A DNA stretch of 57,558 bases from Pseudomonadota bacterium (GCA_963205165.1 CAUJJX010000313.1:1-57558); one strand, 5' to 3'; numbered from the stretch's first letter, positions 1-57,558 are shown. Notes: generated from the sequence alone by a model not told the origin. Translations and numbers: made by a program.

Positions 1-75
1 CCTGAAGGCACTGACCGACAAGTAGGACGCCGTACCGGGTGCTTCGCGCGCCCGGACAGCGCACGGGAGCCACCC

Positions 76-1128
76 ATGACCGCCTCTTCCAGGGTGTCGC
101 TGACGCTGCACGAGATCGTGAACCGGCTCGGCGGCGAACTCGTCGGGCCGCCTGACCTCGTGGTCGCGCAGGTCGCGACACTCGATGCCGCCGGCGCCAC
201 CGACATCTCGTTCCTCGCGAGCAGCCACTACCGTCAACAGCTGGAACGCACGCAGGCGGGCGCCGTGATCCTGTCCCTCGAGGACCAATCGGCCACCGAC
301 CGTCCACGAATCGTCAGCGACCAGCCCTACCTCTATTTCGCCCGCGTCTCCGCACTGCTGAATCCGTTCGCCGGCGCCCGCGCCGGTGTGCATCCGTCTG
401 CGGTCGTGCATCCTTCGGCGATCGTCGCCGCCAGCGCGCAGATCGATGCGTGCGCCGTGATCGGCGAAGGCGCCGTGATCGGAGAGCGCGCCGTGATCGG
501 GGCAGGCAGCGTCGTGGGGCAGGGCGCCTCGGTCGGCGACGACAGCAGACTCGCGCCCAAGGTGGTGATCTGCGACGACTGCATCGTCGGCGCGCGCTGC
601 ATCCTCCACCCCGGCGTCGTGATCGGCGGCGACGGCTTCGGCATGGCCGAGGACAAGGGCCGCTGGATCAAGGTGCCGCAGATCGGACGCGCGATCGTGG
701 GCGATGACGTCGAGATCGGCGCGAACACGACGGTCGACCGCGGCGCCCTCGGAGACACCGTGATCGAGGACGGCGTCAAGATGGACAACCTCATCCAGAT
801 CGCTCACAACGTCGTCATCGGGGCGCACACGGCGATCGCTGCCTGCGCCGGCATCGCAGGCAGCGCCCGGATCGGACGACACTGCAAGATCGGTGGCGCC
901 GCGATGATCCACGGCCACATCGAGATCTGCGATCACGTGGTGGTCGCTGCCGGCACGATGGTGCGCAAGAGCATCGCGACGCCCGGCATCTACGACGGAT
1001 TCTTCCCCGCGCTTCCGCACCGGGACTGGATGAAGAATCTCGCCCATTTCAACCGGCTGCATCAGCACGCCGATACGATCAGACAGCTGGAAGCGCGCCT
1101 GGAAGCGCTGGAAAGGGGACAGAAGTGA
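76..1128 (+). CDS. lpxD: UDP-3-O-(3-hydroxyacyl)glucosamine N-acyltransferase
   Basis: 350-aa ORF. LpxD-type N-terminal domain is followed by long hexapeptide (left-handed beta-helix) repeats. It is first in the canonical lpxD-fabZ-lpxA-lpxB-rnhB order. Confidence 0.93.
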
Positions 1129-1586
1129 ACGCGATGGAAATCCACCAGATCCTGCAATGCCTGCCGCATCGCTACCCGTTCCTGCTCGTCGATCGCGTGC
1201 TCGATTGCGAACCGGGGGTCGGCATCACGGCGCTGAAGAACGTCACGATCAACGAGCCGTTCTTCGACGGACATTTCCCGCATTACAAGGTGATGCCCGG
1301 CGTGCTCATCATCGAGGCACTCGCGCAGGCCGCCGCGATCCTGTCGTTCCAGACACTCGGCACGAAGGCCGACAGCAACTCCGTCTACTACTTCGTCGGC
1401 ATCGATGGTGCGCGCTTCAAGAAGCCCGTCACGGCCGGCGACCAGCTCATCCTCAAGGCAAAGCTCGGACGCCGGTTGCGCGGAATCTGGAAGTTCTCGG
1501 CAACCGCCGAAGTCGACGGCGCCGTGGTCGCGGAGGCCGAGCTGATGTGCACGCTGCGCGACGTCACCTCGGTCGTGGGCTCATGA
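1125..1586 (+). CDS. fabZ: 3-hydroxyacyl-ACP dehydratase
   Basis: 153-aa ORF with the FabZ hot-dog signature [13 protein letters not shown]...[10 protein letters not shown]. The GTG start overlaps the lpxD stop (GTGA). An alternative ATG lies at 1134. Confidence 0.93.
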
Positions 1587-2353
1587 TCCATCCGACCGCG
1601 ATCGTCCATCCGGGCGCGCAACTGGCCGCCGGCGTCGAGGTCGGGCCGTACGCGACGATCGGCGAGCACGTCGAGATCGGCGAGGGCACGACGATCGGAC
1701 CACACGCCGTGGTCACCGGGCACACCCGCATCGGCCGGGACAACCGCATATTCCAGTTCACGTCCATCGGGGAAGCCCCGCAGGACAAGAAGTACGCGGG
1801 CGAACCAACGCGTCTCGAGATCGGCGATCGCAACACCATTCGCGAGTTCTGCACGCTCAATACCGGAACCGCGCAGGACGCCGGCGTGACGCGGGTCGGC
1901 AGCGACAACTGGATCATGGCTTACGTCCACATCGCCCACGACTGCATCGTCGGCGACCACGTGATCTTTGCGAACTGCACGCAGCTCGCCGGGCACGTGC
2001 ACGTGGATGACTGGGTGATCCTCGGCGGCTTCACCGGGATCCACCAGTTCTGCCGTGTCGGCGCGCACAGCATGACGGCGATCGGCAGCGTGCTCGTGCA
2101 CGATCTCCCGCCGTACGTGATGGCGCAGGGTGACACCGCGAAGGCCCACGGGATCAACTCCGAAGGCCTCAAGCGCCGCGGCTTCACGCCGGACGCGATC
2201 AGCGGAATCCGCAAGGCCTACAAGACGCTCTATCGCTCCGGACTCACGCTCGAAGCCGCGCGTGGTGCGCTCGCGGAGCAGGCAACCCAGTGTCCGGAAG
2301 TGGCGCCCCTCGTGGCGTTCATCGGACAGGCAACGCGCGGCATCGTGCGTTGA
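1583..2353 (+). CDS. lpxA: acyl-ACP--UDP-N-acetylglucosamine O-acyltransferase
   Basis: In-frame ATG inside track ORF 1157..2353. The protein starts [14 protein letters not shown] and contains hexapeptide repeats. ATGA overlap with the fabZ stop. Confidence 0.92.
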
Positions 2354-2378
2354 CCCGGCAACTGGCGACGCGCCGATC

Positions 2379-3578
2379 ATGAGTCGAGGACCACGCATCG
2401 CGATGGTGGCTGGCGAAACCTCCGGCGACCAGATCGCGGCACCTTTGGTCAAGGAACTGAAGGCCCGGTTGCCCGGTGCGTCGTTCGTCGGCATCGGCGG
2501 ACCGAGGATGCAGGCCGAGGGATTCGTGTCGTGGTATCCGATGGAAACGCTGTCGGTGCGCGGCTACGTCGAAGCCGCCCGCAGCATCCCGCGGATCCTC
2601 GGCATCCGCCGCGAACTCGCGGCAAGACTCCTCGCAGATCCGCCTGATGTCTTCATCGGCGTCGACGCACCGGATTTCAATCTCGGGCTCGAGACGCGTC
2701 TGCGCAGTGCAGGCATATCCACCGTCCAATACGTCGGGCCGTCGATCTGGGCGTGGCGCGGTGAGCGCATCCACAAGATCCGTAGCGCGGCCGATCGGGT
2801 GCTCGCACTGTTTCCTTTCGAGGCGCCGATCTACGAGAAGGCTGGCGTGCCCGTCACCTTCGTCGGCCACCCCATGGCTGACGAAGTCCCCGGGACACCC
2901 GACCGCGAGGCCGCGCGCGAACAACTGAAGCTGCCTGCCACCGGGCCCGTGTTCGCGTTGCTGCCGGGCAGCCGGCGCGGTGAACTCGAACAGCACGCAG
3001 GTCTCTTCATCGAAACGGTGCGTCAGATCCTCGTGCAACTGCCCGACGCGCGCTTCCTTGTGCCGTTGGCGACGCGCCCGACGCGCCTCCAGTTCGAGCA
3101 GGCGCTCTTCGACCACCAGGGACGTGACCTGCCGCTGACGGTCCTGTTCGGTCACGCGCAGGACGCGATGATCGCGTCCGACGTCGTGCTGGTCGCGTCC
3201 GGCACGGCGAGCCTCGAGGCCGCATTGCTGCGCCGATCGATGGTCATCACATACCGCGTGCCCGAGCTGACGTACCGCCTCATGTGGCCGCGGCGCTATC
3301 TGCCCTGGATCGGACTGCCCAACGTGCTCGCCGGTGAGTACGTCGTGCCGGAGATCCTCCAGCACGACGCAACGGCACCGAACCTCGCGCAGGCACTCGT
3401 CAATCAGTATCGCGATGGCGTCGTTCGCGAACGCCAGTCGTGCCGCTTCGAGGCGATGTACCACGAACTTCGGCAGGGCACCGCGGCACGCGCTGCCGAC
3501 GCGGTGCTTGCGATGCTGCGCGCCCCGGCGCAGCGCGCGCGGACCACGCAAGTGGCCGGCGACGTTTCGACGTCCTGA
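2379..3578 (+). CDS. lpxB: lipid-A-disaccharide synthase
   Basis: In-frame ATG inside ORF 2130..3578. N-terminus [13 protein letters not shown] is typical of LpxB. Synteny follows lpxA. Confidence 0.9.
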
Positions 3579-3583
3579 GGACG

Positions 3584-4165
3584 ATGCTGTCCGCCGGCGT
3601 GGATGAGGCCGGGCGCGGTCCGCTCGCGGGGCCCGTCGTCGCGGCCTGCGTCATCCTCGATCCGGCCCGCCCGATCGACGGACTCGCGGATTCCAAGAAG
3701 CTGACTGCCGCACGCAGGGAGTACCTCGCGGCGCGCATCCGCGAATGCGCCCTGGCGTGGTCGGTTGCCGAGGCTGACGTCGAGGAGATCGATCGCCTCA
3801 ACATCTTTCACGCGACGCTGCTCGCAATGCGTCGTGCCGTGGAGTCACTCGGATGCGTCCCGGACGAAGTGCTCGTGGACGGCAATCGCTGTCCGCAGCT
3901 TTCGGTGCCGAGTCGCGCCATCGTTCGCGGCGACGCGCTGATACCTGCAATCAGTGCCGCGTCGATCCTGGCGAAGACCGTCCGCGATGCGGGGATGATC
4001 CGCATGCACGAGCAGCATCCGGAATACGGTTTCGACCGGCACAAGGGGTATCCGACGGCCATCCATGTCGCCGCGCTCCAGCGTCTCGGACCGACACCAC
4101 ATCACCGGCGCAGCTTCGCGCCGGTCCGCGACGCTATCGAACGCGCCGCTCGCCAGAATTTCTGA
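3584..4165 (+). CDS. rnhB: ribonuclease HII
   Basis: In-frame ATG inside ORF 3440..4165. Contains the catalytic motif [15 protein letters not shown]. Synteny follows lpxB. Confidence 0.9.
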
Positions 4166-4182
4166 AGGGACAGGGGAACACC

Positions 4183-4638
4183 ATGGACATCGCGCGCTGG
4201 CTGCACATTCTCTCGACGACCGTCTGGGTCGGCGGGATGTTCTTCGCGTACGTGGCGTTGCGCCCCGTCGCGGCATCGGTGCTTCAACCGCCGCTGCGCC
4301 TGCAGCTGTGGCACGGGACGCTCGCGAGGTTCTTCCAGTGGGTGTGGCTGGCCATCGGCCTGCTGCTCGCGACGGGCTTGCACATGACCATGAAGCTCGG
4401 CGGACTCGCGGCGCCGCTCCACGTGCGTGTCATGCTGATCCTCGGTGTGATCATGATGCTCGTCTTCGCGCACGTGTTCTTCGCACCATTCGCACGGCTC
4501 GGTCGCGCAGTGGCATCAGAGAGCTGGCCGGACGGCGGCGTGGCGCTCGGACAGATTCGACGGCTCGTGGGGATCAACCTGGTGCTCGGACTCGTCACGA
4601 TCACGATCGCGACCGTGGGACGACTCGCACTGCGGTGA
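4183..4638 (+). CDS. small integral membrane protein (CopD-like/unknown function)
   Basis: 151-aa product from an in-frame ATG in ORF 3853..4638. It has four hydrophobic helices. I recognise no catalytic motif. Confidence 0.6.
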   Translation: MDIARWLHILSTTVWVGGMFFAYVALRPVAASVLQPPLRLQLWHGTLARFFQWVWLAIGLLLATGLHMTMKLGGLAAPLHVRVMLILGVIMMLVFAHVFFAPFARLGRAVASESWPDGGVALGQIRRLVGINLVLGLVTITIATVGRLALR

Positions 4639-4741
4639 ATCACCGGCCGGAATCGCAGACGGGTGAATCGCGACGCCCTGTCACTTTGCCTCGCGGGCGC
4701 AGCTCGCAGAGCCTCGTCGCCATCGCACGGACGTCGAACGC

Positions 4742-5572
4742 TCAGTACACGTTCCGGGCGACGCCCGAGCGGTGGAGGATGGTCGCTGCGAGCTCCTCGA
4801 TGGAACTATGCGTCGTGTCGATGAACGGGATGCCTTCCTGGCGCATCAGCATTTCGGCACGTTCGATCTCGTAGCGGCAGTTGTCGAGCTGCGCGTAGTT
4901 GCTGTTCGGTCGTCGCTCGTGACGGATCTGCGCGAGACGTTCCGGCCGGATCGTGAGCCCGAAGAGTTTCTTGCGGAACTTCTCGACGCGCGACGGCAGT
5001 TTCATGTCGCGGAAGTCTTCCGGAATCAGCGGGTAGTTGGCCGCACGGACGCCGTACTGCAGGCCGAGGTAGAGACAGGTCGGCGTCTTGCCGCATCGCG
5101 ATACGCCGACGAGCACGAGGTCGGCGCTCAGGAATTCCTTCGTCGACACGCCGTCGTCGTGCGCCATCACGAAGTTCACGGCCTCGATGCGCTGGTGATA
5201 CTCGTCGGTGTCACGAACGCGGTGCGATCGTCCGATCTCGTGCGTGTGACTCACGCCGAGTTCGGTCTCCATCGGGGAGATGAAGACCTGAAAGCAGTCG
5301 AGGTAGAGGGCGTTGGCCTGGGCGATCACTGCACGGACGTCGGGGTCGACCAGCGTGCTGAAGACCAGCGGTCTCACGCCGTCCTCGCTGCCGGCGGAAT
5401 CGATGCGTCGGACGGCCTCGTGGGCACGTTCGACGGAGTCGACGAACGGCAGCGTCACCTCCCGGAAGGGGACGCCTTCGAACTGGCTGAGCAGGGAATG
5501 CCCGAGCATCTCGGCGGTGATGCCGGTTCGGTCGGATACGAAGAAGGCACGTCTTCCGGTGGCGTTTGGCAT
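4742..5572 (-). CDS. ppsR: PEP synthase regulatory protein (pyruvate, water dikinase kinase/phosphorylase, DUF299)
   Basis: 276-aa product from an internal ATG of ORF 4742..5995. Starts RRAFFVSDRTGITAE and has the P-loop GVSRCGKTP. Divergent from ppsA, as in many proteobacteria. Confidence 0.88.
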   Translation of the reverse strand: MPNATGRRAFFVSDRTGITAEMLGHSLLSQFEGVPFREVTLPFVDSVERAHEAVRRIDSAGSEDGVRPLVFSTLVDPDVRAVIAQANALYLDCFQVFISPMETELGVSHTHEIGRSHRVRDTDEYHQRIEAVNFVMAHDDGVSTKEFLSADLVLVGVSRCGKTPTCLYLGLQYGVRAANYPLIPEDFRDMKLPSRVEKFRKKLFGLTIRPERLAQIRHERRPNSNYAQLDNCRYEIERAEMLMRQEGIPFIDTTHSSIEELAATILHRSGVARNVY

Positions 5573-5668
5573 GGTCGTTCGATGGTGCTGCGACGCAATA
5601 ATTTGTCCGGTACCATAGCACCCTTTTTGCATCCGGCACCACGATTCGTTGTCACGGGAGAATGATCG

Positions 5669-9805
<4,137 letters not shown>

Positions 9806-9814
9806 GGAAAGCGC

Positions 9815-11994
<2,180 letters not shown>

Positions 11995-12004
11995 TCGCGG
12001 CATC

Positions 12005-12313
12005 GTGCGGCTCCTGACCCTGATCCTCATCGGCGCCATCGTCCTGCTGCAGGGTCCGCTGCTGTTCGGGAAAGGCGGGTGGCTGAAGGTCAGGGAGCTC
12101 GAGCGCCAGGTTCAGGCGCAGCGCGGCGTGAACGACAAGCTGCGCGGCCGCAACGCGGCGCTCGATGCGGAAGTCCGTGACCTCAAGCAGGGTTACGGCG
12201 CCATCGAGGAACGTGCACGCGCAGAGCTCGGCATGATCCGTCAGGACGAGGTCTTCTTTCAGGTGCTCGAGAAGGGGGCGAAGCTCGCGACCGTCCCTGC
12301 GGCCACGCACTGA
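12005..12313 (+). CDS. ftsB: cell division protein FtsB
   Basis: 102-aa ORF with an N-terminal TM helix, then a coiled coil and the [10 protein letters not shown] motif. Lies directly after eno. GTG start. Confidence 0.8.
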
Positions 12314-12319
12314 CAACGT

Positions 12320-13012
12320 TCAGGCGGCCCCGGACAAGCCGCCCGGCGCCTCCAGCCGGCGGACATCCTCGATCGTATTGATGTTCTCGAATGCCGCCGG
12401 CTCGTCGTCGAAGTCCTCGATGGCGAGCCGGCGCGATTCCACCCACGTCCGCACCGCCCGACCGCCAGCGTCGAGATAGCCTGCGAGGTCCTCGACGAGC
12501 GCGCGCCGGCACAGACAGAACACGGGATGCATCCGCCCGCGCGATCGAGCGATGGCGAGCTCCGCATCTTCTGTTTCCATCCGCGCCAGCAGGCGGGACG
12601 CGAGATCGCCCGGCAACGAGGGGGCATCGCACGGGACGCTCAACACGAGGTCGTGCGTCGCGCGGACGAGCCCGGCGTGCAGGCCCGCGAGCGGCCCGAC
12701 ACATCCCTCGATGACATCTCCGACGACGGGCACGCCGAACGCTGCATAGCGCTGGATCTCTCGATTGGCATTCAGCAGCAGCTCGTCGACTTGCGGCCGC
12801 AATCGCTCGATCACGTGCGCGAGCAGCGGCCGACCACACAGCTCGATCAGCCCCTTCTCGACACCACCCATCCGACGACCGAGGCCTCCCGCGAGGACCA
12901 CGCCGGTGATTCTCCGCACCCGGCCTCCATCCCCGGACGAACCTGCTCGCGCATCCGCAGGCAACGCAAGCGGATGATCGTCGGCAACCGCACTCCCGGA
13001 CGTGGTCTTCAT
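12320..13012 (-). CDS. mobA: molybdenum cofactor guanylyltransferase
   Basis: 230-aa product from an internal ATG of ORF 12320..13156. Contains the motifs VVLAGGLGRRMGG.EKGL and GPLAGL. Confidence 0.8.
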   Translation of the reverse strand: MKTTSGSAVADDHPLALPADARAGSSGDGGRVRRITGVVLAGGLGRRMGGVEKGLIELCGRPLLAHVIERLRPQVDELLLNANREIQRYAAFGVPVVGDVIEGCVGPLAGLHAGLVRATHDLVLSVPCDAPSLPGDLASRLLARMETEDAELAIARSRGRMHPVFCLCRRALVEDLAGYLDAGGRAVRTWVESRRLAIEDFDDEPAAFENINTIEDVRRLEAPGGLSGAA

Positions 13013-13281
13013 CGCGCATGCGCAGCGGAATCTGCGCGGTCTGTGGATGGACCGACATCGTAACCGTGCGTCGCCATCTGTCGGTGGTGCATGTGTTCCG
13101 GACCAGCGCCAGCATGGCCATTCACTGTGTCTCCCTACCGCTTTCCCCGGTATCATCGCCGCGCCCGCGGCGACGGTAAGTCTTGGTGAAATATGAAGAA
13201 AACCACCAGTGACGCAAGCGGATCACACGGCATGCCGGACGTGCACGTGTGTCGTACAACAATCAGGGGGGAGGACGGCGA

Positions 13282-14928
13282 ATGGCTGGATTACTGGACA
13301 AGGAAAGGATCATCGCGCGGCCTGGCTTCAGCCGCTGGCTCGTGCCACCGGCCGCGCTGTGCATTCATCTCTGCATCGGCATGGCGTACGGGTTCTCCGT
13401 GTTCTGGATCCCGCTGACCAAGGCCCTCGGTGTCTCGCAGGGCCTGTCCAAGTCGATCGCGTGTCCGCCCGACATGTCCTGGATCGAGAAGCTCGTCACG
13501 ACGACGTGCGACTGGGACAAGCCGATGCTCGGCTGGATGTTCACACTGTTCTTCGTCCTCCTCGGGTCCAGCGCCGCCGTCTTCGGTGGCTGGCTCGAGC
13601 ACGCGGGTCCGCGCAAGGCCGGCGTCGTGTCGGCGCTCTGCTGGTGCGGCGGTCTCGTGCTGTCCGGGATCGGGGTGCAGACGCACCAGCTCTGGCTCAT
13701 GTGGCTCGGTTCCGGCGTGATCGGCGGCATCGGCCTCGGTCTCGGCTACATCTCGCCCGTCTCGACGCTCATCAAGTGGTTCCCCGATCGCCGGGGCATG
13801 GCGACCGGCATGGCGATCATGGGCTTCGGCGGCGGTGCGATGATCGGTTCGCCCCTGGCGGACCGCCTCATGAAGACCTTCGCGACCCCGACCTCCGTCG
13901 GCGTCTGGGAGACCTTCCTGGCCATGGCCGCGATCTACTTCGTGTTCATGATGATCGGCGCGCTCGCCTACCGCGTCCCCCCGACCGGCTGGAAGCCCGA
14001 AGGCTGGACGCCGCCGCCCGCGCAGGCGTCGAACACGATGATCACGACCCGCCACGTGCATCTCTCCAAGGCCTGGCGGACGCCGCAATTCTGGCTGCTG
14101 TGGGGTGTGCTGTGCCTCAACGTGTCCGCCGGGATCGGTGTGCTCGGGATGGCTTCACCGATGCTCCAGGAGATCTTCGGCGGTCACCTCATCGGTCTCG
14201 ACGTGAAGTTCGACCAGCTCGACAAGGATCAACTCACGCAGGTCGCCACGATCGCCGCCGGCTTCATCGGACTGTTGTCGCTCTTCAACATCGGCGGTCG
14301 CTTCATCTGGGCATCGATGTCCGATTTCATCGGGCGCAAGCTGACGTACTTCACGTTCTTCGTGCTCGGCTTCGCGCTCTACGCCTCGGCCCCGTCGGTG
14401 GGCCACTCGGGCAGCGTCGCGCTGTTCGTCGGCATCTTCTGCGTGATCCTCACGATGTACGGCGGCGGTTTCGCGACGATCCCGGCGTACCTCGCGGACA
14501 TGTTCGGCACGCAGATGGTCGGTGCCATCCACGGCCGGTTGCTCACGGCGTGGTCAGCGGCGGGCATCCTCGGACCGGTGCTCGTGAACTACATCAACGA
14601 GGCGCAGATCAAGTCGGGCGTGCCGAAGAGCGCCGCCTACGACACGACGATGTACATCCTCGCTGCCCTGCTGATCGGCGGCTTCGTCTGCAACCTGCTG
14701 GTCCGCCCCGTGGCGGACAAATGGTTCATGACGGACGAGGAACTCGCCGCCGAACGCAAGCTCGCGCACGACAAGGCGCAGGCCGATGCCGTGTCCGGAG
14801 TCGGTGCCCAGGGTGCCGGCACCGCGAGCAGCCCGATGGTCGTCGCTGCCTTCTGGGCACTCGTCGGCATCCCGCTCGCGTGGGGCGTCTGGCAGACGTT
14901 CCAGAAGGCTCAGGTGCTGTTCCACTGA
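13282..14928 (+). CDS. MFS transporter, oxalate/formate antiporter (OFA)-like family
   Basis: In-frame ATG of ORF 13249..14928, preceded by a strong Shine-Dalgarno sequence (GGGGGGAGGA, 13266..13275). About 12 hydrophobic helices and OFA-type N-terminal sequence. Confidence 0.85.
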   Translation: MAGLLDKERIIARPGFSRWLVPPAALCIHLCIGMAYGFSVFWIPLTKALGVSQGLSKSIACPPDMSWIEKLVTTTCDWDKPMLGWMFTLFFVLLGSSAAVFGGWLEHAGPRKAGVVSALCWCGGLVLSGIGVQTHQLWLMWLGSGVIGGIGLGLGYISPVSTLIKWFPDRRGMATGMAIMGFGGGAMIGSPLADRLMKTFATPTSVGVWETFLAMAAIYFVFMMIGALAYRVPPTGWKPEGWTPPPAQASNTMITTRHVHLSKAWRTPQFWLLWGVLCLNVSAGIGVLGMASPMLQEIFGGHLIGLDVKFDQLDKDQLTQVATIAAGFIGLLSLFNIGGRFIWASMSDFIGRKLTYFTFFVLGFALYASAPSVGHSGSVALFVGIFCVILTMYGGGFATIPAYLADMFGTQMVGAIHGRLLTAWSAAGILGPVLVNYINEAQIKSGVPKSAAYDTTMYILAALLIGGFVCNLLVRPVADKWFMTDEELAAERKLAHDKAQADAVSGVGAQGAGTASSPMVVAAFWALVGIPLAWGVWQTFQKAQVLFH

Positions 14929-14942
14929 CCTGCGCCCGGACC

Positions 14943-15203
14943 ATGCCCGGGTTCATCGACATCCGCGTCGATGGTGCCGTCGCGACGATCGCGCTCAACC
15001 GGCCGGACAAGGCAAACGCCATGCACCGGCCGCTCTGGAACGCACTGCGTGACGCGATGCGCTGGCGGGACGAGACGCCGACGATCCGGGTCGGCGTGCT
15101 CACCGGGGCGGGGCGCCATTTCACCGCCGGGATCGACCTCGCGCTGCTCGACGAGCTGCGGCAGGGCGTCGAATCCGGCTGCGCGGCACGCTCGCGCGAG
15201 TAG
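14943..15203 (+). pseudogene. enoyl-CoA hydratase/isomerase (crotonase) N-terminal remnant
   Basis: Only 86 codons (IDIRVDGAVATIALNRPDKANAM...LTGAGRHFTAGIDL), ended by TAG. Crotonase proteins are about 260 aa. The remaining 177 nt up to the tRNA-Leu 3' end has no coherent continuation. There is only a weak IAAxIG trace, in another frame. Confidence 0.55.
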
Positions 15204-15380
15204 CTCCGTCGCGACGTGGAACGCCGCGACGCCGGTGTCGGAAGATCTGGACGAAGCCATCGCCGCCCAGATCGGGCAGCGGACCCCGGCCACCGATCGG
15301 ACGGGCGCCGCGTCGTGCCGCAACGCGCCGCGATCGGCCGAGGCATGTGGCCGATGGTGCAATCAGGGGGTAGAAGTCGT

Positions 15381-15712
15381 TGGTGCGCCCAGCCGGGGTC
15401 GAACCGGCACGACCGAAGTCGAGGGATTTTCCTGCCACTTCGGCTTTCGCCGCCATCGTGACGATGTTCGTGGTCTGGACTTTGTCTTGACCGTAACCGC
15501 GCGGAACGCACCCGCAAGGCCTTAGGCCGGCGCCGTCAAGTCTCTGCACGTTCCCCCGCGACCGAATCGATTTGTTGCGGGGGCTTCGCTCAGCGTTGCC
15601 TCGCCCCGGAGGGCAGGGGGTTCGCTGAATTTGACGCCATTCACGCGGACGCTTTCGCCGTCCGGTGCTCAAATTTCAAGTCCCTTGCGTCTACCAGTTT
15701 CGCCATGGGCGC
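15381..15712 (-). tRNA. tRNA-Leu(UAA), split by a group I intron
   Basis: The 5' exon is 15712..15678 and reads GCGCCCA TG GCG AAACTGGTAGA CGC A AGGGA CTT. The 3' exon is 15430..15381 and reads AAAA TCCCT CGACTTCGGTCGT GCCGG TTCGACC CCGGC TGGGCGC A CCA. Joined, they give an 85-nt class-II cloverleaf with a 7-bp acceptor stem, a long variable arm, discriminator A and anticodon UAA. Confidence 0.85.
15431..15677 (-). ncRNA. group I (IC3-like) self-splicing intron in the tRNA-Leu anticodon loop
   Basis: 247 nt inserted between U34 and A35. It is preceded by U and ends in G. Core strings present are GUCAAAUUCAGCG, GGCAACGCUGAGCGAAGCC, GUGCAGAGACUUGACGGCG and CCUAAGGCC. There are two GAAA-tetraloop hairpins and no ORF. 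Confidence 0.8.
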
Positions 15713-15754
15713 GCCGGCGGATTCTCGCATGCGTCCGTGAGGCTGTGTGCGCCC

Positions 15755-15782
15755 TAAAGTCCATGCTCCGGGCATCCGTTAA
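15755..15782 (+). promoter_or_regulatory. candidate sigma-28 (FliA) promoter for motAB
   Basis: TAAAGTCC-N12-TCCGTTAA compared with the remembered consensus TAAAGTTT-N11-GCCGATAA. It lies about 100 nt upstream of the motA start. Confidence 0.4.
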
Positions 15783-15879
15783 CTCGCACATTGCCCCGGC
15801 GCGGTGTCTCGTTTCGCGAACGCCTCGGCGGATACGCATCCCGCATCCTTCCTGACCGATCTCCCGGAACCCGAATGAC

Positions 15880-16740
15880 ATGACCGTAATCATCGGCTAC
15901 GTCGTCATCCTTGCCAGCGTCGTCGGCGGCTTCGTCATGGCCGGCGGCCACGTCGGCTCGCTGATCCAGCCCCTCGAAGTCCTGATGATCGCCGGTGCGG
16001 CTGTCGGCGCGTTCGTCGTCGCCAACTCCGGCAAGGTCATCAAGTCGACGATGAGCACCCTGCCCACCGTCTTCAAGGGATCGCGATTCACCAAGACGCT
16101 CTACCTCGAACTGCTCTCGCTGCTGTACGACGTCCTCGCAAAGGTCCGCAAGGAAGGCCTGATGTCGATCGAGAACGATGTCGAATCGCCGGAGCAGAGC
16201 CCGATCTTCTCGAAGTACCCGATGATCCTCTCCGACCACCACGCGATGGAGTTCCTCACGGACTACCTGCGGATCATGGTCGGCGGCAACCTGAATGCCT
16301 TCGAGATCGAGAACCTGATGGACGTCGAGATCGAGACCCACCATCACGAGGGCGAGGTCCCCGTGCAGGCCGTGAACCGTCTCGCCGACGGTCTTCCTGC
16401 GTTCGGCATCGTGGCGGCCGTCATGGGCGTCGTGCACACGATGGAATCCGTGGGGCTGCCGCCCGCCGAACTGGGCAAGCTGATTGCCGCTGCCCTGGTC
16501 GGGACCTTCCTCGGGATCCTGCTGGCGTACGGTTTCGTGGGTCCGCTGGGCACGCTCCTCGAACACAAGCTGAACGAGTCGACGAAGATGTACCAGTGCA
16601 TGAAGGTCACGCTGCTCGCCAGCCTGAATGGCTATGCGCCGCAGGTCGCGGTCGAGTTCGGCCGCAAGGTGCTCTACTCGACGGAACGGCCGACCTTCAA
16701 GGAACTCGAGGAAGAAGTGAAGAATCGCAAGGGCAAGTGA
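15880..16740 (+). CDS. motA: flagellar motor stator protein MotA
   Basis: 286-aa ORF of MotA-like length and sequence (IIGYVVILASVVGGFVMAGG; C-terminal MotA/TolQ/ExbB channel helices). Confidence 0.92.
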   Translation: MTVIIGYVVILASVVGGFVMAGGHVGSLIQPLEVLMIAGAAVGAFVVANSGKVIKSTMSTLPTVFKGSRFTKTLYLELLSLLYDVLAKVRKEGLMSIENDVESPEQSPIFSKYPMILSDHHAMEFLTDYLRIMVGGNLNAFEIENLMDVEIETHHHEGEVPVQAVNRLADGLPAFGIVAAVMGVVHTMESVGLPPAELGKLIAAALVGTFLGILLAYGFVGPLGTLLEHKLNESTKMYQCMKVTLLASLNGYAPQVAVEFGRKVLYSTERPTFKELEEEVKNRKGK

Positions 16741-16771
16741 GCCACGTGATCCTTCCACGACGAGTGACAGC

Positions 16772-17821
16772 ATGAGCGACGATTCCCAGCAGCCGATCAT
16801 CGTCAAGCGCATCAAGAAGGGCGGCCATGGTCACCATGGCGGCGCCTGGAAGATCGCGTACGCCGACTTCGTCACCGCGATGATGGCGTTCTTCCTTCTC
16901 ATGTGGCTGCTGGGCTCCACGACGAAGGGCGACCTCAGTGGCATTTCGGAGTACTTCAAGACCCCATTGAAGGTCGCGCTCATGGGCGGCTCCGGCGCGG
17001 GCGATGCGACCAGCCTCATCAAGGGCGGCGGCACCGACCTCACGCGCAAGACCGGCCAGGTCAACGAGAAGCTCGAAGGCAAGAAGCGCAACGGCATCAT
17101 CGTCAACGAGGAAGAGGTCGAGAAGATGCTGCAGGCGCAGGAGGCCGAGCGTCTGAAGGGCCTGAAGAGCGAACTCCAGGACGTCATCGACAAGAACCAG
17201 ACGCTCGCGCAGTTCAGGAACCAGCTCCTCATCGACATCACCACCGAAGGCCTCCGCGTCCAGATCGTCGACGAGAAGAACCGCCCGATGTTCGCGATCG
17301 GCAGCAGCCAGCTGCAGCCATACACGCGCGAGATCCTGCGCGAGATCGGCAAGGTGCTGAACGAGGTCGAGAACCGCATCACGATCTCCGGCCACACCGA
17401 TGCGTCGCCCTACTCGGGAGGAGAGCGCGGCTACAGCAACTGGGAACTCTCCGCCGATCGTGCCAACACGGCGCGCCGCGAACTGCTGTCCGGCGGCATG
17501 GAAGAGCATCGCATCGCGCGCGTCGTCGGTCTCGGTTCCGCCGTGCTGCTCGACGCCGCGGATCCGTTCGGCGAGACCAACCGGCGCGTGAGCATCATCG
17601 TGATGAACCGCAAGGCGGAGCAGGCTGCGCGCACCGACGGCGGGACCATCGAGGTGGACGAACTGGTTGCCGGCTCTGCACGCGTGTCGTCGGCGTCGCC
17701 CCCGGCCGCACATGGCGCCGCGCCCGCAGCGCCAGCAGCGCCCACGGACGCAGGTCACTCACCCGCGGCGAAGCCGGCAGTCGCAGGACACGTCAGCGAT
17801 GGCAGCGAAAAGCATCACTGA
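16772..17821 (+). CDS. motB: flagellar motor stator protein MotB
   Basis: 349-aa ORF. Contains AWKIAYADFVTAMMAFFLLMWLL (TM helix with the conserved Asp) and a C-terminal OmpA-like peptidoglycan-binding domain (GHTD...NWELSADRA). Confidence 0.9.
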   Translation: MSDDSQQPIIVKRIKKGGHGHHGGAWKIAYADFVTAMMAFFLLMWLLGSTTKGDLSGISEYFKTPLKVALMGGSGAGDATSLIKGGGTDLTRKTGQVNEKLEGKKRNGIIVNEEEVEKMLQAQEAERLKGLKSELQDVIDKNQTLAQFRNQLLIDITTEGLRVQIVDEKNRPMFAIGSSQLQPYTREILREIGKVLNEVENRITISGHTDASPYSGGERGYSNWELSADRANTARRELLSGGMEEHRIARVVGLGSAVLLDAADPFGETNRRVSIIVMNRKAEQAARTDGGTIEVDELVAGSARVSSASPPAAHGAAPAAPAAPTDAGHSPAAKPAVAGHVSDGSEKHH

Positions 17822-18566
17822 CCCCGTGACCACGCGTCACGCCGCGATCCCGCCGATCGCGAAGGCGCTCCTCGCACAGGCGCTCGCCTGGATCGTCGTC
17901 CAGGCAACCTTCGGTGAACCGGCGCCCGTCGCATTGCTGATCGAGTCGTTGCTCGCCGGCGGCATCGGCCGGTTGTTCGGGCTCGAACGCTGGTGGTTCC
18001 CGTTGAACGCCGGCTTCACGCTGCTCGTCGCGGCGGGCCTGATGCTCGCCATCGACCCTCTGTGGTACCTCGCCGCATTCGCGATCCTGTTCGTGACGTA
18101 CTGGAGCACCTTCCGCACGCAGGTCCCGCTGTTCCTGTCGAATCGCGAAGCGGTCGACGCGCTCGCCACGCTGCTGCCGACCGAGCGCCCTGTGCGTCTG
18201 CTCGACATCGGCTGCGGGACCGGCACGGTGATGGCCGGACTCGCCGGTCGCATGCAGGGCGACCGACTGCGCGGCGTCGAGATCGCACCGGTGCCGTTCG
18301 CGATCGCATGGCTGCGCGGAAGACTCTCGCGTGGCGCATTCTCGGTGACTCGCGACGACTTCTGGTGCGAGAACCTCGCCGACGAGGATGTCGTGTACGC
18401 ATTCCTCTCGCCTGTCCCGATGGGCGCGCTGTGGCGCAAGGTGCGCGCGGAGATGCGCCCCGGCAGCCTGTTCGTCAGCAACACGTTCGAAGTGCCCGGC
18501 GTCGCACCGGATCACGTGATCCCGCTCGGACGCAGCGGCCGTGCGCTGCTGGTCTGGCGCCTCTGA
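17799..18566 (+). CDS. membrane-anchored class I SAM-dependent methyltransferase
   Basis: In-frame ATG of ORF 17667..18566. The N-terminal ~110 aa are hydrophobic, followed by LLDIGCGTGTV (SAM motif I). The start overlaps the motB end by 23 nt. Confidence 0.7.
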   Translation: MAAKSITDPVTTRHAAIPPIAKALLAQALAWIVVQATFGEPAPVALLIESLLAGGIGRLFGLERWWFPLNAGFTLLVAAGLMLAIDPLWYLAAFAILFVTYWSTFRTQVPLFLSNREAVDALATLLPTERPVRLLDIGCGTGTVMAGLAGRMQGDRLRGVEIAPVPFAIAWLRGRLSRGAFSVTRDDFWCENLADEDVVYAFLSPVPMGALWRKVRAEMRPGSLFVSNTFEVPGVAPDHVIPLGRSGRALLVWRL

Positions 18567-18582
18567 GCGCACGGGTCTGCCC

Positions 18583-20004
18583 ATGGACATGAACGAAGTC
18601 GTCGAGGCGCTGGGCAACCGGGATGTACCGGTGCTCGCCTGCACTGTGGCGACACTACGGAAGATGCGGCGCGAAGAAGACCGGGTCACGGCGCGCGACA
18701 TCTCGCGCGTCGTGCTTCGTGATCCGCTGATGACGCTGAAGGCACTGCGCTTCGCCGAGGCCAATCGCTCGATCCGCCAGTTGTCCGACATCACGACTGT
18801 CGAGCACGTCGTGATGATGCACGGCATCGGCGAATTCCTGCGGACGTTCGCCGATCTCACATCGCTGGAAGGCCTTCTCGCGAAGGACTCGATCGCGCTG
18901 GATGGCGCACTCAGGGTCGTGAGCCGGGCGCAGCACGCCGCGGCCTTCGCCCGTTCGATCGCGAGCCGGCGTCACGACAAGGAGTCCGACGAGGTCATCA
19001 TCGCGGCGCTGCTGCACGACCTCGCCGAACTGATGCTGTGGCTGCATGCGCCGCGCGAGGTCGCCGAGATCCGCTATCTGGTCGATCACGCGGTCGGCCT
19101 GCGCAGCGCTGCCGCGCAGCGCTTCGTGCTCGGATTCACGCATGGTCAGTTGCAGCACGCGCTCGCCGGTGCATGGCATCTGCCACGGTTGCTGCAACGC
19201 CTGATGGACGACGAGCACGCCGAGAATCCGCGCGTCGTGAACGTCGTGCTGGCGACACGACTCGCGCGTCACCTGGCCCACGGCTGGTACGACGCCGCAC
19301 TGCCCGACGACTACTCGGATCTCGAGCATCTGCTGGGTTGCTCGGAGGACGGCGCCCGCCGGATGGTGCGCGCCGCCAGCCTGAACGCGGCGCGCCTCTG
19401 GACCGACACCGGCATCCGCCCCGTGGCGGCCGGCATTCCGCTGGAGGAGGGCGACATCCCGCCAGAGCCCGGACTGTTCCTGCCCTCGGGAAATGTCGAC
19501 GGGCCGCTCTTCAAGTCTGCCCTCCAGAAACTCACCGACGCCGCGCCGCGTCGCGATCACGATCCCTTCATTGCCTGGGCGCTCTACGCACTCCAGTTCG
19601 GACTCGGACTGAAGCGTGTCGGCTTTGCCGCACCGGGTGCGCACGGCGATCACCTGCAGATGCGGTTCGTGTTCGATCTCGATGCGCCGGTCTCGCCGTG
19701 GCGCGACATGCCGATACCGCTAGGCGGGACCGACCTGTTCTCGCGACTCTCCGGAAACATGCAGGGAGTCTGGGCCGGTGGCGACAATCGGGAACGGGTC
19801 GCGAGCCTCCTCCTGCCGGAGCAAGGCGCTAGAATCGGCCGGTCCGATTTTCTGGCGATGTCGGTACGCGGCAACGATGGGGCGGGCGGCCTCGTGATCG
19901 CCGATCGCGGTTCAGCAGGCGGCGCGATTCCCGACCGGCTCTACGCCCCGTTCAAGGCGCTGTGCGTGAAACTCGCCGAGAAGCTCGACACGCCCTCGTA
20001 CTGA
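18583..20004 (+). CDS. HDOD domain signalling protein with uncharacterised C-terminal domain
   Basis: In-frame ATG of ORF 18541..20004. HDOD-like N-terminal half (LPVLACTVATL...DPLMTLKALRFA...GIGEF...AALLHDLAEL). The C-terminal ~200 aa are unassigned. Confidence 0.72.
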   Translation: MDMNEVVEALGNRDVPVLACTVATLRKMRREEDRVTARDISRVVLRDPLMTLKALRFAEANRSIRQLSDITTVEHVVMMHGIGEFLRTFADLTSLEGLLAKDSIALDGALRVVSRAQHAAAFARSIASRRHDKESDEVIIAALLHDLAELMLWLHAPREVAEIRYLVDHAVGLRSAAAQRFVLGFTHGQLQHALAGAWHLPRLLQRLMDDEHAENPRVVNVVLATRLARHLAHGWYDAALPDDYSDLEHLLGCSEDGARRMVRAASLNAARLWTDTGIRPVAAGIPLEEGDIPPEPGLFLPSGNVDGPLFKSALQKLTDAAPRRDHDPFIAWALYALQFGLGLKRVGFAAPGAHGDHLQMRFVFDLDAPVSPWRDMPIPLGGTDLFSRLSGNMQGVWAGGDNRERVASLLLPEQGARIGRSDFLAMSVRGNDGAGGLVIADRGSAGGAIPDRLYAPFKALCVKLAEKLDTPSY

Positions 20005-20053
20005 TCCCGGCCACCACCGGGTCGGATGCCTACCCGATCGATTCCCGGACAGC

Positions 20054-20614
20054 GTGACCACCCAATTTCATCTCCGACGTGCAGGGCAGGTGAGCGGACC
20101 GTTCACCCGCAGCATGCTGCTGCGCGACCGCATGCTCGGACGCATCGCGGCGAGCGACGAGGTCAGCATCGACGGCGATTCGTGGCTGACCATCGCGGAC
20201 TGCGAGACGCTGGACGTCGCCGAGATCAACACGCCGCCGCGCGTTCCGGTCGTCGACGAAGCGTGGGCTGCGGAGCGCGAGCGCGCGCGCCTGCGCTGGC
20301 TCGACGAACGCGCGCAACCCGATCGCCGGCAGGCACCCGGCGCGATGCCGCACGAAGGCCGCAGCGGTCGGGACCGTCGTGCGAATCCGGTGCCGCCCGC
20401 GAAACATTTCGGTCCTGTCGACGCACCGCCCGAAGCCCATCATCCGCACCTGCGGTTCGCCTTGTTCGTCGTACTGGTCGTCGCGATCGCCGGCGCGTTG
20501 CTCTGGTGGTTCGTGCCGCGGCAAGCGCCTCGAATCCGACTCACGGACACGCCGGCTGCAGTGACCGCCGCGCCCGGCGCCGTTGCCTTCACGATACGTC
20601 CGGCCATCGCGTGA
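20054..20614 (+). CDS. GYF_2 (DUF4339)-like domain protein with one TM helix
   Basis: 186-aa ORF with host-like codon usage. N-terminal pattern GQVSGPFT...G.I...D.V...GDSW and the TM segment FALFVVLVVAIAGALLWWF. GTG start. Confidence 0.55.
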   Translation: MTTQFHLRRAGQVSGPFTRSMLLRDRMLGRIAASDEVSIDGDSWLTIADCETLDVAEINTPPRVPVVDEAWAAERERARLRWLDERAQPDRRQAPGAMPHEGRSGRDRRANPVPPAKHFGPVDAPPEAHHPHLRFALFVVLVVAIAGALLWWFVPRQAPRIRLTDTPAAVTAAPGAVAFTIRPAIA

Positions 20615-21438
20615 GCCTCGTCATCCGGTCGCGCGACAACGCGCTCGTGAAGCGCCTCGCACGTCTCTCCGCGCAAGGGCGGGCAAGGCGGGAGGAGGGC
20701 GTCGGCATCATCGAAGGTTGGCACCTCGTGCGCGCCCTGCTGGAATCGCGCAGGCGGGGTGCGTCGAATCTGCTGAGCGTCGCACTTTCCGAAGCGGCCA
20801 TCGATCATCCCGAATCGCGGACGATGATCGACCGACTCGACGGCGTTGCGCTCCACGTGATCGATGCGTCCGTGTTCGCACGCATCGGGGAATCCGACGG
20901 TCCGAACGCCGTGCTCGGCGTATTCACGCTGCCTCCCACCAGTGGCACAACACCGGTGAAAGAGGGCGGGCTGCAACTCTGGCTCGATGCCGTGCAGGAC
21001 CCCGGCAACGTCGGCACGCTGATCCGCACCGCCGCCGCGGCAGGTGCGACAGCCGTCGTGCTCGGTCCGGGCTGCGCCGATCCGTGGTCACCGAAGGCAC
21101 TCCGCGCCGGCATGGGCGGACACTTCGAGACGGCCGTAGTGAACGGCGTCGTCTGGGCCGATGCGGCGCGTGCGTTCGGCGGACAGATCCTCGCACTCGC
21201 GCTGGATGGAAGCCGCAGCCTCTACGACACAGTCCTCGACGGCGACGTCGCCGTCCTGCTGGGCAACGAAGGGGCGGGCCTGTCGGAATCCGTCGCTGCA
21301 CTCGCCAGTGCGCGCGTGCACATCCCGATGCCTGGCGCGGTGGAATCGCTCAACGTGGCCGCTGCTGGCGCGATCGTGTGCTTCGAGCGGGTGCGGCAGC
21401 TGCAAGTAGCGGCCGCGGCGAAATCAACGTCCCGTTGA
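20611..21438 (+). CDS. TrmH/SpoU-family RNA 2'-O-methyltransferase
   Basis: In-frame GTG of ORF 20026..21438, overlapping the upstream stop (GTGA). SpoU motifs DAVQDPGNVGTLIRTAAAAG, LLGNEGAGLS and ESLNVAAA. Confidence 0.85.
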   Translation: MSLVIRSRDNALVKRLARLSAQGRARREEGVGIIEGWHLVRALLESRRRGASNLLSVALSEAAIDHPESRTMIDRLDGVALHVIDASVFARIGESDGPNAVLGVFTLPPTSGTTPVKEGGLQLWLDAVQDPGNVGTLIRTAAAAGATAVVLGPGCADPWSPKALRAGMGGHFETAVVNGVVWADAARAFGGQILALALDGSRSLYDTVLDGDVAVLLGNEGAGLSESVAALASARVHIPMPGAVESLNVAAAGAIVCFERVRQLQVAAAAKSTSR

Positions 21439-21489
21439 TTCGGCGACGGCGCGCACGCTGGGGCGTCAGCCGGCGCTGCGGCCGTGGCA

Positions 21490-22302
21490 TCAGTCGAGAC
21501 GCAATGTCAGGCACTTCGCCGAGCCGCCGGCCCTCATGAACTCAGACAGGTCCGTGGCGATCGCTTCGAAGCCACGTGCCGCGAGAAGGCGCCGCAATCT
21601 GCCGGACCACCGGTGAGCGAACACGCGGCCGCCGACCTCGACGGCATTGCACGCGAACTCATTGGCCTCGTCGACCGTAACCGCGATGCCTCGCGATGGT
21701 CCGAACTGCTCGGTCAGCATCGCACGCGCATCGGGTGTGAATGCCTCCGGGTACCAGAGTGCGCTGCCATCCGGAAGCGGGCAGAAGCAGGTATCCAGAT
21801 GGTAGAAGTGCGGATTGCAGAGGTGTGCCGGCACCGCCGGGGCACCGGGGACAGCGTCGACGAGGACATCGACTGCTGCGAGGTCGGTCCGGAATCCCCA
21901 GCCGATCACGAGTCCGCCACCGAGCAGCTGCAGCGCGTCGCCCGCACCTTCGAACGGCAGTCGCGCCTCGACGAAACGAGTGTCAACTTCGAATCCCGCC
22001 TTGCGCAGCGCGCCCCCGTACAAGACGTGTTCCGGCTGGCGCTCCGGCTTCGCGAACCAGGACAGGAATGCTCGACGCCCGATGACGGCTGCGGCATTCG
22101 CCGTAAACACGAGGTCCGGCAGGTCCGGTGGCTGGCTTGTCATGACATCGAGCGTAGCGCCGGCGCGAACCAGTTGATCTGCGAGGGCGTCCCATTGAGC
22201 GTGCGCGACGACCGGGTCCGCTCGTCCGATGTTGGGTCCCATCCAGGGATTGATCTCGTAGTTCACTGCGAAGTGCCGGGGCTCGCACATCAGGAAGCGC
22301 AT
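21490..22302 (-). CDS. amidinotransferase/DDAH-superfamily (guanidino-group-modifying) enzyme
   Basis: 270-aa ORF. N-terminus MCEPRHFAVNYEINPWM. A C-terminal catalytic-Cys context GGSAKCLTL is typical of the superfamily. Confidence 0.75.
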   Translation of the reverse strand: MRFLMCEPRHFAVNYEINPWMGPNIGRADPVVAHAQWDALADQLVRAGATLDVMTSQPPDLPDLVFTANAAAVIGRRAFLSWFAKPERQPEHVLYGGALRKAGFEVDTRFVEARLPFEGAGDALQLLGGGLVIGWGFRTDLAAVDVLVDAVPGAPAVPAHLCNPHFYHLDTCFCPLPDGSALWYPEAFTPDARAMLTEQFGPSRGIAVTVDEANEFACNAVEVGGRVFAHRWSGRLRRLLAARGFEAIATDLSEFMRAGGSAKCLTLRLD

Positions 22303-22462
22303 CGGTCAAAGCCTGCGAGTTGGGGAATGGGCACTACGACGTCCCGTGGTAATCACCGCGGGGGAGACGAGCGAGGTCCTGCGTACGGTGTCCGGTCGCC
22401 AGTCGACGAATCCACCCGGTGGAACTGAAACGCCCGGTCGATACGCCGGCTTCGAATATGGA

Positions 22463-22478
22463 CATAATGCACATTATG
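22463..22478. promoter_or_regulatory. perfect AT-rich inverted repeat CATAATG-CA-CATTATG (candidate operator)
   Basis: A 7+7 palindrome in an otherwise GC-rich 420-nt spacer. It lies about 160 nt upstream of the amidinotransferase-like gene start (22302). Confidence 0.3.
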
Positions 22479-22722
22479 CCGTCTTTAACTGGAGCCGCCG
22501 AGCCGCGTCCGCGCTGAAGGCCCATGCGAAGACCGGCTGCCCGGCTCGGTGAAGTTGATCAGTTCGAGCAATCGCCACGGACCCGCAACTCGTGCACGGC
22601 GCCAACGCTGCCCGCATACGAAACGACAAGCCGTCCCGGCCAATGGAAGACACCGCTTCCATCACGCGTGGAGCGCATCGGCATCTGGGTCCGCTGCATC
22701 CTGCAGCTGCGCCCGAGTGCGC

Positions 22723-23502
22723 CTAGCGTCGAGCGTTTTGAAACAGTCGGAAGAAATTGTCGGACGTGGACGTCGCCAACGCGTCGCGATCGATCTGTCG
22801 GAGATCGGCCACGAAATCGCAGACGTGCCGGACGAACGCTGGTTCGTTCGTGCTGCCCCGATGCGGCACTGGTGCGAGGTACGGCGAATCGGTCTCGACG
22901 AGCAGCCGGTCGGCGGGGACCTGCCGCGCGACCTCGCGCAGCGACTCGGCACTCTTGAACGTGACGATTCCGGAAAATGAGATGTAGAACCCGAGGTCAA
23001 GGGCGGCCCGCGCGACGTCCCATGTCTCGGTGAAACAGTGCATCACGCCACCGGCGTCGGACGCGCCTTCCGAGCGGAGCATCCCGATCGTGTCGTCGGA
23101 CGCACTGCGCGTGTGCACGATGAGCGGCTTGCGCATTTCGCGTGCGGCGGCAATGTGATTCGCGAACCTCACACGCTGCACGTCGGCGCGTTCCGGATGT
23201 CGGAAATAGTCGAGCCCTGTCTCGCCGATCGCGACGACCTTCGGGTGCTTTGCGAGCGCGACCAGCATGTCGGCCGTCGGATCCACACCGTCGTCGTGGT
23301 CCGGATGAACGCCGACCGATGCGAAGAAATTCTCGTGGCGTTCGGCGAGCGCCATCACGCGCGGCAGATTCTCGAGATCCACGGCGACGCAGAGCGCGTG
23401 CGACACGGAAGCTGCGGACATCGCGTCGCGGATGGCATCGATGCGCGGCAGGAGATCCGGGAAATCGAGGTGGCAATGTGAATCGACGACGGAAGCGGTC
23501 AC
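22723..23502 (-). CDS. TatD-family metal-dependent hydrolase/DNase
   Basis: 259-aa ORF. N-terminal VDSHCHLDF and TatD-family histidine/aspartate pattern. Canonical position after holB-pilZ. Confidence 0.9.
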   Translation of the reverse strand: MTASVVDSHCHLDFPDLLPRIDAIRDAMSAASVSHALCVAVDLENLPRVMALAERHENFFASVGVHPDHDDGVDPTADMLVALAKHPKVVAIGETGLDYFRHPERADVQRVRFANHIAAAREMRKPLIVHTRSASDDTIGMLRSEGASDAGGVMHCFTETWDVARAALDLGFYISFSGIVTFKSAESLREVARQVPADRLLVETDSPYLAPVPHRGSTNEPAFVRHVCDFVADLRQIDRDALATSTSDNFFRLFQNARR

Positions 23503-23507
23503 GGGGT

Positions 23508-23882
23508 CTACATCGTGTGGGTCGGGAGATTGGTCTTGGCCTGGGCGGCCAGCAGCGTCTCGATGCGCGCCTTCGCCGTCTGGCCGGATTCGTCGTCACG
23601 GAACTGGACGCCGATGCCCTGCATCTTGTTGCCCTGGGCGCCCGCCGGCGTCACCCAGATGACCTTGCCGGCCACCGGCAGTCGCGCCGTGTCGCCCGGC
23701 AGGACGATGAGCATGAAGATCTCGTCGCCGAGCCCGTAACTCTTGCTCGTCGGAATGAAGATGGCACCGCCCTTCACGTACGGCATGTACGCCGAGTGCA
23801 GCACCGAGGTGTCCTTGATGTTCAGGGACAGCGCGGTCGTTCTCGGCGGGTGTTCCGGTTTGTCGGTGGGCGGGAGGGCCAT
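23508..23882 (-). CDS. pilZ: PilZ domain protein (type IV pilus-associated PilZ type)
   Basis: 124-aa ORF similar to the PilZ encoded downstream of holB in Pseudomonas and Xanthomonas-type genomes (LSLNIKDTSVLHSAYMPYVKGGAIFIPT). Confidence 0.8.
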   Translation of the reverse strand: MALPPTDKPEHPPRTTALSLNIKDTSVLHSAYMPYVKGGAIFIPTSKSYGLGDEIFMLIVLPGDTARLPVAGKVIWVTPAGAQGNKMQGIGVQFRDDESGQTAKARIETLLAAQAKTNLPTHTM

Positions 23883-23885
23883 GGC

Positions 23886-24944
23886 TCAGGAGGGATGTCG
23901 ACAGTCCGCGTAATCGAGCAGCAGATCGGCCACGACGAGCTTCGGGTTGAGTGGATGATCGGCCAACGCACCGGCCTGCCGCAAGCGACGTTCGAATTTC
24001 AGCAGAGCGGGCAGACTCATCGCCGCCGAGGCGCGCGCCAGGGCGTCCCGACGGTCGGTGTGATATCGCACCCGCTGCGCTGCGCAACTCGAGATCAGAT
24101 CGCAGACCCACGTGTGCAGCACCGCCTGCACGAACTGCGGCGCGACGGTCTCGAGATCGCGAACACCGGTGCGGCGCTCGCGGCCGTCTGCCGCGAGAAA
24201 TCCGAGCAAGCGCTCCCGGGCATCCCAGTACTCGGCGGTCAGCTCGGCCGCCGCGAGCGGTGCCTGCCCTGCGAGATCAAGTGCAAGGGCCGCGCGATCG
24301 ACACCCGCCGACGCCAGCCACGCGGTCGATTCCGAGGCCGTGGGGCGGGGCAACCGGATCACATGGCAGCGGCTGCGGACGGTCGGCAGGAGTCGCGTCT
24401 CGTGCGCGCTCGCAAGAACGATGGCCGCGCCCGCCGGCGGTTCCTCCAGGATCTTCAGCAGTGCGTTCGATGCGGCGGCGTTCATGGAATCGGCGGGCGC
24501 CAGGATCGCGCACCGCCCTTCCCCGCCGTTCGCGTTGACCTGCATGAACGCGATCAGCTCGCGCACGTCACCGACGGCGATGCCGCGGGATCGTTCGGAT
24601 TTCTTCGCGCCCTTCTCTCCGACGTCCTCGGCCGAAGCATCGGACGGCAACTCGACGTCGCGCCCGAGGCGAAGCATGTCCGGATGGTGCCCCGCAGCCC
24701 GCCACTCGCACGGACGGCACGTGCCGCACGGAAGTCCGTCCGGACCCGGCGCTGCACACAGCCGGGCACCGAGGACGAGCATCGCGAACATCGAGAGGCC
24801 GCTTCCCGCCGGGCCGGTGACCAGCATCGACTGGGGTAGCGCCGGTTGCTGGCGCAGGCGCATCCACGCGTCGCGGTGCCAGGGCAGCAGCGACGATCCT
24901 CCGATCGGGACGCCGGACAATGGCGTGGAGCGCGCGAGGCTCAC
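23886..24944 (-). CDS. holB: DNA polymerase III delta-prime subunit
   Basis: GTG start overlaps the tmk stop (GTGA), inside ORF 23886..25295. Contains LPWHRDAW, the degenerate P-loop GPAGSGL and the zinc module CGTCRPC. Confidence 0.85.
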   Translation of the reverse strand: MSLARSTPLSGVPIGGSSLLPWHRDAWMRLRQQPALPQSMLVTGPAGSGLSMFAMLVLGARLCAAPGPDGLPCGTCRPCEWRAAGHHPDMLRLGRDVELPSDASAEDVGEKGAKKSERSRGIAVGDVRELIAFMQVNANGGEGRCAILAPADSMNAAASNALLKILEEPPAGAAIVLASAHETRLLPTVRSRCHVIRLPRPTASESTAWLASAGVDRAALALDLAGQAPLAAAELTAEYWDARERLLGFLAADGRERRTGVRDLETVAPQFVQAVLHTWVCDLISSCAAQRVRYHTDRRDALARASAAMSLPALLKFERRLRQAGALADHPLNPKLVVADLLLDYADCRHPS

Positions 24945-25576
24945 GTTTCCAGCCACCTCGAAATGACGTCCGCGACGCGGGCGCGGACCTCTCCGGGTGA
25001 GACGTCGGATCGCACGGAGCGGATGCGCTGCGGCTCCCGCTCGGCCTGCGCGCGATACATCGCGGCGACGCGCTCGTGGAATGCGGAAGCCTCGCTCTCG
25101 AAACGGTCGGCGTCGCCGCGTCCGGAAATGCGATGCACGGCTGTGCCGACGTCGATCTCGAGCAGCACGGTGAGATCGGGAACAAGCGTCGGATGAACCC
25201 AGTCCGCGAGCTGGGTGATGCGTTCGATCGGCATGCCGCGCCCACCGCCCTGGTACGCGATCGTGGCGTCGATGAATCGATCGCACAGCACCCACTGGCC
25301 GCTCTCGAGCGCAGGAAGAATCACGCGATGGATGTGCTCGAAGCGCGCCGCGAACAGAAGCAGCGTCTCGGTCCCAGGGAGCATGGCATTCGCCGGATCG
25401 AGCAGCAGGGAACGGATCGCGTTTCCGACGGGCGTCCCGCCGGGCTCGCGGGTCATCACCAGCGGGATTCCGCGGTCTCGCAGCGTGGCCGCCGCACCTT
25501 CGATGCAGGTGGTCTTGCCAGCACCGTCGATGCCTTCGAAGGTGATGAAGCGGCCACGTGCCGGAGCATTGTTCAT
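24941..25576 (-). CDS. tmk: thymidylate kinase
   Basis: 211-aa ORF with the P-loop FITFEGIDGAGKTT and a DRF motif. Confidence 0.94.
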   Translation of the reverse strand: MNNAPARGRFITFEGIDGAGKTTCIEGAAATLRDRGIPLVMTREPGGTPVGNAIRSLLLDPANAMLPGTETLLLFAARFEHIHRVILPALESGQWVLCDRFIDATIAYQGGGRGMPIERITQLADWVHPTLVPDLTVLLEIDVGTAVHRISGRGDADRFESEASAFHERVAAMYRAQAEREPQRIRSVRSDVSPGEVRARVADVISRWLET

Positions 25577-26619
25577 CGCTTCTGGTACCTCGTGACGGCG
25601 CGGTTGTGATCGTCGAGTGTCGCCGAGAACTCGGACGTGCCGTCGCCGCGTGCCACGAAATAGAGTGCGCGGCTGACGGCCGGATTCGTCACCGCCGCAA
25701 GCGAGGCCGCCCCCGGCAGCGCAATGGGCGTCGGCGGCAGGCCACCGCGCACGTACGAGTTGTACGGCGTGTCTTCCTCGAGATCGGCACGCCGCAGGTT
25801 TCCGTCGAAGCGTGCGCCCTTCCCGTAGATCACGGTCGGGTCACTCTGGAGACGCATGCCGATGCGCAGACGATTGATGAACACCGACGCGATCAGGTTG
25901 CGGTCCTCGGGACGACCGGTCTCCTTCTCGACGACGGAGGCCAGGATCAGCGCCTCGTAAGGAGATCCGAGCGGCAAGCCGTCCGTGCGCGTGGCCCATG
26001 CTGCGTCGAGGCGCTCGCGCATGCGCGCCCGCGCGACGCGCAGGATCTGCAGGTCGCTGGTGCCGACGGAAAAGACGTAGGTGTCCGGAAAGAAGAGGCC
26101 TTCCGCACGGCGCTCGATCGCACCGAGTCGCTCGAGAATCTCGTTCTCGGACAACGCGGTGCTGTCGTGCTTCAGGCTCGCATGGCGATCGAGTGCCGAC
26201 CGCATCTGTGCGAACGTCCAGCCTTCGATGATCGTCACCCGATCGTTGAGGGATTCGCCGCGGACCATCCGGTCCAGGAGTTCGTTCGGCGTCATCCCGG
26301 GCTTGATCTCGTAGACGCCCGCCTGAAGACGTTCGCCCTGGCCGCGCAAACGGGCGACCGCACTGAATGCCCACGGCGAAACGATCAGTCCCTGCGCGGC
26401 GAGGTTGCGGGAGATGGTCCGGAGGCCGGATCCCGGCTGGACAGCAACGCGTGTTCCGGTTGACTGCCCGAGCATGGGCGAGTTGGCAAACCGCCAGAGT
26501 CCGCCACCGAGCACGACGGCCAGCGCGACGACCGCGATGAATGCAAGGAAGAGGGCGCGCCCCTTCCCCGATTCACGGTTTGCCCTGGCCCGACGATCGG
26601 AGCCGATAGCCGACTCCAT
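25573..26619 (-). CDS. mltG: endolytic murein transglycosylase (YceG family)
   Basis: 348-aa ORF with an N-terminal TM anchor and a YceG-like domain (IIEGWT, LASVVEKET). 4-nt overlap with the tmk start. Confidence 0.88.
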   Translation of the reverse strand: MESAIGSDRRARANRESGKGRALFLAFIAVVALAVVLGGGLWRFANSPMLGQSTGTRVAVQPGSGLRTISRNLAAQGLIVSPWAFSAVARLRGQGERLQAGVYEIKPGMTPNELLDRMVRGESLNDRVTIIEGWTFAQMRSALDRHASLKHDSTALSENEILERLGAIERRAEGLFFPDTYVFSVGTSDLQILRVARARMRERLDAAWATRTDGLPLGSPYEALILASVVEKETGRPEDRNLIASVFINRLRIGMRLQSDPTVIYGKGARFDGNLRRADLEEDTPYNSYVRGGLPPTPIALPGAASLAAVTNPAVSRALYFVARGDGTSEFSATLDDHNRAVTRYQKR

Positions 26620-26632
26620 CTGTCGGTGCGAC

Positions 26633-27871
26633 TCAGAGAGCCCGGAAGATCAGCGTGCCGTTGGTCCCGCCGAATCCGAAGGAATTCGAGAGTGCAACAT
26701 CGATCTTCATGGGCCGCGCCACGTTGGGAACGTAGTCGAGATCGCATGCGGGATCGGGATCGACCAGATTGATGGTCGGCGGGGCGACCTGATCACGAAT
26801 CGCCAGGACGCTGAACACCGCCTCGACTCCGCCTGCTGCCCCAAGCAGGTGGCCGGTCATGGACTTCGTCGAACTGACGGCCACCGAACGCGCGTGGTCA
26901 CCGAAACAACGCTTCACCGCGACGGTCTCGGCAATGTCTCCGAGCGGCGTCGACGTACCGTGCGCGTTGATGTAGTCGACCTGATCCGGATTCATGCCTG
27001 CAACCCGCAGCGCATTCCGCATGCAGCGGAACGCACCATCGCCGTCTTCGCTCGGCGCGGTCATGTGGCTTGCGTCCGCGCTCATGCCGAAACCGACGAG
27101 TTCGCAGTAGATCTTCGCCCCGCGGGCCTTGGCGTGTTCGTACTCTTCGAGGACGAGGATGCCCGCGCCTTCACCGAGAACGAAACCGTCGCGACCGGTA
27201 TCCCACGGACGGCTTGCAGCCTCCGGATCGTCGTTTCGCGTGGACAGTGCGCGCATCGCCGCGAAACCACCGACGCCGAGCGGACTCACCGTGGCCTCGG
27301 CCCCGCCGGCGACGACGATGTCAGCGTCACCGTACTCGATCAGCCGCCCCGCTTCGCCGATGCAGTGCGTCGACGTCGTGCAGGCAGTCACGATGGCGAG
27401 GTTCGGACCCTTGAAGCCGTGCATGATCGACAGCGTGCCGGCGATCATGTTGATGATGCTGCCCGGCACGAAAAACGGCGAGATCTTGCGCGGCCCGCCC
27501 GCCGTGAGTGCGGCGTGCGTGTCCTCGATGAGCGGGAGTCCGCCGATGCCGGATCCGATGATCGTCGCGATGCGCTCGGCGTTCTCCGGGGTCACCTCGA
27601 TGCCCGCATCCCGGATCGCCTCGTTGGCCGCGGCGATGCCGTAGTGGATGAACGTATCGAGGCGCCGAGCTTCCTTGGCGGGCATGTGGTCCGCGGCATC
27701 GAACCCCTTCACTTCACCCGCGATCTGCGACGCGAAACCTGTCGTGTCGAATCGCGTGATGCGGGAGATGCCGGAGCGCCCGGCGATGATGTTCTCCCAC
27801 GCGGTGGAAACACCGGTACCCGTCGGAGAAACGATGCCGAGACCGGTGACGACAACCCTGCGTTTTGTCAC
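26633..27871 (-). CDS. fabF: 3-oxoacyl-ACP synthase II
   Basis: [11 protein letters not shown]-terminus with active-site Cys (TACTTS) and His contexts. I chose the GTG at 27871, which has GGAG 5 nt upstream. The track ORF starts 6 nt earlier. Confidence 0.95.
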
Positions 27872-27911
27872 GTGCACTCCGGAAGTCAGGAACGACGCAC
27901 GAGGCGTCGAA

Positions 27912-28148
27912 TCACTTGGTGTTGTTGTTGATGTAGTCGATGGCCTGCTGGACGGACGTGATCTTCTCGGCCTCTTCGTCCGGGATGTCGCATTCGAATT
28001 CTTCTTCGAGCGCCATCACGAGTTCCACCGTGTCGAGCGAGTCGGCACCCAGGTCGTCGACGAAGGTCGATTCCGTCTTGATGTCGGCTTCATTCACACC
28101 GAGTTGTTCCGCGACGATCCGCTTGACACGCTGTTCTACGGTATCCAT
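27912..28148 (-). CDS. acpP: acyl carrier protein
   Basis: 78-aa ORF with the phosphopantetheine site [19 protein letters not shown]. Confidence 0.97.
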
Positions 28149-28313
28149 TGAATTTCCTTCCCTCTGGTTGATTCCGGTGATGACGGGAACACGCCGATCG
28201 GCTGCTCCCCTGTGATCAGAATGATCCTGACGCTGATTCGATTCGCACCGAACCGGGCGCGCATTCTACCAAAAACAGTCTTCCAAACGTCCCCCCGCGG
28301 AGACGATCGGTAC

Positions 28314-29051
28314 TCACTCCATCAGCATTCCACCATTCACGTGAATGGTCGACCCCGTGATGTAGCTGGCACCCTCCGATGCGAGGAAACCGACGGCGTG
28401 CGCGACCTCGCGCGCATTGCCGAACCGGCCGAGCGGCACCTGACCGAGGAGCGCATCGCGCTGCGCATCGACCAGTCCGCGTGTCATGTCGGTATCGATG
28501 AAACCGGGCGCGACGCAGTTCACCGTGATGTTCCGGCTGCCCACCTCGCGCGCGAGGGATTTGGCGAAGCCGGCCACGCCCGCCTTGGCCGCTGCGTAAT
28601 TCGCCTGGCCCGCGTTGCCGAGATGCCCCACGACGGATGTCACGTTGACGATGCGGCCCCAGCGGGCCTTCATCATCGGCCGCAGCACGAGCTTCGACAG
28701 AACGAACACCGAACGCAGATTCGTGGCCATGATCTGGTCCCACTCGTCGTCCTTCATCCGCAGGAGCAGGTTGTCGCGCGTGATGCCGGCGTTGTTGACG
28801 AGGATCGAGACATCGCCAAGTTGCGCCTGCACTGCGGCAAGCGCGGACTCCATTCCTGCACTGTCGCTGACGTCGAGCTGCACCCCGATGCCGTCGATGC
28901 CGGCAACCTTGAAGGCTTCCTGAAGTGCGGCGGCGCCTTCGACCGTGGTGGCCGTGCCCGCGACCCTCGCCCCCCTGGCGCCGAGTTCGAGGGCGATCGC
29001 GTGGCCGATGCCGCGGGAAGCGCCGGTGACGAGAGCGATCTTTCCGTTCAT
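28314..29051 (-). CDS. fabG: 3-oxoacyl-ACP reductase
   Basis: Internal ATG of ORF 28314..30059. Contains ALVTGASRGIG, NNAG and the YxxxK motif YAAAKAG. ATGA overlap with the fabD stop. Confidence 0.95.
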   Translation of the reverse strand: MNGKIALVTGASRGIGHAIALELGARGARVAGTATTVEGAAALQEAFKVAGIDGIGVQLDVSDSAGMESALAAVQAQLGDVSILVNNAGITRDNLLLRMKDDEWDQIMATNLRSVFVLSKLVLRPMMKARWGRIVNVTSVVGHLGNAGQANYAAAKAGVAGFAKSLAREVGSRNITVNCVAPGFIDTDMTRGLVDAQRDALLGQVPLGRFGNAREVAHAVGFLASEGASYITGSTIHVNGGMLME

Positions 29052-29995
29052 GCCGTCTCTCCTGTTTGGCCGATGGAAGCGAGCGTATCCGCAATGGCCT
29101 GCGCGGACGACAGCGTCGCGCTCGTCACGTCGGTCGCGATCCGCCGGACCATGCCGTGCAGCACCTTGCCGGGGCCGCACTCGACGATGTGCGTGACACC
29201 TGCCGCCTGCATGGCGGTGACGATCTCGATCCAGCGAACCGGGCAATAGAGCTGACGCACGAGCGCATCGGCGATCTCGGCGGGCGTCGTGGCTTCGCGC
29301 ACATCGACGTTGTTGATGATCGGGAACGCCGGTGATTTCAGGGCGATGCCGGCCAGCGCGCCCGCGAGGGTCTCGGCCGCAGGACGCATCAACGCACAGT
29401 GCGACGGCACGCTCATCGGCAGCAGCACGGCACGCTTGGCGCCCCGCGCCTTGCAGGCTTCGATCGCACGGCCGACGGCTGCCTTGCCACCCGCGATGAC
29501 GATCTGGCCGGGGGCATTCAGGTTGGCTGGTGACACGACCTCGTCGCCTGCGGCTTCGGCACACGCTGCAGCGACCTGGTCCGCATCGAGACCGAGGATT
29601 GCCGCGATGCCGCCCTGCCCTTCCGGAACGGCCTGCTGCATGGCGTCCGCGCGGACACGCACCAGTTTCATCGCTTCGGCGAATCCGAGTGCACCGCCAG
29701 CCACGAGGGCCGCGTACTCGCCGAGACTGTGGCCTGCGGCGAGCACCGGTGCCGGACCGCCCAGCGCCTGCCATGCCCGGTACACGGCGATGTCGGCCGC
29801 GAGCATGATCGGCTGGGTGTTGGTCGTCTGATTGAGGGCTTCCTCGGGACCGTTCTCGACGAGTGCGAAGAGGTCCTGACCGAGCGCCGAAGACGCCTCG
29901 TCGATGGTCGTGCGAACGACCGGCAGATCGAGGTAGTCCCGGAGCATCCCGACCGATTGCGAGCCCTGGCCGGGGAACACGAATGCGAGTTTCAT
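29048..29995 (-). CDS. fabD: malonyl-CoA:ACP transacylase
   Basis: Internal ATG of ORF 29048..30400. N-terminus FVFPGQGSQ and active site GHSLGEY. Confidence 0.94.
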   Translation of the reverse strand: MKLAFVFPGQGSQSVGMLRDYLDLPVVRTTIDEASSALGQDLFALVENGPEEALNQTTNTQPIMLAADIAVYRAWQALGGPAPVLAAGHSLGEYAALVAGGALGFAEAMKLVRVRADAMQQAVPEGQGGIAAILGLDADQVAAACAEAAGDEVVSPANLNAPGQIVIAGGKAAVGRAIEACKARGAKRAVLLPMSVPSHCALMRPAAETLAGALAGIALKSPAFPIINNVDVREATTPAEIADALVRQLYCPVRWIEIVTAMQAAGVTHIVECGPGKVLHGMVRRIATDVTSATLSSAQAIADTLASIGQTGETA

Positions 29996-30018
29996 GGCTG
30001 TTCCGTATTGATTCGTTG

Positions 30019-30978
30019 TCACCAGCGAAGCAGTACCGCGCCCCACGTGAAGCCGCCACCGACCCCTTCGAGCAGCACGTTGTGGCCGGGCTGGATGCGA
30101 CCGTCGCGGACAGCTTCGTCGAGCGCGAGCGGGATGGAGGCAGCCGATGTGTTGCCGTGGCGATCGACCGTGCACACGACGCGATCCATGCCGAGGCCGA
30201 GGCGCTTCGCCGTTGCCTCGATGATGCGGATGTTGGCCTGATGCGGGATGAACCAGTCGATGTCGGTGGCGCTCACGCCTGCGGCCGACAAAACTTCGTT
30301 CGCGACTTCGGCCAGCACCCGCACTGCGTACTTGAACACGGCCCCGCCATCCATCTGGACGAATGGGGATCCGATGACCTCGCCGCCTGCCCCGATGCAT
30401 CCGGGCACCGACAGGATGTCCACTTGCGAGCCGTCGGCGTGCAGGCGCGACGCGAGAATTCCCGGGGCGTCGGACGCACCGAGCACCACCGCACCCGCGC
30501 CGTCACCGAAGAGCACGCAGGTCGTCCGGTCGCTCCAATCGAGCAGGCGGGAGAAGACCTCCGCGCCGACGACGAGCGCCATCCGGGCCTGACCGCAGCG
30601 GATGTACATGTCGGCCGTCGCCAGGGCGTAGACGAATCCACTGCAGACGGCTTGCACGTCGAACGCCGCGCATCCGGCTGCCCCCAGCCGTGCCTGGAGA
30701 ATGCAGGCGGTGCCGGGAAAAACCATGTCAGGCGTGGTCGTCGCGACGATGATCAGGTCGATCGCGGAGGCATCAAGCCCGGCTGCGTCGAGCGCGCGAC
30801 GGGCGGCCTCGAAGGCGAGATCGCTGGTCTTCTCGTCGGCTGACGCGATGTGACGCTGCCGGATACCGGTGCGCGTGGTGATCCACTCGTCGGACGTATC
30901 GACCTTCGACGCGAGATCCTGGTTCGTGACCAGGTTCGGCGGCAGGAATGAACCCGTGCCGAGAATCCGGGAAAACAT
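30019..30978 (-). CDS. fabH: 3-oxoacyl-ACP synthase III
   Basis: 319-aa ORF with the active-site Cys context (AVCSGF) and C-terminal GGGFTWGA. Confidence 0.94.
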
Positions 30979-30980
30979 GG

Positions 30981-31997
30981 TCAGGACGCCGTGTCGACAG
31001 GCTGCGCGTGCAGGCGCGCGCTGATGAGATCGAGCAGACCGTTGCGGGCCTCGTCGGAGGCGCGCTGGATCGCGAACTCGAACCCGAATGCGTCGGCGGA
31101 TCCGTGGCTCTTCACCACGACGCCGCGCAGCCCGAGCAGGCTTGCGCCGTTGTAGCGACGATGATCGACACGGTGCTTGAAACGCTTGATGACCGGCAGC
31201 GCAAGCAGCGCGGCCAGTTTCGAGAGCGGATTGCGCGTGAACTCTTCACGGAGGTACGCGGCAAGCATCTGTGCCAGGCCCTCGGACGTCTTGAGCGCGA
31301 CGTTGCCGACGAATCCGTCGCAGACCACGAGATCCGTCGTGCCCTTGTAGATGTCGTCACCTTCCACGTTTCCGTAGAAATTGAGGCTGCTCGCGCGAAG
31401 CATCTCGGCGGCCTCCTTGACGACATCGTTGCCCTTGATCTCTTCCTCACCGATGTTGAGCAAGCCGATGCTCGGACGATCGTTGTGGTCGATCGCGCCG
31501 ACGAGGGCAGAACCCATGATCGCGAACTGCACGAGATGTTCGGGTCGGCAATTGACGTTCGCCCCGAGGTCGAGCATGACCGTGCGGCCGCGCTGCGTCG
31601 GAAGGAAGGATGCGATCGCAGGTCGTTCCACGCCCGGCAGCATCTTCAGGACGAACCTCGAGATCGCCATCAGCGCACCGGTGTTCCCGGCACTGACAGC
31701 GCAGTCGGCTTCGCCGGACTTCACGAGGTCGATCGCGACGCGCATCGACGAATCGCGCTTGTTGCGCAACGCAGTCGCGGGCGGATCGTGCATCAGCACG
31801 ACTTCGCTTGCAGCACGGATGGATATACGGGGATTGGACGACTGACCGAGCCGAGCCAGTTCCGCGGCCAGTACCGCCTCGCCACCGACAAGGATCATCC
31901 GGACGTCGGATTCTCGCGCCGCGAAGCTGATCGCAGCAGGAACGGTGACGCTCGGACCGTGGTCGCCGCCCATGCAATCGATGGCAATGCTGACCAT
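30981..31997 (-). CDS. plsX: phosphate acyltransferase
   Basis: N-terminus [13 protein letters not shown] chose the ATG at 31997. The track ORF starts at a GTG 33 nt upstream, so the start is uncertain. Confidence 0.9.
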
Positions 31998-32142
31998 CAC
32001 GCCAGCACGCACCGTCGAATGAATTTGCACCTCATCGAGTCTCGCCGCCGGCTCGAATCACGGACGCTGCCTGTCGGGACATGATCATTCCCGGAACAGG
32101 ACACCACGCTCGAACCGACCGCACACGTGATGGACCCGCGAC

Positions 32143-32322
32143 TCACTCGCCCTTCGTCTTGAGCACCTTGCGCCCACGGTAGTAACCCGACGGGCTGATG
32201 TGGTGGCGCAGATGCACTTCACCGGTCGTCGGCTCGACGGCCAGCGGCGGATTCGTCAGGAAGTCGTGGGACCGATGCATGCCGCGCTTCGAGGGAGACT
32301 TCTTGTTCTGCTGAACAGCCAT
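32143..32322 (-). CDS. rpmF: 50S ribosomal protein L32
   Basis: 59-aa ORF that is missing from the supplied ORF track. It translates as [22 protein letters not shown]...[11 protein letters not shown]. Canonical position between yceD and plsX. Confidence 0.9.
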
Positions 32323-32373
32323 GTTGACTCCTTGGGCACCCGCCAGGGGCGCAAAAAATAACCGTCAAAAAAT

Positions 32374-32835
32374 CTAGTTGAGCCGATCGGGCTCGACGCC
32401 GCCGACCGCCACGCACTCTTCGTCCGACTCCGCGTGCTTCGGGGCAAGCGGAAGCGAGAGCAGCAACTCGTCCTCGACGAGATCCATCGGATTTACGCGC
32501 CCGACGAGCGGCAGGTAATCCGAATCTGCTTCTTCGTCAGCGACGTCGCCGAGAGCCGCCTCGGGAACGAACACCAGTTCGCGATCGGAATCAACGTCGA
32601 TACGGACAGGCCCGAGACATCTCTGACAGACCATCCACACGGATGCCGCCATATGCAACCGGATGCTCGGCTTGCCGTCGCGCCGCACGACACCGACGCA
32701 CTCATACCTGACGTCGCCATCGGGCTTCGCCAGGAATTCGCCCAGACGCGCCAGCGCCACGACGGGCGTTTCACCCTTCATGACCGCGGCGCGATGCGCG
32801 AAATCGGATACGTCGATGCTTACCGGGGCAGACAT
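32374..32835 (-). CDS. yceD: YceD/DUF177 family protein (large-subunit rRNA accumulation)
   Basis: 153-aa ORF with a CQRC motif and an acidic C-terminal part. Lies immediately upstream of rpmF. Confidence 0.85.
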   Translation of the reverse strand: MSAPVSIDVSDFAHRAAVMKGETPVVALARLGEFLAKPDGDVRYECVGVVRRDGKPSIRLHMAASVWMVCQRCLGPVRIDVDSDRELVFVPEAALGDVADEEADSDYLPLVGRVNPMDLVEDELLLSLPLAPKHAESDEECVAVGGVEPDRLN

Positions 32836-32890
32836 AAGCCCGGCATAATACGAGTTTTTCCCTGCTCGGTCAAAAGGCTACAGCACTCTT

Positions 32891-33484
32891 ATGGCACCCG
32901 CGCGCCTTATCCTCGCATCCACCTCCAGGTACCGGAAGGAACTGTTGTCGCGGTTCCGGATTCCGTTCGAGACCGATGCCCCCCACGTCGACGAATCACC
33001 GCTCGCGAGCGAAGCGCCGGCAGCCACGGCCCAGCGACTGGCGCACGCAAAGGCGCTTGTCGTCGCGGCACGCCATCCGGACGCCGTCGTGATCGGATCC
33101 GACCAGGTGGCCGAACTCGATGGCATCCGCCTCGACAAGCCCGGCACGGAAGAACGCGCGATCGAACAACTCATGTCGGCGAGCGGACGCACCGTCGAAT
33201 TCCTGACTGCAGTCCACGTACTTTCGAAGGACGGCCCCACGGACACGTCCACGGTCGTCCCGACGTACGTGACCTTTCGTCGATTCGACCGCGCGGTCGC
33301 CGAACGCTACGTGGCCATCGAACAGCCACTCGACTGCGCCGGCAGCGCGAAGGCCGAAGGACTGGGCATTGCCCTCATCGCGGCCATCGAGGGACCGGAT
33401 CCGACGGCCCTCATCGGCCTGCCGCTCATCGCCCTCACCGACCTCCTCGCCAGGCACGGAATGCCCGTGCTCGACACGAAGTGA
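32891..33484 (+). CDS. maf: Maf-like nucleoside triphosphate pyrophosphatase (YceF type)
   Basis: 197-aa ORF with LILASTSRYRKELL, VIGSDQV and GAYGIQ-like (AGSAKAEGLG) motifs. Confidence 0.88.
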   Translation: MAPARLILASTSRYRKELLSRFRIPFETDAPHVDESPLASEAPAATAQRLAHAKALVVAARHPDAVVIGSDQVAELDGIRLDKPGTEERAIEQLMSASGRTVEFLTAVHVLSKDGPTDTSTVVPTYVTFRRFDRAVAERYVAIEQPLDCAGSAKAEGLGIALIAAIEGPDPTALIGLPLIALTDLLARHGMPVLDTK

Positions 33485-34233
33485 GCGCGGCGCGCGGCAC
33501 GCTCTACCTCGTGCCCATGCCGCTCGGCAGCGGTGACTTGCACGCCTGCCTGCCGCAGGACGCCCTGGCCACCGTTGCGCGACTGACCCGGTTCATCGCC
33601 GAGGATGCCCGTACCGCCCGCCGCGTCCTGACGAAACTGCCACTCGACACGCCGATCCGCGACGTGGAGTTCGGCGAACTGAACGAACACACCCGCCCCG
33701 CCGATCTGGCGGGACTGCTCACCCCGCTGCTCGCCGGCACGGACGTCGGACTCGTCTCGGAAGCGGGCTGCCCCGTGATTGCCGACCCCGGCGCCGCCGT
33801 CGTGGCACTCGCCCACGAACACGGCATCCGGGTGGCCCCGCTGATCGGGCCCAGCGCAGTGCTCCTGGCACTCATGGGTTCCGGCCTGTCCGGACAGGCG
33901 TTCCGCTTTCATGGCTACCTGCCCGTCGATCCGCAGGCGAGGCGCCAGCGAATCGTCGCGATCGAACAGGATTCCGCCCGAAGCGACTGCACGCATCTCT
34001 TCATCGAGACGCCGTACCGGAACGACCAGATGCTGGGATCACTCCTGGAATGCTGCCAGCCCTCGACGCGGCTTTCGGTCTGCGTCGACCTCACGCTGCC
34101 GACCGAGGCCATCGTGACCCGCGCGATCGTCGACTGGCGAAACAGTCCGCGGCCCGATCTCGACCGCCGCCCGGCGGTGTTTGTCCTGGCGGCCCCGCGA
34201 CCTACCGGACCCGCCCGCCGAACCCGCCGGTGA
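33481..34233 (+). CDS. SAM-dependent methyltransferase, tetrapyrrole-methylase (RsmI-like) superfamily
   Basis: In-frame GTG of ORF 32434..34233, overlapping the maf stop (GTGA). Contains GTLYLVPMPLG, the FIAEDAR pattern and VSEAGCPVIADPG. Confidence 0.75.
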   Translation: MSAARGTLYLVPMPLGSGDLHACLPQDALATVARLTRFIAEDARTARRVLTKLPLDTPIRDVEFGELNEHTRPADLAGLLTPLLAGTDVGLVSEAGCPVIADPGAAVVALAHEHGIRVAPLIGPSAVLLALMGSGLSGQAFRFHGYLPVDPQARRQRIVAIEQDSARSDCTHLFIETPYRNDQMLGSLLECCQPSTRLSVCVDLTLPTEAIVTRAIVDWRNSPRPDLDRRPAVFVLAAPRPTGPARRTRR

Positions 34234-35176
34234 CCTTCACCGCGGCCTCGCCGATGGCCGCACCGAAGCGCTTGGCGAAACGCTCGGCGATGTTCTCCTT
34301 GGGCGTGAAGTCGACGATCCGGTCGGCCTTGATGATCTCGCGCGCGACGAACGCCACGTCGCCGAGGGCGTCCGCGAGACCCATTTCGATGCTGCGATCG
34401 CCAGTCCACATGAGACCGCTGAACAGATCCGGGGAATCCTTCAGGCGCTTGCCACGGCCCTCGCGGACCACCTGGATGAACTGCTGGTGGATCTCGCCGA
34501 GCATCCGCTGCGCATGCTCGCGCTGCTGGGCGTCCATCGGGGAGAACGGGTCGAGGAAGCCCTTGTTGCTGCCGGCCGTGAGCAGTCGGCGCTCGACACC
34601 GAGCTTGGACATGGTGTCGGTGAATCCGAATCCATCCATGAGCACGCCGATCGAGCCGACGAGGCTGCCGCGGCTGACGAATATCCGGTCGGCAGCGGCC
34701 GCGGCGTAGTACCCGCCGGACGCACAGACGTCGTCCACCACCACATAAAGCGGTATCGCCGGATGCAGGTTGCGCAGGCGGCGGATCTCCATGTTGATCT
34801 GGTGCGCCTGCACCGGGCTGCCGCCCGGGCTGTTCACCCGCAGCACGACGCCCTGCGTATTGCCATCCTCGAAGGCATCGCCGAGCCCCGCGTTCACTAC
34901 GTCGGCTGCCGCCATCGAATCAGCCTCGATGACCCCGTTCAGGTCGACGAGCGCCGTGTGCTTGCCGGTTCCCACGGAGTCCCCCTGGCCGACCCAGCCC
35001 AGCGCGAAGAACAGGATCGCAAACAGATAAACGAACGTGAGCGACTTGAAGAGGATGCCCCAGCGGCGGCTGCGGCGTTGCTCGGTCAGTGCAGAGGTCG
35101 CGAGCTCGCGCAGAACATCGCGTTCCCAGGCACCCGACGGTTCGCGGCCGGTGCTGGACGTGTCTTGATCAGCCAT
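34202..35176 (-). CDS. sppA: signal peptide peptidase SppA (36K type, S49 family)
   Basis: Internal ATG of ORF 34202..35302. Has a TM anchor and S49 motifs (NSPGGS, ASGGYY). Confidence 0.85.
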   Translation of the reverse strand: MADQDTSSTGREPSGAWERDVLRELATSALTEQRRSRRWGILFKSLTFVYLFAILFFALGWVGQGDSVGTGKHTALVDLNGVIEADSMAAADVVNAGLGDAFEDGNTQGVVLRVNSPGGSPVQAHQINMEIRRLRNLHPAIPLYVVVDDVCASGGYYAAAAADRIFVSRGSLVGSIGVLMDGFGFTDTMSKLGVERRLLTAGSNKGFLDPFSPMDAQQREHAQRMLGEIHQQFIQVVREGRGKRLKDSPDLFSGLMWTGDRSIEMGLADALGDVAFVAREIIKADRIVDFTPKENIAERFAKRFGAAIGEAAVKVTGGFGGRVR

Positions 35177-35531
35177 GGATTGCTTCTTCGAAAATGAGAT
35201 ATACGGCCCCGTCCCGCTCGGAAACCGCCAGCTTGTGGAGGCGCCCGCCCTTGCAGGGACCCGCGAGGCACGCACCCGTTTCGGGGGCATACATGGCCCC
35301 ATGGGTCGCGCAGATCAAGTATAGCTGTGAGGTATCGAAGAACTCGCCCTCGCTCCAGTCGAGTTCCACAGGGACGTGCGCGCAGCGATTCACATAGGCA
35401 TGCACCTCACCGTCGAACCGCACCGCGAACGCCGACACCTTGCCCGAGGCGGATTCGAACTCGAACCGCACGCCGCGCCCGCCCTCTTCCAGCGCGTCGG
35501 CGGCGCAGATCAGGCGTTCGCGGTCAGCCAT
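35169..35531 (-). CDS. Rieske [2Fe-2S] domain protein
   Basis: 120-aa ORF with the Rieske ligand boxes C-A-H (NRCAHVP) and C-x-x-H (ICATHG). Confidence 0.8.
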   Translation of the reverse strand: MADRERLICAADALEEGGRGVRFEFESASGKVSAFAVRFDGEVHAYVNRCAHVPVELDWSEGEFFDTSQLYLICATHGAMYAPETGACLAGPCKGGRLHKLAVSERDGAVYLIFEEAIHG

Positions 35532-36163
35532 GCCCAGAGTTCCTGCGGCGTATCGACGGTGACGGTGCTCGGCGCCTTCGCCAGCTTTGCAGGTTCGTGA
35601 GCGCCATAGGTCACGGCGACAGCGTCGACCCGGGCGCCCGCTGCCATCTCGAGATCGTGCGTCGTGTCACCCACCATCAAGGCACGCGCCGGCTCCACAC
35701 AGAGACGATCGAGCAGGTACTCGAGCATCCCGGGGTGCGGCTTCGAGAAGCCCTCGTCGCCGCAGCGGGTGGCATCGAAACGCGACCGGAGTTGCGTGTC
35801 GTCGAGCGCACGCTCGAGACCGACGCGACTCTTGCCGGTCGCGACGGCGAGGAAATGGCCGCGCGCCTGGAGCGCACGCAATCCCGCATCGACGCCATCG
35901 AACAGCACGACGACGGATTCGCCGCCCAGGTAGTGATGCCGGTACCGGTCGACCAGCCGGCCGGAGTCCGCACGCGTGATCGTCGGGAACAGGTAGTCGA
36001 GTGCGTCCTGGAGCCCCAGCCCGATGATGTGGCGGGACGCTTCGTCCGACGGCGCTTCGAATCCGATGTCGCGACTCGCGGCCTGCAGGCTCGAGACGAT
36101 GTGCGCCGCGGAATCCACGAGCGTGCCGTCCCAGTCGAAGACGACGAGGTCGTAGCGCTTCAT
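35510..36163 (-). CDS. HAD-IA hydrolase (phosphoglycolate phosphatase-like)
   Basis: 217-aa ORF with HAD motifs I (VVFDWDGTL), II (ATGKS) and III/IV (MVGDTTHD). Confidence 0.8.
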   Translation of the reverse strand: MKRYDLVVFDWDGTLVDSAAHIVSSLQAASRDIGFEAPSDEASRHIIGLGLQDALDYLFPTITRADSGRLVDRYRHHYLGGESVVVLFDGVDAGLRALQARGHFLAVATGKSRVGLERALDDTQLRSRFDATRCGDEGFSKPHPGMLEYLLDRLCVEPARALMVGDTTHDLEMAAGARVDAVAVTYGAHEPAKLAKAPSTVTVDTPQELWAWLTANA

Positions 36164-37131
36164 GCGGACGCTCCCGCGGCACGAACCGATCCGGCAGCAA
36201 TGTGCTCCACGTAGCGATCGAGGTCGGAAGGCAGCGGCGAGCTCACTTCGAGAGGCTCACCGGACACTGGGTGGGCGCAACGAAACTTCGCTGCGTGCAG
36301 GAACATCCGCTTCAGGCCCTGCCGGGCGAGGAGGCGGTTCAACTCGAAATCGCCATATTTGTCGTCTCCGCAAATGGGAAAACCGGCATGGGCCAGATGC
36401 ACCCGGATCTGGTGCGTCCGGCCCGTCAGCAACCGGGCCTCGAGAAGGCTGTGCCCTGGCAGCGCGCGCAGGCATCGAACCTTCGTCGCGGCCTCCTGCC
36501 CGTCGGGCGAGACGCTGACCCGGCGATCGCCGCCGGCAAGCACATGCTTTGCAAGCCGCGCATCGAGCGTCGTCGGGCCCGCCCGCCAGGTGCCCCGGAC
36601 GAGCGCGAGGTAGCGCTTGTCGGTACGACCGACGCGGATCTGCTCGTGGAGGTTCGTCAGGGCGGACCGCTTCTTCGCGAGCAGCAGCACGCCCGACGTC
36701 TCGCGATCGAGCCGGTGCACGAGTTCGAGGAACTTCGCGTCCGGACGGGCCGCGCGGAGCCGTTCGATGACGCCGTGGGCGATCCCGCTTCCGCCGTGCA
36801 CGGCGACGCCCGACGGTTTGTCGATGATCAGCAGTGCGTCGTCCTCGAAGAGCACCGGCAGCGCCGGCCCCCCCGGCGGGACCGGCGCTGCTCCCGGCCC
36901 GGGCGCGGACGTCCGGATCGGTGGCACGCGCACGCGGTCCCCGAGCACCAGGCGCTGGGTCGGATCGGCACGACGGCTGTTGATCCGGACCTCCCCGCTG
37001 CGGAGGATCCGGTACACGTGACTCTTGGGGACACCCTTCAGGATGCGCTGGAGGAAGTTGTCGACCCGCTGCCCCTCGGACTCGGGTCCGACTTCCACCC
37101 AGTTGACTGAATCTTTACTAAGACTGTTCAC
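36160..37131 (-). CDS. rluC: 23S rRNA pseudouridine synthase (RluC-like, RluA family)
   Basis: 323-aa ORF with an S4 domain N-terminus and the catalytic motif HRLDRETSG. Divergent from rne, as in E. coli. GTG start. Confidence 0.88.
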   Translation of the reverse strand: MNSLSKDSVNWVEVGPESEGQRVDNFLQRILKGVPKSHVYRILRSGEVRINSRRADPTQRLVLGDRVRVPPIRTSAPGPGAAPVPPGGPALPVLFEDDALLIIDKPSGVAVHGGSGIAHGVIERLRAARPDAKFLELVHRLDRETSGVLLLAKKRSALTNLHEQIRVGRTDKRYLALVRGTWRAGPTTLDARLAKHVLAGGDRRVSVSPDGQEAATKVRCLRALPGHSLLEARLLTGRTHQIRVHLAHAGFPICGDDKYGDFELNRLLARQGLKRMFLHAAKFRCAHPVSGEPLEVSSPLPSDLDRYVEHIAAGSVRAAGASA

Positions 37132-37490
37132 TATTCCTATACTCTCCGACGGCGCATGGCGTTCGCGGCGGGCTGTGAATCTCCGTCCCTGACCTGCGCC
37201 GTCCCACGCCTCCCGCCCTCAGGCGGAGGTAGATAACAGGGTTAACGTCGCTCACCCTTCGAAGCAGCGATGACGGCAACAACGCGCTCGATTCCCGGTT
37301 TCAAGCAACCCGCCGCGTCAACACGCGCCGCGACGGTGCCCATGCAGACCCCAGGCCTCTTCGCCGGTCTGTCCTCTCGAAGACTTATCCGATGATGACG
37401 ATCATGTTCGAATGATAAGCGCTCGCGGCCTCCCCCGGCCGTGTCGTGGTCTGCAAATCCCGTGTCGCACGAGCGCGGGAGACTAAGTAC
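37132..37490 (+). promoter_or_regulatory. long rne upstream leader/divergent promoter region
   Basis: 359-nt non-coding spacer before rne with several hairpins (for example CCTCCCGCC-CTCA-GGCGGAGG at about 37209..37229). The E. coli rne gene has a comparably long autoregulatory 5' UTR. Confidence 0.3.
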
Positions 37491-40400
37491 ATGAAAAGAA
37501 TGTTGTTCAATGCGACGCATCCGGAGGAGATCCGCGTCGCAATCGTCGATGGCCAGAAGCTCATCGATCTCGATATCGAAGCGCTCGGCAAGGAGCAGCG
37601 CAAGGGCAATATCTACAAGGGCGTCATCACCCGCGTCGAGCCCAGTCTCGAAGCTGCGTTCGTCGACTACAGCGCCGATCGCCACGGTTTTCTCCCGTTC
37701 AAGGAGATCAGCCGCCAGTACTTCCCCGAAGGCACCGACGTCGGCAAGGCCCGCATCCAGGACGTCCTCCGCGAAGGCCAGGAGGTCATCGTCCAGGTCG
37801 AGAAGGACGAACGCGGCAACAAGGGCGCGGCCCTCACGACCTTCATCAGCCTCGCCGGACGCTACGTCGTCCTGATGCCGAACAACCCGCGCGGCGGTGG
37901 TGTGTCCCGCCGGGTCGAGGGCGAGGAACGCAACGAACTGCGCGACACGATCGCCCAGCTCGAAGTCCCGCAGGGCATGAGCATCATCGCCCGCACCGCC
38001 GGCATCGGCCGCTCGGTCGAAGAGCTCGAATGGGACCTGAAGTACCTGCTCCAGCTCTGGCGCGCCATCGAGGACGCCTCCTCGGCCCAGTACACCGACA
38101 AGGAAGGCAACGTCTTCAACGAGCCGCGCAGTTCGACCGGCGCGCAGCTGAAGCGCTCCAACCCCGCACCGTTCCTGATCTTCGAAGAGTCGAGCCTCGT
38201 CATCCGTGCGATCCGCGACTACTTCCAGCCGGACATCGGCGAGATCCTGATCGACAACGAGGCGATCCACGAGCAGGTGCAGGTGTTCATGAGCCACGTG
38301 ATGCCGGCCAACACGGGCCGGGTCAAGCTCTACACCGACGACATCCCGCTCTTCTCGCGCTTCCAGATCGAACACCAGATCGAGACCGCGTACGCCCGCC
38401 AGGTGCCGCTGCCGTCCGGTGGCGCCATCGTGATCGACCACACCGAAGCCCTCGTGTCCGTCGACGTGAACTCGGCCCGCGCCACCAAGGGCGTGGACAT
38501 CGAAGCGACCGCGCTCAACACGAACCTCGAAGCCTCCGACGAGATCGCGCGCCAGTTGCGCCTGCGTGACCTCGGCGGCCTCGTCGTGATCGACTACATC
38601 GACATGGAGTCGGCCAAGAACCAGCGCGACGTCGAGAACCGACTCCGCGACGCGCTGCGCTACGACCGCGCCCGCGTCCAGATGGGCAAGATTTCGCGCT
38701 TCGGCCTCATGGAACTCTCGCGGCAGCGTCTCCAGACGTCGCTGGGCGAGACGAGCCATATCCCCTGCCCGCGCTGCCACGGCGTCGGCCACATCCGCGG
38801 TATCGAATCCACCGCCCTGCACATCCTGCGCATCGTCCAGGAAGAGGCGATGAAGGAGAACAGCGCGGCCGTGAACGCCCAGGTGCCGGTCGAGGTCGCC
38901 ACGTACCTGCTGAACGAGAAGCGCAGCGAGTTCCAGTCGATGGAAGCCCGCCTGAAGGTGAGCATCCTGCTCATCCCGAACGTGCACCTCGAGACGCCCA
39001 ACTACACCGTGACGCGCCTGCGCCACGACGAGCTGAACCAGACCGGCCCGCTCCCGCCGAGCTACCAGATGATGGATGCGCCCGCCGAGGAAGACGTCAC
39101 GATGCCGGGTGCGGCAGCCGAGCGTCCGCCGAAGGTGGAAGCCATGGTCAAGGGCATCACGCCCGCCCAGCCGGCGCCGCTGCCGACCGAGCCCGTTGCC
39201 GCGCCGGTCGTCGAAGCCCCCGTGTCGCGTCCGCCGTCGATCCTCAAGAAGATCTTCGGTTGGCTCGCCGGCAGCAAGTCGGAAGCGCCGACCGCGCCGG
39301 TTCCGGCTGCGCCGGTCAAGGCCGCGCCGTCGGGCGATGCCCGCCGCGGTGGCCGTCGTCCGGAGCGCACCGGTGAAGAATCGCGCCGCCCGCGCGGTGA
39401 GCGCAAGGACGGTGACCGTCCTGCCGGCGAACGCCAGGGCGGAGAACGCCAGGGTGGAGAAGGCAGTCGGCGTCGTCAGGGCAGCGGCGAAGGTCGCAGC
39501 CAGGAAGGCCGCAATCAGGAGCCCCGTTCGCAGGAAGGTCGCCAGCAGGGCGGTCGTCAGCCCGCGCAGGCGCAAGCCGAGGCAGCACCGCGAGACGGCG
39601 AGGAACGCGCCGGGCAGGAAGGTCGCCCGCGTCGCCAACCGCGCCAGCCGCGCCCGCGTGACGGCCAGCGCGCCGCGCCGGTCGAGGGCGTCGAAGCTCT
39701 GCCGATCGTTGACGTCGCCGTCGACGAAGGCACGCCGGCCGCAGAGCGTCCCGCAGGCGAGCCGCGTGGTGAAGGTGCTGCGCAGGGTGAAGAACGCACG
39801 GGTCGCCGTCGTCGTGGTCGTCGCGGTGATCGCAGCCGTGGTGATGCCGCGGGAAGCGGTGCCGATGAGGCGACGCAGGTGACGTCCGAGTCGGAAGCGT
39901 CCGGTGAACAGCAGCCCGTCGAACGGCAGGAAGCTGCGCCGACCATCGTCGCGGCAGCTGCCGCGACCGAAGTGGTCCGGTCCATGGCCGAGGTGGATTC
40001 GGTCGTCCGCGTGGAACCGGCCGCCGAGGTGCAATCGGTCTTCGAGGCGGCGCCCGCCGGCGAATCGGTGATTTCCGAGCCCGCCGTCGTGTCCGAAACG
40101 GCCGCCGCCGTGCCGGTCGCGATCGAAACCCCTGTAGTCGAAGCGCCTGCCGCCGCACCCGCGATCGTCGAGGCCGCCATCGCCGAAATCCCGGTTGAGG
40201 CGCCTTCCGTCGTGGAAGCCGCTGCTGCTGTCGAAGCAGCCGCGGTCGAGGTCACGGAAGCAGCGCCGGTCGCGGAGTCGATCCCCACAGCAGCGCCGGT
40301 CACCCCGCCCGCTGCCGGTGCGTCGACGGTTGAAGCGGCCGGTTCGCTGATCGCTGCGGCCATGCGCCGCTCCGAGGCGGCCGCCCCGGCGCCCGCCGCC

Positions 40401-40556
40401 CCGCTTGTCCTGCCGGCCGGCATGGAACAGGTCGAGACGCGCGCCGCCGCGGTCGACACCGCCGACGATGCACCGGTTCGCCTCGGACGTCCGCGTCCGG
40501 CGCAGCAGGCCGCCTCGGACGCGGAACCCCTCGTGCAGATCGAAACGAAGAACTGA
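37491..40556 (+). CDS. rne: ribonuclease E
   Basis: In-frame ATG of ORF 37446..40556. N-terminus [22 protein letters not shown] with S1 and catalytic domains. The C-terminal half is Arg-rich and Ala/Pro/Glu-rich low-complexity scaffold. Confidence 0.96.
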
Positions 40557-40601
40557 CCGAGGCAGCAGCGGTGCGGAGTGATCCGCGCCGCTCGAACGAC
40601 G

Positions 40602-40664
40602 AGGCCTGTCGAGGCCACGGCAATCCGGACGGAGCGCCGCAACCTCGACAGGCCTTTTCCGTTT
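40602..40664. terminator. hairpin between convergent rne and the phosphatase gene (possible bidirectional terminator)
   Basis: Perfect 13-bp arms AGGCCTGTCGAGG / CCTCGACAGGCCT (40602..40614 and 40643..40655), followed by TTTCCGTTTT. Confidence 0.5.
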
Positions 40665-41180
40665 TCAGCGCTCCGGGTTTCCCGCAGCCAGGTCTGCCTC
40701 GATTCTCGCGAGCAGCCCGCGCGAGGCTGTCTCCACCAGATCCAGCACCTTCTCGAAACCGTCCGGACCGCCGTAGTACGGATCGGGCACGTCGCGCTCG
40801 TCGGTGTCCGGCGCGAAGTCGAGGAGCCGCCCGAGATAGCCGTCGAAATCCTCCGGCCGCAGCGCTTCGAGCGACTTCAGGTTGTGACGGTCGAGCGCCA
40901 GCACGTAGCGAAACGTGGCGAAGTCCGCTGGCGCGAACTTCCGCGCGCGGATCTTCCGGAGGTCGTAGTCGCGGCGCGATGCCGTCGCGATGGAACGCAG
41001 GTCCGGGGGCTCGCCGATGTGGTTCGCGTGGGTCCCGGCGGAATCGATGTGCAGCCTGCGCTCGATCTTCGCCTCGCGCGCGTGGCGTCGGAACACGGCC
41101 TCCGCGGTGGGCGAACGACAGATGTTGCCCATGCAGACGAACAGCACGCCGAGCTTCGGCTCGCGACGGAAGAAGCGCAC
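40665..41180 (-). CDS. low-molecular-weight protein-tyrosine phosphatase family protein
   Basis: Last 171 codons of track ORF 40665..43289. P-loop VLFVCMGNICRSP (C-X5-R-S) and a DPYY motif. The GTG start lies 2 nt after the uvrB stop. Confidence 0.85.
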   Translation of the reverse strand: MRFFRREPKLGVLFVCMGNICRSPTAEAVFRRHAREAKIERRLHIDSAGTHANHIGEPPDLRSIATASRRDYDLRKIRARKFAPADFATFRYVLALDRHNLKSLEALRPEDFDGYLGRLLDFAPDTDERDVPDPYYGGPDGFEKVLDLVETASRGLLARIEADLAAGNPER

Positions 41181-41182
41181 GG

Positions 41183-43243
<2,061 letters not shown>

Positions 43244-43373
43244 GGCTAAAATCCGGCGCTTCGCGTGCAGCGGGCGGCGAGTCTAGCACCGCGTCCCGGC
43301 GTGCAGATACCGTCGCGCAGACCGGTCGTCGCGCACTGCAGCGCCCTCCTCAACTCAGCCACGGAACGCACTC

Positions 43374-44579
43374 ATGACCTCCGCTCTCTTCGCCGGCGTC
43401 GAACTCGCGCCCCGGGATCCGATCCTCGGTGTCACCGAAGCCTTCAACGCCGACACCAACTCCAGCAAGGTGAACCTCGGGGTCGGCGTCTACTACGACG
43501 ATGCCGGCAAGGTCCCGCTGCTCGAATGCGTGAAGCGCGCCGAAGCCCAGATCGTCGCCGGCGCCTTCCCCCGGTCCTATCTCCCGATCGATGGTCTCGC
43601 GCAGTACGACAAGGCCGTGCAGGCCCTCGTGTTCGGTGCCGATTCCGACATCGTGAAGTCGAAGCGCGCCATCACCGTGCAGGCCCTCGGCGGCACGGGC
43701 GGCCTGAAGCTCGGCGCGGATTTCATCCGTCGCCTCGCGCCGAATGCCGCCGTGTGGATCTCCGATCCGAGCTGGGAAAATCACCGCGCGCTGTTCGAGG
43801 CCGCCGGCTTCAAGGTCAACACGTACCGCTACTACGACCCCGCCACGCACGGCCTCGACTTCGCGGGCATGCGCGCTGCGCTCGAATCGATCCCGGCGGG
43901 CGACGTCGTGGTCCTGCACGCGTGCTGCCACAACCCGACCGGCGCCGACCTGACGGCCGACCAGTGGAACGAGATCATCGCCGTCGTGAAGTCGCGCGAC
44001 CTCGTGCCCTTCCTCGACATCGCTTACCAGGGCTTCGGTGACGGCATCGAGGCCGACGCGCATGCCGTCCGCGCGTTCGCTGCCGCGGGCATGCCGCTGT
44101 TCGTGTCGAACTCGTTCTCGAAGTCGTTCTCGCTGTACGGCGAGCGCGTCGGCGCGCTGAGCATCGTCGCCAAGGACGCCGAGGAAGCCGCGCGTCTGCT
44201 GAGCCAGCTGAAGCGCGTCATCCGCACCAACTATTCGAATCCGCCCTCGCACGGCGGCAAGGTCGTCGCGACCGTGCTCGAGTCACCCGAACTGCGCGCG
44301 TTGTGGGAATCCGAACTGGCCGGCATGCGCGACCGCATCCGCACGATGCGCGCGCGCCTCACCGAAGAACTCCAGGCCCGCGTTCCCGGCCGCGATTTCA
44401 GCTTCGTGATGCGCCAGCGCGGCATGTTCTCGTACTCGGGTCTGACCAAGGCCCAGGTGGATCGCCTGCGCACCGAGTTCTCCGTCTACGCCATCGACAC
44501 GGGCCGCATCTGCGTCGCGGCGCTCAACTCGAAGAACATCGATCACGTGGCGCAATCGATCGCGAAGGTGCTCGCATAA
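43374..44579 (+). CDS. class I aminotransferase (AspC/TyrB aspartate/aromatic family)
   Basis: 401-aa ORF with LGVGVYYDD, the PLP-lysine context SNSFSKSFSLYGERVG and SNPP.HG. Confidence 0.92.
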   Translation: MTSALFAGVELAPRDPILGVTEAFNADTNSSKVNLGVGVYYDDAGKVPLLECVKRAEAQIVAGAFPRSYLPIDGLAQYDKAVQALVFGADSDIVKSKRAITVQALGGTGGLKLGADFIRRLAPNAAVWISDPSWENHRALFEAAGFKVNTYRYYDPATHGLDFAGMRAALESIPAGDVVVLHACCHNPTGADLTADQWNEIIAVVKSRDLVPFLDIAYQGFGDGIEADAHAVRAFAAAGMPLFVSNSFSKSFSLYGERVGALSIVAKDAEEAARLLSQLKRVIRTNYSNPPSHGGKVVATVLESPELRALWESELAGMRDRIRTMRARLTEELQARVPGRDFSFVMRQRGMFSYSGLTKAQVDRLRTEFSVYAIDTGRICVAALNSKNIDHVAQSIAKVLA

Positions 44580-44597
44580 AAAGGTGTGTCGCCAGCG

Positions 44598-44626
44598 TTG
44601 ACCGGTCAGGGGCTCGTGGATAGAAT
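44598..44626 (+). promoter_or_regulatory. sigma-70 promoter for tRNA-Asn
   Basis: TTGACC (44598..44603), a 17-nt spacer, then TAGAAT (44621..44626). This lies 15 nt upstream of the tRNA 5' end. Confidence 0.6.
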
Positions 44627-44641
44627 GCGCGCCTCTTCAGT

Positions 44642-44717
44642 TCCCCGATAGCTCAGTCGGTAGAGCGACGGACTGTTAATCCGCAGGTCCCTGGTTCGAG
44701 CCCAGGTCGGGGAGCCA
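44642..44717 (+). tRNA. tRNA-Asn(GUU)
   Basis: 76-nt cloverleaf. Acceptor TCCCCGA/TCGGGGA, D arm GCTCAGTCGGTAGAGC, anticodon loop CTGTTAA, T arm CTGGTTCGAGCCCAG, and encoded CCA. Confidence 0.95.
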
Positions 44718-44730
44718 ACTGATTCGAGAG

Positions 44731-44765
44731 AAAGCCTCGTGATTCGTCACGGGGCTTTTTTCTTT
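44731..44765 (+). terminator. rho-independent terminator after tRNA-Asn
   Basis: 9-bp stem GCCTCGTGA-TTCG-TCACGGGGC followed by TTTTTTCTTT. Confidence 0.75.
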
Positions 44766-44980
44766 GGCGCGATCGCGGTGCGGCGTCGCGGTTCATGGAC
44801 CGGTGCGACCACAAGACGCCTGCGCATCGCAGCTGCAGAGAACGTACCGCAAAGGCCACACCAAGGTCCGCAGCTCGCATCGCTTCGCAGGAGCGCTCGG
44901 CGTAGCAGATGCCACGCCGCACGCCGCACCCCGGCCAGGGGATCAAACGGTGGAGCACGAACCAAGGAGTACTCCCGTCA

Positions 44981-45484
44981 TCACGGACGCCGGAAGTCGT
45001 TCTCGATCCAGCCGGCAGCAGTCGCCGCCGTGAGCTTGAAGCCGGCGGACACGCGGACCCGAGCCAGCACTTCGCCGAAGGCATCCTCGGCCGAGAGGAT
45101 CGCGTGGGGATCGTCGTCATCGGGAACGATGTCGAGCGTCACCGTGATGCGACCGGACGCCGTGTTCACGACGACCTTCTTGTGCAGTGTCGCGTGCAAC
45201 TGTTGCTCGTGGCGCCGCAGGACCTCCGATGCGGTCTTGACCAGCGTGTTGAACGCGGCGGAATCGAGCGGCTTGGGGTTCTTCTTGTCGCGCCCCATCG
45301 TCCACGGCCCGACGAGCGCGGGCTCGGGCTCGCCGTCCTTGATCATCTCGACGGCCCAGCCCTCGTCGTCGGCGTTCTTGATGACCCGCGCGGTCCAGCC
45401 GTTCTCGCACCACAGGCGGGGTTCGTTGATCGGCGTCGGGGCGTCGTCGTTCTCTGTCGTGTCGATGTTCTTCATGGACCGCAT
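44981..45484 (-). CDS. hypothetical protein (acidic, no recognised domain)
   Basis: 167-aa ORF with host-like GC3-rich codon usage. Lies downstream of, and co-directional with, the dioxygenase-rhodanese gene. The start is uncertain (ATG at 45484 or 45475). Confidence 0.6.
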   Translation of the reverse strand: MRSMKNIDTTENDDAPTPINEPRLWCENGWTARVIKNADDEGWAVEMIKDGEPEPALVGPWTMGRDKKNPKPLDSAAFNTLVKTASEVLRRHEQQLHATLHKKVVVNTASGRITVTLDIVPDDDDPHAILSAEDAFGEVLARVRVSAGFKLTAATAAGWIENDFRRP

Positions 45485-45590
45485 GTTACGTGGCCGGCTC
45501 GCGGCCGGACCGATTGCATCGCGACGGCATCGTCCGGCGTGTGCGGGGCATTGCGCCGTTCGATGCCGGACGATCCACGGTGCGGCATCC

Positions 45591-46679
45591 TCAGTCCCGC
45601 CCGCCCTCGACCGGAAGCGCCTCGGCCCGCCAGCGGAGCATGCCGCCCGCGAGATTCGCGACCTTCGTCAGCCCTGACTTCTGCAGCAGGACCGTCGCCT
45701 GCGCCGATCGCGCGCCGGAACGACAGACGGCCACGACCGGGCGCGCGCGATCGATCTCGCCGGCGTGGCTCGCGAGCTGCGACAGCGGCAGCAGGCGCGC
45801 CCCCGGGATGTGCCCGAGTGCATCGGTGAATTCCTGCGGTTCGCGCACGTCGATGATCTGGATGTCGCCGGATCGACCGCCCGCCACGCGCTCCGCGAGC
45901 GCCGTCGGCTGGATCTCCCAGACACCGCTGAACGTGCACGTGAGCGGCGCCCAGTCGGTTTCGTCGGATCGCGGTGTCGCGGAATCCGGCCGGCCGCAGC
46001 GAAGGTTCGCGGGGACGGCGATGTCCATCAGCTTCGGGTGCGGCAGGCCGAGGTTGTCCATGTAGCCCGCGAAGTCCGTCGCGCTGACGTCGCCGCCGAG
46101 ACGCGGATTGAAACGACGCTCCTCGTCGACGCTCGTCACCGTGAGTCCGCGGTAGTCGTGTCCCGGGTAGAGCAGGCACGCGGCCGGCAGCGACAGGATC
46201 TGGTCGCGCACCGAGCGGTACAGCATCGCCGGGCTGCCCTGCTGGAAGTCGGTCCGGCCGCAGCCCCGGATCAGCAGGCTGTCACCGGTGAAGGCCATGC
46301 TCTGGTCGTCGAGCACGTACGTCAGGCAACCGCTCGTGTGACCCGGCGTCGCACGCACTTCGAGGTACCGCGATCCGAACTGGACGCGATCGCCGTGTCG
46401 GAGCAACCGGTCGGCGTTCTCCGCGGCAGAGGCCTCCGCCAGCAGGATCCGGCTGCCGCAGCGTTGCTTGAGCTGCCACGCGCCGGTGACGTGGTCGGCA
46501 TGCACGTGCGTGTCGAGCGTCGCGACGAGCCGGAGCCCGAGTTCGCGCAACAGCGCGACGTCGCGCCGCTCGTGCTCGAATACCGGATCGATGATGACGG
46601 CCTCGCCGGACGCCGAATCACCCAGCAGGTACGTGTAGGTCGAGGATTGCGGATCGAACAGTTGCCGGAAGACGAGCAT
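45591..46679 (-). CDS. persulfide dioxygenase (ETHE1-like MBL fold) fused to a rhodanese domain
   Basis: 362-aa ORF. The N-terminal half has THVHADHVTG, ATPGHTSGC, GDSLLIRGCGRTDFQQGS and PANLRCG, as in ETHE1. The C-terminal ~110 aa form a rhodanese domain with the active-site loop CRSGARS. Confidence 0.88.
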   Translation of the reverse strand: MLVFRQLFDPQSSTYTYLLGDSASGEAVIIDPVFEHERRDVALLRELGLRLVATLDTHVHADHVTGAWQLKQRCGSRILLAEASAAENADRLLRHGDRVQFGSRYLEVRATPGHTSGCLTYVLDDQSMAFTGDSLLIRGCGRTDFQQGSPAMLYRSVRDQILSLPAACLLYPGHDYRGLTVTSVDEERRFNPRLGGDVSATDFAGYMDNLGLPHPKLMDIAVPANLRCGRPDSATPRSDETDWAPLTCTFSGVWEIQPTALAERVAGGRSGDIQIIDVREPQEFTDALGHIPGARLLPLSQLASHAGEIDRARPVVAVCRSGARSAQATVLLQKSGLTKVANLAGGMLRWRAEALPVEGGRD

Positions 46680-47192
46680 GTCGGAATCTCCTGCCCATGG
46701 CTGGTGTGGATGCGAGTCCCCCGATTATCCGCGCGACGCGGGTCACGTGGTCGTCGCCGGGCGTGTCGTGATGCGCTCGACAGTCGATCGTGGACGATCA
46801 TCGCCGCGTTCGCGCCACGGACCGGTCCCGGCCGCAGGGATCGGCGCGGGCACCGTGATCCTCGCGACACCCTGCGGACCGCCGCGAACGCCGGCGACAC
46901 GCATCCGCCGGTTGTGCGACTCGACATCGCTGGTCATGATCGAGCCGATGTAACCGCGGCAACGACGCCGCATCCGAGATCACGAAAGGACACGCACGAT
47001 GCCATCCGGGACCGACGCTCTCCGAACGCTCGAACCGATCGAGTCCCGGGTCACCGATGACGACACGGTCGCACGTGCCTGCCCGCGAACGACCGTGTCG
47101 CCGGCACCGCCAAGCGAACCGTGTTTCTCCCGACGCCCGGAACACCTCCGCGTGTGCGGCGTCCGGACGATTGCATCCGCAACGGTGGTCTG

Positions 47193-48992
47193 ATGCGGAA
47201 TATCGATGCGTGGCGTCGCTGGCTGCCGGCGCTTCCGATCCTCGACTGGGGACGCCGTTACGACCGCGAAGCGCTGACCGGGGATCTCGTGGCGGCCGTG
47301 ATCGTGACCATCATGCTGATTCCGCAGAGCCTCGCCTACGCCCTGCTCGCCGGCCTGCCGGCCGAGGCCGGCCTCTACGCGAGCGTCGCACCGCTCCTGC
47401 TCTATGCCGTGTTCGGCAGCAGCCGGGTCCTGGCCGTCGGCCCTGTCGCTGTCGTGTCCCTGATGACCGCCACCACGATCGGCGAGTACACCGCGCCGGG
47501 GTCACCCGACTACTGGCCCGCCGCGATCACGCTCGCCTTCCTGTCCGGCGCGATGCTCCTCGCCATGGGGCTCCTGCGGCTGGGTTTCCTCGCCAACTTC
47601 CTGAGCCATCCCGTGATCTCGGGATTCATCTCGGCCTCGGGCATCCTGATCGCCGCGAGCCAGCTGAAGACGCTGATGGGGGTGAAGGCCGAGGGGCACA
47701 CGCTGGTCGACCTGCTGATATCACTGGGCGGCCAGGTGCCGGACACGCACCTGCCGACGTTCGCGATCGGGGCATCGACCGCGGCCTTCCTCTTCTGGGT
47801 CCGCAAGCGGCTCGAGCCGCTGCTGGTGCGCGCGGGTGTCGGCCGCCGACTCGCCGCCGTGATCGCGAAGACCGGCCCCGTGTTCGCCATCGCCGTCACC
47901 GTCACGCTGACGTGGTGGTTCGACCTGCACACGCACGGCGTCCGGATCGCGGGCGCCATCCCCCGGGGTCTGCCGCCGCTGACCATGCCTTCCCTGGACC
48001 TCGTGCTCTGGCGCGAGCTCGCCATGCCGGCCCTGCTCATCAGCGTCGTCGGATTCGTCGAATCGGTATCGGTCGGTCAGACGCTCGCGGCGAAACGGCG
48101 CCAGCGGATCGAACCCGACCAGGAACTCGTCGCGCTGGGTGCCAGCAACCTGTCGGCCTCGTTCACCGGCGGATTCCCGGTGACGGGCGGCTTCGCCCGG
48201 TCCGTCGTGAACTTCGATGCCGGTGCCCGGACACCGGCGGCGGGCGCGTTCACTGCCGTCGGGATCGCCGTCGCCTCGCTGCTGCTGACGCCGGCGCTGT
48301 ACTTCCTGCCGCAGGCCACGCTCGCGGCGACGATCGTCGTCGCGGTGATATCGCTCGTCGACTTCGGAATCCTGCGGCGCACCTGGACCTACTCGAAACC
48401 GGACTTCGCGGCCGTCGCGGTGACGCTCGTCGCGACGCTGACGCTCGGCGTCGAACCGGGTCTCGTCGCCGGCGTGGCCGTGTCGCTCGCGCTGTACCTG
48501 TTCCGCACCAGCCGGCCGCACATCGCGATGGTCGGGCTGGTGCCGGGCACCGAACACTTCCGGAACGTGCTCCGGCACCAGGTGCTCGTCAGCCCGCGAC
48601 TCGTCAGCCTGCGCGTGGACGAGAGCCTGTACTTCGCGAATGCCCGGAGCCTCGAGGACCGCGTCAACGACGCCGTGGCGAACCATCCGGACCTGCGTCA
48701 CGTCGTGCTGCAATGCTCGGCCATCAACGACATCGATGCGAGCGCGCTGGAGAGCCTGGAATCCATCGAGGCCCGCCTCCGGGACGCCGGCATCGCGCTG
48801 CATCTGTCCGAGGTGAAGGGCCCCGTCATGGACCGCCTCCAGGCGACGGACTTCGTGCGCCATCTCAGCGGCCGGATCTTCCTGACGCAGTTCCAGGCGA
48901 TCGCCGCGCTGACGCCCGAACTCCTCGCGGCGCGCTCGGCAACCGGGCCAGCTGGAGAGCCCGCGGAGCTGCCTCCCCGGTCGGTCGGATAA
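47193..48992 (+). CDS. SulP-family anion (sulfate-type) permease with C-terminal STAS domain
   Basis: In-frame ATG of ORF 47121..48992. SulP N-terminal signature (DLVAAVIVTIMLIPQSLAYALLAGLP), many TM helices and a STAS-like C-terminus. Confidence 0.88.
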   Translation: MRNIDAWRRWLPALPILDWGRRYDREALTGDLVAAVIVTIMLIPQSLAYALLAGLPAEAGLYASVAPLLLYAVFGSSRVLAVGPVAVVSLMTATTIGEYTAPGSPDYWPAAITLAFLSGAMLLAMGLLRLGFLANFLSHPVISGFISASGILIAASQLKTLMGVKAEGHTLVDLLISLGGQVPDTHLPTFAIGASTAAFLFWVRKRLEPLLVRAGVGRRLAAVIAKTGPVFAIAVTVTLTWWFDLHTHGVRIAGAIPRGLPPLTMPSLDLVLWRELAMPALLISVVGFVESVSVGQTLAAKRRQRIEPDQELVALGASNLSASFTGGFPVTGGFARSVVNFDAGARTPAAGAFTAVGIAVASLLLTPALYFLPQATLAATIVVAVISLVDFGILRRTWTYSKPDFAAVAVTLVATLTLGVEPGLVAGVAVSLALYLFRTSRPHIAMVGLVPGTEHFRNVLRHQVLVSPRLVSLRVDESLYFANARSLEDRVNDAVANHPDLRHVVLQCSAINDIDASALESLESIEARLRDAGIALHLSEVKGPVMDRLQATDFVRHLSGRIFLTQFQAIAALTPELLAARSATGPAGEPAELPPRSVG

Positions 48993-49366
48993 CCCTCGCG
49001 AATCGCTGACGGCGCGGACGGCGGCGGGCACCGGGCTCCCCGGAAACCGGCCAGCCGCGCTGATTCTCCTGACATATGTCATGACAACGCCATCCCGACA
49101 AACTATCGTTGCAGGTGGGCGGCAGGTCGTGTTGTCCCGCGCGAAGCCGATGCAGGGCGTCCGCGCCTTCGCGACCTTCGCTGCCCGGCCGGTCGCCGGT
49201 TTCGACGAGCCCTAAAGTAGTCGCGGGCCCCGTCGTAAATCGCTCCCGGAAACTGCATTCAACAACCCGCTGCACCTGCTCGGCAGCCCCCCCCCGGCCG
49301 ACGAGATTGAACGGGCTCCGGATGCAGGTTCGCCCACCGCCAATACGAACCAAGGACCAATCAAAT

Positions 49367-50266
49367 ATGAAGAACTCCGTGAACCGCTTCGGCAAGATCG
49401 CCATGCCCGTCCTCCTGATGGGTCTCCTCGCCGGTTGTGCCACCAACCAGCAGATGGCGCAGCTGAACAAGTCGATCGCCGATCTGAAGTCGGCCTCGGA
49501 CGAGACCCGCGGCGTGGCCCAGGACGCGTCGATCAAGGCCGCCGCCGCCACGAAGGCGAGCGACGACGCGCGGAACGCTTCGACGGCCGCCGTGAAGCGC
49601 TCGGACGAAGCCGCCGCCACCGCCGACCGTGCCGCGCGCACGAGCGACGAAGCGAAGTCGGCCTCGCAGGCTGCCGTCCAGCGTTCCGACGAAGCCGCCG
49701 CGGCCTCCGCCCGTGCCGACACGACGAGCGCCGAAGCCCGCACCACCGCCCTGTCTGCCCTGACGTCGGCCTCGAACGCCAGCGATCTCGCGAATTCGGC
49801 CGTGAAGCGCTCGGAAGAATCCTTCCTGTCCGCCGACCGCGCCAATGGCACGAGCGACGCCGCGAACACGGCCGCCCAGGCCGCCGTCCAGCGTTCGGAC
49901 GAAGCGGCGAAGCTGGCCGAGCGCGCCGACAACACCAGCGGCGAAGCCAAGCGCATCTCGCAGGCCGCCCAGCAGCGTTCGGAACAGGCGCACAACATCG
50001 CCGAGTTCTCGAACGCCGTGTCCGAGCGTGCCATCAAGAACAGCGAGCAGGCGAAGCAGTTCTCCGAGACCGCGAAGGACAAGTTCGAAGCGACGTTCGC
50101 CGTTGCGAAGCAGGCCGAAGTGACGGCCTACGAAGCAGCGTCGACGGCAGCCAACGCCAAGTCGGTGGCCGCTTCGGTGGCGGCAACGGCGCACGAAGCC
50201 CGTGCCGCGGCCTACGATGCCAAGTCGGTGGCCTACGGTCTGAAGGCCGAAAGCGCCAAGAAGTAA
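49367..50266 (+). CDS. alanine-rich coiled-coil repeat lipoprotein (Lpp/alanine-zipper-like)
   Basis: In-frame ATG of ORF 49109..50266. Signal peptide with lipobox LLAGC. The remainder is Ala/Ser/Asp/Glu-rich with repeats in a heptad-compatible 28-residue period. A strong terminator follows. Confidence 0.8.
   Translation: MKNSVNRFGKIAMPVLLMGLLAGCATNQQMAQLNKSIADLKSASDETRGVAQDASIKAAAATKASDDARNASTAAVKRSDEAAATADRAARTSDEAKSASQAAVQRSDEAAAASARADTTSAEARTTALSALTSASNASDLANSAVKRSEESFLSADRANGTSDAANTAAQAAVQRSDEAAKLAERADNTSGEAKRISQAAQQRSEQAHNIAEFSNAVSERAIKNSEQAKQFSETAKDKFEATFAVAKQAEVTAYEAASTAANAKSVAASVAATAHEARAAAYDAKSVAYGLKAESAKK
49586..50005 (+). repeat. tandem 210-nt (70-codon) duplication with 84-nt (28-codon) sub-repeats inside the lipoprotein gene
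   Basis: CGTGAAGCGCTCGGA occurs at 49591 and 49801. CCGTCCAGCGTTC occurs at 49674 and 49884. Both pairs are offset by exactly 210 nt. The two motif types are offset by about 84 nt. Confidence 0.7.
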
Positions 50267-50285
50267 TCGGACCTCCGGTTCCGGG

Positions 50286-50319
50286 AAAAGCCGCGGCATT
50301 CGTGCCGCGGCTTTTTTTT
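50286..50319. terminator. bidirectional rho-independent terminator
   Basis: AAAA-GCCGCGGCA-TTCG-TGCCGCGGC-TTTTTTTT, between the convergent lipoprotein and AraC genes. Confidence 0.78.
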
Positions 50320-50329
50320 GGCAAACGGC

Positions 50330-51217
50330 TCAGGACTTCGCCACGAAGAACCGGCTGGGCGGCGCCCCCACCGAGCGCGTCACCATCGCCGTGAAGGCAC
50401 TGGCACTCGAGTAACCGAGTTCGGCTGCGATGTGGCTCATCGGCTTCTTGTGGGCGGCCATCGAGAGCGCGCGTGCAAGCAGCACCTGCCGGCGCCACTG
50501 CAGGAAGGTCGTGCCGAGCTCCTGCCGGAAGAGACGGGCCACCGTTCGTGGACTGGCACCGGCCTCCGCCGCCCAGGCATCGAGCGTCGCGTGACGGGTC
50601 GGTTCGGCGAGCACTGCCTCGCAGAGCGTGCGAAGCCGCTTGTCACGCGGCAGGTCGACACCGATCCGCACCGGACTCGCACGGCGCAGTTCGTCGAGCG
50701 CGAGCGCCGCCAGATGCTGTTCCCGGTGCATGTCCGCCGGACCGAAACCCGCGGGGTTCCGCGTCCCCGCCTCCGGATCGACTTCGTCCGGACGCGTATC
50801 GAGCGCCATGACGAGCGCCCGCAGCAGCGGCGAGACCTCGAGCACCCGACACTGCCGCCACGACGCTTCGTCCCGCCGCGGCACGCCCGGACCACAGCGC
50901 CCCGCCGGCTGGTGCAGATAGAGCGTCCGGACGTCGCTGTCTTCCACCATCGTCACCGCGTGCTCGACTCCGGGCGGAATCCACAGCGCCCTCGACGGCG
51001 GCACGATGAAGGTGCCGTGCTCGGCCGTCAGACGCACCACGCCCGTCGACGACATCGTGACCTGCGCCCAGTCGTGACTGTGCGGAAGAACCCGGGTGTC
51101 GGCGCGGAGCAGATGCGACTTCGCACGGAGCGGGCGGCGCTCGTCCGGCATGAACAGGTGCGGGGTGACGGCGTGAGCGAGAACGGCGGGTGGACGTTTC
51201 CGGGCGGGCATCGGCAT
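50330..51217 (-). CDS. AraC-family transcriptional regulator (cupin sensor + HTH)
   Basis: Cupin-like N-terminal half and a C-terminal AraC HTH (IAAELGYSSASAFTAMV). I chose the start at ATG 51217. The track ORF extends to 51265. Confidence 0.85.
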   Translation of the reverse strand: MPMPARKRPPAVLAHAVTPHLFMPDERRPLRAKSHLLRADTRVLPHSHDWAQVTMSSTGVVRLTAEHGTFIVPPSRALWIPPGVEHAVTMVEDSDVRTLYLHQPAGRCGPGVPRRDEASWRQCRVLEVSPLLRALVMALDTRPDEVDPEAGTRNPAGFGPADMHREQHLAALALDELRRASPVRIGVDLPRDKRLRTLCEAVLAEPTRHATLDAWAAEAGASPRTVARLFRQELGTTFLQWRRQVLLARALSMAAHKKPMSHIAAELGYSSASAFTAMVTRSVGAPPSRFFVAKS

Positions 51218-51303
51218 TCCTCGGCGCGGCGACTGGCAGGATCGCGACAGAACTTGTCGTTTCATCGTAACAGCGCCGCTCCGGGCGGGCCTACAGTCCG
51301 GCC

Positions 51304-52566
51304 ATGAAATCGATCACCTCGACCTTCCCGCCCGCAGCGGCCCCGACCCGATCCGTCCGTGACGACGTCCGGACCATCGGACTCATCGGCCTCGCCCACG
51401 GGACATCCCACTTCTTCCACCTGCTCCTGCCGCCGCTCTTCCCCTGGTTCATCGCAGAGTCCGGCTTCACGTATTCCGAACTCGGGTTGCTGGTCACGGT
51501 GTTCTTCCTGATCTCCGGCCTCGGCCAGGCCTCCGCCGGATTCGTCGTCGACCGCCTGGGCGCGCGTCCGGTCCTGTTCGTCGCGATGGCCTGTTTCGTC
51601 GCCGCAGGACTGGCCGGCGCGGTGCTCCCGGGGTACGGCGGACTGATGGTTGCCGCTGCGCTCGCCGGGCTCGGCAACGCACCCTTCCATCCGATCGACT
51701 TCACGATCCTGAACAAGCGCGTCTCGGCGCCGCGTCTCGGTCACGGGTTCTCGGTCCACGGCATCTCCGGCAACCTCGGATGGGCGGCCGCACCGGTGTT
51801 CCTCACGGGAATCACCGCGCTGACCGGGTCGTGGCGCATGGCGATGTTCGCTGCCGCGCTGGTCGCGCTCGTGGTGCTCGTGATCCTGTTCGTCGGACGC
51901 GATGCCATCGACGATCGCCAGGGCGCCTGGGCCCACGAGACCGCAGCGAAACACGGCGGCAAGCCGGCGGCAGCCGCGCATCCGTTCGCGTTCCTGCGGG
52001 AACCGTCGGTCTGGCTGTGCTTCTCGTTCTTCTTCTTCTCGACGTGCGCACTCAGCGCGATCCAGGGCTTCTCGAGTCCGGCGCTCCAGCAACTCTACGG
52101 ACTCCCGCTCGGCATCACGTCGCTCGTCGTGACAGGCTTCATGCTGTGCGGTGCCGGCGGCATGCTCATCGGCGGCTTCCTCGTGGCGCGCGCCGAACGG
52201 CTGGAACAGATCATCGGGGTCTGCCTCCTCGCGTCCGCCGTGCTCCTCGGCCTGGTGGGGCTCGGCATCCTGCCCGGGATGGTGGCCGTCGCGTTCGCCG
52301 CGCTCGCCGGACTGGGTACCGGCCTGGCCGGCCCGTCGCGCGACATGCTGATCAAGCGTGCCGCACCGCCCGGTGCCACGGGGCGCGTCTACGGGACCGT
52401 CTATTCCGGACTCGACCTCGGCTTCGCCATGGCCTCGCCGCTGTTCGGCGCCCTGCTCGACCGCGGACAGGCCGGCGGCGTGTTCTACGGTTCCGCGTTC
52501 GCGCTCGTGCTCGGCGTCGCATCGGCGGCCGTGGTCGGGTCGCGCGTCGCCCACGCCCGCCGCTAG
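51304..52566 (+). CDS. MFS transporter
   Basis: 420-aa ORF with about 12 TM helices. It contains an MFS loop motif (VDRLGARP). Divergent from the AraC regulator. Confidence 0.85.
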   Translation: MKSITSTFPPAAAPTRSVRDDVRTIGLIGLAHGTSHFFHLLLPPLFPWFIAESGFTYSELGLLVTVFFLISGLGQASAGFVVDRLGARPVLFVAMACFVAAGLAGAVLPGYGGLMVAAALAGLGNAPFHPIDFTILNKRVSAPRLGHGFSVHGISGNLGWAAAPVFLTGITALTGSWRMAMFAAALVALVVLVILFVGRDAIDDRQGAWAHETAAKHGGKPAAAAHPFAFLREPSVWLCFSFFFFSTCALSAIQGFSSPALQQLYGLPLGITSLVVTGFMLCGAGGMLIGGFLVARAERLEQIIGVCLLASAVLLGLVGLGILPGMVAVAFAALAGLGTGLAGPSRDMLIKRAAPPGATGRVYGTVYSGLDLGFAMASPLFGALLDRGQAGGVFYGSAFALVLGVASAAVVGSRVAHARR

Positions 52567-52998
52567 CCACTTTCCACCTCCGCCGACGGCCTCGACCGGA
52601 CACCGGACACACCCGGCTTCCGCAGGGATATCCGGGCTGTGTCCACGGTTGCACGGCCCGGGGGCCGTCCGTATCATCGAACGCGTCGCCAATCGATCAT
52701 CGCGCCTCGATCTTTTCCCCGGGCGACGGGTCGGTGCCGGATCTTCCCGATCCGGGCGACGACCGCGGGCCCTGCAGCACCGGCGCCCGAAACGCCGTCC
52801 GAACGTTCCATCCCAGTCTTTGCATCGCGGCACGCTCCAGTTGGAGCCTGTCCGGGACTTCGACCGCGAGTTCGATGCCCTGCGTTCGGTCGGCGTTCAA
52901 TGGCGTCGATCGACGCGCGACGATCCGCGGCGTGATCCGGCGCCGTCCGTGCGCGATCCACGATCGCGGTGACCTTCCTCCAGCTTCGTCGGAACTCC

Positions 52999-53793
52999 AT
53001 GCCCGTAGAAATCAAGTCGCCCCAGGATATCGAGAAGATGCGCGTCGCCTGCCGTCTGGCCGCCGAGGTGCTCGACTTCATCGAGCCCCATGTCCGCGCC
53101 GGTGTCACGACCGACCAGATCGACCGCCTGTGCCACGACTACATGGTCGATGTGCAGGGCTGCATCCCCGCGCCGCTGAACTACGCGCCGCCCGGCTACA
53201 AGCCCTACCCGAAGAGCATCTGCACGTCGATCAACCACGTCGTCTGCCACGGCGTGCCCGGCCCGAAGGCGCTCAAGAACGGCGACATCGTCAATCTCGA
53301 CATCACGGTCATCAAGGACGGCTTCCACGGCGACACGAGCCGGATGTTCCATGTCGGTGAACCGTCGATCCAGGCGCGCCGCCTGTGCGATCTCACGTTC
53401 GACTGCATGTGGCGCGGGATCCGCGCCGTGCGGCCCGGAGCGCATCTCGGCGACATCGGCCACGTCATCCAGACGTATGCGGAAGCCAACGGCTTCAGTG
53501 TCGTGCGCGAGTTCTGCGGCCACGGCATCGGCCGCCGCTTCCACGAGGAGCCGCAGGTGCTGCACTACGGCCGCGCCGGCACCGGCATCGCGCTGCTGCC
53601 GGGCATGATCTTCACCATCGAGCCGATGATCAACGCAGGCAAGGCCGCCATCCGCCAGCTCGGCGACGGCTGGACCATCGTCACGAAGGACCACAGCCTC
53701 TCCGCGCAGTGGGAGCACACGGTCCTGGTGACCGAGGACGGCTTCGAGGTCCTGACGTTGTCCGCCGGCGCACCACCCGCCCCCGCGCTCTGA
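52999..53793 (+). CDS. map: type I methionine aminopeptidase
   Basis: In-frame ATG of ORF 52969..53793. Contains IKSPQDIEKMR and metal-ligand contexts (VCHGVP, DITV, FCGHGIG, TIEPMI, EHTV). Confidence 0.95.
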   Translation: MPVEIKSPQDIEKMRVACRLAAEVLDFIEPHVRAGVTTDQIDRLCHDYMVDVQGCIPAPLNYAPPGYKPYPKSICTSINHVVCHGVPGPKALKNGDIVNLDITVIKDGFHGDTSRMFHVGEPSIQARRLCDLTFDCMWRGIRAVRPGAHLGDIGHVIQTYAEANGFSVVREFCGHGIGRRFHEEPQVLHYGRAGTGIALLPGMIFTIEPMINAGKAAIRQLGDGWTIVTKDHSLSAQWEHTVLVTEDGFEVLTLSAGAPPAPAL

Positions 53794-53800
53794 GAACGGC

Positions 53801-56395
53801 ATGGGCGACGACGTTTCGTCCGCTCCCGCCCCGTTCGACGCACGGGAGTTCACCGCCCGCGGTCGGCAGTCGCTGAAGGACGGCCGCGAGCGCCTCGCGA
53901 AGCGCTTCGTCGAATCCGGTCACGCCGGGCAGATCCTCGCGCGCCAGAGCGACCTCGTCGACGGCGTCCTGCGCGAAGCCTGGCGCGGGCTGATGCCCCC
54001 GGATGCCGCGCTCGTCGCGGTCGGCGGCTACGGCCGCGGCCAGATGTTCCCGCACTCCGACGTCGATCTGCTGATCCTGCTGCCGGACGGCGCGATTGCC
54101 GCGCACCAGTCGGCCATCGAAACCTTCATCGGCGTCCTCTGGGACCTCGGCCTCGAGATCGGTCACAGCACCCGGACCGTCGACCAGTGCATCGAGCAGG
54201 GCCGCGTCGACATCACGGTGCAGACCAACCTGCTCGAGGCCCGCCGACTCGACGGCGACGTCGCACTCTTCGAACAGCTCCGGGCCGCCTTCATCGGCGC
54301 CCTCGATCCGCGGGCGTTCTGCGAAGCGAAGCTGCTCGAGCAGCAGCAGCGCCACACGCGGTTCAACGACATCGCGTACAGCCTCGAACCGAACCTGAAG
54401 GAGAACCCCGGCGGTCTGCGCGACCTCCAGGTGATCCTGTGGGTCGCGCGCGCGAGCGGCATGGGGGCGTCGTGGCACGACCTCACGACCCACGGAATCC
54501 TGACGCCGGTCGAGGCCACGCGGCTCACGCGACACGAGGCCGTGCTGCAAGGCCTGCGCATCCGCCTGCACCACCTCCTCGGCCGTCGCGAGGACCGTCT
54601 CCTGTTCGATCTCCAGGGACGTCTCGCGCAGCAGTTCGACCTCGTCGATTCTCCCGCACGTCGCGCGAGCGAACAGCTGATGCAGCGCTTCTACCGGACG
54701 GCGAAGGCCGTGCTGCAGCTGTCGAGCATCGTGCTCGCCAATCTCCGCAGCCGATTGTTTCCCGCACCGGATGCCACGCCGCTCGTGTTGAGCGACCGGT
54801 TCCGCATCACGAACGAACTGCTCGAGCTCGCCGTCCCGGATCTCTTCGACCGCGAGCCCGGCGCGATCCTCGAGACCTTCCTGGTCTGGCAGCGACACCC
54901 CGAGATCAAGGGGCTCGCGGCGTCGACGCAGCGCGCGCTGTGGCACGCGCGCCGTCACGTGAACGCCGCCTTCCGCCACGAGCCCGCGAATCGCGAACTG
55001 TTCATGCAGATGCTCCGGGAGCCCTCCGGTCTCACGCACACGCTGCGCCGCCTCAACCGATTCGGGCTGCTGGGGCTCTACATCCCGGCCTTCGGACGCA
55101 TCGTCGGCCGCATGCAGCACGACCTCTTCCACGTGTACACCGTGGACGAGCACATCCTGATGGTCGTCCGGAATCTCCGGCGCTTCGCGATCACCGAGAT
55201 GGCGCACGAGTACCCGCTGTGCTCCCGCCTCATGACCGACTTCGCGCGGCCCGAGGTGCTGTACCTCGCGGGCCTCTTCCACGACATCGCGAAGGGGCGC
55301 GGCGGCGACCATTCCGCGCTCGGACGCGTCGATGCATTGCGTTTCGCGCGGTCCCACGGACTCTCTCGCGAGGACGCCGATCTCGTCGCGTGGCTCGTCG
55401 AGCACCACCTCACGATGTCCGCGACGGCGCAGAAGCAGGATCTCTCCGACCCCGCCGTGGTCCAGCGCTTCGCGGATCTCGTCGGCGACGAACGCCATCT
55501 CGTCGGGCTCTACCTGCTCACGGTGGCCGACGTCCGCGGGACGAGTCCGAAGGTCTGGAATGCGTGGAAGGGCAAGCTCCTCGAGGATCTCTTCCGTGCC
55601 GGCCGCCATGCCATCGGCGGAACGGCCGTCGCGCTGGAGGGTTCCCTGAACGACGTGAAGGAACGCGCACGCGTCAGGCTGCTTGCCTACGCCGTTCCCG
55701 AGGGTGCGGAAGACCGTCTCTGGTCACAGCTGGACGACAGCTATTTCCTGCGGCACGACCCGGGCGACATCGCGTGGCACACGCGCCATCTGTTCTTCCG
55801 CGCGGATACCCGCGACGCGATCGTCAAGGCGCGCCTCTCGCCCATCGGCGAAGGCATGGAAGTCTTCGTCTACGTGCCCGACCAGCCGCTGCTGTTCGCC
55901 CGCATCTGCGGCGTCTTCGAGCGGCTGGGCTACAACATCGTCGAGGCGCGCATCTACACGACCCGCGCGGGCTACGCGCTCGACCATTTCCTCGTGATGG
56001 ATCCGAGCGGCGTGCAGACGAACTACCGCGACGTGCTCAGTCTCGTGGAGCACGAGCTGTCCGAAAGCCTGCGCGCCGCGGCCCCGCTCGATCCGCCGTC
56101 GCGCGGCCGGGTGTCGCGGCAGCTCAAGGCCTTCCCGCTCACGCCCGAGGTCACGATCCGGCCGGACGAGCGCGGCGTGTTCCACTACCTGTCGCTGATC
56201 GCCGGCGACCGTCCGGGCCTGCTGTCACGGGTCGCGCGCACGCTCGCCGGGTACGACATCCAGGTTCAGAACGCGAAGATCAACACGCTCGGTGCGCGCG
56301 CCGAGGACGTCTTCCTGCTGAAGGGCGATGCGCTGAAAAACGCGAAGACCGTGGTCAGGCTCGAAGCCGACCTCATTCACCAGCTGGAAGGGTGA
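53801..56395 (+). CDS. glnD: [protein-PII] uridylyltransferase/uridylyl-removing enzyme
   Basis: 864-aa ORF with a nucleotidyltransferase domain (GGYGRGQMFPHSDVDLL), an HD domain (FHDIAKG) and two C-terminal ACT domains. Canonical map-glnD adjacency. Confidence 0.95.
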   Translation: MGDDVSSAPAPFDAREFTARGRQSLKDGRERLAKRFVESGHAGQILARQSDLVDGVLREAWRGLMPPDAALVAVGGYGRGQMFPHSDVDLLILLPDGAIAAHQSAIETFIGVLWDLGLEIGHSTRTVDQCIEQGRVDITVQTNLLEARRLDGDVALFEQLRAAFIGALDPRAFCEAKLLEQQQRHTRFNDIAYSLEPNLKENPGGLRDLQVILWVARASGMGASWHDLTTHGILTPVEATRLTRHEAVLQGLRIRLHHLLGRREDRLLFDLQGRLAQQFDLVDSPARRASEQLMQRFYRTAKAVLQLSSIVLANLRSRLFPAPDATPLVLSDRFRITNELLELAVPDLFDREPGAILETFLVWQRHPEIKGLAASTQRALWHARRHVNAAFRHEPANRELFMQMLREPSGLTHTLRRLNRFGLLGLYIPAFGRIVGRMQHDLFHVYTVDEHILMVVRNLRRFAITEMAHEYPLCSRLMTDFARPEVLYLAGLFHDIAKGRGGDHSALGRVDALRFARSHGLSREDADLVAWLVEHHLTMSATAQKQDLSDPAVVQRFADLVGDERHLVGLYLLTVADVRGTSPKVWNAWKGKLLEDLFRAGRHAIGGTAVALEGSLNDVKERARVRLLAYAVPEGAEDRLWSQLDDSYFLRHDPGDIAWHTRHLFFRADTRDAIVKARLSPIGEGMEVFVYVPDQPLLFARICGVFERLGYNIVEARIYTTRAGYALDHFLVMDPSGVQTNYRDVLSLVEHELSESLRAAAPLDPPSRGRVSRQLKAFPLTPEVTIRPDERGVFHYLSLIAGDRPGLLSRVARTLAGYDIQVQNAKINTLGARAEDVFLLKGDALKNAKTVVRLEADLIHQLEG

Positions 56396-56693
56396 TCACG
56401 GGCGGGCTCGCGATCTCGCCTGCATCGCGTTCGATCCGGTAGACCCACGCGAGCAGTTCAGCGATCGCGATGTAGAGCTGCGGCGGGATCCGGGCATCGA
56501 GATCCACCTGCATCAGCATCGCGACGAGCTCGGGCGACTCGTGCACGAAGATCCCGGATTCCTTCGCCTTCTCGATGATCGTGCGGGCCAGCGTACCTCG
56601 GCCCTTCGCGACGACGCGCGGCGCGCCTTCGGACGCCTCGTAAGCCAGTGCGACCGCGATCGACTTCGGATCAGGCGACGTCGTCATCGGCAT
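56373..56693 (-). CDS. FlhB C-terminal-domain-like small protein (EscU/YscU/FlhB family)
   Basis: 106-aa ORF. Contains AVALAYE....PRVVAKGRG..A..I...A...GI.V.E...L. The 3' end overlaps the glnD 3' end by 23 nt (convergent). Confidence 0.8.
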   Translation of the reverse strand: MPMTTSPDPKSIAVALAYEASEGAPRVVAKGRGTLARTIIEKAKESGIFVHESPELVAMLMQVDLDARIPPQLYIAIAELLAWVYRIERDAGEIASPPVITLPAGE

Positions 56694-57540
56694 TCACCTG
56701 CAACCCGGTCAGCGTGAGTCCGCGGGCGGCGAGTGCCGTGCGCAATGCCTCGGAGCCCTGCCGGAACGCATCCGTCGCATCGGCATCCGACACGACGCGC
56801 ACGGCAATCCGATCTTCGCGAAGGCCCACGCGCAATTCGACGACACCCAGTTCGGGGAGGGTCAGCCGCAGCTTCGAGGTCCAGGCACCGGCGGCCTCGT
56901 CGCCGACATCCTGGCCGGCGTGTTCGGCCGCGTCCTCCTCGATCGTCCAGTCGAGCCACTGTCCCGGCCAGGCCCAGCCCGACCACGTGACCGGTTGTCC
57001 CGCGAGCGTCTGGAGCTGCCGGTCGACGAGTTGCGCGACCTGCGGAGTCATGGCGCCGGTCGTCGGAGCATCGTCGGCAGCCGCCTGCACCGCGACGGTC
57101 ACAGCGTCGATCGATTTCGGGGAAGGCACTGCGGCGTCTGCGTCGTCCGTCGGCCGTGTCGCCTGGGGCTCCGCCCGGATGGCATCCGTCGGACGCTTGC
57201 CCGCCACCCAGTCCGCGAGGTGGGATTCGTAGAAGAGTCCGCTGCCCTCGATCGCGTGGCGCAGCGGCTGCGCGAGGACCGATGCATCGTCGGCGGGCGG
57301 TGACGCAACGAGCGGCAGCAACGCAGCGGCGTCGGCTCCGGCGTCGGCCGTCGTTCCCGACCGGACCGCGGCGAGCACGCTGCCGAGGCGGCTCGCGAGC
57401 GCGCTCAGTTCGACATGCGTGGATGGTGTCCCGCCATCACCGGCGGCCGTCCGGCTGAGCAGGAACGTGGGAATGTCCCCGCCACGCAGCACGACGAGCG
57501 GCAGGCGTTCGCCGGTCGCTCGCTGTCCGGCATCCGGCAC
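56671..57540 (-). CDS. flagellar hook-length control protein FliK-like
   Basis: About 289 aa, Ala/Asp-rich, with a C-terminal Flg_hook-like segment (W..KLRLTLPELGVVELRV......I.V.......). Its 3' end overlaps the flhB-like start by 23 nt. The 5' end is near the window edge, so the true start is uncertain. Confidence 0.65.
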   Translation of the reverse strand: MPDAGQRATGERLPLVVLRGGDIPTFLLSRTAAGDGGTPSTHVELSALASRLGSVLAAVRSGTTADAGADAAALLPLVASPPADDASVLAQPLRHAIEGSGLFYESHLADWVAGKRPTDAIRAEPQATRPTDDADAAVPSPKSIDAVTVAVQAAADDAPTTGAMTPQVAQLVDRQLQTLAGQPVTWSGWAWPGQWLDWTIEEDAAEHAGQDVGDEAAGAWTSKLRLTLPELGVVELRVGLREDRIAVRVVSDADATDAFRQGSEALRTALAARGLTLTGLQVNADDDVA

Positions 57541-57558
57541 ACGGCTCTGGAAGAGATG

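Follow-up and report, generated by a model that had tools for sequence, protein, structure and literature searches.

[quoted passage not shown] Self-splicing is established for the cyanobacterial tRNA-Leu(UAA) intron and for the tRNA-Ile intron of Azoarcus (as cited in PMC3984707), and the latter, an IC3 intron located in the tRNA-Ile(CAU) gene of Azoarcus sp. BH72, has both crystal and cryo-EM structures. The same survey contains the Leu.3Cg introns of tRNA-Leu(CAA) genes (for example, that of Bordetella tumbae, L010 in our set), whose splicing was flagged there as untested (Williams 2020).

We have analysed a stretch of DNA of 57,558 nucleotides (GCA_963205165.1, CAUJJX010000313.1:1-57558), which as a whole will be called the window. 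The reading that we favor, with a probability of about 0.88, is that its minus strand, from an uncultured, Burkholderiales-like betaproteobacterium, carries a functional tRNA-Leu(UAA) gene interrupted between U34 and A35 by a 247-nt tRNA-type (IC3) group I intron that, by analogy with established group I chemistry, would be removed by self-splicing. An earlier reading, made from the sequence alone (the sequence-only reading), had proposed such a gene, and its exon borders proved to be exact: ARAGORN in intron mode returned identical ones (tRNA-Leu(taa), 85 nt, 247-nt intron, gactt/…/aaaat), placing the intron between U34 and A35 of the anticodon loop (Table 1). ARAGORN and the sequence likewise agree with the description of the insert as 247 nt long, preceded by U and ending in omega-G, and all the strings quoted from it were found in the minus-strand sequence. 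The joined 85-mer is accepted by ARAGORN as a class-II cloverleaf with a 7-bp acceptor stem, a long variable arm, a T arm, discriminator A73 and an encoded CCA, and its 5-bp anticodon stem (AGGGA/UCCCU) is intact across the joined exons. Eight independent metagenome/MAG contigs contain a 501-nt region of this locus at 99.2-100% identity, which rules out an assembly artefact. Within the 332-nt precursor, the only variants among these eight contigs of the species are a T>G change at 15570 and, next to it, a 3-nt insertion in L004, and both of them sit in L6a, the unpaired loop of P6a.

Table 1. Features of the split tRNA-Leu(UAA) gene, its intron and the adjacent motility genes (positions counted from the first nucleotide of the window).
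Feature	Position	Strand	Description	Basis
tRNA-Leu(UAA) exon 1	15678..15712	(-)	acceptor 5' strand, D arm, anticodon stem 5' strand, C32-U33-U34	ARAGORN intron mode and sequence
U-1 of intron	15678	(-)	last base of exon 1	
Group I (IC3-type) intron	15431..15677	(-)	247 nt, ORF-less	RF00028, relatives-only HMM, relatives-only CM
P1	15668..15680	(-)	exon CUU and intron GA against UUGAG (internal guide); U.G wobble at 5' splice site, 15678 with 15670	
P2 hairpin	15642..15667	(-)	10 pairs, two bulges, GAAA tetraloop 15653-15656	also in MFE fold
P3 5' strand	15633..15638	(-)	GGCGUC; partner 15529-15534	
P4, J4/5, P5, J5/4	15590..15628	(-)	P4 UCAGCG/CGCUGA, J4/5 AAC, P5 hairpin CC-CCU-GCCC UCCG GGGC-GA-GG, J5/4 CAA	
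P6 and P6a	15548..15589	(-)	P6 GCG/CGU, P6a CCCCCGC/GCGGGGG, 17-nt loop L6a 15560-15576	
P7 5' strand	15538..15544	(-)	G(A)GACUU, bulged A; partner 15477-15482	
P3 3' strand	15529..15534	(-)	GGCGCC	structure parse and 80-sequence test
P8	15489..15528	(-)	outer helix GGCC/GGUC, CCUAAG...UAC-GG receptor-like internal loop, variable distal extension	
P7 3' strand	15477..15482	(-)	AAGUCC, preceded by J8/7 AAGACA 15483-15488	
P9 three-way domain	15435..15473	(-)	CCAC/GUGG, hairpin CAUCG-UCA-CGAUG, hairpin CGGC-GAAA-GCCG (GAAA 15445-15448)	
Tail CAGG	3' of P9 domain	(-)	ends in omega-G	
omega-G	15431	(-)	last intron nucleotide	
tRNA-Leu(UAA) exon 2	15381..15430	(-)	A35-A38, anticodon stem 3' strand, long variable arm, T arm, acceptor 3' strand, discriminator A, encoded CCA	ARAGORN
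Predicted spliced exon junction			…GGGACUU|AAAAUCCC…	
motA	15880-16740		upstream of tRNA gene, divergent	
motB	16772-17821		upstream of tRNA gene, divergent	

Judged by its sequence, the insert is genuinely a group I intron of the IC3 type and has no ORF; the IC3 label is taken from the published classification of the Leu.3Ug type. A local Rfam scan with RF00028 matched 15688..15459 on the minus strand over the full model (1-253) with 44.3 bits and an E-value of 5.6e-10, so that the match to this family anticipated earlier is full-length and significant but stays under the gathering score of 50. When eight clear relatives were used as controls they scored 36-64 bits with the same model, one of the eight passing 50 and three not being reported; the failure to reach 50 is therefore due to the model rather than to the window sequence. 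A profile HMM built from 79 relatives, with the window left out, gave one match in the 57.5-kb window (15684..15425 on the minus strand, E 7.3e-40), and a covariance model (CM) built from 77 relatives, again with the window left out and with a structure lacking the P7 pseudoknot, also gave one match (15685..15425 on the minus strand, 194.3 bits, model positions 1-245), in which no non-canonical pair was flagged in the window and for which the E-value of about 8e-63 comes from a rough calibration. RF00028, ARAGORN, the structure described below, the HMM and the CM all support the view that an ORF-less group I intron of the IC3 type separates U34 from A35 in this tRNA-Leu(UAA) gene. As had been claimed, there is no homing endonuclease, since the helices account for all 247 nt and leave no room for an ORF; in public assemblies no gene is called between a hydratase fragment (see below) and motA.

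With tRNA-Leu(UAA) introns, including the cyanobacterial ones, the window intron has in common the host gene and the site (CUU/intron/AAAA), U-1, omega-G and the P1-P9 architecture, and the claim that the U34/A35 insertion site is that of the cyanobacterial tRNA-Leu(UAA) intron was borne out. Both are ORF-less and of similar size: the 84 Leu relatives among the matches listed (76 UAA and 8 CAA) have introns with a median length of 231 nt (range 200-404 nt) compared to 247 nt in the window, and the last intron nucleotide is G in all 84. Furthermore, J6/7 GCAGAGAC is common to the window intron and cyanobacterial Sel1.Leu.3Ug. However, the cyanobacterial Leu form in the seed alignment differs from that of the window, in which both the P9 domain (ACCAC...GGCGAAAGCC...GUGG) and the P5 motif (CCCUG...CGAG) follow the form of the proteobacterial and acidobacterial relatives, and the host of the window intron is betaproteobacterial, unlike those of the cyanobacterial Leu introns.

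The proteobacterial Leu.3Cg introns of tRNA-Leu(CAA) (Williams 2020) occupy the same anticodon-loop position, use the same guide (UUUGAG) and occur in the same bacterial classes, and their P3-P9 core, which is much like that of the window intron, aligns with it throughout. They differ in having C-1, a C-G pair in P1 and the CAA isoacceptor, whereas the window has U-1, a U.G wobble and the UAA isoacceptor. Eight tRNA-Leu(CAA) loci among the matches listed carry a closely related intron after C-1 (L010, L017, L077, L080, L104, L113, L116 and L119).

The core strings of the window are nearly identical to those of the Azoarcus intron (seed Aol6.Ile2.5Ug), a likeness that the sequence-only reading had stated and that extends over GUCAAAUUC(A/G)GCGAA, GGCAACGC(U/C)GAGC(G/C)AAGC and G(C/U)AGAGACU(U/A)GACGGC(G/A)CC. 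Both introns carry GAAA tetraloops on P2 and P9 and the CCUAAG receptor motif in P8. The Azoarcus intron, however, is located in another tRNA, where it is inserted after loop position 5 and not after position 3 as in the window, and it has a simple P9 hairpin in place of the three-way P9 junction and the longer P6a and P8 extensions of the window intron.

The sequence-only reading had presented such introns as only sporadically reported in proteobacteria, and this does not hold, as at least 76 tRNA-Leu(UAA) genes split at the same site were found in species-representative genomes and the 2020 survey calls the type classical. These genomes were scanned for a pattern of the intron 3' domain followed by GAAAA, which gave at least 120 loci; among the matches listed, ARAGORN assigned at least 76 to tRNA-Leu(UAA) split at the site of the window with U-1 and omega-G, at least 8 to tRNA-Leu(CAA) with C-1, and at least 36 to other tRNAs or to no call. 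Taxa were counted by record title for the 71 Leu(UAA) loci among the matches listed with introns of up to 290 nt, and at least 56 of these 71 belong to Pseudomonadota: 31 to Alphaproteobacteria, 17 to Gammaproteobacteria (including 3 Ca. Rariloculaceae), 7 to Betaproteobacteria (Rivibacter, Variovorax, Achromobacter, Bordetella and Pararobbsia) and 1 to unclassified Proteobacteria. The same 71 include 9 from Acidobacteriota, 3 from Bacteroidota, 2 from Planctomycetota and 1 from Bdellovibrionales. The type is therefore widespread in proteobacteria, the split Leu(UAA) genes among the matches listed being mostly alpha-, beta- and gammaproteobacterial, and the argument from rarity fails. On core columns the window intron is at most about 75% identical to the sampled relatives among the matches listed (median 68%), and it is a divergent betaproteobacterial member of a large family that occupies the same site in many phyla and already has abundant members in public genomes. 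It is a real case but an ordinary one, and no new mechanism is involved. A tRNA-Leu(UAA) intron was reportedly described in a gammaproteobacterium in J. Bacteriol. in 2002.

The same intron 3' domain was also observed in other split tRNA genes, for which ARAGORN calls Phe(GAA) (e.g., L009, L016, L045, L067 and L073), Phe(AAA) or Ser (e.g., L023, L024, L028, L047 and L056); some of these Phe and Ser anticodon calls look like misplaced splice sites. In one gammaproteobacterial relative (L031:4218-4582) the intron-bearing tRNA-Leu gene is preceded, about 1 kb upstream, by the tmRNA gene.

The proteobacterial origin assigned earlier to the host is supported by its protein-coding genes. Besides motAB, the window holds ppsA, pyrG, eno, lpxB, fabF, holB, rne, uvrB and glnD. 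The best NCBIfam sub-models are PRK03059 for GlnD and PRK06964 for HolB, which we take to be models built from Burkholderiales, and UvrB homologues that are 80-83% identical bear the names of MAGs from Betaproteobacteria or Burkholderiales, so the host is an uncultured betaproteobacterium. Identity of the tRNA exons was indecisive for the host taxon, reaching at most 87% with Xanthomonadales and Burkholderiales alike. When MotA, MotB, the MFS/hydratase ORF and the HDOD protein were compared by tBLASTn with the at least 120 genome loci, no synteny was found.

A syntenic relative came from a metagenome scan with the 27-mer of the spliced junction, which gave at least 120 matches. Contig L158 (ERZ1066136 NODE-1247, 68% G+C) is syntenic with the window over about 13 kb (15879-29023), from motA/motB through fabF, with a nucleotide identity of 82% over motA/motB and 69-76% further to fabF. 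At L158:11521-11605, in the same place and orientation, there is an uninterrupted tRNA-Leu(UAA) gene with 7 differences from the spliced tRNA of the window. The blastn similarity between both sequences stops at the tRNA 3' end, and beyond it there is a weak translated match to a hydratase fragment (38% over 55 aa). On the window side, the match of the ORF at 14943-15203 on the plus strand (86 aa) to the enoyl-CoA hydratase profile (251 positions) is limited to positions 4-61; L158 has, at the corresponding place and convergent to the tRNA, a full-length hydratase (profile 6-249), so that what follows the tRNA 3' end in the window is apparently the remnant of a truncated gene. Among the matches listed, no intronless copy identical to the window tRNA was found; the closest of them, L130 (2 mismatches), was discarded as an intronless twin because its G+C content of 53% indicates another organism.

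The intron is thus present in the window and absent from L158, and it was either gained in the lineage of the window or lost in that of L158, a situation that reflects the usual gain and loss of such introns. The long residence that had been deduced from its composition is not sustained, as the syntenic relative carries the same tRNA gene without the intron. It could even be that the functional intron was acquired recently, by lateral transfer followed by reverse splicing or by recombination of the whole tRNA locus, an idea that we hold tentatively and at somewhat less than even odds. The intronless syntenic locus of L158, the spread of the intron family over several phyla and the end of synteny at the tRNA 3' end, where the adjoining hydratase is truncated in the window, all point in this direction, but a loss in L158 fits the pattern equally well, the G+C content of the intron (63%) is near that of the host, and no donor is visible among the matches listed, in which the sampled introns reach at most about 75% identity on core columns. 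A mosaic or recombinant origin of the intron was also considered and rejected, as the nearest neighbours of its segments are all at 70-87% and no consistent donor emerges. The pair formed by the window and L158 at one syntenic locus could be useful for studying the gain and loss of ORF-less tRNA introns.

The structure of the intron was parsed by analogy with the published seed alignment and consensus structure. The parse comprises P1, P2, P3, P4, P5, P6, P6a, P7, P8, P9, P9a and P9b, and all of its 70 pairs are canonical in the window; every helix of the P1-P9 structure that was to be checked can form, including the P3-P8 core with the P3/P7 pseudoknot. Both GAAA loops (L2 and L9) are present, P8 carries CCUAAG...UAC-GG, a receptor-like motif that was read directly from the sequence, and P5 carries CCCUG...CGAG, common to Beta- and Gammaproteobacterial relatives. 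Most of the helix assignments made earlier were right: GUCAAAUUCAGCG contains the end of P3, J3/4 and P4, GGCAACGCUGAGCGAAGCC contains J5/4, P4', P6 and the start of P6a, and GUGCAGAGACUUGACGGCG contains P6', J6/7, P7, J7/3 and P3'. Two of them had to be corrected, as CCUAAGGCC is not a P8 hairpin but the 5' strand of a longer P8 (GGCC...GGUC) with the CCUAAG receptor-like motif, and one of the two GAAA hairpins that had been placed in the P9 region belongs to P2. The single-sequence MFE fold recovers P2-P6 and P9 with an unremarkable z of -1.37; it chooses a local GGCC-UAA-GGCC hairpin that is not supported by the comparative data, which favor the long-range P8 (99.4% paired).

These comparative data come from an alignment (A1) of the window with 79 relatives, 80 sequences in total, in which 93.0% of the pair cells are standard pairs, a figure that falls to 30-43% if the 3' partners are shifted along by 1-3 columns. 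Changes on both sides were found at 47 of the 70 pairs, none of 500 shuffles reached the observed values, and the core helices are 99-100% paired. P1 is 100% paired, the splice-site pair being U.G in 72 of the 80 sequences and C-G in the other 8, which are from Leu(CAA) genes, and P2 has changes on both sides at all of its 10 pairs. P3 has 99.4% of its cells paired and 5 of 6 pairs covarying, P4 and P6 are 99.4% and 99.2% paired, respectively, and the outer helix of P8 (99.4% of cells paired) has 3 of 4 pairs covarying. The AA residues of J4/5, whose role we infer from established group I structures, are invariant in the alignment. P7, which forms a pseudoknot with P3, has 99.8% of its cells paired and shows covariation at 3 of its 6 pairs. 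Two G-C pairs do not vary in any of the 80 sequences and, by analogy with established group I structures, the invariant G-C pair is expected to bind guanosine. The invariance of P9/L9 among the relatives follows from the search pattern used to collect them, which contained parts of the P9 domain (TCCAGACCAC and GCRGCGAAAGCYG were parts of this pattern).

As this structure had been derived from the window, the reverse test was run with pairs defined from the relatives alone: 50 pairs reach at least 90% pairing in them, and every one of these is canonical in the window. Furthermore, 92 columns show at least 95% conservation among the relatives, and the window matches 89 of them. Two of the three deviating columns form one P4 pair (columns 84/137), which is A-U in the window only and G-C in the other 79 sequences, and therefore represent a compensatory change; the third is a U to C change in J6/7 that is present too in the cyanobacterial seed sequence Sel1.Leu.3Ug. 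A P6 G-C pair is a second compensatory pair unique to the window, and together the P4 and P6 pairs imply selection for pairing along this lineage.

According to our preferred reading, a 332-nt precursor would be transcribed from the gene; a scan for promoter-like and terminator-like sites near the locus found none. The P1-P9 core would then fold with formation of the P3/P7 pseudoknot, the GAAA tetraloops would clamp the fold through contacts of L2 with the receptor-like motif of P8 and of L9 with that of P5, as in Azoarcus, and the exon C-U-U would pair with the internal guide UUGAG, the U.G wobble marking the 5' splice site. Free guanosine positioned at the P7 G-C pair would attack after U34, omega-G would next occupy the P7 site, the freed 3'-OH of U34 would attack after omega-G, and the joined exons would constitute an 85-nt tRNA with anticodon UAA. 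The borders, U-1, omega-G, the conserved and covarying core and the intact anticodon stem are results on which this scheme rests, and the other steps are those that we infer from the chemistry reviewed in PMC3984707.

It is very unlikely that the intron is a decayed relic that no longer splices, so that the split gene would be a pseudogene and another tRNA would read UUA and UUG. The RF00028 score under the gathering value could be taken as a sign of decay, but low Rfam scores are usual for this clade of introns, and the truncated enoyl-CoA hydratase remnant beside the tRNA 3' end does indicate some local decay. Against it, the intron has retained all 50 relative-defined pairs and 89 of the 92 highly conserved positions, two of the three changes compensating each other, the compensatory P4 and P6 pairs found in the window alone imply that pairing has been under selection, the exons give a flawless cloverleaf, and the polymorphisms are confined to a peripheral loop.

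A functional intron in what is perhaps the only UUA-reading tRNA might also be imagined to gate the supply of this tRNA according to guanosine nucleotide or Mg2+ status, as a bldA-like checkpoint conceivably tied to the divergent motAB genes. The position of the gene is the one observation in favor of this proposal, to which we give hardly any credence; UUA codons are expected to be rare in a genome with ~65% G+C such as this one. Finally, a chance resemblance or an assembly chimera, for which the sub-threshold Rfam score and nothing else could be adduced, has a negligible probability given the E-values obtained with the CM and the HMM, each with a single match in the window, and the presence of the locus in eight independent assemblies.

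The prediction that default annotation would miss this gene was correct. Default ARAGORN did not call the split tRNA and made a sole call in the window, tRNA-Asn at 44642-44717, and an Rfam scan of the whole window at gathering thresholds reported no intron and only the tRNA at 44642-44717. As to self-splicing group I introns, the paper on tRNAscan-SE 2.0 states that the program "was not designed to detect" them (PMC8450103). As default tools skip the split gene, such a genome can appear to be devoid of tRNA-Leu(UAA), and the practical value of the locus lies in annotation and in the presence/absence pair that the window forms with L158.

Two other observations concern the neighbouring genes. 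The enolase ORF (10234-11994, plus strand) encodes 586 aa with the enolase domains starting at residue 163, and translation probably begins some 160 codons further downstream, unless the protein has an unusual N-terminal extension. Immediately after motAB (17800-20004, plus strand), a gene for a 255-aa protein without Pfam hit is called in public assemblies, followed by one for an HDOD-domain protein (18541-20004), and the two proteins may be a motility-linked signalling pair.
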